NCBI GenBank assembly: GCA_041688385.1
Contig: JBDNIH010000017.1
Span: 1-44,807, forward strand
Source: Bacteroidia bacterium
GTDB taxonomy: Bacteria; Bacteroidota; Bacteroidia; UBA7662
Direction: 5' to 3'
Length of the DNA stretch: 44,807 nt
The position numbers and the translations under genes are program-made. Shown here piece after piece: positions 1 through 44,807 of the stretch (position 1 is the first letter of the stretch; every line of letters starts with the position of its first letter). The notes beneath the pieces were generated by a model. That model saw only the letters and a list, made by a program, of their open reading frames with translations, searched no databases and was not told where the DNA came from.

Positions 1-20
1 ATCTATGAACAACTGCTAAA

Positions 21-860
21 ATGAGTTTACAAAGACGCTTATTTTATGCCATCCCTCCTGATCTTCGTTTTTGGGTAAGACGACTCTGGTATTTCCCTCA
101 CGATTTGGTATTTCACTACCTTAATCCAAGCCGCAGTTTAATGCCACCCAAAGGACTAATATTTGTTGGTTCAGGGGATTTTATAGGGCAAGGGGAACGT
201 TTTTTGGAGCATTTCATTCAGTTGGGAGGCCTACAGCCAGAACATCAGGTGCTCGACATAGGTTGCGGGATCGGACGAATGGCCATCCCGCTCACACGCT
301 ATTTGGATCCAGCTTCTGGACGCTATGAAGGCTTCGATATCATGCCGGTAGGTATAAATTGGTGCCAACAGCATATTTCAGCTAATCACGCCAATTTCCG
401 TTTTCGCTTGGTGTCATTGTACAACGACTTATATAAAACCGATGCGGCTGAAGACGGTCGAAACTTTCGCTTTCCATACAACAGCAATCAGTTTAATTTT
501 TCATTTCTCACATCTGTTTTTACACATATGTTACCGGAAGAAACTGAAAACTACCTGAAAGAAATTTCACGTGTTTCTAAAAAAGGTGGCCATTGTTTTG
601 TCACTTTTTTTGTCTTAGATGCCGCTGCAGAAAAACAAATTAAAGAGAACAAGGCCTCTTTCGATTTCAGCTATGACATGGGTGATTATCGTTTGCTCGA
701 CTTACATGCCAAGGCAGGTAATGTAGCCTATAAGATAGATTGGTTGCAACAACGCCTGCAGCTAGCTGGACTTGAAGTCAAGGCATTTTATCCTGGTTCC
801 TGGCGTGGAACACCAGATTCGGTCGATTTTCAGGACATATTTGTACTCGAAAAAGTATAA
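21..860 (+). CDS. Class I SAM-dependent methyltransferase
   Basis: SAM motif I VLDIGCGIGR, GFDI acidic motif, FLTSVFTHM and 'ISRVSKKGG' post-motifs. Confidence 0.88.
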   Translation: MSLQRRLFYAIPPDLRFWVRRLWYFPHDLVFHYLNPSRSLMPPKGLIFVGSGDFIGQGERFLEHFIQLGGLQPEHQVLDIGCGIGRMAIPLTRYLDPASGRYEGFDIMPVGINWCQQHISANHANFRFRLVSLYNDLYKTDAAEDGRNFRFPYNSNQFNFSFLTSVFTHMLPEETENYLKEISRVSKKGGHCFVTFFVLDAAAEKQIKENKASFDFSYDMGDYRLLDLHAKAGNVAYKIDWLQQRLQLAGLEVKAFYPGSWRGTPDSVDFQDIFVLEKV

Positions 861-862
861 GT

Positions 863-1375
863 ATGTTAACCATCCAAAACTTGTTGGCTACTAATCATTC
901 CAAAGCCAATACAGATAGGATTATCCACACTATCGGCTCAGATGTGATTCTTTTCGAGGATCTTATCAAAATTATTTTAGGCAAAAACACTGAACTTGCA
1001 AGGCGAGCTGCCTGGGTATTTAGTGAAATAGCACCGGATTTTCCTCAAATTTGTTATTTGCATTGGTCAGCGCTTTTGACCTTAGTTGGTCAAACCAACA
1101 CCCACGATGCGATTAAAAGAGGATTTTTCAGCGCATTACAACAATTAAACGCGCCTCAAGAACATTTAGGCGAAACCGTTCAGTTGTGTTTTGAGCATCT
1201 CACAAATCGACAGGCTGCTATTGCTATCCGGGTAAATGCCATGACCAGCTTGGTGAATATGGCTCAGGTGCTATCTGAACTTAAACCAGAAATTCGTTTA
1301 ATACTCGAAGATGAATTGACCTTCGGCTCAGCCGGATTTGTATCCCGAGCGAGGCGAGAAATGCGCCGCTTGTAG
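863..1375 (+). CDS. Hypothetical all-helical (HEAT/ARM-like) protein of a type common in Bacteroidota
   Basis: 170-aa ORF 2 bp after the methyltransferase; helical pattern RRAAWV...AIRVNAM...SAGFVSRAR. Confidence 0.65.
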   Translation: MLTIQNLLATNHSKANTDRIIHTIGSDVILFEDLIKIILGKNTELARRAAWVFSEIAPDFPQICYLHWSALLTLVGQTNTHDAIKRGFFSALQQLNAPQEHLGETVQLCFEHLTNRQAAIAIRVNAMTSLVNMAQVLSELKPEIRLILEDELTFGSAGFVSRARREMRRL

Positions 1376-1378
1376 TTA

Positions 1379-2029
1379 TTATTTCAGTTTAGTTGAAAAA
1401 GCCTTGCGAAATTTATCCAATTTAGGTTGAATAACATACTGACAATAAGACTCTTCCCCATTTTGCTTATAGTAATTTTGATGGTATTCCTCAGCTACGT
1501 AAAAGGTGGGTAAAGGACTTATTTCAGTCACAATCGGTCTGGAAAAAGCCCCAGAAGCATCTAATTCGGCTTTATAAAACGCAGCCTCTTCTTTCTGTTT
1601 TTCGTTGTGATAGTAAACCACCGAGCGGTATTGCGTACCTACATCCGCACCTTGGCGGTTTAAAGACGTCGGGTCATGCGTTTGCCAGAATACCTCTAAC
1701 AACTCCTTAAAGCTGATGACATTCGGATCGTAAGTGATACGGGCCACCTCGGCATGACCTGTAAGTCCAGAGCAAACCTCCCGGTAGGTTGGATTGGCTA
1801 TTTTACCTCCTGCGTAACCTGAAATAACCGTATCTACCCCGTTTAATTGCTGAAAAACAGCTTCTATACACCAAAAACAGCCAGCGCCAAATGTGGCAGA
1901 TTCTTTTCCCATGGTTAATGTTGAAGTTAATACCGGACTTAAATTAGTTTCTTTAGCTGGCTTCTGACCACAAGCCGTTGTGGTCGTCAAACACAATAAT
2001 AGGAAAGTAAGTATCCGGTTCATGTACAC
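1379..2029 (-). CDS. msrA: Peptide-methionine (S)-S-oxide reductase, probable lipoprotein
   Basis: GCFWC active site, GYAGG, GHAE, HDPT..NRQG.D.GTQYRS, AEEYHQNY; N-terminal hydrophobic segment ending TTAC. Confidence 0.96.
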   Translation of the reverse strand: MYMNRILTFLLLCLTTTTACGQKPAKETNLSPVLTSTLTMGKESATFGAGCFWCIEAVFQQLNGVDTVISGYAGGKIANPTYREVCSGLTGHAEVARITYDPNVISFKELLEVFWQTHDPTSLNRQGADVGTQYRSVVYYHNEKQKEEAAFYKAELDASGAFSRPIVTEISPLPTFYVAEEYHQNYYKQNGEESYCQYVIQPKLDKFRKAFSTKLK

Positions 2030-2070
2030 ACTAACGTATGAATGACAAAAAAAGATCGAATTGCTGAAAA

Positions 2071-2544
2071 TTATTTTACCAATGCGGCTAGTTGTGCTGG
2101 AGAATAGGCTACTGACTTCATGGTTTTATGGTCTCCATCACGATAAACCAAAAATTTCCCGTCTACCTCTCGGATGTAGCAACTTTCGCTCTTTTTCTCG
2201 GCATAATAAGCTACCGTAGCTTCAGCCTCTGCAAGTGTAGTGCAAGCCTTACTCATGTTCGAGCGTTGAACTTCGTTAAACAAAGTCGCAAAACGATCGG
2301 CTAAACCAAATTCAAGTACAGCACCCGAAAGCACGTATTGGATATCGCAAAGTGCGTCTGCAATTTCTACAAGATCGCCAGCAGCTATGGCTTCTTGGAG
2401 CTCTTTTACCTCTTCTGCCAAGAGGTTTACCCGCAAATTACAGCGATCGGCTGCAGGAATTCCTGGCGCATCAACAATGGGGTGTTTGAAGGTGCGGTGA
2501 AATTCAGCCACTTGATTGAGTGCGTCTATTTTATCGTATGCCAT
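2071..2544 (-). CDS. MazG-like nucleoside triphosphate pyrophosphohydrolase (PRA-PH/DR2231-like)
   Basis: VAEFH..F, LLAEEVKEL, EIADALCDIQYV, EVQRSNMSK motifs. Confidence 0.88.
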   Translation of the reverse strand: MAYDKIDALNQVAEFHRTFKHPIVDAPGIPAADRCNLRVNLLAEEVKELQEAIAAGDLVEIADALCDIQYVLSGAVLEFGLADRFATLFNEVQRSNMSKACTTLAEAEATVAYYAEKKSESCYIREVDGKFLVYRDGDHKTMKSVAYSPAQLAALVK

Positions 2545-2558
2545 GCTAAATTACAGTA

Positions 2559-2885
2559 CTATTGAGGGGCTTCATTATCGTTTTCTTCGTCCAATTTATC
2601 GAATTGTTCAAAATCGTAATCTGGCATCAATTCAGTTTTAACATGGTCGATGGTAGTGCTCAAGCCAGCCATAAACTTGTTGAAGTCCTCTTTATACAGG
2701 AATATCTTATGTTTCACAAATTGACCATCATCAAAACCCCGTTTGCTTTCTGTAATGATGAGGTAATAATCATTGCCTCTGGTGGCTTTTACGTCAAAAA
2801 AGTAGGTGCGTTTGCCTGCTCTGATTTTTTTCGAAAAAACTTCATCCCGTTGTCTGCGATCAGACCTGTTATCGTACTCCTCCAT
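2559..2885 (-). CDS. PUR-family DNA/RNA-binding protein (DUF3276)
   Basis: FSKKIRAGKRTYFFDVK..RGNDYYLIITESK...HKIFLYKEDF signature. Confidence 0.9.
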   Translation of the reverse strand: MEEYDNRSDRRQRDEVFSKKIRAGKRTYFFDVKATRGNDYYLIITESKRGFDDGQFVKHKIFLYKEDFNKFMAGLSTTIDHVKTELMPDYDFEQFDKLDEENDNEAPQ

Positions 2886-2982
2886 GACTTCTAGTTTATG
2901 GAATAAAAATAGCCGAATCTTGGCGTAAACTACATCGCTTTGTTTTCCACCATGTCAGGCGAAGGATTGTGGAATATGCGGC

Positions 2983-4785
2983 TCAGTCAATAGGTAGCGA
3001 CTGTCCATCTCGTTCTGCTTGCTGTTGTTTTTGGTAGATGTCGTTGTAAAAGCCCCCTTCACGTAACAATTCGTCATGGGTGCCGCTGGCCACTAAAACG
3101 CCGTGGTCGAGTACCAAGATTTGATCAGCATGCATTACAGAAGAAATTCGGTGACTAATAATGATGGTCGTAGTATCCCGGGTAAGCTGGTGGATGTTAC
3201 TTAAAATTTCTTTTTCTGTTTGGGTATCAAGTGCGCTCAAACAGTCGTCGATGACATACACCTTAGGTTTGCGAATAAGTGCCCTAGCGATAGCCAATCG
3301 TTGTTTTTGCCCACCGGATAAGGTTACGCCTCTTTCTCCCAATAAGGTTTTATAACCATCGGGTAAGGCAGCGAGCGTTGGTGTTAATGCAGCTTGTTGT
3401 GCAGCCCGTTCTATTTGGTCTTCGCTGAAATTGTCTAACCCAAAGCTGATATTGTTGGAGATGCTATCAGAAAATAGAAAAACTTCTTGAGGCACGTAGC
3501 CCATTTGCCGACGTAAATCACCAGGATTAAGGCTAGTAATATCTTCACCATCGATAAAAATTTTACCTTCAGTAGGGTCATATAACCGGCTCATGAGGTT
3601 TGCTAATGTAGATTTACCTGCACCTGTCCTACCGATAATACCGAGGGTTTGACCCGGTTTTAAGTTGAAACTTATATTTTGTAATGCTTGTATACCCGAC
3701 TGCTTATAAGTAAACCCTACTTTATCCCAACGGATATCGCCCTGCAACAGAATGGATTTGCCTACATTATTATCTATGTCGCTTTTTTGGTGCAATACGG
3801 CATCTATACGTTGCTGTGAAGCGGCGGCTTGTTGCATGATGGAGGCTACCCAGCCTACGGAAGTGACAGGCCAGGTGAGCATATTTACATAAATCACAAA
3901 TTCCGCTATGTTACCCGCCGTAATAGCGCCGGCCGCAACTTGTAAGCCACCCATATAAACAGTGATGATGGTGCTCAAACCGATCAATAGCGTAGTTAAG
4001 GGAAAATACAAAGCTTCTACCTTCACCAAACGCATTGCTTTACCCTTTAAGTCTTCGAGTTCGTGGGTGAAGAGTTTTGAAAATGACTGCTCTCGACCAT
4101 AGGATTTAATTACGCGTATACCGGAATAGGCTTCTTGACTGAATGAGGTAAGTTGACCCAATTGTTGCTGGATAGCAGTTGAGCGACTTAATATGAGGTT
4201 GTTGACATAATATATGCCCCACGCAAGCACCGGCAAAGGCATCAATACATAAAAGGTAAGCTCAGGATTTACCTTAACCATCACAGTTATTACAAACACA
4301 AAAAGTGCGATGAGGTTGATGCCATACATCACCGCAGGGCCAACGTACATCCGCACCTTTGAAACGTCCTCACTTATACGCGCCATTAAGTCGCCGGTAT
4401 TATTTTTTCGATAAAATGAAAGCGACAGGGCCTGGTACTTATCGTATAGTTCGTTTTTGAGATCATATTCAATCCAGCGCGACATAACAATGATGGTCTG
4501 CCGCATAAAATACATAAACAGCCCTTTTAACACCGATAATATCAATACCAGTACCGCAAATAGCAGTAAAAAGCCAGTAAACGCACCATAAAAAGCCTCC
4601 TGCAAAAAACTTCCGTCAAACATGCGATACGTATCGATTGAGATCACAATTAAATCGATGGCATGACGAATGATTTGGGGTGGCAAAACTCCGAACCAAT
4701 TGGAAATGAGCACAAACAAAATGCCCAACCCGAATCGAACGCGGTATTTGGAAAAAAATCGATTAAGAGATGCCAGTTTACCCAT
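2983..4785 (-). CDS. ABC transporter, fused permease/ATP-binding (type IV exporter)
   Basis: N-terminal TM domain; Walker A GRTGAGKS, LSGGQKQR, Walker B VIDD, H-loop SHR. Start placed at ATG 4785 because the track's TTG (4797) lies inside a -7 promoter box. Confidence 0.93.
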   Translation of the reverse strand: MGKLASLNRFFSKYRVRFGLGILFVLISNWFGVLPPQIIRHAIDLIVISIDTYRMFDGSFLQEAFYGAFTGFLLLFAVLVLILSVLKGLFMYFMRQTIIVMSRWIEYDLKNELYDKYQALSLSFYRKNNTGDLMARISEDVSKVRMYVGPAVMYGINLIALFVFVITVMVKVNPELTFYVLMPLPVLAWGIYYVNNLILSRSTAIQQQLGQLTSFSQEAYSGIRVIKSYGREQSFSKLFTHELEDLKGKAMRLVKVEALYFPLTTLLIGLSTIITVYMGGLQVAAGAITAGNIAEFVIYVNMLTWPVTSVGWVASIMQQAAASQQRIDAVLHQKSDIDNNVGKSILLQGDIRWDKVGFTYKQSGIQALQNISFNLKPGQTLGIIGRTGAGKSTLANLMSRLYDPTEGKIFIDGEDITSLNPGDLRRQMGYVPQEVFLFSDSISNNISFGLDNFSEDQIERAAQQAALTPTLAALPDGYKTLLGERGVTLSGGQKQRLAIARALIRKPKVYVIDDCLSALDTQTEKEILSNIHQLTRDTTTIIISHRISSVMHADQILVLDHGVLVASGTHDELLREGGFYNDIYQKQQQAERDGQSLPID

Positions 4786-4794
4786 TTGGAAAGC

Positions 4795-4802
4795 CAAAGG
4801 TA
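4795..4802 (-). promoter_or_regulatory. Bacteroidota sigma-A -7 element (TACCTTTG) for the ABC transporter
   Basis: Exact TAnnTTTG match 9 bp upstream of ATG 4785. Confidence 0.65.
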
Positions 4803-4828
4803 CGATGGGAAAAACGAAATTAATCGGC

Positions 4829-4836
4829 TACCTTTG
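4829..4836 (+). promoter_or_regulatory. Bacteroidota sigma-A -7 element (TACCTTTG) for the leuDH-nusB operon
   Basis: Exact TAnnTTTG match 29 bp upstream of ATG 4866. Confidence 0.65.
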
Positions 4837-4865
4837 CCCTGTTTCCTTAAAAAACGTTCCTTCAC

Positions 4866-5963
4866 ATGACAGCAGTCGCCGACAAAAAGTCCACCGATGT
4901 GATCTTCAACCAGATTGCTTCTATGGGGCACGAGCAGGTAGTTTTCTGCCACGACGAAAAGACTGGCCTTCGCGCCATCATAGCCATTCACAACACTGTA
5001 TTGGGCCCCGCATTGGGCGGAACGCGCATGTGGCAGTATGCGAGTGATCTCGATGCGTTGACTGATGCCCTCCGTTTGTCGGAAGGCATGACCTACAAAG
5101 CGGCGGTTGCCGGTTTGAATTTAGGTGGTGGTAAAGCCGTAATCCTAGGTGATTCGCGCAAAGATAAATCAGAAGCCTATTTCCGTCGTTATGGCAAATT
5201 CGTGGACAGCTTGGGTGGAAAATACATCACTGCTGAAGATGTGGGTACAAGCAAGCAGGATATGGAATGGATAGCCATGGAGACCAAAAGTGTGAGCGGG
5301 CTGCCTGAACACAAAGGTGGCAGCGGCGACCCGTCTCCTGTAACTGCTTATGGCGTATATATGGGCGTAAAAGCCTCCGCAAAACAGGTATACGGCAACG
5401 ACAGCCTTCAGGGCAAAAAAGTAATGGTACAAGGTGCTGGTAATGTTGGCCGATATCTAATAGATAACCTGATCAAAGAAGGTGCTGTAGTTTATGTCAG
5501 CGATATTTTCGAAGACCAGTTGCAGAAAATTACTAGCGTACATGGTGGAGTTAAAGTAATCGCCCCAGAAGACGTTTACGACGTAAACATGGACATTTAC
5601 GCCCCCTGTGCCCTAGGCGCAACCTTAAACGACGATACTATTGCTAGATTAAAGTGTGCCATCGTTGCGGGTGGAGCCAACAACCAGTTGAAAGACACCG
5701 CAAAGCATATGAAAATGCTCATGGACCGCAATATCCTTTATGCACCTGATTTTGTGATTAATGCAGGTGGTTTAATCAATGTATACAGCGAATTGGAGGG
5801 TTATAACCGTCAAAATGCAATGTCGAAGACTGAAAATATCTACAACCAGACTTTAGCCATTTTTGAAACGGCGCGCGCCGAAGGCATTTCTACGCTTGTA
5901 GCAGCGCAAAAATTGGCTGAACGTCGTATCGAAGCTATGGCTAACCTTAAAACTCGTCGCTAA
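4866..5963 (+). CDS. Glu/Leu/Phe/Val dehydrogenase (leucine dehydrogenase-like)
   Basis: LGPALGGTR, GMTYKAA, GGGKAVI, YITAEDVGT, GDPSPVTAYGV, GAGNVG, GGANNQL, PDFVINAGG. Confidence 0.95.
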   Translation: MTAVADKKSTDVIFNQIASMGHEQVVFCHDEKTGLRAIIAIHNTVLGPALGGTRMWQYASDLDALTDALRLSEGMTYKAAVAGLNLGGGKAVILGDSRKDKSEAYFRRYGKFVDSLGGKYITAEDVGTSKQDMEWIAMETKSVSGLPEHKGGSGDPSPVTAYGVYMGVKASAKQVYGNDSLQGKKVMVQGAGNVGRYLIDNLIKEGAVVYVSDIFEDQLQKITSVHGGVKVIAPEDVYDVNMDIYAPCALGATLNDDTIARLKCAIVAGGANNQLKDTAKHMKMLMDRNILYAPDFVINAGGLINVYSELEGYNRQNAMSKTENIYNQTLAIFETARAEGISTLVAAQKLAERRIEAMANLKTRR

Positions 5964-5969
5964 GACCCG

Positions 5970-6917
5970 ATGCTAAACAGACGACATATCCGACTCAAAA
6001 CCTTACAATCTATGTACGCATGGTACAGCTCGGAAGTAAGGGATCTTGAGAAAGGCGAAAAAGAATTATACCGCAACATCGACAAGATGACGGAGGCCTA
6101 TGTGCTTTCGTTGAAGTTGCTCGACGATTTGGTGCATTACAGTCATTTGTATGCTGATGATCAGGACGCCAAAATGATGGCTACTATTCAAAACCGCAAA
6201 GAAACCCGGAAGTTTGGGGGCAATCTATATGCGATTTATCTCTGTGAAAACAACGAATACAACCAATTATTGAAGCGGTTTAAGATTAAAAATCAGTTGT
6301 TAGAACCCGATATGCTGCGTAAAGTCTACGGTGAACTGGTTAAAACAGAAGAATATCAAAAATACATTGGCTCACCGGAACACCAGCTCACTGAAGATAT
6401 GGACATGATGTTATATCTCTACAAACAGTTGGTTCAGAAAAGCGAGTATGTTTCCTCTTTTATGGAAGAAAAAAGTATGTATTGGGAATCGGACCAGGAT
6501 TTGGTAGGCTCTGCGGTAATTAAAACCATCAAGGAGATTTTTAAATCTAAGGACCAATTTCGTTTGATCAGCATTTCAAAAGACTGGGATGAAGACTGGC
6601 ATTTTGCCCTAACCCTCTTCCGCAAGTCTATTGTAAACGACGAACAATACAGCGCTATGATACAAGAACGCACCAGCCATTGGGATGTTGATCGTATTGC
6701 CCAAGTGGACATATTGTTAATCAAAATGGCCATAGCCGAATTGGCGCATGCTGAGAGTATTCCGGTTAAAGTCACCATCAATGAATACATTGAGTTGGCC
6801 AAGGACTACAGTACACCAAAAAGTAATATTTTTGTTAACGGATTGCTCGATTCTATCAGCAAAGAGATGATGGAGAAAGGCATGATTCAAAAAGCCGGAA
6901 GGGGATTATTAGAATGA
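5970..6917 (+). CDS. nusB: Transcription antitermination factor NusB (long Bacteroidota form)
   Basis: N-terminal MLNRRHIR; C-terminal WDVDRIAQVD, IPVKVTINEYIELAKDYS, FVNGLLD. Confidence 0.93.
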   Translation: MLNRRHIRLKTLQSMYAWYSSEVRDLEKGEKELYRNIDKMTEAYVLSLKLLDDLVHYSHLYADDQDAKMMATIQNRKETRKFGGNLYAIYLCENNEYNQLLKRFKIKNQLLEPDMLRKVYGELVKTEEYQKYIGSPEHQLTEDMDMMLYLYKQLVQKSEYVSSFMEEKSMYWESDQDLVGSAVIKTIKEIFKSKDQFRLISISKDWDEDWHFALTLFRKSIVNDEQYSAMIQERTSHWDVDRIAQVDILLIKMAIAELAHAESIPVKVTINEYIELAKDYSTPKSNIFVNGLLDSISKEMMEKGMIQKAGRGLLE

Positions 6918-7372
6918 AAATTAAATTTTTAGCCATTGGTTTAGCAGCTTTTATATTTATGAGCTGCGGTGAAAAGGAAGCATCAGAAACCATTGATAGC
7001 GCCGTTATTTCCAATCCAATCTCAGCAGATAATGCTGAAGAGGTGAATCCAGACAAACTTCCACAGATGACGTTTGATAAAGATTTTCACGACTTCGGCA
7101 AAATTACGTCCGGTGAAAAAGTGACGTATTCCTTCAAATTCACGAACACAGGTAAATCTGATCTCATAATCAGTACCGCCGCAGGATCCTGTGGTTGTAC
7201 CGTTCCTGAATTCCCAAAAGAGCCTATTAAACCTGGAAAAACCGGTTATATCAAAGTCCAATTCAATAGCGAAGGTCGTTCTGGCATACAGGAAAAGCAA
7301 GTTACCATTGTAGCCAACACGATTCCGAATACCAATGAATTGAAAATCAAATCAGAAGTCATTACAAACTAA
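6914..7372 (+). CDS. DUF1573 domain lipoprotein
   Basis: Lipobox FMSC; HDFGKI, FKFTNTG, SCGCTVP, IKPG..G.IKVQF; ATGA overlap with nusB. Confidence 0.88.
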   Translation: MKIKFLAIGLAAFIFMSCGEKEASETIDSAVISNPISADNAEEVNPDKLPQMTFDKDFHDFGKITSGEKVTYSFKFTNTGKSDLIISTAAGSCGCTVPEFPKEPIKPGKTGYIKVQFNSEGRSGIQEKQVTIVANTIPNTNELKIKSEVITN

Positions 7373-7376
7373 TATT

Positions 7377-7724
7377 ATGTTATACAATTTTCTCGTTCTC
7401 ATGGCCCCTCAGGCTGAAGGCGCTTCTTCCAATCCTTGGACTGCCCTCCTACCTTGGTTACTCATCTTTGTGGTGATATATTTTTTCATGATTCGTCCGC
7501 AAAGTAAAAAAGCGAAAGACCAAAAATCGTTTCGTGAAAACATCAATAAAGGCGACAAAGTAGTTACCATTGGTGGTATTCACGCCAAAGTGGTTGAAGT
7601 TAACGACACCACAATAATTGTTGAAGTTGAGGGTCAGAATCGTTTGAAAATCGAAAAATCTGCGATCTCTCCTGAAAACACCCTTTCTGCCTACCCGGTT
7701 GAAAAAGTAGTCGCTAAAAAATAA
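7377..7724 (+). CDS. yajC: Preprotein translocase subunit YajC
   Basis: Single TM followed by YFFMIRPQ, KGDKVVTIGGIH, KSAI. Confidence 0.95.
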   Translation: MLYNFLVLMAPQAEGASSNPWTALLPWLLIFVVIYFFMIRPQSKKAKDQKSFRENINKGDKVVTIGGIHAKVVEVNDTTIIVEVEGQNRLKIEKSAISPENTLSAYPVEKVVAKK

Positions 7725-7737
7725 GATCATCGGTGCT

Positions 7738-8682
7738 TTGACCGATAAACTCGTCAAATTCTGGCGTAATCAAGCCAGGCAACAGAAAAGCATTGTCTTT
7801 CTGTTAGCCTGGCTTGTTTCGTTGTTGTTGTGGTTTCTAACCGCCATCAATGCCCCCTATTCTCATACCTTTAGTTTGCGTGTGGTTGCACGACCCATGT
7901 TAGAAGACATCGAACTGAGCGGAGATTCCGTGCGTACGCTTGAAATAGAGCTATACGGCAGAGGTTTAGAATTGATACAACAGTATCAAAGGCTCAAAAA
8001 GTTTGAATTAAGCGCTTATCCTGGGCAATTCGATGATAGCAGCTTGGTCAACGTTCAAAATATGCATCCAGTTTTCGCTGCACAGGTTTTACCTAAGTTA
8101 CAACTCATTCGTTTTCATCCTGACACTTTTCATTTTCGTTATCGCAAACTTTATGGTCGAAATATTGCCATCAAGCCCAATTTGAAGCTACATTTTTCAC
8201 CGGGCTACGGACAAACGGCCCCACTAAAATTTTTGCCTGATTCCATCCGGATTTTTAGCTATCGACCGCTCAGAAATCCCCCCAATGAACTGCATTTAGA
8301 AGCCGCACACCACGAGAACCTAAAAGCCACTTTGCGTTTTGCAAACAATTTGTTGCCACCATCGGATACCTTACTTTTTGTCCGCAAAAACCAGGTGCTG
8401 GTTGAAGTCCCAGTTCATCGTATTACTGAAGGCAAACTAACGCTCCCCATTCAACTGGTTCCGGAAATTCCTGGCATACGCTTGGTTCCTGCCACTATAG
8501 AAGTAAGTTTTGAAGCAGCTTTACACCATTTCAAAAATATAGGTGCCAGCGATTTCAAAGTGAATTGTTACTGGGAAAATCGAACTGCGTCAGGTCATCT
8601 TGCTGTTATTGTGAGCTGTAGTCAACCGGAAGTTTTACGTTTCAAAGTGTTTCCAAAACAGATTGATTATATTCTGCCATGA
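7738..8682 (+). CDS. YbbR/CdaR-like membrane-anchored protein
   Basis: N-terminal TM, repeated beta-rich 'PD(T/S)(F/I)' units; usual position between yajC and coaE; TTG start. Confidence 0.65.
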   Translation: MTDKLVKFWRNQARQQKSIVFLLAWLVSLLLWFLTAINAPYSHTFSLRVVARPMLEDIELSGDSVRTLEIELYGRGLELIQQYQRLKKFELSAYPGQFDDSSLVNVQNMHPVFAAQVLPKLQLIRFHPDTFHFRYRKLYGRNIAIKPNLKLHFSPGYGQTAPLKFLPDSIRIFSYRPLRNPPNELHLEAAHHENLKATLRFANNLLPPSDTLLFVRKNQVLVEVPVHRITEGKLTLPIQLVPEIPGIRLVPATIEVSFEAALHHFKNIGASDFKVNCYWENRTASGHLAVIVSCSQPEVLRFKVFPKQIDYILP

Positions 8683-9272
8683 TACAAGTAGGCATAACGG
8701 GCGGTATTGGCAGCGGGAAAACAACTGTTTGTCTCCTTTTTCAGACATTAGGCATACCTATTTATGATGCTGATGCTGCTGCTAAACGTTTGATGACCAA
8801 AGATCCTGAATTGAAAAAGCAGATTACAGTTATGTTTGGTGAAGAAGCCTATGTTGACGCAGAACTCAATCGCGTTTTGATTTCAAAACTGGTTTTTGGG
8901 AATAAACATTTATTAGATCAACTCAATAATTTGGTTCATCCAGCGGTAGCACAGGATACGGAAAAATGGATCATAGGTCAAAAAGCGCCTTATGTAATTA
9001 AGGAAGCTGCATTATTAATCGAGAGCGGTTCTTACAACAAACTCGACAAACTCATCGTCATCAGTGCACCGGAGGAATTGCGCATACAGCGGGTTATGGA
9101 CCGGAATCAGATTACTAGAGCCGAGGTGCAAGCCCGTATTCAAAACCAGCTTCCTGAGGCGAAAAAGCTTGAAATGGCAGATTATATCATTCTTAATGAT
9201 GGCGAAAATACCCTTCTCCCACAGGTATTAACCATTCACAGGGCGCTGCTTAAGCTGGCAGCGACATCCTGA
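8679..9272 (+). CDS. coaE: Dephospho-CoA kinase
   Basis: GITGGIGSGKT P-loop, YDAD, LNNLVHPAV, EAALLIE, ADYIILND. Confidence 0.96.
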   Translation: MIQVGITGGIGSGKTTVCLLFQTLGIPIYDADAAAKRLMTKDPELKKQITVMFGEEAYVDAELNRVLISKLVFGNKHLLDQLNNLVHPAVAQDTEKWIIGQKAPYVIKEAALLIESGSYNKLDKLIVISAPEELRIQRVMDRNQITRAEVQARIQNQLPEAKKLEMADYIILNDGENTLLPQVLTIHRALLKLAATS

Positions 9273-9728
9273 TGTACCAGGCATGTGGGTAGCCGTTGCG
9301 CCTTTCATCGGGTACTTGTTGAACCCAGCTTAAACAAAACAATTCTAAGTTACCATCTGCCAGCCTAGCTCAGTCTGTCGGATGTAAAACGGTAATTGCG
9401 ATAAATACCGGCGAGCCTCCTCTATAGCTAGTTCGATTTTTGGAACATCGGTAATTTCTGGCGACAGAACAGCTGCATCATGATCTGGTTTAAACACCGA
9501 GCCTTGCCATTTACCTAAACGAACACCTGCTTTCAGCAATTCAAATAATAACCACGACCTGCCCCTGGCTCGCTTTCACCCAAAGGCAGATTAATTGCCC
9601 CTGTTCTATTGAGATTCAGACGTACACTTACAGGCGGTTGCCCTTGCTAATTTTTTTTGAATTAATGCAGCTGCCTCGTTTGGCAATTCGGCATCCAAAC
9701 GGTTGACAAAGTTTTCAGGCAAAAGCAT
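9250..9728 (-). pseudogene. rsmF: RsmF/NOL1/NOP2/Sun-family rRNA m5C methyltransferase pseudogene (catalytic core deleted, frameshifts and stops)
   Basis: Hand translation from ATG 9728: MLLPENFVNRL..., shift at an A8 run to PPVSVRLN...GYYL, joined directly to ELLKAGVRLG..FKPDH..EEARRYL..GWQMVT*, then after another shift LSWVQQ...NGYPHAWYIRM, ending at TAA 9250-9252. Confidence 0.8.
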
Positions 9729-9733
9729 GACAC

Positions 9734-9769
9734 AAAAAAAGCTGTCTTCGGTGAGAAAGACAGCTTTTT
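9734..9769 (-). terminator. Intrinsic terminator (possibly bidirectional) ending the gyrA-TPR transcript
   Basis: Perfect 13-bp inverted repeat AAAAAGCTGTCTT / AAGACAGCTTTTT with an 8-nt loop; T7 tail on the minus strand; 15 bp after the TPR stop. Confidence 0.85.
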
Positions 9770-9784
9770 CTAAATTTTTAATGC

Positions 9785-10915
9785 TTACTTGAGCGCTTCG
9801 CGTTTCTTTTTCATTTCCACAGACTTTTCGGTCATATTCAATTGACCATACATCTGTTGTAATGAAATCATTGTATTGAGATCTTTGGGGTCTAAAACAT
9901 GTGCTTTTTCTAAATACGGCTGGGCCAATTTAAACTCGGCTACAGCTTTGGCTTTAGCGGCTTCAAATTTTTTCTGCTCGTTGAAAGGGATTTTATTGGC
10001 TTCATTCAACATCTCAGCAGCACGGTTAAAATACAATGCACCTAAGTTGTAAGAAGCATCAAAATAGTCTGGCTTAAGTTCTATGGCCTTAAGATAATTT
10101 GGCACTGCTTTATCGAGCTGTTTGGTTTGGTCGTAGGCTGTACCCAAAGCAAAAAAGAGGCTTTGATTTTTCGGATCTAGCTTGATTGCATCTTGAAGAT
10201 TTTTAATGGCTTCTACTTGACGATTTTGCAATAAATAAATATTGAGTTCGTCAATCACTAGGCCAATTTCATTTGGAAACTCCTTACGCCCCGCTGCCAA
10301 ATATTCTATGGCTTTTGCAGTGTCTTTTTCTGCTTTTGCCAATTGCGCTAAAGTTTGGTAGATGGCGGGTTTGCGGTAGTTATTTTCCAATAGCTGATTA
10401 AAGTACATCTTCGCTTTTTCGCTGTTTTTGATTTTTTCAGCAGCCAATGCGGCATTAAAAATGACCGAAGTGTCATTCGGAATTTCAGTTAGCAGCACCT
10501 CAAATGTAGTCAGGGCTTTATCGAACTTCTTTTGCATAAACTCCTCAACACCTCGGTTATATAAATTACCGGTTACCAAACGCAGTTTGGTTTTGTTGAT
10601 GTCATCGGAATAATCGTTTTTGGTATCGTAGGCCAAACAGTTTTTGTAACTCTCCAGTGCTACCTTCAAAGCGTCGTCGGTAAGATTTCCGTACTTTTCA
10701 TTGTTATGTAGCGATAAATAAATATCACCACGATAAAACCAAGCTTTGGCGTCTTTGCTTGTTTTGGGGTGGACTACAGCCTCATCAATCGCGGCTTTGG
10801 CTTTGTCGAGTTCGCCATATCGTTGTGAAATGATGGCGGTTTGTACTTTCTGACTTTGCGCATACAGTGCAACACCCGTAATAAGCATCAGGGCAGTTAA
10901 GAGATACTTTTTCAT
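9785..10915 (-). CDS. Secreted tetratricopeptide-repeat protein
   Basis: Sec signal (ALYA-Q), multiple TPR motifs (AWFYRG, FALGTAY, YLKAIELKPDYFDASYNLGALY); usual position downstream of gyrA in Bacteroidota. Confidence 0.9.
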   Translation of the reverse strand: MKKYLLTALMLITGVALYAQSQKVQTAIISQRYGELDKAKAAIDEAVVHPKTSKDAKAWFYRGDIYLSLHNNEKYGNLTDDALKVALESYKNCLAYDTKNDYSDDINKTKLRLVTGNLYNRGVEEFMQKKFDKALTTFEVLLTEIPNDTSVIFNAALAAEKIKNSEKAKMYFNQLLENNYRKPAIYQTLAQLAKAEKDTAKAIEYLAAGRKEFPNEIGLVIDELNIYLLQNRQVEAIKNLQDAIKLDPKNQSLFFALGTAYDQTKQLDKAVPNYLKAIELKPDYFDASYNLGALYFNRAAEMLNEANKIPFNEQKKFEAAKAKAVAEFKLAQPYLEKAHVLDPKDLNTMISLQQMYGQLNMTEKSVEMKKKREALK

Positions 10916-10945
10916 ACTCCTTTTTTGATTATACTTAAGATTGGT

Positions 10946-13501
10946 TTACGCTTCGGTTTCAGGGGTTGCTTCGCCACCTGTTTCGTCAGCTGAATTATTT
11001 ATATCAATGTCCGTGCCGTCATTTTCGATTCCATCTTCGGTGGCTGCATTTTCATCTTCCTCTTCCCTACCCACTTTGGCAATTGACGCGATGGTATCGC
11101 TTTCTTTAAGTTTGATCAAACGGACACCTTGGGTTGCACGACCCATTACCCTTAATTCGTCTACTGAAAGGCGAATGGTTACACCGGTTTTGTTGATGAT
11201 CATTAAGTCATCTTTGTCGGTTACGTCCATGATGCCTACCAATGAGCCTGTTTTTTCGGTGATGTTAAGCGTTTTCACGCCTTTACCTCCTCGATTGGTA
11301 ATACGGTATTCGTCAAGGTCTGAACGTTTGCCATAGCCCTTCTCGGAAACAACCAATATTGTGCTTTCTGCATCGTCGACGCACACCATGCCAATTACTT
11401 CGTCAACATCGTTGTCGAGGCTTATGCCGCGCACACCCGTTGCTGTACGGCCCATGCTGCGCACGGTTTTTTCATTAAAACGAATTGCGCGCCCACTCTT
11501 CACGGCCAGCAATACTTCTGTATTTCCGGTAGTGAGTCTAGCTTCGAGCAATTGATCCCCTTCATTAATACTGATGGCATTAATACCCGATTGCCTTGGA
11601 CGGCTGTAAGCCTTGAGGCTAGTTTTTTTGATAACCCCTTGTTTAGTACAAAAGATGATAAAGGTTTTGTTTAGGTATTCCTCATCGCTGAGCGTTTTTA
11701 CGTTAATATAGGCCCTGATTTTATCATCATTCGGGATGGCTAGCATATTCTGCACTGCCCTTCCCTTGGTGTTTTTACCACCTTCCGGTATTTCGTAAAC
11801 ACGCATCCAGAAACAACGTCCTTGCTCAGTAAAGAAGAGCATATAGTTATGGGTGGTTGCGGTAAATATGTGTTCGATGAAATCGGCATCGCGGGTAGCG
11901 CCACCCATCATACCTCGACCACCGCGATTTTGTACGCGATATTCGCTCAATGCAGTGCGTTTCATATAGCCGAGGTGCGAAATAGTAATGACTACTTCTT
12001 CGTCAGCAATCATGTCTTCCATTCGGAAATCACCAGCAGCATATTCAATTACCGACCGGCGATCATCGCCATAACGTTCACGGATTTCGGCCAACTCAGC
12101 TTTGATGATTTGCATGCGTGCACCTTCATCGGAGAGAATGGCTTCCAAACGCGAGATAAGGGCCATGATTTCTTCATACTCCTTCTTGATTTTATCCATT
12201 TCCATGCCGGTGAGGCGCTGTAAACGGAGTTCAAGTATAGCTTTTGCTTGGATATCGCTCAGACCAAAATTGGCAATGAGCCCATCTTTCGCATCATCTG
12301 GTGTCCGGGATTCGCGTATGAGCTTGATAACAGCATCTAGATTATCAAGTGCAATCAGATAACCTTGTAGGATGTGTGCCTTTTTCTGGGCTTCGCGGAG
12401 TTCATATTCGGTACGGCGGACAATGACTTCATGGCGGTGGTCCACAAAATGTACCATCAGATCCTTGACATTCAAGGCTACTGGGCGACCATGCACCAGG
12501 GCGATATTATTGACCGAAAAAGAACTTTGCAGGCTGGTGTAGCGGTAAAGGTGGTTCAAAACCACACTTGCCATTGCATCGCGTTTGATTTCGTAGACGA
12601 TACGCATACCATCGCGGTCCGATTCGTCTCGGAGATCGCTGATACCTTCGATTTTCTTTTCATTGATGAGGTCAGCCGTTTTCTGAAGCATATCGGCTTT
12701 GTTCACCATGAAGGGTATCTCTGTAATGATGATGCGTTCCCGGCCGTTATCGAGTACTTCAATATTGGCTTTGGCACGAATGACAACGCGTCCACGACCA
12801 GTCAACAAACCTTCTCTCACCCCATCGTAGCCGTAAATAATGCCTCCGGTAGGGAAATCGGGTGCTTTGACGTATTTAATCAGTTCTTCAGCTGTGATTT
12901 CACGATTGTCGATGTACGCAACGATGCCATCGACTACCTCCCGTAAATTGTGAGGTGCCATGTTAGTCGCCATACCCACAGCAATACCTGAAGCACCATT
13001 CACCAACAAATTGGGGAATTTGCCAGGTAATACCGTAGGTTCCTCTAGCGAATCGTCAAAGTTGAGTTGAAAGTTGACCGTTTCCTTTTCAATATCTGCC
13101 AACAATTCATCGGCAATACGGGTAAAACGAGCTTCAGTATAACGCATCGCGGCAGGACTGTCGCCATCTATAGAACCAAAGTTACCTTGTCCATCTACCA
13201 ACATGTAACGCATGCTCCATTCTTGGGCCATGCGCACCATAGCGTCGTAAACAGAGGAGTCGCCATGCGGGTGATATTTACCCAAAACTTCCCCGACGAT
13301 ACGTGCTGATTTTTTATATGGTTTGTTGTAGCCAACACCCAGATCGTGCATACCATACAGCACACGACGGTGTACTGGCTTTAATCCATCGCGAACATCC
13401 GGAAGTGCCCGGGAAACGATAACCGACATCGAATAATCGATGTAAGCTGACTTCATTTCATCCTCAATGTTGATAGGTATGATTTTTTCGCCTTCTGCCA
13501 T
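10946..13501 (-). CDS. gyrA: DNA gyrase subunit A
   Basis: [32 protein letters not shown] catalytic Tyr, GyrA-box QNRGGRG, acidic C-terminal tail. Confidence 0.99.
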
Positions 13502-13775
13502 TCAATTTAGGGTTTTTGCTAATAAATATAATGGAACGAAAATAAGCAAAATAGGGCTAAAAAGGCGTTTTTTAGTTGTTCTGTACGCATTGTTTATTAG
13601 TGAATTTACCAGAATATGCCCAAACGGCTGAAAAACAAAGTTTTAGCACAAATAAAAACTATCAACATATACGCCCGATGTTTCCACAATTGTGCCTTCT
13701 GCGCTACCAGTTACTAATTTTACCGACGTTACACTATTCACTTCGTACCCATCGTTAAAGACCAATTACTTATTT

Positions 13776-14456
13776 ATGTCACTTCTCCTTCAAATTACCC
13801 AGCAAGCACTGCCGATTGACATGCCTACTGAAGAAAAGCTTAACCTCTTGAGTCTGATGACCAAAGGCGGTTACTTTATGATCCCGTTGGTGATTTTGTC
13901 CATTATTGCGGTCTATATTTTCATCGAACGCTACCAAAAAATACGTAAAGCACGCAAAGAAGATCCTGCCTTTATGAACCAATTGCGCGACCATGTGATG
14001 AGCGGCAATATTCATTCGGCCCAGGACCTCTGTAAAAACACCGACCATCCGCTAGCTCGTATGCTTTCCAAAGGCGTTTTACGTATTGGACGTCCGTTAA
14101 AAGACATTGAAGCTTCAGTCGAAAACGTGGGTAAAATCGAAATAGGAAAACTCGAAACTAATATGTCAGCTTTAGCTACAATAGCGGGTGCTGCACCAAT
14201 GATTGGTTTTTTAGGTACAGTAACAGGCATGATTAAAGCATTCTACAATATGTCGAAAGCGGGAAACAACATTGATCCTGCGCTTTTATCTGGTGGTATT
14301 TATGAAGCTATGGTTACTACGGCTGCCGGGTTGATTGTAGGCATTATGGCCTATGTGGGTTACAATATTTTGGTTGCGATGATTGAAAAAGTGATTTACA
14401 CACTCGAAACACGCTCGATTGAGTTTATCGATTTACTGCAGGAACCTTCTAAATAA
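13776..14456 (+). CDS. exbB: MotA/TolQ/ExbB proton channel protein
   Basis: APMIGFLGTVTGMI, GIYEAMVTTAAGLIVGI; ATG 13776 preferred over the upstream GTG in the track. Confidence 0.92.
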   Translation: MSLLLQITQQALPIDMPTEEKLNLLSLMTKGGYFMIPLVILSIIAVYIFIERYQKIRKARKEDPAFMNQLRDHVMSGNIHSAQDLCKNTDHPLARMLSKGVLRIGRPLKDIEASVENVGKIEIGKLETNMSALATIAGAAPMIGFLGTVTGMIKAFYNMSKAGNNIDPALLSGGIYEAMVTTAAGLIVGIMAYVGYNILVAMIEKVIYTLETRSIEFIDLLQEPSK

Positions 14457-14462
14457 GCAGCT

Positions 14463-14855
14463 ATGAGCCTCAAAAGCCGCAATAAAAGGAGCGTAGAATT
14501 CAGTATGTCGTCGATGACGGATATTGTGTTTTTGCTGCTCATCTTTTTTATGCTCACCTCCACACTTGTCTCCCCCAACGCACTGAAACTGCTTTTGCCA
14601 AAAAGTTCAGGTCAAACTTTGGCGAAACAAACGAGCTCAGTTAGTATAGATGAAAATTTACAATATTACTTTGACAATGAGCCTGTTGAGTTCGGTCAGC
14701 TCGAGTCATTAATAAGCAGCGCTATGTCGGGTGATCCCGAGGGTACCCTAGTGTTAAATACCGATAAAAGTGTACCCATAGACAATGTTGTTCAAGTAAT
14801 GGGCATTGCCAATAAGCTGAAAGTTAAAATGATATTAGCGACCAATCCGGAATAA
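14463..14855 (+). CDS. exbD: Biopolymer transporter ExbD/TolR
   Basis: SMTDIVFLLLIFFML TM with the essential Asp; DKSV...VVQVM. Confidence 0.92.
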   Translation: MSLKSRNKRSVEFSMSSMTDIVFLLLIFFMLTSTLVSPNALKLLLPKSSGQTLAKQTSSVSIDENLQYYFDNEPVEFGQLESLISSAMSGDPEGTLVLNTDKSVPIDNVVQVMGIANKLKVKMILATNPE

Positions 14856-14856
14856 G

Positions 14857-15669
14857 ATGGAAGCACAAAACGACAAACGAAACAGCCGCAACGCATTTAT
14901 CGGCACTGCCTTTTTTCATGCAGTGGTTTTGGTGCTGTTTATGATTTTTGGTTTTAGCACCCCCCTTCCCTTGCCAGTTGAGTCGGGTATAGCCATTAAT
15001 TTTGGTTTCGATGAAACGGGCACAGGTGATACCGAACCCACCGAAGTAGGGTCTGATGCCCAACAGCAAAGCTCCGCTTCTCCTTCGAGCAGTAGCAGCT
15101 CCGAAACTGCTGATTTAAACAGCCAGACCCAAGATGTGGAAGAAGCCGCCGCAATCAAGCCCGTAACACGACCAAAACCAACTACAGACCCCGTCAAACC
15201 CGTCGATAAACCTGCCGATAAGCCCGTAGAGGAGCCTAAACCTACCGTTAATCCCAAGGCACTTTACCCAGGCAAAGGTTCGGGTAGCTCAGGTGGTAGC
15301 CAAGGAACTGCCGGAGGAACAGGCAATCAAGGAAGTCCTGATGGAGATCCAAATAATCCTCGCCAAGGTGCAGGTGGACAGGGTGGAGAAATTGGCAGTC
15401 CCGATTACAATTTGGTAGGCCGTGCCTTTACCAAACGCCCCAGCCTCAGCGATAGAAGTCAGTTTGCCGGCAAAGTAATTGTTTTTATTTGGGTCGATCC
15501 AGATGGGAATGTGACCCGCGTAAAAGCTGGCGGCAAGGGCACTACGCTTATGAATGCCGATTTATGGGAAAAATGTGAAGAAGCGGCCATGAAAGCCCGC
15601 TTTTCGACTGCTGAAAATGCACCGGCCGAACAACAAGGCACCCTTACCTTCATCTTTAGCTTAAAATGA
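14857..15669 (+). CDS. TonB/TolA-like energy transducer
   Basis: TM with conserved His (FFHAVV), Pro/Lys-rich then Gly-rich linker, C-terminal GKVIVFIWVDPDGNV...GTLTFIF domain; follows exbBD. Confidence 0.85.
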   Translation: MEAQNDKRNSRNAFIGTAFFHAVVLVLFMIFGFSTPLPLPVESGIAINFGFDETGTGDTEPTEVGSDAQQQSSASPSSSSSSETADLNSQTQDVEEAAAIKPVTRPKPTTDPVKPVDKPADKPVEEPKPTVNPKALYPGKGSGSSGGSQGTAGGTGNQGSPDGDPNNPRQGAGGQGGEIGSPDYNLVGRAFTKRPSLSDRSQFAGKVIVFIWVDPDGNVTRVKAGGKGTTLMNADLWEKCEEAAMKARFSTAENAPAEQQGTLTFIFSLK

Positions 15670-16970
15670 CCAATCCCGCCTACCGGGAGACCCTTGATTT
15701 TTTATATGAACAGCTCCCCATGTTCCAACGCATGGGTGCCGCTGCATTTAAAAAAGACTTGACCAATACCCTCGCATTATGCAAACTTTTGGGTAATCCG
15801 CAGAAACAGTTTAAAAGTATTCATGTGGCCGGAACGAACGGGAAAGGTTCTGTTTCGCATATGTTGGCTGCTATTTTGCAAGAAGCGGGTTATAAAACTG
15901 GCTTGTACACTTCTCCTCATTTACAGGATTTTAGAGAAAGAATCCGCATTAACGGCGAAATGATTAGCGAAAGTGATGTGGTGGAGTTTACACAGCGAAC
16001 TAAAGCACAATTACTCAATATTCAGCCTTCGTTTTTCGAATGGACCGTTGCCATGGCTTTCGATTATTTTACTCGTAAAAAGGTGGATATTGCGATTATA
16101 GAAACCGGTTTGGGTGGTCGACTCGACTCCACCAATGTCATTACACCTATTTTATCGGTCATCACCAATATAGGTTGGGATCACATGGATTTGTTGGGCG
16201 ATACTTTGACCTTAATTGCCACCGAAAAGGCAGGCATAATCAAAGCAGATGTGCCCGTAATTGTGGGTCAGCGACAAGAAGAGTTGGCCCCTGTTTTTGA
16301 ACGCATTGCCAACGAAAAGCGGGCTTTGCTAAAGTTCGCCGATCAACGTTTTCAAGTTAGTCACAAAAAATATGCTGGAGTTGGTGCTGTTTATGAAGTT
16401 AAAGCTGCTCAAAAGGTACGATTTGCAGAGTTATTTGTCGATTTGGCGGGTAACTACCAGGCTTACAACATTGCTACTGTTTTGGCAGCGGTGGAAGTAC
16501 TACAACGCAATGGCTGGGACATTGAAGACGAAAACCTAATAGCCGCTTTTGGAAAAGTACGTTCATTGACAGGTTTTGCCGGTCGCTGGACCGTATTGGG
16601 GCAAAAACCCCTAATTATTGCCGATACAGCTCATAACAGCGATGGCCTGCAATTGGTAATGGAACAACTGGCTAATCTACCTCGCAAAGAAAGCCGCATT
16701 GTTCTTGGTGTGGTGAATGATAAAGATTTGTCTCAAATATTACCTATTTTTCCAAAATCGGCTATATATTACTTTTGTAAATCTAGTATACCAAGAGCTT
16801 TAAATGAAGTGATATTGGCTGAAAAAGCGGCTACTTTTGGCTTATTGGGGCGTTCGTTTATCGATGTAAAAACGGCACTTGCAACGGCTGTCGCCGAAAG
16901 TCATGCCGATGATCTTATTTATGTGGGTGGATCCACTTTCACTGTAGCCGAAATTATTACATGGCCCTAA
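15666..16970 (+). CDS. folC: Folylpolyglutamate synthase/dihydrofolate synthase
   Basis: HVAGTNGKGS, TSPHL, RERIRING, ETGLGGRLDSTN, EKAGIIK, GRW, DTAHN. Confidence 0.96.
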   Translation: MTNPAYRETLDFLYEQLPMFQRMGAAAFKKDLTNTLALCKLLGNPQKQFKSIHVAGTNGKGSVSHMLAAILQEAGYKTGLYTSPHLQDFRERIRINGEMISESDVVEFTQRTKAQLLNIQPSFFEWTVAMAFDYFTRKKVDIAIIETGLGGRLDSTNVITPILSVITNIGWDHMDLLGDTLTLIATEKAGIIKADVPVIVGQRQEELAPVFERIANEKRALLKFADQRFQVSHKKYAGVGAVYEVKAAQKVRFAELFVDLAGNYQAYNIATVLAAVEVLQRNGWDIEDENLIAAFGKVRSLTGFAGRWTVLGQKPLIIADTAHNSDGLQLVMEQLANLPRKESRIVLGVVNDKDLSQILPIFPKSAIYYFCKSSIPRALNEVILAEKAATFGLLGRSFIDVKTALATAVAESHADDLIYVGGSTFTVAEIITWP

Positions 16971-17422
16971 TTCATATTTACACCGATGGCGCAGCACGGG
17001 GCAATCCAGGTAAAGGAGGTTGCGGCGTTGTAATGCTCAGTGGAAGTCACCGCAAAGAGTTGGCGCTAGCTTTTCGCTTCACCACCAACAACCGCATGGA
17101 ATTGTTGGCGGTGATTGTTGCGCTCGAAAGTCTAAAATCCGGTGACCATCAAATCACCATTTACTCCGATTCGAAATACGTTGTTGATGCTTTCCTAAAA
17201 CGCTGGATAGACGGCTGGGTACGCAAGAACTGGGATAAAGTCAAAAACCCAGATTTGTGGCAACGGCTCCTCCCCTTGTATAAAAAATTAAAACCGCAGT
17301 TTGTTTGGGTAAAAGGCCATGCCTCCAACCCTATGAACAACCGCTGTGATGAACTTGCCACCGAAGCGGCTGACCAGGGGCCCTGGTTAATAGATACCGC
17401 CTACGAGGCCCTTAGCCGATGA
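16961..17422 (+). CDS. rnhA: Ribonuclease HI
   Basis: [40 protein letters not shown]. Confidence 0.97.
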
Positions 17423-18452
17423 AGTATTCGGTGGATTTGACTGGACTGTAGGTTCGCATAAACTCCTCTACCTTTTCAACCATATTTTTAGACCCTAATA
17501 CTATCGGCGTACGCTGATGCAGAGATTTTGGTTGGATATCGAGTATACGATTAAATCCATCGGTGGCTTTACCCCCTGCCTGCTCTACTAAAAAGGAAAG
17601 TGGATTACATTCGTAACCCAAGCGTAATTTCCCGTCTGGTGAACTGGCTGTTGATGGATAGATAAATACGCCTCCTTTAATCAAGTTGCGGTGAAAATCT
17701 GCCACCATAGATCCAATGTAGCGAGAACTGTAAGGCCTATTGGTCTTTTTATCTTCGTCCTGGCAGTATTTGATATACTTTTTCACTCCCTCAGGAAAAT
17801 GTATGTAGTTGCCTTCGTTGATTGAGTAGATGTAGCCGTCTTCGGGCGTTTTCATATTCGGGTGCGACAAACAAAATTCGCCTATTGATGGGTCGAGCGT
17901 AAAGCCGTTCACGCCGTGGCCTGTGGTATAAACCAACATAGTCGACGAGCCGTAGACTACATATCCTGCTGCTACTTGTTCGCTTCCTGGCTGCAAACAA
18001 TCTTCTAAGCTACCTGAGCCATTGAATGAAATTCGGCGGTAGATGGAAAAAATAGTACCTATCGATACGTTAACATCGATGTTCGAAGAACCATCCAAAG
18101 GATCCATGAGGATGACATATTTTGCATCTCGTGAAATTTCACCTTCTATCGGGATAATGTCTTCGTTTTCTTCGGAGGCAATGACACAGCACTCACCTCC
18201 AGCTGTTAACGCGGAGATAAACTGCTCATTGGCAAAAATATCAAGCTTTTTAACGTCCTCGCCCTGAATATTGGTCTCGCCAGCATCACCTAATATGTTC
18301 ACCAAACCAGCTTTATTGACTTCTCGGTTTACAATTTTTGATGCAATACCAATGTCACGCAACAAACGTGAAAGTTGCCCTTTAGAGTAAGGGAATTCTT
18401 TCTGCCGTTCGATGATAAATTGGCCGAGGGTGGTGACTTTATGTAGAATCAT
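17412..18452 (-). CDS. fbp: Class 1 fructose-1,6-bisphosphatase
   Basis: [56 protein letters not shown]. Confidence 0.97.
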
Positions 18453-18584
18453 CCTATTGAGGGTTTAGCTTACTGCGAAAATACGGATTCCGAACCGCAG
18501 CATCAATTCAAAATAAAGATAAAAGGGTGATTTATCAGCATTCAAAAAAAAATTCCGCTGGGGTCGGAAGTAAGCTTGTACGCT

Positions 18585-18592
18585 TAACTTTG
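18585..18592 (+). promoter_or_regulatory. -7 element (TAACTTTG) for the class IV aminotransferase
   Basis: Exact TAnnTTTG match only 7 bp upstream of ATG 18600. Confidence 0.6.
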
Positions 18593-18599
18593 TCCAAGT

Positions 18600-19469
18600 A
18601 TGTCCTACGTCTTTCATAATGCTATATTAATGCCACGTGAGCAGCTGCGACTCGATGCTCAAAATCGATCGTTTAGCTACGGGGATGGCGTTTTTGAAAG
18701 CATTCGTGTGATGTATGGTCAGTTGTTGTTTCTTAGAAGACACCTCGACAGACTTTCCTACAGCCTGAGACGACTTGGAATACAGTTTCTGGTAGATGAA
18801 CAACAGCTCATGCAGATGGCACAACAGTTGCTCGAAGTACACGACATTACCGGTGGAGCACGCCTGCGATTGACCGTGTGGCGAGATGCCTCTGGGCGAT
18901 TTACACCCGATGAAGACCGATCAAGTTTTTTGTTGGAGGTAGAAAAGCTCACAAGCAATGAATTTTTTATCAATTCAAACGGCCTCCGAATTGGTGAAGC
19001 GAGTTTGCGAAAAACACCGCTGTTTTTACCTGATATCAAATCCACTAACAGCCTATTTTATGTATTGTGTGGACGTGAGGCCAGAATTAAGCATCTTGAC
19101 GACGTTTTGATATTCAATACCGCTGGAATGCCCATTGAGAGCACGAGTAGCAATATTTTTGCACTTAAAGGCAGTCGCTTGCTCACACCAGCCCTATCCA
19201 CGGGCTGTTTGCCTGGCATTATGCGGCAGGTGATACTGGACGTATTACAAACGAACAATCAGCTGGTTGAAGAAGTCGATTTACAGTTAGAAGATGTGCT
19301 TCAAGCCGACGAATTATTTCTTACAAATTCGATTCTTGGTGTACGATGGGTAAGCAGTTTTAATAAAAAACGTTACTTTAGAAGGCAAAGTCTGGTATTG
19401 ACAGAACTTTTAAACCAGTTTTGCCTTGATTCATTGACCAATGCAAGTGGAGATTCGATTAAAAAATAA
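18600..19469 (+). CDS. PLP-dependent aminotransferase class IV (4-amino-4-deoxychorismate lyase-like)
   Basis: NRSFSYGDGVFESIR, HLDRL, IKS (PLP Lys), ESTSSNIF, GCLPGIMR, ADELFLTNS. Confidence 0.88.
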   Translation: MSYVFHNAILMPREQLRLDAQNRSFSYGDGVFESIRVMYGQLLFLRRHLDRLSYSLRRLGIQFLVDEQQLMQMAQQLLEVHDITGGARLRLTVWRDASGRFTPDEDRSSFLLEVEKLTSNEFFINSNGLRIGEASLRKTPLFLPDIKSTNSLFYVLCGREARIKHLDDVLIFNTAGMPIESTSSNIFALKGSRLLTPALSTGCLPGIMRQVILDVLQTNNQLVEEVDLQLEDVLQADELFLTNSILGVRWVSSFNKKRYFRRQSLVLTELLNQFCLDSLTNASGDSIKK

Positions 19470-19497
19470 AAGTCGGACTACAGCCCAAAACTAAACC

Positions 19498-19989
19498 ATG
19501 AAAAACCTTTTTTCGCCAGTACTCCTAGTCGCTGTTTTAATTCTGCTAGCCTTTAAACCCGGAAAAGATACAGTGCATGGCAACAAGCCGTTGCAGTACA
19601 TTCCTTACGACTCCCTTATTACTATCAAAATCACCTCGATAGACAAAAAGAAGGATTTGTTTTACAATCATATCCGTTTTTGGCACGGCGACAAAGGTAA
19701 TTCCGCCACCCTTTTGATGAAAAAGAATAGTGCACAGCAATTTAAAAAAGGCCAGAAAATTAAGTTGAAGCTTTGTAAAGTAGAACAGTTTACCCGAGTT
19801 GCAGCACGTGTAGATACCACCATTCTGTCTCAGACCGACCAGCAGGTGACCATGACGCTCACCACTCGATACGACACTACGACCTACAAACCCGGCAAGG
19901 GAATGGGTTTAAAACTCGATAATAAGTTGGCTGTTGATATGGAAAGTAAAATGAAAGAGCGCCTTTTCGAGCAGTGCACTCCGGAGTAA
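19498..19989 (+). CDS. Hypothetical exported protein
   Basis: 163-aa ORF filling the intergenic gap; N-terminal hydrophobic signal; Lys-rich, beta-strand-like pattern; two Cys. Confidence 0.65.
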   Translation: MKNLFSPVLLVAVLILLAFKPGKDTVHGNKPLQYIPYDSLITIKITSIDKKKDLFYNHIRFWHGDKGNSATLLMKKNSAQQFKKGQKIKLKLCKVEQFTRVAARVDTTILSQTDQQVTMTLTTRYDTTTYKPGKGMGLKLDNKLAVDMESKMKERLFEQCTPE

Positions 19990-19997
19990 ATCTCAAC

Positions 19998-20948
19998 CTA
20001 TTTTAGAAGAATGGTTGTCGCTTCCAGGCGGAAGCCATTGAGAAAATCAGCAACCCACATGCGTTTTTTACCTTCCAATTGTAATTCTTCCGGGAAATAA
20101 TAGCCATCCGCTGTGGCAATCTGCATTTGGTTGTCGTTGATGCTAAGTTGACCGGGGCTTTCAAAGTGGCGGCGCATTACATAGCGGCCTCGGTAAATTT
20201 TTAGAACAGCAGTGTCAAACATCGTAAATGCCGCTGGGTATGGCGACATCCCACGAATAAGATTATGAATGGTTTCACCTGAGCTGTTCCACGGAATACG
20301 ACAATGTTCTCGATAAATTTTAGGAGCAGCTTTTAATTCATTGCGGTTTGCTAGTTGGGGTAAATACACGGCTTTACCTTCGAGAACATCTCTAACGGTT
20401 TTGACAATTAAGCCTGCTCCTACAGCCATTAAACTATCGTGAAGCGCGCCAGCAGTGGTATTTTCACCTATAGCCACCTTTTCGCGATATACCACATCGC
20501 CAGTATCGATTTCGTGTTTTAGTTTGAAGGTAGTTACCCCGGTTTCATATTCTCCTTGTACGATGGCCCAATTTATGGGTGCCGCGCCGCGGTACTGTGG
20601 CAAAAGCGATGCGTGCATGTTAAAGGTGCCCAAGGGCGGCATATTCCAGACCAGTTCTGGTAACATTCGAAAGGCCACTACAACTTGTAAGTCGGCCTTA
20701 AATTCAGCCAGCGTTTTTAAAAATTCAGGGGCTTTTAATCGCTCTGGTTGCAGCACAGGTATACTTTGACTTTCGGCATACATTTTTACCGGTGACGACT
20801 GTATTTTCAATCCCCTTCCAGCTGGTTTATCTGGCATCGTTACAACCGCTACCAAATTAAGTCCGGCTTCCACTAAGGCCTGCAAAGAAGCCACTGCGAA
20901 GTCAGGCGTTCCTAAAAATATTATTCGTTTTTCTGAAGTATTACTCAT
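19998..20948 (-). CDS. fmt: Methionyl-tRNA formyltransferase
   Basis: IFLGTPDFAV, PDKPAGRG, HASLLPQYRGAAPINWAI, ETGVTTF, IDTGD, RGMSPYPAA. Confidence 0.97.
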   Translation of the reverse strand: MSNTSEKRIIFLGTPDFAVASLQALVEAGLNLVAVVTMPDKPAGRGLKIQSSPVKMYAESQSIPVLQPERLKAPEFLKTLAEFKADLQVVVAFRMLPELVWNMPPLGTFNMHASLLPQYRGAAPINWAIVQGEYETGVTTFKLKHEIDTGDVVYREKVAIGENTTAGALHDSLMAVGAGLIVKTVRDVLEGKAVYLPQLANRNELKAAPKIYREHCRIPWNSSGETIHNLIRGMSPYPAAFTMFDTAVLKIYRGRYVMRRHFESPGQLSINDNQMQIATADGYYFPEELQLEGKKRMWVADFLNGFRLEATTILLK

Positions 20949-22147
20949 TTAAAATCAGGATATAACAGATACTTACTTCTTGTAATTTTATAGGCACTTA
21001 AATCAGCTTGCCAGCTTTGTCTAATTTGAGCTTCTGTTCTACCAGCTATGATTTGTTTGCGGAGTTCATCGGTACCGGCCAGTTTATCAAAAAAGGGTGT
21101 AAAAAACTTGCTCTTATCTGGACTTGCCGCATAAAATTCAAGCAACCAATCGAGGCGTATTTGTCCCAGCTGTTCCCATTTTTCAAGCGGCTCTTTGGAT
21201 AAATCATAACCCCCGCACTTTTCATTTTTGAATGGAGGGTTTAGTGCCTTTCCGGCGATAGCGACAGGCGTAAATGTGCTTGATCCTGTATTGAACCAAG
21301 GCGCTCCTATCTGCTGAAAAGGTTTTTCTGTCCCTCTACCCAGGCTCACAGGCGTTCCTTCGAAAAAACAAATGGAGGGATATAAATAAATCGCATGCAT
21401 ATTCGGGAGATTCGGGGAAGGTGCGACTGGTAAGTCATACTGCCGATTATGGGTATAAGCTACCATTTTGATCACACTAAAATCGCATTTTAACCCTTCG
21501 GGAAGCCATTTTTCACCTGCTATCATGCCTGCATATTCCCCAATCGTCATTCCATGTACGACAGGAATAGGGTGCATTCCAACAAAAGAGCGGAAGGCAG
21601 TATCCAAGACAGGACCATCAACATAATGGCCATTTGGATTAGGTCGATCAAAGATGAGTAAGGGCAAATTATGTTCTGCGCAAGCCTCCATCACATAATG
21701 TAGCGTGCTGATATAGGTATAAAAGCGTGCCCCTACGTCCTGAATATCGAAAACGAGTACTTCTAAGTCTTTTAAATCATCGGAGCCGGGTTTCTTTTTA
21801 TTGCCGTAAAGTGATACAACGCGTACACCTGTTTTTGGATCTCTACCGTCTTTAATTTCGGCGCCAGCCTCTGCTTCTCCCCGAAAACCGTGCTCAGGGG
21901 CAAAAATGGCAGAAACCTTGATGCCTAATTGCAAAAGGCTATCGATGAGATACTGCTGGCCAATTGTAGCTGTTTGGTTCACCACAAGCCCGACCTTCTT
22001 GCCTTTCAAAAGCGGCAAATATATCGAAGTTTGCATGGCACCGGTTTGTATGGGTGGCAACGCCTTATTTTTTGGTTGGGACGCGCAGGACAGGCTCAGC
22101 AAAAGGAAAACCATCAAAAACGTTAGTTTCCTGCTATTTTTGGACAA
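20945..22147 (-). CDS. Exo-beta-N-acetylmuramidase NamZ-like lipoprotein (DUF1343)
   Basis: FAPEHGFRG, FDIQDVGARFYTY, DRPNPNG, HGMTIGE, PSPNLP, SLGRGT..PF; lipobox LSLSC. Start uncertain (22168 ATG, 22147 TTG or 22114 ATG). Confidence 0.9.
   Translation of the reverse strand: MSKNSRKLTFLMVFLLLSLSCASQPKNKALPPIQTGAMQTSIYLPLLKGKKVGLVVNQTATIGQQYLIDSLLQLGIKVSAIFAPEHGFRGEAEAGAEIKDGRDPKTGVRVVSLYGNKKKPGSDDLKDLEVLVFDIQDVGARFYTYISTLHYVMEACAEHNLPLLIFDRPNPNGHYVDGPVLDTAFRSFVGMHPIPVVHGMTIGEYAGMIAGEKWLPEGLKCDFSVIKMVAYTHNRQYDLPVAPSPNLPNMHAIYLYPSICFFEGTPVSLGRGTEKPFQQIGAPWFNTGSSTFTPVAIAGKALNPPFKNEKCGGYDLSKEPLEKWEQLGQIRLDWLLEFYAASPDKSKFFTPFFDKLAGTDELRKQIIAGRTEAQIRQSWQADLSAYKITRSKYLLYPDFK
22135..22142 (+). promoter_or_regulatory. 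-7 element (TATTTTTG) for the LolC/E-like permease
   Basis: Exact TAnnTTTG match 15 bp upstream of GTG 22158, within or abutting the 5' end of the divergent namZ-like gene. Confidence 0.55.
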
Positions 22148-22157
22148 ACTCCTGTTT

Positions 22158-23378
22158 GTGTCTTTCATTTGGTTTTTATTTCGGCGGCTTGCTTTAGATC
22201 GTGGTCAACATTTATCCCGTTTGGTGGTTCGCTTGGCCATGGGAGGTGTTGCCGTGGGCATAACGGTCATGTTGGCTGCGATAGCCATTGTGAATGGTTT
22301 TCAGCAAACAATACCAGACAAATTTACCGGCTTCTGGGGCCATATTCAAATACAAAAACTCGATCTCAGCAATAGTTTTGAGCAACAGCCTTTCTTTATT
22401 CGTCCGGGTATGCTCGATAGTCTGGAAAAAACTGCAGGCATTGCCCATTTATTGCCTTATGCAACGAAAGGTGGTATTATTAAAACCGACAGCAGCTTCG
22501 AAGGTATCGTACTCAAAGGGGTTTATTGGCAATGGGACACGACGCTACTTAAACCTTTATTAACTGCAGGGCGTATGCCTGTACTAACGGAAGCGGAAAA
22601 CAGTAATGAGGTTTTATTACCGGTAAACATTGCAAACAAACTCGAATTGAACGTTGGTAGTCGCATTCAAATGTATTTTATCCAAGATCCTCCACGGGTT
22701 AGGGTAATGCAGGTGGTAGGTTTGTATCAATTGGGCATAGAAGGTGAGTTTTCGAAGCCCTTCGTTTTAGGCGATTTACGGCATGTTCAGCGTTTAAGCG
22801 GTTGGTCACCAGATGAAGTAGGTGGCATTGAAGTCCATTTGAAGAAAGGAGCCGACCAGACAGCCCTAACCGCTCAGCTCAGCGGAATGGTAGACAATGA
22901 CTTGGAAGCCTATTCCATCCAAGAGTTGTACCCCAATTTATTCAGTTGGCTAGGTTTGTTCGACCTCAATAAACAGGTGCTTATTGCCATAATGTTGCTC
23001 GTTGCAGGAGTCAATATGATATCGGCCTTACTTATTCTCATTTTGGAGCGTACATCCACAATCGGCTTACTCAAAACTATGGGCACGCGGAATAGATCTA
23101 TTCGAATTTTGTTTTTGTTAACGGGTGGATATATCGCACTTTGGGGCTTGTTTTGGGGTAATCTGGTTGGCTTAGGCTTTTATTGGCTGCAATACTACTT
23201 CCAACTCATCCCACTTGATGAAGCTTCCTACTATGTGGCCTTCGTACCCGTTTTGCTGAGTTGGCAAGAAGTGCTGATACTCAACTTAAGTACTTTGGTG
23301 GCCTGTATTTTAATGTTAATGGGTCCCTCATTTTTGGTAACGCGGATAAGTCCATTGAAGGCGATTAGGTTTGATTGA
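22158..23378 (+). CDS. LolC/E (FtsX/MacB-family) ABC permease
   Basis: TM1 then IVNGFQ..I, periplasmic domain, NMISALLILILERT..IG.LK.MG, YYV, terminal P.KAIRFD. The real start is probably GTG 22158; the track's extension is antisense to namZ. Confidence 0.88.
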   Translation: MSFIWFLFRRLALDRGQHLSRLVVRLAMGGVAVGITVMLAAIAIVNGFQQTIPDKFTGFWGHIQIQKLDLSNSFEQQPFFIRPGMLDSLEKTAGIAHLLPYATKGGIIKTDSSFEGIVLKGVYWQWDTTLLKPLLTAGRMPVLTEAENSNEVLLPVNIANKLELNVGSRIQMYFIQDPPRVRVMQVVGLYQLGIEGEFSKPFVLGDLRHVQRLSGWSPDEVGGIEVHLKKGADQTALTAQLSGMVDNDLEAYSIQELYPNLFSWLGLFDLNKQVLIAIMLLVAGVNMISALLILILERTSTIGLLKTMGTRNRSIRILFLLTGGYIALWGLFWGNLVGLGFYWLQYYFQLIPLDEASYYVAFVPVLLSWQEVLILNLSTLVACILMLMGPSFLVTRISPLKAIRFD

Positions 23379-23407
23379 AGGAAAAAAAGCACAATTAAAC
23401 CTAAATA

Positions 23408-26400
23408 CTAATTCAACACCAAATTCCTAAAATCCACCGGAACGACTTTACTCACCCCTTGCTCAATCATGGTTACGCCATAAATGATGTCGGTGGTTTC
23501 CATGGTTTTTTTGTTGTGGGTGACGATGATAAATTGACTGTTGTCGCTGAAACGACGGATCAGGCGGTTGAATTTATCGATATTATTATCGTCCAAAGGC
23601 GCGTCTACCTCATCAAATATGCAGAAAGGTGCTGGCTTGAAGAGGTAAATCGCAAATAGTAGCGCAGTAGCGGTAAGCGTTTTTTCACCGCCGCTTAGTT
23701 GATTGATGGTGAGTGGTTTTTTTCCTTTGGGCCGCGCAATAATATGGATGGCCGAATCCAGCGGATTGGCTTCGTCTGTGAGTATAAGATCGCAGGTATC
23801 TTCTTCGGTGAACAAAGAGCGGAAAACGGTCACGAAGTTTTCGCGTATGGTTATGAAAGCCGACATAAACTTCTCTCGAGCAGTTTGGTCTATTTCGGCC
23901 ATGGTAGCCAATAAAGAGATTTTGGCTTTAGTAAGGTCGTCCTTTTGACTGCTGATGAAATGAAATCGTTGTTCAATTTCCTGATAGGCTTCCACAGCCA
24001 TTGGGTTAATTGGCCCGAAATTTTCAAGCTTCTGCTTCATCTCCCCGACTTGTTTGCGCAAGCTATCGGCAGCTACTTCAGGCACGCCCTCACGATCTCG
24101 TAAATCGTTAACATCTATCTCAAACTCCACGGAAAGACGCTCGGCCAAACCTGCTTCCTGCAATTTCAGGGCATTGGCCTTTTCTTTGAGTTCGTTTAAC
24201 AAATAGGCCTGCTGTTCTTTTTGCTGGCGGATATCACGGATACTGTTTTCAACACCATCGAGCTTGCCTCGTTCGGCGTACATAGCTACTTCGGCCTCCT
24301 GCACAGCCTTTTCCATGGCTTCTTTTTGCCCGTACAAGTCCAGTAAAGTAGTATCACTGAAATCTGTGCTTTTGAGTACTTCTTTAAGTTCCTGCTGGCC
24401 TTGAACAAGTAAGCGCGTATTGTCGGCGATACGTTTGTCGAGAATATTGAGTTGACTCGTTTTGAAGTCGATATCCTGCTTTACGGAAGAATACTTATTA
24501 AACTGTTGGTGGTAAGCTACGTTAGCCTCATTAAAGGCCGTATTTTGTTGTTGAAGACGTTCATTTAGCTGTTTGAATAACTCTTGCTGTTCGGCCAGAC
24601 TTGTTTGCAGATTGTCGCGTTGTTTGTTTTTTTGCTCGAGCTCAGGTTCCTGCTGGCTGAGTAAAAGTGCGGTATCTTGCTGCTTTTTTTCGAGTTCTTC
24701 TTTGCGGTTGAAACTCACTGCTAAAAACTTCTCTTGTTGGTCTTGCTGACTTTTGACCAACCGGTATTCTCCTTCGATTTTATTTAGCTGGTCTTTGCAC
24801 AAATTGAGCTCTTGTTGTTTGGTCGACAAGCGTGCTTCTTGTTCTTGTCTGTTGAGGGTATGTAGCAGCTCCTGCTCCTCTTTGATTTGTTGCTCAACGC
24901 TGGCTATTTGTTTTTGCAAGACCTCCAAGTTGCGTTTGCGACCAATACGTTTTCCTTCAAACAAACCCATCGAGCCACCTGCTAAAAACAGTCTGCTGCC
25001 CGTAAAACGACCATTCCGACTGATTAAAACAGCATCGGCATAGCTAGCTGTTAAACTTTGATGCGCCTGATCATAACCATCGGCGGCCTCATGGAAATAC
25101 ACATGGCCCAGGAGGTGGTTAATTAGGTTGGAAAACGGGATATCACATTCGGCAATATTCAAAGCAGGAATACATCCCGCCACCAGAATAGGCTCGGCCT
25201 GAATGTAATTATTGAATGCCTCTAGCACAAAAAAGTTAGCCCTACCCTTGGTAGCGTTTGCAAGTAACTCTATCCCCGCTCTGGCTTCGGCATAGGTTTG
25301 AACCACATAATAGTTAAGCCAGGGTTCCAGATAATTTTCAATGGCTGCCTTATACTCGGGTTTACAGCTAATGATGTCGCTGAGCAGTTGTGCATTTTTG
25401 GTCCACCCCGGGCTCTTTTTTAAAAATTTGAGTGATTCAGGATAACCTTCAAGATTATCGACCAAACTTTTGGTGAGATTGTATTCGTTTGTTAGCTTAT
25501 CGAGTTGGCGGTTGAAGTCGGCAGTACGTGTTTTTGATTGGTCAATCAAACCACGTAACTGCTGCAAGCGATCAGCGAGTTGTTGTTCGTATTTAGTGAG
25601 TTGCTCGAGCTGTTTTTGTAAATCCGTTCGTTGTTTTTCGAGCTCTTCGAGGCTTAAACTAAAGCTGTTCATTTCAGTCGACCGCTGTGCAGATTCACTG
25701 GCATTTCTTTCTAGTTCCTGTTGCAGCGAATCCAGCTGAATACGATGAATAGCTACCTGTTTTTCGAGCGTATAAGCAGCTTGACGCAATTGGTTAAGCT
25801 GACTTTGATCAGCTTCGATTGCTTTTTGTTGCTGCTGGTGTGCTTGGCGACTGGCTTCGGCTGCAACTTTACGTTCGTTGACCTGAGCCTCGTTGTGTTT
25901 AACTTCTACTTCCAGCGTTACGCAAATTTGGGTTTGTTTTTCTAACTCCGCTTTCACATAGTCGGTATGCCCTGCATCTTCTTTCAACTGTTTTTGAAGG
26001 GCTTGTTCTTTATCCGTAAGAAAACGATGTTTTTCGTTTTGCAGCCGCTGTTCGTTTTCATATTGCCGGATGGCAGCAATGTGCTCGTTGGTCGCCTTTT
26101 GGCGGCTAGCAAGTAACTTTTCACGCTCAACGATGGCCAGTTTAATCTGTTGGACATCGGCTTCGAATTTGCTAATACCAGCCTCATGGCCTTGGCGTCC
26201 ATCAAGTAATTGCTGTTCTTCCCTGTGTAGCTTTTCGAGCTTTTCATGCAGCTCTTGCAAGGAATACCAAGCTAAATCGAGGCTTAGACTTTTATATTCC
26301 TCCCGCATTTTGTAGTAACGTTCGGTTTTACGGGCTTGGCTTTGCAGGGCCTTCATGTTTTTGTCTATCTCGAACAAGAGGTCCTCTACCCTTTCCAAAT

Positions 26401-26959
26401 CAGCTTGGGTATCTTCCAGTTTTGAGAGCGTTTCTTTTTTGCGGATTTTATATTTTGATACCCCTGAAGCTTCTTCAAAAAGCTGGCGCCGGGAGTTGTC
26501 TTTGTCGTTAAGGATGTCATCAATCATCTTCAATTCCATGATCGCATAGCTATCGCTGCCGATGCCGGTATCGAGGAAGAGGCTGGTGATGTCTTTGAGG
26601 CGACAATTTACGCCATTGAGCAGATATTCGCTGTCGCCGGTGCGGTAGAGTCGACGCGTAATAGTGACTTCATTGTATTCGGTAGGCAGAATATTTCGGG
26701 AGTTCTCAAAGCTAAGTTGCACTTCGGCCATGCTGGCCTGTTTGCGGGTTTTGGTGCCGTTAAACAGCACATTTTCCATCTTGTCGGAGCGCAACATACG
26801 CGATTTTTGCTCTCCTAGCACCCAGCGCATGGCATCTACCACATTGGACTTGCCACAGCCATTCGGCCCGACTATGCCCGTTACGCCGTCGTTAAAATGG
26901 ATGGAGACTTTATCCCCAAAACTTTTAAATCCTTTTATCTCTATCGACTTCAACCGCAT
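23408..26959 (-). CDS. smc: Chromosome segregation protein SMC
   Basis: GFKSF, GPNGCGKSNVVDAMRWVLGEQ, long coiled coils with a central hinge, LSGGEK, FCIFDEVDAPLD, QFIIVTH. Confidence 0.97.
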   Translation of the reverse strand: MRLKSIEIKGFKSFGDKVSIHFNDGVTGIVGPNGCGKSNVVDAMRWVLGEQKSRMLRSDKMENVLFNGTKTRKQASMAEVQLSFENSRNILPTEYNEVTITRRLYRTGDSEYLLNGVNCRLKDITSLFLDTGIGSDSYAIMELKMIDDILNDKDNSRRQLFEEASGVSKYKIRKKETLSKLEDTQADLERVEDLLFEIDKNMKALQSQARKTERYYKMREEYKSLSLDLAWYSLQELHEKLEKLHREEQQLLDGRQGHEAGISKFEADVQQIKLAIVEREKLLASRQKATNEHIAAIRQYENEQRLQNEKHRFLTDKEQALQKQLKEDAGHTDYVKAELEKQTQICVTLEVEVKHNEAQVNERKVAAEASRQAHQQQQKAIEADQSQLNQLRQAAYTLEKQVAIHRIQLDSLQQELERNASESAQRSTEMNSFSLSLEELEKQRTDLQKQLEQLTKYEQQLADRLQQLRGLIDQSKTRTADFNRQLDKLTNEYNLTKSLVDNLEGYPESLKFLKKSPGWTKNAQLLSDIISCKPEYKAAIENYLEPWLNYYVVQTYAEARAGIELLANATKGRANFFVLEAFNNYIQAEPILVAGCIPALNIAECDIPFSNLINHLLGHVYFHEAADGYDQAHQSLTASYADAVLISRNGRFTGSRLFLAGGSMGLFEGKRIGRKRNLEVLQKQIASVEQQIKEEQELLHTLNRQEQEARLSTKQQELNLCKDQLNKIEGEYRLVKSQQDQQEKFLAVSFNRKEELEKKQQDTALLLSQQEPELEQKNKQRDNLQTSLAEQQELFKQLNERLQQQNTAFNEANVAYHQQFNKYSSVKQDIDFKTSQLNILDKRIADNTRLLVQGQQELKEVLKSTDFSDTTLLDLYGQKEAMEKAVQEAEVAMYAERGKLDGVENSIRDIRQQKEQQAYLLNELKEKANALKLQEAGLAERLSVEFEIDVNDLRDREGVPEVAADSLRKQVGEMKQKLENFGPINPMAVEAYQEIEQRFHFISSQKDDLTKAKISLLATMAEIDQTAREKFMSAFITIRENFVTVFRSLFTEEDTCDLILTDEANPLDSAIHIIARPKGKKPLTINQLSGGEKTLTATALLFAIYLFKPAPFCIFDEVDAPLDDNNIDKFNRLIRRFSDNSQFIIVTHNKKTMETTDIIYGVTMIEQGVSKVVPVDFRNLVLN

Positions 26960-27007
26960 CCGCTTCTGTTTCCTTTCCCAAACATTTCGATTGTTTTCAC
27001 AACCTTA

Positions 27008-27015
27008 CAAACCTA
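27008..27015 (-). promoter_or_regulatory. Candidate -7 element (TAGGTTTG) for smc
   Basis: TAnnTTTG match 48 bp upstream of the smc ATG, embedded in short AACCT(T)A repeats. Confidence 0.4.
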
Positions 27016-27055
27016 AACCTAACTACCTTAGCGTTATCCCCAAATTACTGTGTAA

Positions 27056-27586
27056 ATGGACGTCACTACCGTATTATATATCGTTGCCGTTGTTGGTTAT
27101 TCTCTTTATCAGGGTTATAACAAACGCAAAGCCCGCCAACAGGGAGATAAACCGGTTCAGGAGGCCGAAAATACGGAACTACCTGATTGGATGAAGGAAA
27201 TTTTCGCAGAAGAGCCTAAGCCAGTACCTCGCCCCAAGCCCCAAGCTCCGCCGCCGATGATGGAAGCCAAACCTATGGAGCCTGAGCCCATGGTGGTGAA
27301 GCCTATGAAAACCAGTCAACTCGGCAAAAAATACAAACCTATCACCACTACATCTTACGAGACCTTAGAAGATTACAGACCCGATAACCGGTCGTTGGAA
27401 ACCATCAAAGAAGATCGCATTCAACAAATGAAAAAGGATACCGCACGTGCCGCCTTTATGGAAGCTGATAGCGCCATCTATAATAAAGCGATTGCCGACC
27501 TGCCTGAAGAAACAGACTTTGCCGTAGATGCAGAAAGTCTAAGAAAAGGTATTGTTTACGGTGAAATTTTAGCAAAAAGGTATTAA
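27056..27586 (+). CDS. Hypothetical membrane-anchored protein with Pro-rich linker
   Basis: N-terminal TM, low-complexity PKP/PME region, C-terminal LRKGIVYGEILAKRY helix. Confidence 0.7.
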   Translation: MDVTTVLYIVAVVGYSLYQGYNKRKARQQGDKPVQEAENTELPDWMKEIFAEEPKPVPRPKPQAPPPMMEAKPMEPEPMVVKPMKTSQLGKKYKPITTTSYETLEDYRPDNRSLETIKEDRIQQMKKDTARAAFMEADSAIYNKAIADLPEETDFAVDAESLRKGIVYGEILAKRY

Positions 27587-27593
27587 GGCTGGC

Positions 27594-29240
27594 CTATTTT
27601 ACCAATTTCTGCTTCAAGAGATAATCCTCAAAAGGCAACTTCAGTTGCTCTCCTTTCTGTAATTTGAACTTGGTTTTCTGCCATTCATTGTTTGGACTCA
27701 AGCGCACTTCTCCTTGGCTCGTTTTTACGACCATGGGCAAATAGAAGTCCTTGCTCACACCAGTAAAACGATAGCTGATTTCAGTCTCGTTTTTCCTGGC
27801 ATTTAGTTTGAATTCGATGGTTGGAATATTGGCTTCAAATAAATAATGCTGCAATGTAGCTGCATAGCGAGCATCGGTATGCCTCGCCCACCACTCGGTG
27901 ACCTGACGCGTACTTGTTATTTTTTTGAAAAAAGCTTTATTGAACTCTCTTAAAAGTTCGTAAAAGCGCACGTCGTCATCCAGACTATTTCTCAGGCTGT
28001 GTATAATCCAAGCACCTTTATAATAGTTATCGTTATCGCCTTTGGTATAATTTACATCGTAAGGCCCCACCATTGGTTTGGCATTTCGAATACGTGGCTT
28101 TTGCGTGTAGATATACTTTTCAGCAGCCTCTTTACCATTCAAACACTCCATATATATGGTCTCGCTATAGGTGCAAAATCCTTCGTGCACCCACATATCG
28201 GCATGATCAGCTACGCTTATGCTGTTCCCAAACCATTCATGTCCGCTTTCGTGCACAATAATAAAATCAAAGCCAAATTTGTTGTTTCGATAGTTGTTTC
28301 CGTAAGCAATCGCACTTTGGTGTTCCATACCCCAATAAGGTGTTTCCACCAAGGCATATCCGTCACTCCAAAAGGCATAAGGACCCATTTTAGCTTCAAA
28401 ACAACTAAGCATGGGTTTGACTTGCTGGAAATGTTCGGTGGCCTTTAGCGCGTTGCCACGAAGTACATAATAGTTTAAGATTTGGGTTTCACCGTGTGAA
28501 TCCGAGTAGTCATCAGTGAAATGAACATAATCTGCAATATTCACCGTTACATTGTAACTATTAATTGTATTTTTGACCTTCCATACAAAAGTTTCTTTTT
28601 TATCTTTAATCTCTCTAGAGATAAATTTACCATTACCAATGGCCATCAAACCGATGGGTACAGTATAGCTTAGTACCATACTGTCGGGTTCATCGCTGAG
28701 ATGATCTTTGTTTGGCCACCAACTGCTGGCTCCAAGACCTTCGCAGCTTACGCCAACCCACGGTCGATCGCTTTTGTCTTTTGCAAAGCTAAATCCACCA
28801 TCCCAAGGTGCTTTTTTAGCAACTAAAGCAGGGCCATGGTAAAACACTTGAAAGCGGTTCAACTCTCCTTGAACCTGCTTACTAGGGAAAAGGAGAAAGG
28901 TGGCATTCCCTTCTCGTTCAAAACGAAGTTTTTGCCCTTGCCAAAGCACGCTATCCACACTGAAGCGATCAAATAAATCGAATTGAAGTTTTTGGTAATC
29001 AACTACATTTTGAACAAGGAAACTTACAGCCCCACGCAACTGGTCAAGTGGTAAACTAGGGTTATTTGCATCTAAGCTTGAAAAATCGAGTACCAGCTTG
29101 TACTGTTTAACGTCATAACAAGCCCTTTCTGGGAATAAATAACCCCGTAGAGAATCTTGGCGATTGTAGAAAACTGGGGTTTGCCCAAGTACGGGGAAAC
29201 CGATTAAAAAAAAGGGAAAAAGGAGCAATAACTTCTTCAT
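27594..29240 (-). CDS. M1-family aminopeptidase, exported
   Basis: GMEH (GAMEN-like), HESGHEW followed 18 residues later by E (WVHEGF), YYKG catalytic Tyr; signal peptide. Confidence 0.92.
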   Translation of the reverse strand: MKKLLLLFPFFLIGFPVLGQTPVFYNRQDSLRGYLFPERACYDVKQYKLVLDFSSLDANNPSLPLDQLRGAVSFLVQNVVDYQKLQFDLFDRFSVDSVLWQGQKLRFEREGNATFLLFPSKQVQGELNRFQVFYHGPALVAKKAPWDGGFSFAKDKSDRPWVGVSCEGLGASSWWPNKDHLSDEPDSMVLSYTVPIGLMAIGNGKFISREIKDKKETFVWKVKNTINSYNVTVNIADYVHFTDDYSDSHGETQILNYYVLRGNALKATEHFQQVKPMLSCFEAKMGPYAFWSDGYALVETPYWGMEHQSAIAYGNNYRNNKFGFDFIIVHESGHEWFGNSISVADHADMWVHEGFCTYSETIYMECLNGKEAAEKYIYTQKPRIRNAKPMVGPYDVNYTKGDNDNYYKGAWIIHSLRNSLDDDVRFYELLREFNKAFFKKITSTRQVTEWWARHTDARYAATLQHYLFEANIPTIEFKLNARKNETEISYRFTGVSKDFYLPMVVKTSQGEVRLSPNNEWQKTKFKLQKGEQLKLPFEDYLLKQKLVK

Positions 29241-29283
29241 ATGGATTTCATATTAGCTTAAAGATAGTAAAACAGTCCACCGC

Positions 29284-29291
29284 TAATTTCG
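29284..29291 (+). promoter_or_regulatory. Candidate -7 element variant (TAATTTCG) for the redoxin-monooxygenase pair
   Basis: TAnnTTCG variant 21 bp upstream of ATG 29313; the same variant (TATTTTCG) occurs upstream of gyrA (13537-13544, -) and fbp (18476-18483, -). Confidence 0.45.
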
Positions 29292-29312
29292 CACTTTAGA
29301 AGAAGTAACAAG

Positions 29313-29909
29313 ATGAAATATCTTTTAATAATCGTGCTTGGTCTTTTAACGACTAGCCTATCTGCCCAACAAGACAACTGGAAGGAAAACAAGGCCTTCC
29401 AGCGTATAAAATTGGAAAATTCACGCGGCAAAAAAGTCAAGCTCCGAGACATCGACTATTACAAGGCAACGGTGATTGTGTTTTTATCGCCTGAATGTCC
29501 GCTAAGTCTTAATTACACCAAAAACTTACGCGAATTACATCAGCACTTTACAGAAGAAAACATTCTTTTTCTTGGCGTTTATGCTGGGAATGACTTGTCA
29601 ATGCAGGAAATAGAAAGCTTTAGACAAAAGTATAAGTTGCCCTTCGACATTTTAATCGATGGCCATTTTGAACTCGCTCAACTACTCATGGCAACCAAAA
29701 CTCCTGAGGTATTTTTAACCGACCCATGGGGTGGAATACAATACCGGGGGGCGATTGATGATTGGGCGATTGCATTGGGGAAAGTTAAGTCGATAGCAGA
29801 GGTAGAATACCTCTCCCTTGCACTCGAAAAATGGCTAATGAACGAGCCTATTTGGCCTAACGAAACCAGCGTAATTGGCTGTCTACTAGAATTTCCTGCA
29901 AAACTTTGA
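29313..29909 (+). CDS. Exported redoxin (AhpC/TSA thioredoxin-fold) protein
   Basis: Signal peptide; ECPLS (CxxS), TPEVF cis-Pro motif, YRGAIDD, C-terminal IGC. Confidence 0.85.
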   Translation: MKYLLIIVLGLLTTSLSAQQDNWKENKAFQRIKLENSRGKKVKLRDIDYYKATVIVFLSPECPLSLNYTKNLRELHQHFTEENILFLGVYAGNDLSMQEIESFRQKYKLPFDILIDGHFELAQLLMATKTPEVFLTDPWGGIQYRGAIDDWAIALGKVKSIAEVEYLSLALEKWLMNEPIWPNETSVIGCLLEFPAKL

Positions 29910-31237
29910 AATACAAACTGCTTTTATTGACGTTCCTACTGTTTTTCAATGATCAACTGGATGCGCAGCAACTATACTATTACAATGACATCGCTCCGCT
30001 ATTGTTACAGAAATGTGGCAGCTGTCATCGGGAGGGGGGTGGTGCACCCTTCGAATTGCTTGAATATCGGCACTACGCCAAACGTAAAAACTTCATAAAA
30101 GAAGTTGTTAGTAGTGGATATATGCCACCTTGGACTGCCGACAGCCACTACCGGTCTTTTGCAAATGAGAAAATACTCACTCCTAGTCAAAAAGACAGCA
30201 TAATTAGCTGGATTGAACAAGGTGCTAAGGCGGGTAAAGTAGTGGCTAAACCAGCGTTAATCGCTATGAATACAGAATTTGGGCTTGGCAAACCGGATAT
30301 AGAACTACGCATGCCAGAAGCCTATTACGTTCCAGGCAATAACAAACATCATTACATCTGTTATAAAATCCCCTATGAACTTCCTGGAGATGCCTATGTA
30401 AAGGCCATTGAATTTGTGCCGGGCAACCGCGCGCTTGTCCACCACGCCAGCTATCAGCTATTCGGTGTTTCAGCGGAAGTAGATCCCAAAAAAGGCCCCA
30501 ATTATTATGTATTCAGCCCCGATAGTGCGGCCAGCGTGGATGATGCCCGTGATTTTAGTTATTTCCAGCTTATTGACAGCTTAGGAAATTATCCCTTTCC
30601 GGTATTTCACAGTGGTTATCTGCCCGGCTCTGGTGTTCAGGAGTATCCTGCGGGTATTGGTTTTGCAATGCCACGACGGGGAGTGCTTATTATTCGCTCC
30701 CTTCACTATTCACCTACCCCATTGCCGGCAACCGATCAAAGTTCCGTACGCCTGTGGCTTTCCGACACCCCTATTGAACGCACGCTTGAATTTGCTGCAT
30801 TCAAGCCTCGCATTGCCGGCGATACCATTCCAGCCGATAGTACTAGAACCTACTACATTAACATACGTACGAAAGGAGATATGTCTCTTTTGCATATTAA
30901 TCCCCACATGCACCAATTGGGAAAATCTTTCAAAGCTTGGGCGCTCACGCCAACAGGAGATACCATTCCTCTAGTCTACATTCCACACTGGGATTTTAAT
31001 TGGCAAGCGTTTTATCGTTACAAAAAGATGCTGAAAATTCCTGGGGGCTCTATTATTCATGCCGAAGCAGTCTACGACAATAGCACTGCCAATCCTTCCA
31101 ATCCTAACCGGCCACCCAAACCCATGCGCATAGAAACGGGCAGTATGGACGATACAACTGAAATGATGCGGCTTGTTTTTCTGTATGTGCCGTACTTAAC
31201 AGGTGATGAAAATATCTCTTTGGAGACGCTCGATTAG
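29906..31237 (+). CDS. Exported c-type heme + type II copper monooxygenase (PHM/DBH-like) protein
   Basis: Signal peptide; CGSCH heme motif and MPPW; VHH, LHY, PHMH and EMM match the CuH/CuM ligand pattern; WDFNWQ; TTGA overlap with the redoxin. Confidence 0.82.
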   Translation: MKYKLLLLTFLLFFNDQLDAQQLYYYNDIAPLLLQKCGSCHREGGGAPFELLEYRHYAKRKNFIKEVVSSGYMPPWTADSHYRSFANEKILTPSQKDSIISWIEQGAKAGKVVAKPALIAMNTEFGLGKPDIELRMPEAYYVPGNNKHHYICYKIPYELPGDAYVKAIEFVPGNRALVHHASYQLFGVSAEVDPKKGPNYYVFSPDSAASVDDARDFSYFQLIDSLGNYPFPVFHSGYLPGSGVQEYPAGIGFAMPRRGVLIIRSLHYSPTPLPATDQSSVRLWLSDTPIERTLEFAAFKPRIAGDTIPADSTRTYYINIRTKGDMSLLHINPHMHQLGKSFKAWALTPTGDTIPLVYIPHWDFNWQAFYRYKKMLKIPGGSIIHAEAVYDNSTANPSNPNRPPKPMRIETGSMDDTTEMMRLVFLYVPYLTGDENISLETLD

Positions 31238-31325
31238 CGTGCTGTTGTCTTTTTTAATTGTTATGCTGTTTGCTTTTTAAGCGCACAGTAGGTCTTGGAA
31301 AACAAAAATATAACAACTACTCGGA

Positions 31326-33260
31326 TTAGTACACACCGCCGATTACCCTCTTGTTCAGTGCTTCTGAAGGGAAAGTTGGTAAGCTTAAGGGCCTTTCCGT
31401 CAATCCCGAAGTATCTGTGAGTGATTGCATAAAAGCAACCAAAGCCCTTTTCTCTACTTCATCTAAAATCAGTGAATCAAAAGGTAATGTCTGATAGGGC
31501 ACGTCTAAGCCCAAGCCAGCTCCGCCTCCTTTGTGGTAAAATTCAATAACATCTGCAAGCGTTTCAAAAGCTCCATTGTGCATATAAGGGGCAGTCAATA
31601 CAATGTTTCGAACAGTTACTGTTTTAAATGAATTTTGATATATCACACTACTTTCTTTTGGAACACCTCCTGCCCTTCCTATATCTGGATCAAGGGTATA
31701 TGGAGGAAAGGAAGTGGTCGGTACACCTAGTATTTCTGATTCCTGCTCCTGATACAGCGGCGGCACTATGCCTCCAAAACTAGGCGCAAAATGACAAGTT
31801 CCACAAACTGCTTTGCCCATAAACAGATTGAAACCTTGTTTAACTTCCGTAGCTATTTCCGCTTTCTCTCCCCTGACATATTGATCGAAAGGACTATTGA
31901 ATGACCTCAAGCTAACCACATAGGCAGAAAGCGCCGTATTAAGGGTATATGGACTAATCGGATCTTGATCAAAAACTGGAAATGTTTGGCGAAACAACGT
32001 TATATACTCTTGACTTTTATTAATTTTTTGTATCACCTCAAGCATGGTACTGTTGAATTCATCTTTATTTACCATGACGTGCTCGAACTGCGTTTCCAAT
32101 AAGTTCGTGCGCATATCCCAGAAAAAACGCGGTGAGTAAACCGCATTAAGTAACGTTGGCGCATTACGTTTAACGGTTGATTGCATACCAGTAGCCAAAC
32201 TTTTAGCTAGGCCATCTGTAAAGCCTTTTTCCGGCTGATGACAGGATGCACAGGCCCTATCATTAGTCGAAGACAAAACTGGGTCAAAAAAAAGCAGTTT
32301 ACCCAAGGCAATTCTATTCGAATCGTAATCTGCTTCCATCATTTGGGTGAAGTAAAATGGGTTGAGAAAATCGGCTGAAAACAAATTATTAGCTTGGTAA
32401 TTGACGGCCACTTTAGGCATAGTGCTTACACTGCGCTGAGGATATCCCAGTACCTGATGCATGGTTAGCAAATCGGCGAAAAGTGGATTTATACAGCTTT
32501 TCAAAAAAGTGAGTCGGTCAAAATTATCAAAGTCTGTTTCTTTAGCCAGTTGTTTGTTGCCAACACTCAAACTTTTCTCCAGTTGTTTCGCTAATACATC
32601 ATCCTGCTGTGTTAGAAGATTCATATACTCCTTGGTCACAGATGATATTCTACCAAAAGCGGCTTTGGATTCAGTAAGACTTTCACCGGAAGCAGGACAA
32701 TCAAAGCCTGTCAAGTCAAGGGTAAAAAGTCTTACTAAGCCAAATCGTAAGGCTTCAAGTATCAGCTGATCATCCAATTGTACATTTTTCTGAAAACGAT
32801 AAAAATCAAAAGCAGTTTTCTGAAGTTCACGTGCTAATTCTTTAGCAATAATTTGATTACTAATGGATTGTTCACTCCAAAGTACTTCTTCCAAAGGCTG
32901 AAACCCTTTTGGATTTAATACTTCTATTTGGGAATAATTACGTTCTAATTTTGGCAAGGGAGCACCGTTAATATAGTCCTTCACATACTCAGGATCTAAA
33001 TAATCGGCTAGGAAAGACGCCTTTTTATATGCCAATCGTGCCTGTAAGAAGAGTGATTGCAACTGGACGAAATTTCCGCCCTGATCGAGTGAATCTGCCA
33101 AGATTTGCAAGTGAGTTGCCATCTCCAACAAATCGCTGTGGTATTGCACACTTATTTTACCTGCGGGCGAGATATGATCGTCGTTACGCATGGAAAGTGC
33201 TGCAAAATAAATTAGCCCCAGCAGCAGCAGCAGTGTTTTGACATTCTTTTTATTGGTCAT
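31326..33260 (-). CDS. Diheme cytochrome c peroxidase/MauG-family protein with an N-terminal imelysin-like helical domain
   Basis: LGKLLFFDPVLS, CASCH, RNAPTLLN, FFWD, CGTCH, FKT.TVRN..LTAPYMHNG; N-terminal ARLAYKK and GFQPLEE; ATG 33260 gives a signal peptide, whereas the track's upstream start runs through the terminator. Confidence 0.88.
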   Translation of the reverse strand: MTNKKNVKTLLLLLGLIYFAALSMRNDDHISPAGKISVQYHSDLLEMATHLQILADSLDQGGNFVQLQSLFLQARLAYKKASFLADYLDPEYVKDYINGAPLPKLERNYSQIEVLNPKGFQPLEEVLWSEQSISNQIIAKELARELQKTAFDFYRFQKNVQLDDQLILEALRFGLVRLFTLDLTGFDCPASGESLTESKAAFGRISSVTKEYMNLLTQQDDVLAKQLEKSLSVGNKQLAKETDFDNFDRLTFLKSCINPLFADLLTMHQVLGYPQRSVSTMPKVAVNYQANNLFSADFLNPFYFTQMMEADYDSNRIALGKLLFFDPVLSSTNDRACASCHQPEKGFTDGLAKSLATGMQSTVKRNAPTLLNAVYSPRFFWDMRTNLLETQFEHVMVNKDEFNSTMLEVIQKINKSQEYITLFRQTFPVFDQDPISPYTLNTALSAYVVSLRSFNSPFDQYVRGEKAEIATEVKQGFNLFMGKAVCGTCHFAPSFGGIVPPLYQEQESEILGVPTTSFPPYTLDPDIGRAGGVPKESSVIYQNSFKTVTVRNIVLTAPYMHNGAFETLADVIEFYHKGGGAGLGLDVPYQTLPFDSLILDEVEKRALVAFMQSLTDTSGLTERPLSLPTFPSEALNKRVIGGVY

Positions 33261-33273
33261 TTTTAATGTATTA

Positions 33274-33304
33274 AATAAAAAGACCCGGCCTAAGCCAGGT
33301 CTTT
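33274..33304 (-). terminator. Intrinsic terminator/stabilising hairpin between phoX and the diheme gene
   Basis: Minus strand AAAGACCTGGC-TTAG-GCCGGGTCTTT followed by TTATTT (11-bp stem with one G-U pair). Confidence 0.78.
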
Positions 33305-33321
33305 CCTTCAAATGAAATAAA

Positions 33322-35163
33322 TTACTGAATGATCAGTTTTTGAGTTTGACCTTTGCCATTGGTAACGAAATAGGTACCTGCATTTAGATCATAAATATCA
33401 ATCACGGTCGCATTTTTGGAGACTTTCATCTGTTTGCCTTGCAAATCGCGAATAACAATGTCGCTGGCTTCATTAAAGTGAAGCTCACGGGAAGCAGGAT
33501 TCGGCCAAATCTGGAATTCGTTTCCAGTGAATTCCGGTCCATTCAACGAAGACGCCAAGGCATCCCAGCCGGAGATTGCCATAGTAAGTGAATTATTAAA
33601 AGGGAAGGTATTATTTGTACTTGGGTGCTGAATGTTGAACAAGAGTGTTTTAGCACCTGGAATCCAACGGGCACCAGTAACCTCCGAACCATTAGGGACC
33701 ACAGCAATACGCTTTAACTTGTTTAAAGTTGGATTTGGATCACTTATGTCATATAAAAACATCTCACAAGTAGAACTGCTGCTACCTGAAGGAACGCGTC
33801 CGAAGGACGTGCCATTCAAATCCTCTTGGATAACCATGAAAGTTTTGCCTTCGATTTCCATAAAGGTTAAACCATCAGGATTGGTTAAATGAACGCTTGG
33901 GTAGGCGGCTGGCTCACCTGCAGGTAGAAATGGACCCCCTTCGATGAATACATTCATCGTACTTGTAGTAGGATTAAAGACGTTTACACGGCCATAATAG
34001 TCTTTGAAGTTCCTTTTGAGGAAGAAGTTCTTCACTGAATCATCATTTTGGGCAGCAAGTTCAGGATGACGAACACGTACCGCCTGTACCCAATGGTTAT
34101 CAACTGTAGCACCGAGGTTGAAGGTTGACTGAAAGGCTGAACCGATATCATCCCGACCTGTCTCTGTGAAATATACCATACCGTTATGCTGTGCCACCCA
34201 TTCTGCGCGATTGAACATGGCTGCACCTCGTGCAAATGCAAGTGCTGACATACGATTTAATGAGTCAAGATTCGTATTCGGAAGCTGAACCCAACTACCA
34301 TCGGCTTTCCAAGCAAACAAATCACCAGAAGTGAAATCACCAGCGGTATTGGCTACAAATTTTACCCAAGGAGCAGGTGATTCGTCTATACCCAAATAAA
34401 CCGTTTTGTTGTCGGCCATTACTACTCCACCTTCAAAACCACCACGACCCCAGTTGTATTGCTTGCGGATGGCTTTGGCCAACTTTGGGTCAATTTCAGT
34501 CATGTAGTTCAGATTTTGAAAACGTTTGAGGGTTATTCCATTAAAGCCAGGGAAACCGGCAACGCCAGAAGTTCCAATAACAAAGTCAGAGGTATCGGTA
34601 ATACCAGCGCCATTCGCAAAAATACCTGCGTTTGAGTTCTGGAACCATTCTTCCGCTGTCCAAATACGACCATCAGGGGCGACAATACCACCGCAGTTCA
34701 TACCAGTCTGACCAGTTGCCGTAAAATCAACATTGAAAAATTTTCCACTGCGTCCGTCAGCAAGGGATTGGTTTACAACCAAAAGACTATCTCCACTTTT
34801 ACGGATTTTGAAAGAGGTCATACCACCACCATCGCCAATTTTGGGATTAGCAATTATCATTTCATGGTTAACAACCACCCAGCCGAGGTCTTGCGAACCT
34901 GCAGTATTATCGGTAGTAAAACCAATGAAATCATGCCACTGCTTTGCTAATGCGCTGCCATTTGGCTGACCGTTCTGGTTTACAGTTGCAACAGAATCAT
35001 GACCACCAATAAACAACACTTGGGTTTTTAAAGGTGAAGGGGGAACAATAACCGTAGTAGAATTGTAGTTTCCGATGGACGGAGGAACCGTTGGAATGTT
35101 TTGTGCCGATACGGTCGCTGAGACTGCGAAGAGGGCACTCATTAGTACATGTTTTTTCATCAT
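33322..35163 (-). CDS. phoX: PhoX-family (DUF839) alkaline phosphatase with T9SS C-terminal sorting domain
   Basis: NHE, NCGG...AEE, GRGGFEG, GIDE, NRAEW, NPDGL, IQED, EVTG, NIQHP; Sec signal from MMKKHVL (35163); C-terminal IWPNPA...DLQGK...GTYFV...KLIIQ. Confidence 0.85.
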   Translation of the reverse strand: MMKKHVLMSALFAVSATVSAQNIPTVPPSIGNYNSTTVIVPPSPLKTQVLFIGGHDSVATVNQNGQPNGSALAKQWHDFIGFTTDNTAGSQDLGWVVVNHEMIIANPKIGDGGGMTSFKIRKSGDSLLVVNQSLADGRSGKFFNVDFTATGQTGMNCGGIVAPDGRIWTAEEWFQNSNAGIFANGAGITDTSDFVIGTSGVAGFPGFNGITLKRFQNLNYMTEIDPKLAKAIRKQYNWGRGGFEGGVVMADNKTVYLGIDESPAPWVKFVANTAGDFTSGDLFAWKADGSWVQLPNTNLDSLNRMSALAFARGAAMFNRAEWVAQHNGMVYFTETGRDDIGSAFQSTFNLGATVDNHWVQAVRVRHPELAAQNDDSVKNFFLKRNFKDYYGRVNVFNPTTSTMNVFIEGGPFLPAGEPAAYPSVHLTNPDGLTFMEIEGKTFMVIQEDLNGTSFGRVPSGSSSSTCEMFLYDISDPNPTLNKLKRIAVVPNGSEVTGARWIPGAKTLLFNIQHPSTNNTFPFNNSLTMAISGWDALASSLNGPEFTGNEFQIWPNPASRELHFNEASDIVIRDLQGKQMKVSKNATVIDIYDLNAGTYFVTNGKGQTQKLIIQ

Positions 35164-35186
35164 TGTTTGTCGATTTATGACTGATA

Positions 35187-35297
35187 CAAAAATCCGAATG
35201 CATTTCTGCTCTCTTTTTAAGCTATCCTTATGCTTTTGTGACCAATCGACAACCATTCCATTACCACAGTATGAAAACGAATTATCAAAATATTAAG
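35187..35297 (-). promoter_or_regulatory. Putative activator-dependent phoX promoter: degenerate -7 box plus an 11-bp periodic (Pho-box-like) repeat array
   Basis: GATTTTTG at 35194-35187; + strand pentamers at 35217 TTAAG, 35228 TTATG, 35239 TGACC, 35250 CAACC, 35261 TTACC, 35272 TGAAA, 35282 TTATC, 35293 TTAAG. Confidence 0.5.
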
Positions 35298-35370
35298 AAC
35301 CAATTCCTCTAGAAATCCTTTTATACCTTATTGACTCGTAACAGGCCTTTTGCTGCTTCATATATAATTT

Positions 35371-36630
35371 ATGCTTAATACATTGGTGCTTCTGCTCCTT
35401 TTTTTCGGAATTGACCTCTATGCTTTCCGACTACTCTTCAGGTGGAAACGTTTTAGAAAGCCTTCCAAAACGTTGGTTCGCTGGTATTGGTTAGCTGCTA
35501 TTTTAGTCTACCTGTTTGTGATTATTCTCAATCTCTATGGTTACAATAATGCCGATCCAGGCCTGCGCAATCTGGCAGTTGGTTATAGTGGCTTATTGTT
35601 TTTTACCAAATTGGTGACACTGCCGTTTTTATTAATTGACGATGTACTTGGTTTTTTTCATTGGCTTTGGAGGAAAGCCACGGGTTACACAGAGAAAAAA
35701 CGTATTGTAAGCGACCCCTCCAGAAGTATCAGTCGGTCAGAGTTTTTAACTCGTATGGCCGTGGTTACAGCTGGTTTGCCCTTCTTATCAATGGGTTACG
35801 GCATGATCAAGGGTGCTTATAACTACCAGGTACGCAACATTCGACTCAAATTCCCCAATTTACCTTCTGCTTTTCATGGAACACGTATTGTGCAGCTGAG
35901 CGATATCCACTCCGGTTCTTTTGCCGATCGTTCAGCGGTAGAAAGAGGTATACAGCTTGTAATCGACCAAAAACCCGACTATATATTTTTTACAGGCGAC
36001 TTAGTCAATAATAGCACGGCTGAAGTGCTACCTTGGATGAAGGTTTTTTCTCAGCTACAAGCACCTGGAGGAACCTATTCGATTCTAGGTAACCATGATT
36101 ATGGCGATTATAATACTTGGCCAACGGACGAAGCTAAAAAACAAAATCTTACACAAATGCACCAGGCGCATGCAGCCATGGGCTGGCGTTTGCTGCTTAA
36201 TGAAGGCACAATCCTTGAAAAAGATGGGCAAACCATCGGCTTGTTAGGTGTTGAAAACTGGGGTGCGAGAGGTCGATTTTCGCAATACGGTCAACTCGAT
36301 AAAGCCGTAGCGGAAATAGAGGCACAACCTTTCAACATCCTCCTCTCCCACGATCCTACCCATTTCGAAATGGAGGTGCAGGGAAAACAACCACAAATTG
36401 ACCTCACCCTTTCGGGCCATACCCACGGCATGCAGTTCGGTGTAGAAATTCCAGGTTACATTAAATGGAGTCCGGCGTCTTGGATTTACCCTTTTTGGGC
36501 TGGTTTATATCGTTTTGGAAAGCAATATTTATACGTCAACCGTGGATTTGGCTTTATTGGTTATCCTGGTCGTGTTGGAATTTTACCCGAAATCACAGTA
36601 ATAACTATAGAAAAAGAGGGATTGGCCTAA
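35371..36630 (+). CDS. Membrane-anchored calcineurin-like metallophosphoesterase (YkuE/YaeI-like)
   Basis: N-terminal TMs, SRSEFL Tat-like motif, LSDIH, TGDLVN, LGNHDY, LLSHDP, LSGHTHG.Q, YVNRGFG, PEIT. Confidence 0.92.
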   Translation: MLNTLVLLLLFFGIDLYAFRLLFRWKRFRKPSKTLVRWYWLAAILVYLFVIILNLYGYNNADPGLRNLAVGYSGLLFFTKLVTLPFLLIDDVLGFFHWLWRKATGYTEKKRIVSDPSRSISRSEFLTRMAVVTAGLPFLSMGYGMIKGAYNYQVRNIRLKFPNLPSAFHGTRIVQLSDIHSGSFADRSAVERGIQLVIDQKPDYIFFTGDLVNNSTAEVLPWMKVFSQLQAPGGTYSILGNHDYGDYNTWPTDEAKKQNLTQMHQAHAAMGWRLLLNEGTILEKDGQTIGLLGVENWGARGRFSQYGQLDKAVAEIEAQPFNILLSHDPTHFEMEVQGKQPQIDLTLSGHTHGMQFGVEIPGYIKWSPASWIYPFWAGLYRFGKQYLYVNRGFGFIGYPGRVGILPEITVITIEKEGLA

Positions 36631-37868
36631 GCTAAAATTCCGAGTTTACTAAGTAGAAATACCACGCTAAACAAACTTAAAAAAAGGAGTCCGCACCAGC
36701 CCAATAGTTGTAAAAAACGTTTGGGGCGGTAGTTTTCCGGAAAATTTTTATTTCGCACTAATCGAAAATTCCACCAACCCAACACCGGAGCGGTCAAAAA
36801 ACTAAGGGAAGTAGCCAAATCTACGAGCTGCAGCATATTATCGGGCCAGAAATGTAATAGAAACAAAGTCCCGCCTAAAAAAACAGCTAAGGCAAGCCAA
36901 TAGTATAGCGGGTTGTGGTGTTTTTCTCCTCGCATTAAACGAACACTTTCTTGTAATACCCGAGGATAGCCATCGATAACCGTGAGCAAAGTGCTGAACA
37001 TTGTTGCAAAGATGCTAATGGCCACTACTGTGTATGCCCACGGTCCTAGCAACTGCACATAAATACTCAAAAAACCAGCTGCAAAGGCCGCAGCTTGTGC
37101 GGGCAGCGTGGTGGAGGTGCCGAATACAACCACTCCTCCGATAAAAACGAATACAATCGCTAGGAACGTGCTCAGCCAATAACCTAGGTTAAAGTCAAAC
37201 TGAACAGCTTTCCAGCTACTGATGCCGGCTGCTGCCCGTTTTTCGAGCGTCCACAAGGATTGCCAAACCGAAGAATCTACTGGTGTAGGCATCCAACCAG
37301 CAAAGGCAATTAGAAACAATAATCCAGGCAGGTCCCAGCTAAAACTTGCCCCTGCCGCCCTTTGGAGCAGCGGCAGCTGGGTAAATGCAGCGGTTGCGGC
37401 AACCAATGTAGTGATGGTTAGAAGCAACATGATGCCGCGAATAAGGTTATCGAGTAGTTTAAACCTACCAAAAACAAGCACCACAGCACACGAGGTCAGG
37501 GCAAGCATATGAATCAAAAACGGTGGCCAATCGGGCTGTAGTAATTCACTGATGATACCCGTAAAAACTGAACTGATGGCAGCCAAAATTGGAAACATAG
37601 TAAATAAAGTGAGCAGCACAAAAGCCGGCAGCACCCAACGACCAAGTTTTTTGTAACCAGCTAGAAGTGATTGTCCTGTAGCTACAGTGTAGCGGGAGCC
37701 AAATTCAAAAAAAGGATATTTTAAAACATTCACCAGCAATACAAAGCCCAATAAGGCAAAGCCATACAATGCACCTGCCCGAGTAGATTGCACAATGTGA
37801 GAAACACCGACAGCTGCACCAGCATACAACAAGCCGGGTCCTAGCGCCTTTTTCCAATCAGATTGCAT
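36627..37868 (-). CDS. NRAMP-related (APC superfamily) transporter
   Basis: About 11 TM segments; LGPGLLYAGAAVGVSH..QSTRAGA.YG, KYPFFEFG.RY; lacks the canonical DPGN motif. Confidence 0.8.
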   Translation of the reverse strand: MQSDWKKALGPGLLYAGAAVGVSHIVQSTRAGALYGFALLGFVLLVNVLKYPFFEFGSRYTVATGQSLLAGYKKLGRWVLPAFVLLTLFTMFPILAAISSVFTGIISELLQPDWPPFLIHMLALTSCAVVLVFGRFKLLDNLIRGIMLLLTITTLVAATAAFTQLPLLQRAAGASFSWDLPGLLFLIAFAGWMPTPVDSSVWQSLWTLEKRAAAGISSWKAVQFDFNLGYWLSTFLAIVFVFIGGVVVFGTSTTLPAQAAAFAAGFLSIYVQLLGPWAYTVVAISIFATMFSTLLTVIDGYPRVLQESVRLMRGEKHHNPLYYWLALAVFLGGTLFLLHFWPDNMLQLVDLATSLSFLTAPVLGWWNFRLVRNKNFPENYRPKRFLQLLGWCGLLFLSLFSVVFLLSKLGILA

Positions 37869-37869
37869 T

Positions 37870-38586
37870 TTAAGACAGACTCGTCAGGTCATTTATCCCT
37901 ATGGCCCTGCTAACGGTAAACCCTTCCCCATAAGTAGCCTGAATGTGTCGGCCCATCTCTCGAGAACGCGCCTCTAGAAAATTAAGAAAATCTGCTGTAC
38001 TAATTGGTGTTACAGGTTCCTGTGAATCAGCGCTATAAAACTGCGAACTAAAAGCTTTTATTGAAGCTATTTTGATTTCGTATGTAGCAGTGATATCTAC
38101 TACAAAATCGGGTTTTAGATATCGATCTTGGATGTAATGAAACAAGGAGGTTGGTCGCCAAGATACCTGGGATTGACCTTCCCAACTGGTATTTATTTTT
38201 TGCAAACCACTTAAAAAACAGGCATCAGCCACTAAGTCAGCTGCTCTACCGTGATCAATATGGCGATCGGCTATGGCGTTGGCGAGCACCACTTTGGGCT
38301 GGCACAAGCGGATTTGCTGTATGATTGCCAGTAAACTCGCCTCGTTCTTTTCAAAAAAGCCATCACGCATCCGCAGGTTATGGCGGTAATGAACGCCTAA
38401 AACCTTAGAGGATACGGCTGCCTCCAAATCACGGATTTCAGCGCTACCCCGGGTACCCATCTCACCACGGGTTAAATCGACTATCCCGACTTTTTGACCC
38501 ATTTGAATATGTTTCACCAATGTCCCAGCGCAACTAAGTTCCACGTCATCGGGATGTGCAGCAAAAGCAAGTATGTCAAGTTTCAT
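37870..38586 (-). CDS. bshB1: Bacillithiol biosynthesis deacetylase BshB1 (PIG-L family)
   Basis: MKLDILAFAAHPDDVEL, DLTRGEMGTRG, DRHIDH, PDFVVDIT, SQF, YGEGF. Confidence 0.88.
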   Translation of the reverse strand: MKLDILAFAAHPDDVELSCAGTLVKHIQMGQKVGIVDLTRGEMGTRGSAEIRDLEAAVSSKVLGVHYRHNLRMRDGFFEKNEASLLAIIQQIRLCQPKVVLANAIADRHIDHGRAADLVADACFLSGLQKINTSWEGQSQVSWRPTSLFHYIQDRYLKPDFVVDITATYEIKIASIKAFSSQFYSADSQEPVTPISTADFLNFLEARSREMGRHIQATYGEGFTVSRAIGINDLTSLS

Positions 38587-38664
38587 GGGCTAAATATACA
38601 GTCCTACCAGCGGTTTTAACAAGTAGACTAAGCTTGATTGCAGTTAACTAATCCATACTTTGAA

Positions 38665-39279
38665 TTACTGTAATGGCAGACCTGCCCTTTCGCGGGCTTC
38701 AATCATATTGAGAATGACTTCAATATCGCGGTCTTCTTGGGCATCGTATCCAGTTTTTAGGTTGGAACCGAATAAACTGGCTAAACTTTGCCACATAAAT
38801 GCTGAAAAACCACCCCTAAATTCTTTAATCAGGTCGTAAGAAGTTTTATCAGTTTCACGGTCGATAAGCTTAATCAAAATTTTCCCCTGCGAAATGGTCA
38901 GCTGAAGTAAAATCGGTTTGTATCGTTTTTTGAGGTCATCTTCTAGCTTTTTGGTCTCTGCTTTGTGACGACGTTCAGGTATTGTGTCTAATTTTTTCTC
39001 CAGCTTACGCAACTCAATACCCGCAGCTTTAGCGATGGGATAGACTTTTAATACGTTATAGTACAACCGACCAAACCGATATTCGTCTCTTTTATTTTTA
39101 AATTGACGTTTGCTGATCACATTAATCGGATCCATAAAAACGACAGGTATTGTATCTCCATTTTCATCGATGAAAGCCGGTAATTCCGCATTTTTGGGCA
39201 TGATAACCACAGTTTGCGCCTCAACAGATATGCCCAAAAGCAGCAGCAAGAACATAAATAGTGGTGTAGCGGATTTCAT
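38665..39279 (-). CDS. DUF4294-like exported protein
   Basis: Signal peptide; GDTIP, KVYPIAK, LT.SQGKILIKLIDRET..TSY.LIKE.RG..AF.WQ..A..FG..LK..YD. Confidence 0.78.
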   Translation of the reverse strand: MKSATPLFMFLLLLLGISVEAQTVVIMPKNAELPAFIDENGDTIPVVFMDPINVISKRQFKNKRDEYRFGRLYYNVLKVYPIAKAAGIELRKLEKKLDTIPERRHKAETKKLEDDLKKRYKPILLQLTISQGKILIKLIDRETDKTSYDLIKEFRGGFSAFMWQSLASLFGSNLKTGYDAQEDRDIEVILNMIEARERAGLPLQ

Positions 39280-39302
39280 CGGCTTTTTTGACAGGCTTTT
39301 GG

Positions 39303-39310
39303 TATTTTTG
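39303..39310 (+). promoter_or_regulatory. -7 element (TATTTTTG) for purB
   Basis: Exact TAnnTTTG match 48 bp upstream of ATG 39359. Confidence 0.55.
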
Positions 39311-39341
39311 CAGTGACGGGCGAATAACTCATAAATCGCTC

Positions 39342-39349
39342 CAAAATTA
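39342..39349 (-). promoter_or_regulatory. -7 element (TAATTTTG) for the DUF4294 gene
   Basis: Exact TAnnTTTG match on the minus strand, 62 bp upstream of ATG 39279. Confidence 0.5.
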
Positions 39350-39358
39350 CATCATCTC

Positions 39359-40708
39359 ATGTCATTAAGTCCACTAACCGCCCTATCTCCTATTGACGGT
39401 CGTTATCACCGCCAGACTGCCGCACTTTCGGGCTATTTCAGTGAGTTTGCCCTGATTCGTTATCGCGTACTGGTTGAAGTGGAATACCTTATCCTGCTCG
39501 CCAGCGAAAACTTGACAGGTCTCAAAGATTTCACTAACGAGGAAAAAGCAGCGCTACGACGTGTAATAACTGATTTTAGTCTCGCTGAAGCCCAACAAAT
39601 CAAAGACACTGAGAAAACCACCAATCACGACGTCAAGGCGGTTGAGTATTTCGTCAAAGACAAAGTGGCAGACTTGTGTGGCAGCAATCGACTGGAGTTT
39701 GTCCATTTTGGGCTTACCTCTCAGGATATTAATAATACGGCCGTGCCGCTCTCGCTAAAAGAGGCCATGCATGAAGTGCTGTTGCCCACACTGCATCAGC
39801 TTATCGATCAGCTCGAAGCCTGTGCCTACGAATGGCAAAATATTCCAATGCTCGCGCATACCCATGGTCAACCCGCCTCGCCCACACGTTTGGGCAAGGA
39901 GTTGATGGTTTTTGTAGAGCGACTGCGAAACCAAGTAGAGATGTTGGATCAGATTCCTTTTGGCGCCAAATTTGGCGGGGCTACCGGCAATTTTAACGCC
40001 CATCATGTGGCCTATCCAGACCGCGATTGGGTGACCTTTGGCAATCGTTTTGTTGGTGAAATATTAGGTTTACACCGCTACCAACATACCACTCAAATTG
40101 AGCATTACGACTATCTTGCTGCATTATGCGACAACCAAAAACGTATTAACACCATTTTACTGGATTTGAGTCGCGATATGTGGAGTTACATCGGTATGAA
40201 CTACTTCCGTCAACAGGTAAAAGCTGGTGAGGTGGGTTCTTCTGCCATGCCGCATAAGGTGAACCCGATAGACTTCGAAAATGCCGAAGGAAACTTGGGT
40301 ATTGCAAATGCACTACTTGAACATCTCGCTGCTAAACTACCCATATCGCGACTGCAGCGTGACTTAACAGATTCCACCGTGTTGCGCAATTTAGGTCTGC
40401 CCTTTGCTCATAGCCTCATTGCTTTTCGTTCCTTGGAAAAGGGTCTTGGGAAAATTCTTGTGAATGAAGCCGCTATTCAACGTGACTTAGAAGCCAATTG
40501 GGCCGTTATTGCAGAAGCCATTCAAACAATTTTACGTCGTGAGGGCTACGAAAAGCCCTATGAGGCACTTAAATCCCTCACGCGCACAGGTGGTGCTATC
40601 GGAGAAGCTGAAATAAAAACATTTATAACAAATTTATCTATATCTGATAGTGTAAAAGCCGAACTTTCCAGTATCACACCGTGGAATTATACTGGTATAG
40701 GATTTTGA
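39359..40708 (+). CDS. purB: Adenylosuccinate lyase
   Basis: ALSPIDGRY, TNHDVKAVEYF, HFGLTSQDINN, THGQPASPT, GSSAMPHKVNPIDFEN, SRLQRDLTDSTVLRN. Confidence 0.98.
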   Translation: MSLSPLTALSPIDGRYHRQTAALSGYFSEFALIRYRVLVEVEYLILLASENLTGLKDFTNEEKAALRRVITDFSLAEAQQIKDTEKTTNHDVKAVEYFVKDKVADLCGSNRLEFVHFGLTSQDINNTAVPLSLKEAMHEVLLPTLHQLIDQLEACAYEWQNIPMLAHTHGQPASPTRLGKELMVFVERLRNQVEMLDQIPFGAKFGGATGNFNAHHVAYPDRDWVTFGNRFVGEILGLHRYQHTTQIEHYDYLAALCDNQKRINTILLDLSRDMWSYIGMNYFRQQVKAGEVGSSAMPHKVNPIDFENAEGNLGIANALLEHLAAKLPISRLQRDLTDSTVLRNLGLPFAHSLIAFRSLEKGLGKILVNEAAIQRDLEANWAVIAEAIQTILRREGYEKPYEALKSLTRTGGAIGEAEIKTFITNLSISDSVKAELSSITPWNYTGIGF

Positions 40709-40709
40709 A

Positions 40710-40898
40710 ATGGAAGAAGGAGTTGACTATTACATCAACGAAAAAGGACTTTACGTATTTACGGAAGTCTACTTAAGTAAAAGGAGCTATTGCTGCAGAA
40801 ATTGCTGCAAACATTGCCCCTATGGCTATTCCAAACAAGCCACCCCCTATTTCGATTTTGCAAAAACTTTAGACGCCAAAAAAACACCCCCTGCGTGA
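40710..40898 (+). CDS. Small Cys-rich protein (DUF5522-like)
   Basis: EGVDYY...GLYVFTE.YL.KR.YCC..CCKHCPYG; starts 1 bp after the purB stop. Confidence 0.78.
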   Translation: MEEGVDYYINEKGLYVFTEVYLSKRSYCCRNCCKHCPYGYSKQATPYFDFAKTLDAKKTPPA

Positions 40899-41905
40899 TT
40901 GATACCCCCGTTTACGATCCATTCGAAAGTTTGGACTTCCGCTTCGACCGCTGCATGATCACCGGCGTGAAGATTGACCCCAAAGCAGACCTGGTGCAGT
41001 TGTTTCCTGATTGGCTGATCAACAAATACCATTTACAGGGAAAAACCATCACTTTGCTTACCGGCAGCACCATCCGTTATCCAGATATTAAAGTACCCAT
41101 TTCACGGGATGCCAGAGATGCTGGTTTAAATTATATGAACCGATCTGTTGGTGATTTGCTGCTAGCGGGATTTGACGGATTAAACTGGCTAAAACCGGCT
41201 CAGTTATACCATTTTTTGGTCTATCTCTACTACGGCGTTATCTATTATGAGATACATGAAAGTCTGCGGGTAAAAAGCGTGCGTAACGCCTTTCTCACCA
41301 ATGAAGACTTCAAAGCCAAGTTTCGCATATTACATGTGGTTTTGCAAGGCGCGATACGTCCAGTGACCTACCTCAATTTTGATCCGGGTTCGATGTTCAT
41401 TCTGCGTACTTATGATTACAAAAAACCAGAAGCGGCCTATGATTTCAAAATTGGCACCAATACACTGAGTATTAGCCTGCGGATGGGCGAGGTAGGCGTT
41501 ATGGCCTCCCTGCTAGACAATGGAACCCAAGCGCAGTTCTTCCAATCTTATTTCGAAAAGTTTGACGGTGCTACCCTCCATCCCATTCAGTTCGATGAAT
41601 TGTATGCCAAAATCAGCTACAAAGCCTGGTTAATGAACTCTGTTTTCGATTATGGTATCGAATTTCCCGATGTTGAAGATCCTGCCATCGCCATTTCTAT
41701 GCGTATTCCGGATGAAAAAAAGGAAGAAGCGGTGTTCAGAGATTGGGAAGATGGCGTGTATGGCACCATACTGCAAGCCTATCTCGCACCTTATGGCTTC
41801 CCTCCAGATAAAATTTTCGACAAAAGTGGACAATCCATCACCTTTCTCGAGACACCCACCGGTAAGCTACGGCACTTCGACGCCAACTTCAACGAGATCG
41901 GCTGA
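40895..41905 (+). CDS. Hypothetical protein with a degenerate HNH-like N-terminus
   Basis: GTG 40895 overlaps the upstream TGA (GTGA); YDPF..LDF, CMITG, LFPDWL, TLL.G..IRY..IKVP, LLDNG, LHPIQFDEL.A. Confidence 0.7.
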   Translation: MIDTPVYDPFESLDFRFDRCMITGVKIDPKADLVQLFPDWLINKYHLQGKTITLLTGSTIRYPDIKVPISRDARDAGLNYMNRSVGDLLLAGFDGLNWLKPAQLYHFLVYLYYGVIYYEIHESLRVKSVRNAFLTNEDFKAKFRILHVVLQGAIRPVTYLNFDPGSMFILRTYDYKKPEAAYDFKIGTNTLSISLRMGEVGVMASLLDNGTQAQFFQSYFEKFDGATLHPIQFDELYAKISYKAWLMNSVFDYGIEFPDVEDPAIAISMRIPDEKKEEAVFRDWEDGVYGTILQAYLAPYGFPPDKIFDKSGQSITFLETPTGKLRHFDANFNEIG

Positions 41906-42397
41906 TCCCCTTGGGCCAAGTTCGATGACCTGTAAGTCGTGTATCTTTCCTGCAGTGATGCTAAAACGGACCAGTGTTTTTACCAAATGAAACCCGTGGT
42001 TACCTGCAGCACCTGGATTGATATGTAAAAGTTGATGTTGTGTGTCGGGCATTACTTTAAGTATGTGGGAATGACCACAAATAAAAAGTCCAGGTTTGTA
42101 GCGAAGTAGTTGACTTTTAATGCGTGCTGGATAGCGCCCCGGAAAACCACCAATATGAGTCATATATATCCTCAAACCCGCAACTTCAAAAAAGCTATCC
42201 TCTGGAAACTGCCTTCTGGCTACTGCATCATCGATGTTTCCATATACGGCTCGTACTGGCTTAAATTTGGCTAGTTTATCTGTTAAACCGACCGGGCCTA
42301 TATCGCCAGCGTGCCAAATTTCATCTACCTCTTCGAAGTAGCTAAAAACTTTAGGGTCTAAAAAACCGTGGGTATCACTTAATAATCCTATCCGCAT
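41867..42397 (-). CDS. YfcE/MJ0936-family metallophosphoesterase
   Basis: LSDTH, HAGDIG, YGNID, THIGG, CGHSH, INPGAAG. Confidence 0.9.
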   Translation of the reverse strand: MRIGLLSDTHGFLDPKVFSYFEEVDEIWHAGDIGPVGLTDKLAKFKPVRAVYGNIDDAVARRQFPEDSFFEVAGLRIYMTHIGGFPGRYPARIKSQLLRYKPGLFICGHSHILKVMPDTQHQLLHINPGAAGNHGFHLVKTLVRFSITAGKIHDLQVIELGPRGSADLVEVGVEVP

Positions 42398-44016
42398 TAG
42401 GGTTTGATTTTTACGATGCGGAAAATATCAATGAATTGGGTACTCACCACTCGTACGGTGTAGGTTCCTTCTGGGAAACCGCGCATATCCAATGCAAAAC
42501 TTGCTTGGGCAATGATTGTTTTAGCAAGTACTCGCCTACCAGATAGGTCAAAAACCTGTATTTCAAGCCTTTCCTCTTCTGGCAAATCTAATTTAATAAT
42601 TACCTCGTCCTCAAAAGGATTTGGATACACTGCACTAGCAGAAATAGCTGCAATATTAAAATCAATTTGCCCGCCCCGTCTTACAGTGCTTGTGGCTCGT
42701 ATTTTATAACTACCTGGTAAAAATCCGGTTCGGAAAGGCAAACTTATTGTTCCATTGCTGGCAGTGGCCAACACGGTATCAAGCTGAAGGGCATTTCCCG
42801 GCTGTTCAATAAGTTGAAAACGTACTGGATGGCCGGAGAAACCACCCCCCAATTGATTTACCACACGAATCTGTAGATTGGTGGTCAGATTTTGATTGAT
42901 GCGTACCAACTGATTATTGCCATTAACAAGGAATAAGGTGTCTGCAAAGGGAGAAACAACGGAATCGGAACAGCCTGTGAGCAAAATATTGTTCGGGTTA
43001 TACAACGATGCTCTGAAAGTATAAACTGTCAAAGCAGCACGCATTCTCGTTTTTTGACCATTTGTAAAAACATTCATACAAACATCATCGCTGTAATCCA
43101 TGTAATTGGCAATCATACGCACATTACCACATTGCACTGGCGGCGTGCCACACCCAAAATACTGTCCGCTACAATTGGGGGTATCGAAAACATCATCATC
43201 AGACGCGCAGCCACCATCTCCCCAAGTATGCAATAAATTGAGAAAATGCCCGACTTCATGTGTTGTCGTTCGACCTAAACCAAAGGTATTGTCTACATTA
43301 AAAGTTTGACCTGGCAATTGTTTATCACGACTTCCAAAAAACTGACACCCTACCACCACTCCATCAATTTGTGCACGTTGCGGATCGGTAGCCATATCCT
43401 CTGGTAGATAGGCATAACCCAATATGCCGCTCATGTTTTTTACAACCCATATATTTAAATAACGATTCGTCGGCCAAATGCTCATGGACTTCATACTCAA
43501 GTCCAGACTAAAATTATGGTTATTCGAACTGGCATAACTTACCCGATTTATACCTGTGCTTGGATTGCCTACTGGGTCTCGGGTAGCCAGACAAAACTCT
43601 ATTTCGGCATCGGCACCGACTGGGTTGGAATTAAAACCACGAGAGCCCAGCATTTTCCTAAAATCTTCGTTTAATACCACTAATTGGCTAATAATTTGTG
43701 CTTCACTGATGTTGGACTGGGTACCGATTGGCTCGCCCGGTGCATGCATAACGTGCACGACAACTGGTATTTTTAAAATAGATTGAATGCGGAACTGCGG
43801 TTGGTTTTCGAACTCCAGCAGCTGATTTTCGAAAAGTTGTTGGGCTAACGCTTTGCGCTGGCGATAGGTGGGGTCCTGACTTTCTTGCCAAGCTTCTAAT
43901 AAAACATGCCCACATTTATCACTATGGTGGTAATCCTTGCTTGATTGGGCTTGAACACCAGTTAGACTGAAAAACGTAAGAACAAAGCTAAATGCGCGTA
44001 AAAGAGAAGTCCGCAT
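42397..44016 (-). CDS. M43 (pappalysin/ulilysin-like) zinc metalloprotease with Ig-like and T9SS C-terminal domains
   Basis: Signal peptide; prosegment CG, IPVVVHV, LGYAYLP, GRTTTHEVGHFLNLLHTW, DTP, NYMDY Met-turn, FT.GQK.RM; YPNPF...DLSGR...GTY CTD. Confidence 0.92.
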   Translation of the reverse strand: MRTSLLRAFSFVLTFFSLTGVQAQSSKDYHHSDKCGHVLLEAWQESQDPTYRQRKALAQQLFENQLLEFENQPQFRIQSILKIPVVVHVMHAPGEPIGTQSNISEAQIISQLVVLNEDFRKMLGSRGFNSNPVGADAEIEFCLATRDPVGNPSTGINRVSYASSNNHNFSLDLSMKSMSIWPTNRYLNIWVVKNMSGILGYAYLPEDMATDPQRAQIDGVVVGCQFFGSRDKQLPGQTFNVDNTFGLGRTTTHEVGHFLNLLHTWGDGGCASDDDVFDTPNCSGQYFGCGTPPVQCGNVRMIANYMDYSDDVCMNVFTNGQKTRMRAALTVYTFRASLYNPNNILLTGCSDSVVSPFADTLFLVNGNNQLVRINQNLTTNLQIRVVNQLGGGFSGHPVRFQLIEQPGNALQLDTVLATASNGTISLPFRTGFLPGSYKIRATSTVRRGGQIDFNIAAISASAVYPNPFEDEVIIKLDLPEEERLEIQVFDLSGRRVLAKTIIAQASFALDMRGFPEGTYTVRVVSTQFIDIFRIVKIKP

Positions 44017-44077
44017 GCGGAATAATTTCCCTCAAAATAAGAGATAAGTATTGTTTTGTTATAGCACTAATGTCATT

Positions 44078-44807
44078 TTAACGCAATACGTACTGCACGG
44101 TGTGGCGATTACGCTGCTCGAGTAGGACCGTTTTACCTTGAATTAAACCTTTTTCCAATCTTTCAGAATGGTGGCGTATGGTCCAGACACTCAAATTATT
44201 TTCAATGTGGATATCAAAATTATCTCCGACAGCCTTCAAAAAAGGTTCAATTTTGAACGGATCATCATCCACACATATCACAAAACTAATAGCGCTGTTT
44301 TGGGTCAGGTGGGCTTTCATTCCTAGTTTGTACAGTTCACCAAAAATAAAGCTCAGGCTCTCTTCTGCGATAAAACTAAAATCACGAGAAGCAAAGGAAA
44401 TCAAACACTGGTTCTTCTTAACGATAATACAGGGTGATGATTTGAGTTTATCGAGTTGTTTGATGACCGTACCTGGTGCTTGCGGGTTCAAAAACGACTT
44501 CACATACAAGGTAATACCCTTATTCTGGAGTGGTTTGATGGTTTTTGGATGAATAACGGAAGCTCCGTAATAGGTCATTTCAACCGCTTCTTGATAAGAT
44601 AGCTCATCGATTTTTTCGGCGAAAGGAAATAGCTTTGGATCGGCATTTAACACACCCGGCACATCTTTCCAGATAGTTAAATCATGTGCACCCAAACAAA
44701 ATGCAAAAATAGAAGCTGTAAAGTCAGATCCTTCCCTGCCCAAAGTTGTTGTAACTGTTTTACCCTTTACTCGTCCAATAAATCCTTGGGTGATATTAAT
44801 CCCTGCC
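44078..44807 (-). CDS. lysC: Aspartate kinase (5' end lies outside the window)
   Basis: Frame is open to the window edge: ITQGFIG...TTTLGREGSDFTAS, IWKDVPGVLNADP, YYGASVIHPKT, ACT-like C-terminus (QNSAISF). Confidence 0.93.
   Translation of the reverse strand, partial: AGINITQGFIGRVKGKTVTTTLGREGSDFTASIFAFCLGAHDLTIWKDVPGVLNADPKLFPFAEKIDELSYQEAVEMTYYGASVIHPKTIKPLQNKGITLYVKSFLNPQAPGTVIKQLDKLKSSPCIIVKKNQCLISFASRDFSFIAEESLSFIFGELYKLGMKAHLTQNSAISFVICVDDDPFKIEPFLKAVGDNFDIHIENNLSVWTIRHHSERLEKGLIQGKTVLLEQRNRHTVQYVLR

Follow-up and report, generated by a model that had tools for sequence, protein, structure and literature searches.

Genes and features at the locus

The window, meaning the whole 44,807-nucleotide stretch of DNA analysed here, contains four adjacent genes for exported redox and metal proteins, arranged as two convergent pairs (Table 1). 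Open reading frames and domain searches place and identify all four as the preliminary description had them. The signal peptides at the locus are of the Sec type, not the Tat type.

Table 1. Coordinates of the features at the locus and the evidence for each
Feature	Position	Strand	Evidence
Redoxin ORF, exported, thioredoxin fold, 198 aa	29313..29909	+	Pfam match, Sec-type signal peptide
Cytochrome c + PHM/DBH-like two-copper monooxygenase fusion	29906..31237	+	Profile, ligand pattern, AF2/Foldseek
Cytochrome c domain of PHM-like protein	about residues 22-105		CGSCH at 37-41
Two-copper monooxygenase core of PHM-like protein	about residues 127-443		PHM/DBH copper ligand pattern
M75-MauG fusion ORF	31326-33311	-	Pfam, profile, AF2
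MauG-type di-haem domain of fusion	31326..32333	-	Pfam CCP_MauG
EfeO/EfeM/imelysin-like (M75) four-helix-bundle domain of fusion	32334..33170	-	Profile, AF2
PhoX-like ORF as listed	33322-35256	-	Pfam PhoX + Por_Secre_tail
Type IX secretion (T9SS) C-terminal sorting domain of PhoX-like protein	33325..33510	-	Por_Secre_tail, TIGR04183
PhoX-family beta-propeller with Sec signal peptide (MMKKHVLMSALFAVSATVSAQ)	33511..35163	-	Pfam, profile
Intergenic region between phoX and divergent metallophosphoesterase gene	35164..35370	.	Repeat searches, same-genus alignment

The redoxin matches Pfam AhpC-TSA (1.1e-12, 48.4 bits; cut-off 26) and Redoxin (7.9e-7), and its signal peptide is read off the sequence. 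The CxxS motif noted earlier is C62-P-L-S65; position 65 holds C in 35 of 76 relatives and S in another 31. C62, P63, Y144, G146, G189 and C190 are the same in all 76 aligned relatives, C190 being a second invariant cysteine close to the C-terminus.

The PHM-like ORF starts 4 bases before the redoxin gene stops, and its product combines a haem c domain with all six copper ligands of the PHM/DBH pattern. An alignment of 42 sequences shows no variation in the haem motif C37-x-x-C40-H41, in M73 or in the copper ligands H179, H267, H334, H336 and M420 (42/42), and H180 is retained in at least 90%. Searching with the family profile finds human dopamine beta-hydroxylase (4zel, 3.5e-7), whose HH, H and HxH motifs line up with those of the family, and Foldseek ranks PHM and DBH first for the AF2 model (pLDDT 90.4), at E about 1e-13 to 1e-12 and a TM by target of about 0.6. 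The score against Pfam Cu2_monoox_C, 19.6 bits, is below the cut-off of 23. The protein should stay periplasmic, since its signal peptide is plain and a T9SS tag is lacking.

The C-terminal half of the fusion matches Pfam CCP_MauG at 3.7e-44 and contains CxxCH twice, at 354-358 and 503-507. Matches to the NCBIfam models MbnH (5.5e-54, 183.5) and MauG (9.3e-51, 172.8) do not reach the equivalog cut-offs of 362.85 and 443.85; among solved structures, the di-haem domain matches bCCP 2c1u (3.6e-34), the di-haem enzyme 6e1c (1.9e-28) and MauG (about 5e-21). In the alignment to 2c1u, Y592, invariant in 76/76 sequences, falls on the last Met of 'KIM', the axial Met position of bCCP. A Pfam search of the N-terminal half gave no match. 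Its family profile finds EfeM 7q1g (1.1e-6), EfeO 7wgu (3.2e-6) and also Algp7, and in the AF2 model (pLDDT 93.4) this half resembles EfeM, Algp7 and EfeO with TM 0.73-0.81 (Foldseek). The earlier name, imelysin-MauG fusion, is therefore right. The site of the HxxE motif in the M75 domain reads G136-F-Q138-P-L-E141-E142, with Q replacing the metal-binding H in 56/56 sequences, which weakens a simple EfeO-like iron-binding reading.

The PhoX-like protein scores 5e-21 (75.9 bits; cut-off 24) against Pfam PhoX, and its tail scores 4.5e-8 (33.7 bits; cut-off 27) against Por_Secre_tail and 1.1e-8 against TIGR04183. Relatives begin at MKK, which probably puts the real start codon at 35163 or 35160. 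The family profile matches the solved PhoX structures 3zwu/4amf at 1.6e-11 through the middle and C-terminal parts that HMMER aligns, so that the Fe/Ca ligands are not mappable per residue; the alignment of 56 sequences holds many invariant acidic residues and an invariant C157. The periodic repeat array that had been reported upstream of phoX is absent: Tandem Repeats Finder found none in the intergenic region, and a second repeat search there returned just one 8-nt two-copy match and four weak inverted repeats. Some blocks of this region are conserved in an alignment with two same-genus genomes.

Linkage across Bacteroidota

Gene neighbourhoods were compared at 80 loci seeded with PhoX, on contigs from one genome per species. 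In 79 of them the M75-MauG fusion follows PhoX downstream on the same strand, and in the 80th the contig stops 200 bp past PhoX. The fusion is in the same place beside two distant PhoX-like branches (G055 and G355, about 30-37% identical over part of their length), and a 34%-identical fusion adjoins a phytase-like/PhoX protein in G015. PhoX and the fusion thus form a near-obligate core. The PHM-like gene is an accessory, present within 10 kb at 17 of the 80 loci and absent from 63; its partner is the redoxin in eight, a Rieske protein lying between in seven, and none, the gene being directly adjacent, in two. The earlier proposal of a single four-gene unit accordingly holds in outline, with uneven membership: the core is firm, the PHM-like gene is optional, and the redoxin can be replaced or missing.

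The association of the four genes exceeds chance. In G012 (another genus) and G014 (another family), PhoX, fusion, redoxin and PHM-like gene are co-directional and tightly spaced within flanks that differ, and the convergent arrangement seen in the window derives from such a co-directional operon by an inversion at genus level. All 19 PhoX-adjacent PHM-like proteins fall in a single clade of the tree (SH-aLRT 99). A PHM-seeded metagenome scan yielded 80 loci, ten in this clade and 70 outside it; PhoX and/or the fusion is present at nine of the ten, the tenth being a contig end with 22 bp of upstream sequence, and at none of the 70. In a phylum sample of 401 genomes, a PHM-like gene occurs in 11 of the 12 genomes with a PhoX-like orthologue, which are drawn from few lineages, versus 21 of the 389 others. 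The preliminary description reasoned that the adjacency would be coincidental if the two pairs rarely co-occurred in other genomes. They do co-occur, since the PHM-like clade of the window was found, across Bacteroidota, only beside PhoX and the fusion. This finding is new, and the linkage provides the first functional context for a large unstudied family of bacterial copper enzymes.

Adjacency by coincidence or plain lineage synteny, without shared function, is disfavoured and very improbable. The entire neighbourhood is syntenic in the window's genus, although synteny alone is uninformative, and a single subtree of the PhoX tree holds 16 of 18 PHM-positive loci (7 changes), so that much of the linkage reflects co-inheritance and not repeated independent gain. 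Against coincidence, the flanks vary between loci, as in G012, G014 and many others, while the four genes stay together, at least seven gene orders are seen, one with redoxin-PHM upstream of PhoX, and no assessable locus in the scan separates the clade from PhoX or the fusion.

Proposed function

The four genes are read here, with a probability of roughly 60%, as one conserved extracytoplasmic phosphate-scavenging set. In this reading, the fusion would either mature the phosphatase by oxidation or load it with iron, and the copper module would be a redox add-on that can be dispensed with. Linkage, domain identities and ligand patterns are observed, and we infer every mechanistic step at the locus. 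The core would consist of a Sec-exported, T9SS-secreted PhoX-family phosphatase and a dedicated periplasmic partner, the fusion, which would act oxidatively on the phosphatase during its periplasmic transit. It may make and hand over Fe(III) for the PhoX Fe/Ca cofactor, like EfeO with EfeB; alternatively, it may carry out a MauG-style long-range oxidation of the phosphatase protein. The redoxin and PHM-like protein would form an optional redox module, in a clade specialised for the PhoX locus, and most likely contribute to that oxidative step, either as a source or regulator of the oxidant or electrons that the di-haem enzyme uses or, alternatively, through a further hydroxylation. The absence of the PHM-like gene from most PhoX-fusion loci implies that it is not needed for PhoX maturation in general. 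The ancestral arrangement would have been an operon in the order PhoX, fusion, redoxin, PHM-like gene, later inverted in the window's genus.

Serial catalysis is an unlikely alternative. Here the PHM-like enzyme would hydroxylate a C-H beside P or a phosphoester O in recalcitrant organophosphorus, fed with electrons by the redoxin or Rieske protein, and the PhoX-like propeller would then cleave or hydrolyse the product, in parallel with PHM-then-PAL. A complete set of PHM/DBH ligands, together with the fold, points to genuine C-H hydroxylation, this clade is strictly linked to PhoX, and a varying partner beside a constant cytochrome c domain is as expected of interchangeable electron donors. 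Sister PHM-like clades are located in SusC/SusD nutrient-uptake loci, that is, in nutrient-processing contexts, which favours small-molecule substrates over protein maturation. However, the PHM-like protein lacks the T9SS tag that the PhoX-like protein carries, which would keep their substrate pools separate unless the substrate is imported; no conserved transporter gene was found in the loci.

It is less probable still that the fusion belongs to a general periplasmic iron-oxidising or peroxide-handling system, similar to EfeO/EfeB or imelysin/di-haem pairs, that shares regulation with an iron-dependent phosphatase but does not act on PhoX, with redoxin and PHM-like protein as a separate peroxide or copper-linked module. 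The M75 fold and the profile likeness to EfeM/EfeO agree with this, and one sister PHM-like clade adjoins a close homologue (2.9e-145) of vanadium iodoperoxidase, an H2O2-using enzyme that fits a peroxide theme. The vanadium haloperoxidase link is limited, however: it holds at 5 of the 36 loci from genomes and at 1 of the 80 from metagenomes. There is little reason for a general iron system to lie immediately after PhoX-like genes in nearly every locus and in two distant branches; in addition, the His of HxxE is replaced and no EfeU-type permease is conserved near the loci.

Comparison with known systems

The preliminary description knew of no characterised pathway of this composition, which stands for the four-gene set but not for PhoX with a MauG-like protein. 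That pair is already known from a phosphate-starvation operon of Flavobacterium: Fjoh_2478 (PhoX-like) and Fjoh_2477 (MauG-like) of Flavobacterium johnsoniae are co-induced by Pi depletion, phoX(Fj) expressed alone in P. putida gives no activity, and the MauG-like protein, named by pf03150 only, is proposed to make the phosphatase functional (Lidbury et al. 2020 ISME J, 2022 PNAS; PMC8115612, PMC8812569). As at the present locus, the gene after that for the exported PhoX-like propeller encodes a CCP_MauG di-haem protein, and the distant branches G055 and G355 likewise have an M75-MauG fusion downstream. The PhoX-like protein of the window belongs to another branch, with weak partial matches only to the distant one, and has a T9SS tail, whereas the phoX(Fj) product is described as a lipoprotein. 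The passages on the operon do not mention the M75 domain, a PHM-like, redoxin or Rieske accessory, or phylum-wide counts (PMC8115612, PMC8812569), and 'redoxin', 'thioredoxin' and 'monooxygenase' have no occurrences in the text of PMC8115612. The Pi-starvation support for the proposal comes from the distant PhoX-like branch of Flavobacterium.

Pseudomonas fluorescens PhoX (3zwu, 4amf), an Fe/Ca alkaline phosphatase, belongs to the same Pfam family, above cut-off, and shares motifs within the aligned blades. It is distant (phmmer 8e-5), with an N-terminal half that HMMER cannot align. Proteobacterial PhoX is exported by the Tat route, whereas the window protein has a Sec signal, a T9SS tail and an obligate di-haem partner.

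MauG, in TTQ biogenesis, and MbnH, in kynurenine formation in MbnP, are di-haem enzymes that oxidise a partner protein. The fusion resembles them in its CCP_MauG fold, two c haems, Tyr at the bCCP axial Met position and location beside a presumed protein substrate. It differs in scoring below both equivalog cut-offs, in being fused to M75 and in having a PhoX-type propeller as its presumed substrate.

In EfeUOB/EfeM iron uptake, the M75 domain of EfeO works with the haem peroxidase EfeB. The fusion, also periplasmic, similarly pairs an M75 fold with an enzyme of haem peroxidase type, but on one chain, with a di-haem c enzyme in place of DyP, QxxE in place of HxxE and no EfeU permease nearby.

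Eukaryotic PAM performs a PHM step and then a PAL step, the latter by a propeller. Unlike PHM/DBH, the window enzyme is bacterial, carries a cytochrome c domain of its own instead of an ascorbate supply, has redoxin or Rieske partners and scores below the Pfam cut-off; its neighbouring propeller is PhoX-type, not PAL-type. Like PHM/DBH (1phm, 1opm, 3mll, 4zel), it has the two-domain copper core with HH, H, HxH and M ligands in the same fold, and, as in PAM, its genetic partner is a metal-dependent beta-propeller.

Four exported proteins in two convergent pairs

The 44.8-kb window constitutes an entire contig of a 2.8-Mb genome in 351 contigs, and its closest public relatives are MAGs labelled Bacteroidota or Chitinophaga-like. 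The two convergent gene pairs proposed in the preliminary description were recovered as four ORFs between positions 29313 and 35256 (see table). A Sec-type signal or anchor sequence can be read at the N-terminus of all four proteins, and a T9SS tag is predicted on the PhoX-like protein alone.

The periodic repeat array that had been described upstream of phoX was absent by both Tandem Repeats Finder and a low-threshold repeat search, and a scan for sigma-70-type promoters and terminators returned no more than the shuffle level. In the 200 nt preceding the PhoX-like genes of 80 loci (L043-L122), TTAACA-type heptamers lie about 100 nt upstream of the start in 19 cases, against about 2-4 in shuffles, a modest excess that may represent a regulator site. 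A heptamer spacing of 21-22 nt is seen in few loci (e.g. L059) and not clearly in the window, where a single TTAATA is found.

The region beyond phoX encodes a membrane metallophosphoesterase, an Nramp-type metal transporter and BshB1. In Flavobacterium, the pf12850 lipid-remodelling enzyme PlcP is part of the Pho regulon (PMC8115612).

Coordinates of the four genes, their neighbours and related loci (window positions unless a genome contig, G/C, or scanned locus, L, is named)
Feature	Position	Strand	Remarks
Redoxin	29313-29909	+	Pfam AhpC-TSA 1.1e-12; motif C62-P-L-S65
PHM-like ORF	29906-31237	+	four-base overlap with redoxin; Pfam matches below threshold only
Cytochrome c domain of PHM-like protein	29969-30220		weak profile match (0.0041) to hydrazine synthase alpha C-terminal haem domain 5c2v, centred on motif DI.PI...KC..CH
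Fusion ORF	31326-33311	-	CCP_MauG 3.7e-44 in C-terminal half; about 330 N-terminal residues without Pfam match
PhoX-like ORF	33322-35256	-	Pfam PhoX 75.9 bits (cut-off 24) plus T9SS sorting domain; true start probably 35163 or 35160, since relatives begin MKK...
Membrane metallophosphoesterase	35371-36630	+	divergent from phoX; Metallophos 6.4e-16; YaeI/LpxG-like, below cut-offs
Nramp-type metal transporter	36627-37868	-	after the metallophosphoesterase gene
BshB1	37870-38586	-	280 bits against 182.5
Second redoxin and PHM-like pair, window genome	G000:C294:31375-33218		34% identical; other clade
Partial PHM-like genes, window genome	G000:C203:49-663; C232:12-368		at contig ends
Fusion locus of genome G015	L004:8038-14122		fusion flanked by small T9SS-tagged protein and >916-aa Phytase-like/PhoX-domain protein
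Arsenite methyltransferase	L043:14094-14987	-	NF008823 371 bits against 263; also in L045
FG-GAP_3 repeat protein	L048:8210-9751	-	about 510 aa
Rieske [2Fe-2S] protein	L087:7144-7842	+	232 aa; Pfam 1.4e-12
Sister-clade PHM-like locus	L009:2343-15339		ROK regulator, SusC, SusD, redoxin, PHM-like; also L011, L012, L013, L015, L035

A near-obligate pair of PhoX-like and M75-MauG fusion proteins

The Pfam PhoX (PF05787) cut-off was exceeded in the genome search as well (74.4 bits). A profile built from the PhoX-like alignment (A6) matches the solved Pseudomonas fluorescens PhoX (3zwu/4amf) at 1.6e-11 over two stretches, whereas a single-sequence search reached 8e-5 only. With the HMMER profiles A1 and A6, the middle and C-terminal parts alone align to these structures, and the N-terminal half does not. 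C157, E171/E172 and many Asp/Glu residues are invariant across 56 sequences, alignment to the solved enzyme being confined to the parts just named. The Fe(III)/Ca ligand set of PhoX includes a cysteine. The protein ends in a T9SS type A sorting domain, with Por_Secre_tail at 33.7 bits (cut-off 27) and TIGR04183 at 35 bits (cut-off 23).

The second member of the pair joins two domains. The earlier designation of the N-terminal domain as imelysin holds at the level of fold: its profile (56 sequences) matches EfeM 7q1g at 1.1e-6, as well as EfeO and Algp7, and its predicted structure (pLDDT 93.4) retrieves EfeM 7q1g, Algp7 and EfeO in Foldseek with E values of 6e-7 to 2e-5 and TM scores of 0.69-0.81. 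It does not hold at the level of motif or family model, as Pfam M75 (PF09375) gives no match at E up to 0.01, and the HxxE metal-binding motif of M75 reads GFQPLE here, with the Gln invariant in 56/56 sequences. The C-terminal domain contains two CxxCH motifs (C354/C357/H358 and C503/C506/H507). Its Y592, invariant in 76/76 fusions, aligns with the terminal Met of the KIM motif in the Paracoccus peroxidase 2c1u, which we take to be the axial ligand of the high-potential (six-coordinate) haem. Replacement of this axial Met by Tyr is a hallmark of MauG. The Pfam CCP_MauG score (151.4 bits, cut-off 25.6) conveys superfamily membership only. The best NCBIfam scores, for MbnH (TIGR04039) and MauG (TIGR03791), lie far under the equivalog cut-offs (183.5 against 362.85 and 172.8 against 443.85, respectively). 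Judged by these scores, the domain is therefore of MauG type and not MauG itself. A literature search for imelysin together with cytochrome c peroxidase returned nothing relevant.

Contigs from one genome per species were scanned with the PhoX-like alignment, and the best 80 of 131 relatives were inspected. The M75-MauG fusion follows PhoX on the same strand in 79 of these 80 loci; in the last, the contig ends 200 bp past PhoX. The fusion occupies the same place beside two distant PhoX-like branches (genomes G055 and G355), and a 34%-identical fusion stands beside a phytase-like/PhoX protein in G015. No fusion was seen near a 38%-identical PhoX-like gene in G277, which makes the rule less than universal across the family. 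The PhoX/M75-MauG pair is near-obligate.

A pairing of PhoX with a MauG-like protein is already known, but unexplained. According to PMC8115612, a PhoX-like and a MauG-like gene of a distant Flavobacterium branch (Fjoh_2478 and Fjoh_2477) are strongly induced by Pi depletion. PMC8812569 describes the Bacteroidota PhoX form as abundant in phosphate-starved exoproteomes and phoX(Fj) as inactive when expressed alone in P. putida, its authors suspecting a MauG-made cofactor. The M75 domain is not mentioned in the accessible portions of either paper.

We infer that the phosphatase is the target of the fusion within the periplasm, and two versions of this action can be envisaged. By analogy with EfeO/EfeB, the fusion would oxidize Fe(II) and hand over Fe(III) for the Fe/Ca cofactor of PhoX, an appealing version for PhoX proteins that, like these, do not use the Tat route. 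Alternatively, it would oxidize a residue in the manner of MauG, a version favoured by the invariance of Tyr592 and by the missing histidine of the HxxE motif. A complex predicted for PhoX-like residues 22-540 and the M75 domain scored 0.05 against a mark of 0.32, which speaks neither for nor against an interaction. PhoX-type phosphatases play a major part in turning over organic phosphorus, and the near-obligate pairing defines what to co-express for the study or use of the Bacteroidota enzymes. It also suggests periplasmic cofactor assembly for PhoX proteins routed through Sec and T9SS.

Several other genes recur around these pairs. The FG-GAP_3 repeat protein is the commonest other neighbour (25/81 loci), followed by a PorU-like C25 peptidase (15 loci, Cytophagales-type records). 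In two sister genomes of the window's genus (L043, L045), an arsenite methyltransferase gene lies at the convergent junction between the fusion and PHM-like genes; the window is without it. ArsM occurs in 6/80 loci and ArsR-type regulators in 7 loci near PhoX-fusion pairs (ArsM/ArsR also in L077, L091, L108, L113 and L134), and these genes may point to arsenate stress in the course of scavenging phosphate. Two contigs with typical Bacteroidota loci (L065, L068) carry the names of Pseudomonadota MAGs (Hyphobacterium, Thalassovita), probably through binning error.

The PHM-like protein as an optional third component

Across 42 aligned relatives of the PHM-like protein, C37, C40 and H41 (haem c), M73, H179, H267, H334, H336 and M420 are invariant, and H180 is conserved in at least 90%. 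The pattern HH...H...HxH...M is that of the CuH (H, H, H) and CuM (H, H, M) sites of PHM/DBH. The profile matches human DBH (4zel) at 3.5e-7, with the HH, H and HxH elements aligned. The AF2 model (pLDDT 90.4) contains the catalytic core fold of two beta-sandwiches, and its top 30-odd Foldseek matches are all PHM or DBH, at E values of about 1e-13 to 1e-12. Because of the ligand pattern, the DBH profile match and the Foldseek results, the protein is best described, from sequence and model, as truly homologous to the animal copper monooxygenases and as carrying a cytochrome c domain of its own. The Pfam Cu2_monoox_C score remains below threshold (19.6 bits, cut-off 23), as does Cytochrome_CBB3, and the Cu2_monoox N-terminal domain model gives no match in this protein. 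The name PHM-like was therefore preferred to that of a curated family member. The literature search found no characterised bacterial member. The window's genome carries a second redoxin and PHM-like pair as well as two partial PHM-like genes.

The redoxin scores 48.4 bits against AhpC-TSA (cut-off 26). In 76/76 redoxins C62-P63 is unchanged, as is a distal C190; Cys occupies the second position of the CxxC motif in 35/76 and is replaced by Ser here. Its residues suggest that it is not a classical dithiol reductase; a Cys62/Cys190 pair may form, or a metal (copper) site may be present. A redoxin lies beside PHM-like genes in general in 15/36 genome loci, and it adjoins the PHM-like gene in 33/44 metagenome loci that fall outside the PhoX-linked clade and extend at least 1 kb to either side. 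In 7/17 PHM-positive genome loci a Rieske protein takes its place between the fusion and PHM-like genes, and one metagenome locus has the same arrangement (loci L087, L089, L093, L097, L100, L106, L111 and L137).

Within the window's genus the neighbourhood is wholly syntenic, which is no proof of meaning. PhoX, fusion, redoxin and PHM-like genes are co-directional in a genome of a different genus (G012) and in one of a different family (G014, where the locus crosses two contig ends); their junctions are short or overlap, and their flanks are unrelated. The convergent layout of the window is consequently read as an inversion. Among the best 80 of 131 PhoX-seeded loci, a PHM-like gene lies within 10 kb in 17, comprising 8 with a redoxin, 7 with the Rieske protein between fusion and PHM-like gene, and 2 with the PHM-like gene directly after the fusion. 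At least seven gene orders occur, including redoxin-PHM upstream of PhoX, PHM-redoxin-PhoX and PhoX-fusion-redoxin-PHM.

In a tree of 55 PHM-like proteins, all 19 PhoX-adjacent members group as a single clade (SH-aLRT 99), whose sister clade comes from SusC/SusD loci. Since 17 of the 19 had been found via PhoX, an independent PHM-seeded metagenome scan was run. The family proved very large, and the best 80 of at least 565 relatives in this one scan were considered. The PhoX-adjacent clade accounts for 10 of these 80 loci, 9 of which carry PhoX and/or the fusion, while the tenth has 22 bp of upstream sequence; outside the clade, 0/70 have either gene beside the PHM-like gene. The co-occurrence across Bacteroidota expected in the preliminary description is thereby supported, both by the four genes standing together amid unrelated flanks and by the 9/10 clade loci.

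In a 401-genome phylum sample, a PHM-like gene is present in 11/12 genomes with a PhoX-like orthologue and in 21/389 others, where the 12 represent few families and their PHM-like gene is mostly of another clade. In the PhoX tree, 16/18 PHM-positive loci fall in one subtree, with 7 changes, two of them contig truncations. Given this clustering, the linkage is in large part ancient co-inheritance, maintained through many rearrangements. The dedicated PHM-like clade is an optional third component of the locus, with interchangeable small redox partners. No paper was found that links the PhoX/fusion pair with the redoxin/cytochrome c/PHM-like family; what is new here is the clade tied to the pair and its strict specificity, a link that merits an experiment. 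This clade, bound strictly to a Pho-type locus, offers the first concrete functional handle on the PHM-like family.

Possible roles of the copper module

We read the copper module as an accessory whose role would be to feed or tune the oxidative step of the fusion. It cannot be a general requirement, because it is missing in 63 of the best 80 of 131 PhoX-seeded loci. A variant would have the PHM-like module supply H2O2 to its neighbours, MauG-type enzymes and vanadium haloperoxidases; it is a subordinate option, since the haloperoxidase link is limited to 5/36 genome loci and 1/80 metagenome loci (best 80 of at least 565). The sister-clade loci also encode an FG-GAP/ASPIC-UnbV protein of 1129 aa and a PAP2 protein, which is closely homologous (2.9e-145) to the vanadium-dependent iodoperoxidase of solved structure 4cit.

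The main rival to this accessory role is that the copper module and the propeller act one after the other on a substrate, which the module oxidizes. The SusC/SusD contexts of the sister PHM-like clades pull toward substrate oxidation, but the signals predict a periplasmic PHM-like protein and a secreted PhoX. We consider it improbable that a periplasmic, haem-fed PHM-like enzyme and a PhoX-type propeller matured by a MauG-type enzyme together break organophosphorus resistant to hydrolysis alone. If the serial arrangement were true, it would provide a new oxidative route of phosphorus scavenging and assign the bacterial PHM-like family its first class of substrates. Hydroxylation of a C-H bond next to phosphorus would then be followed by cleavage, as a bacterial counterpart of peptide amidation, in which PHM acts first and a propeller second.
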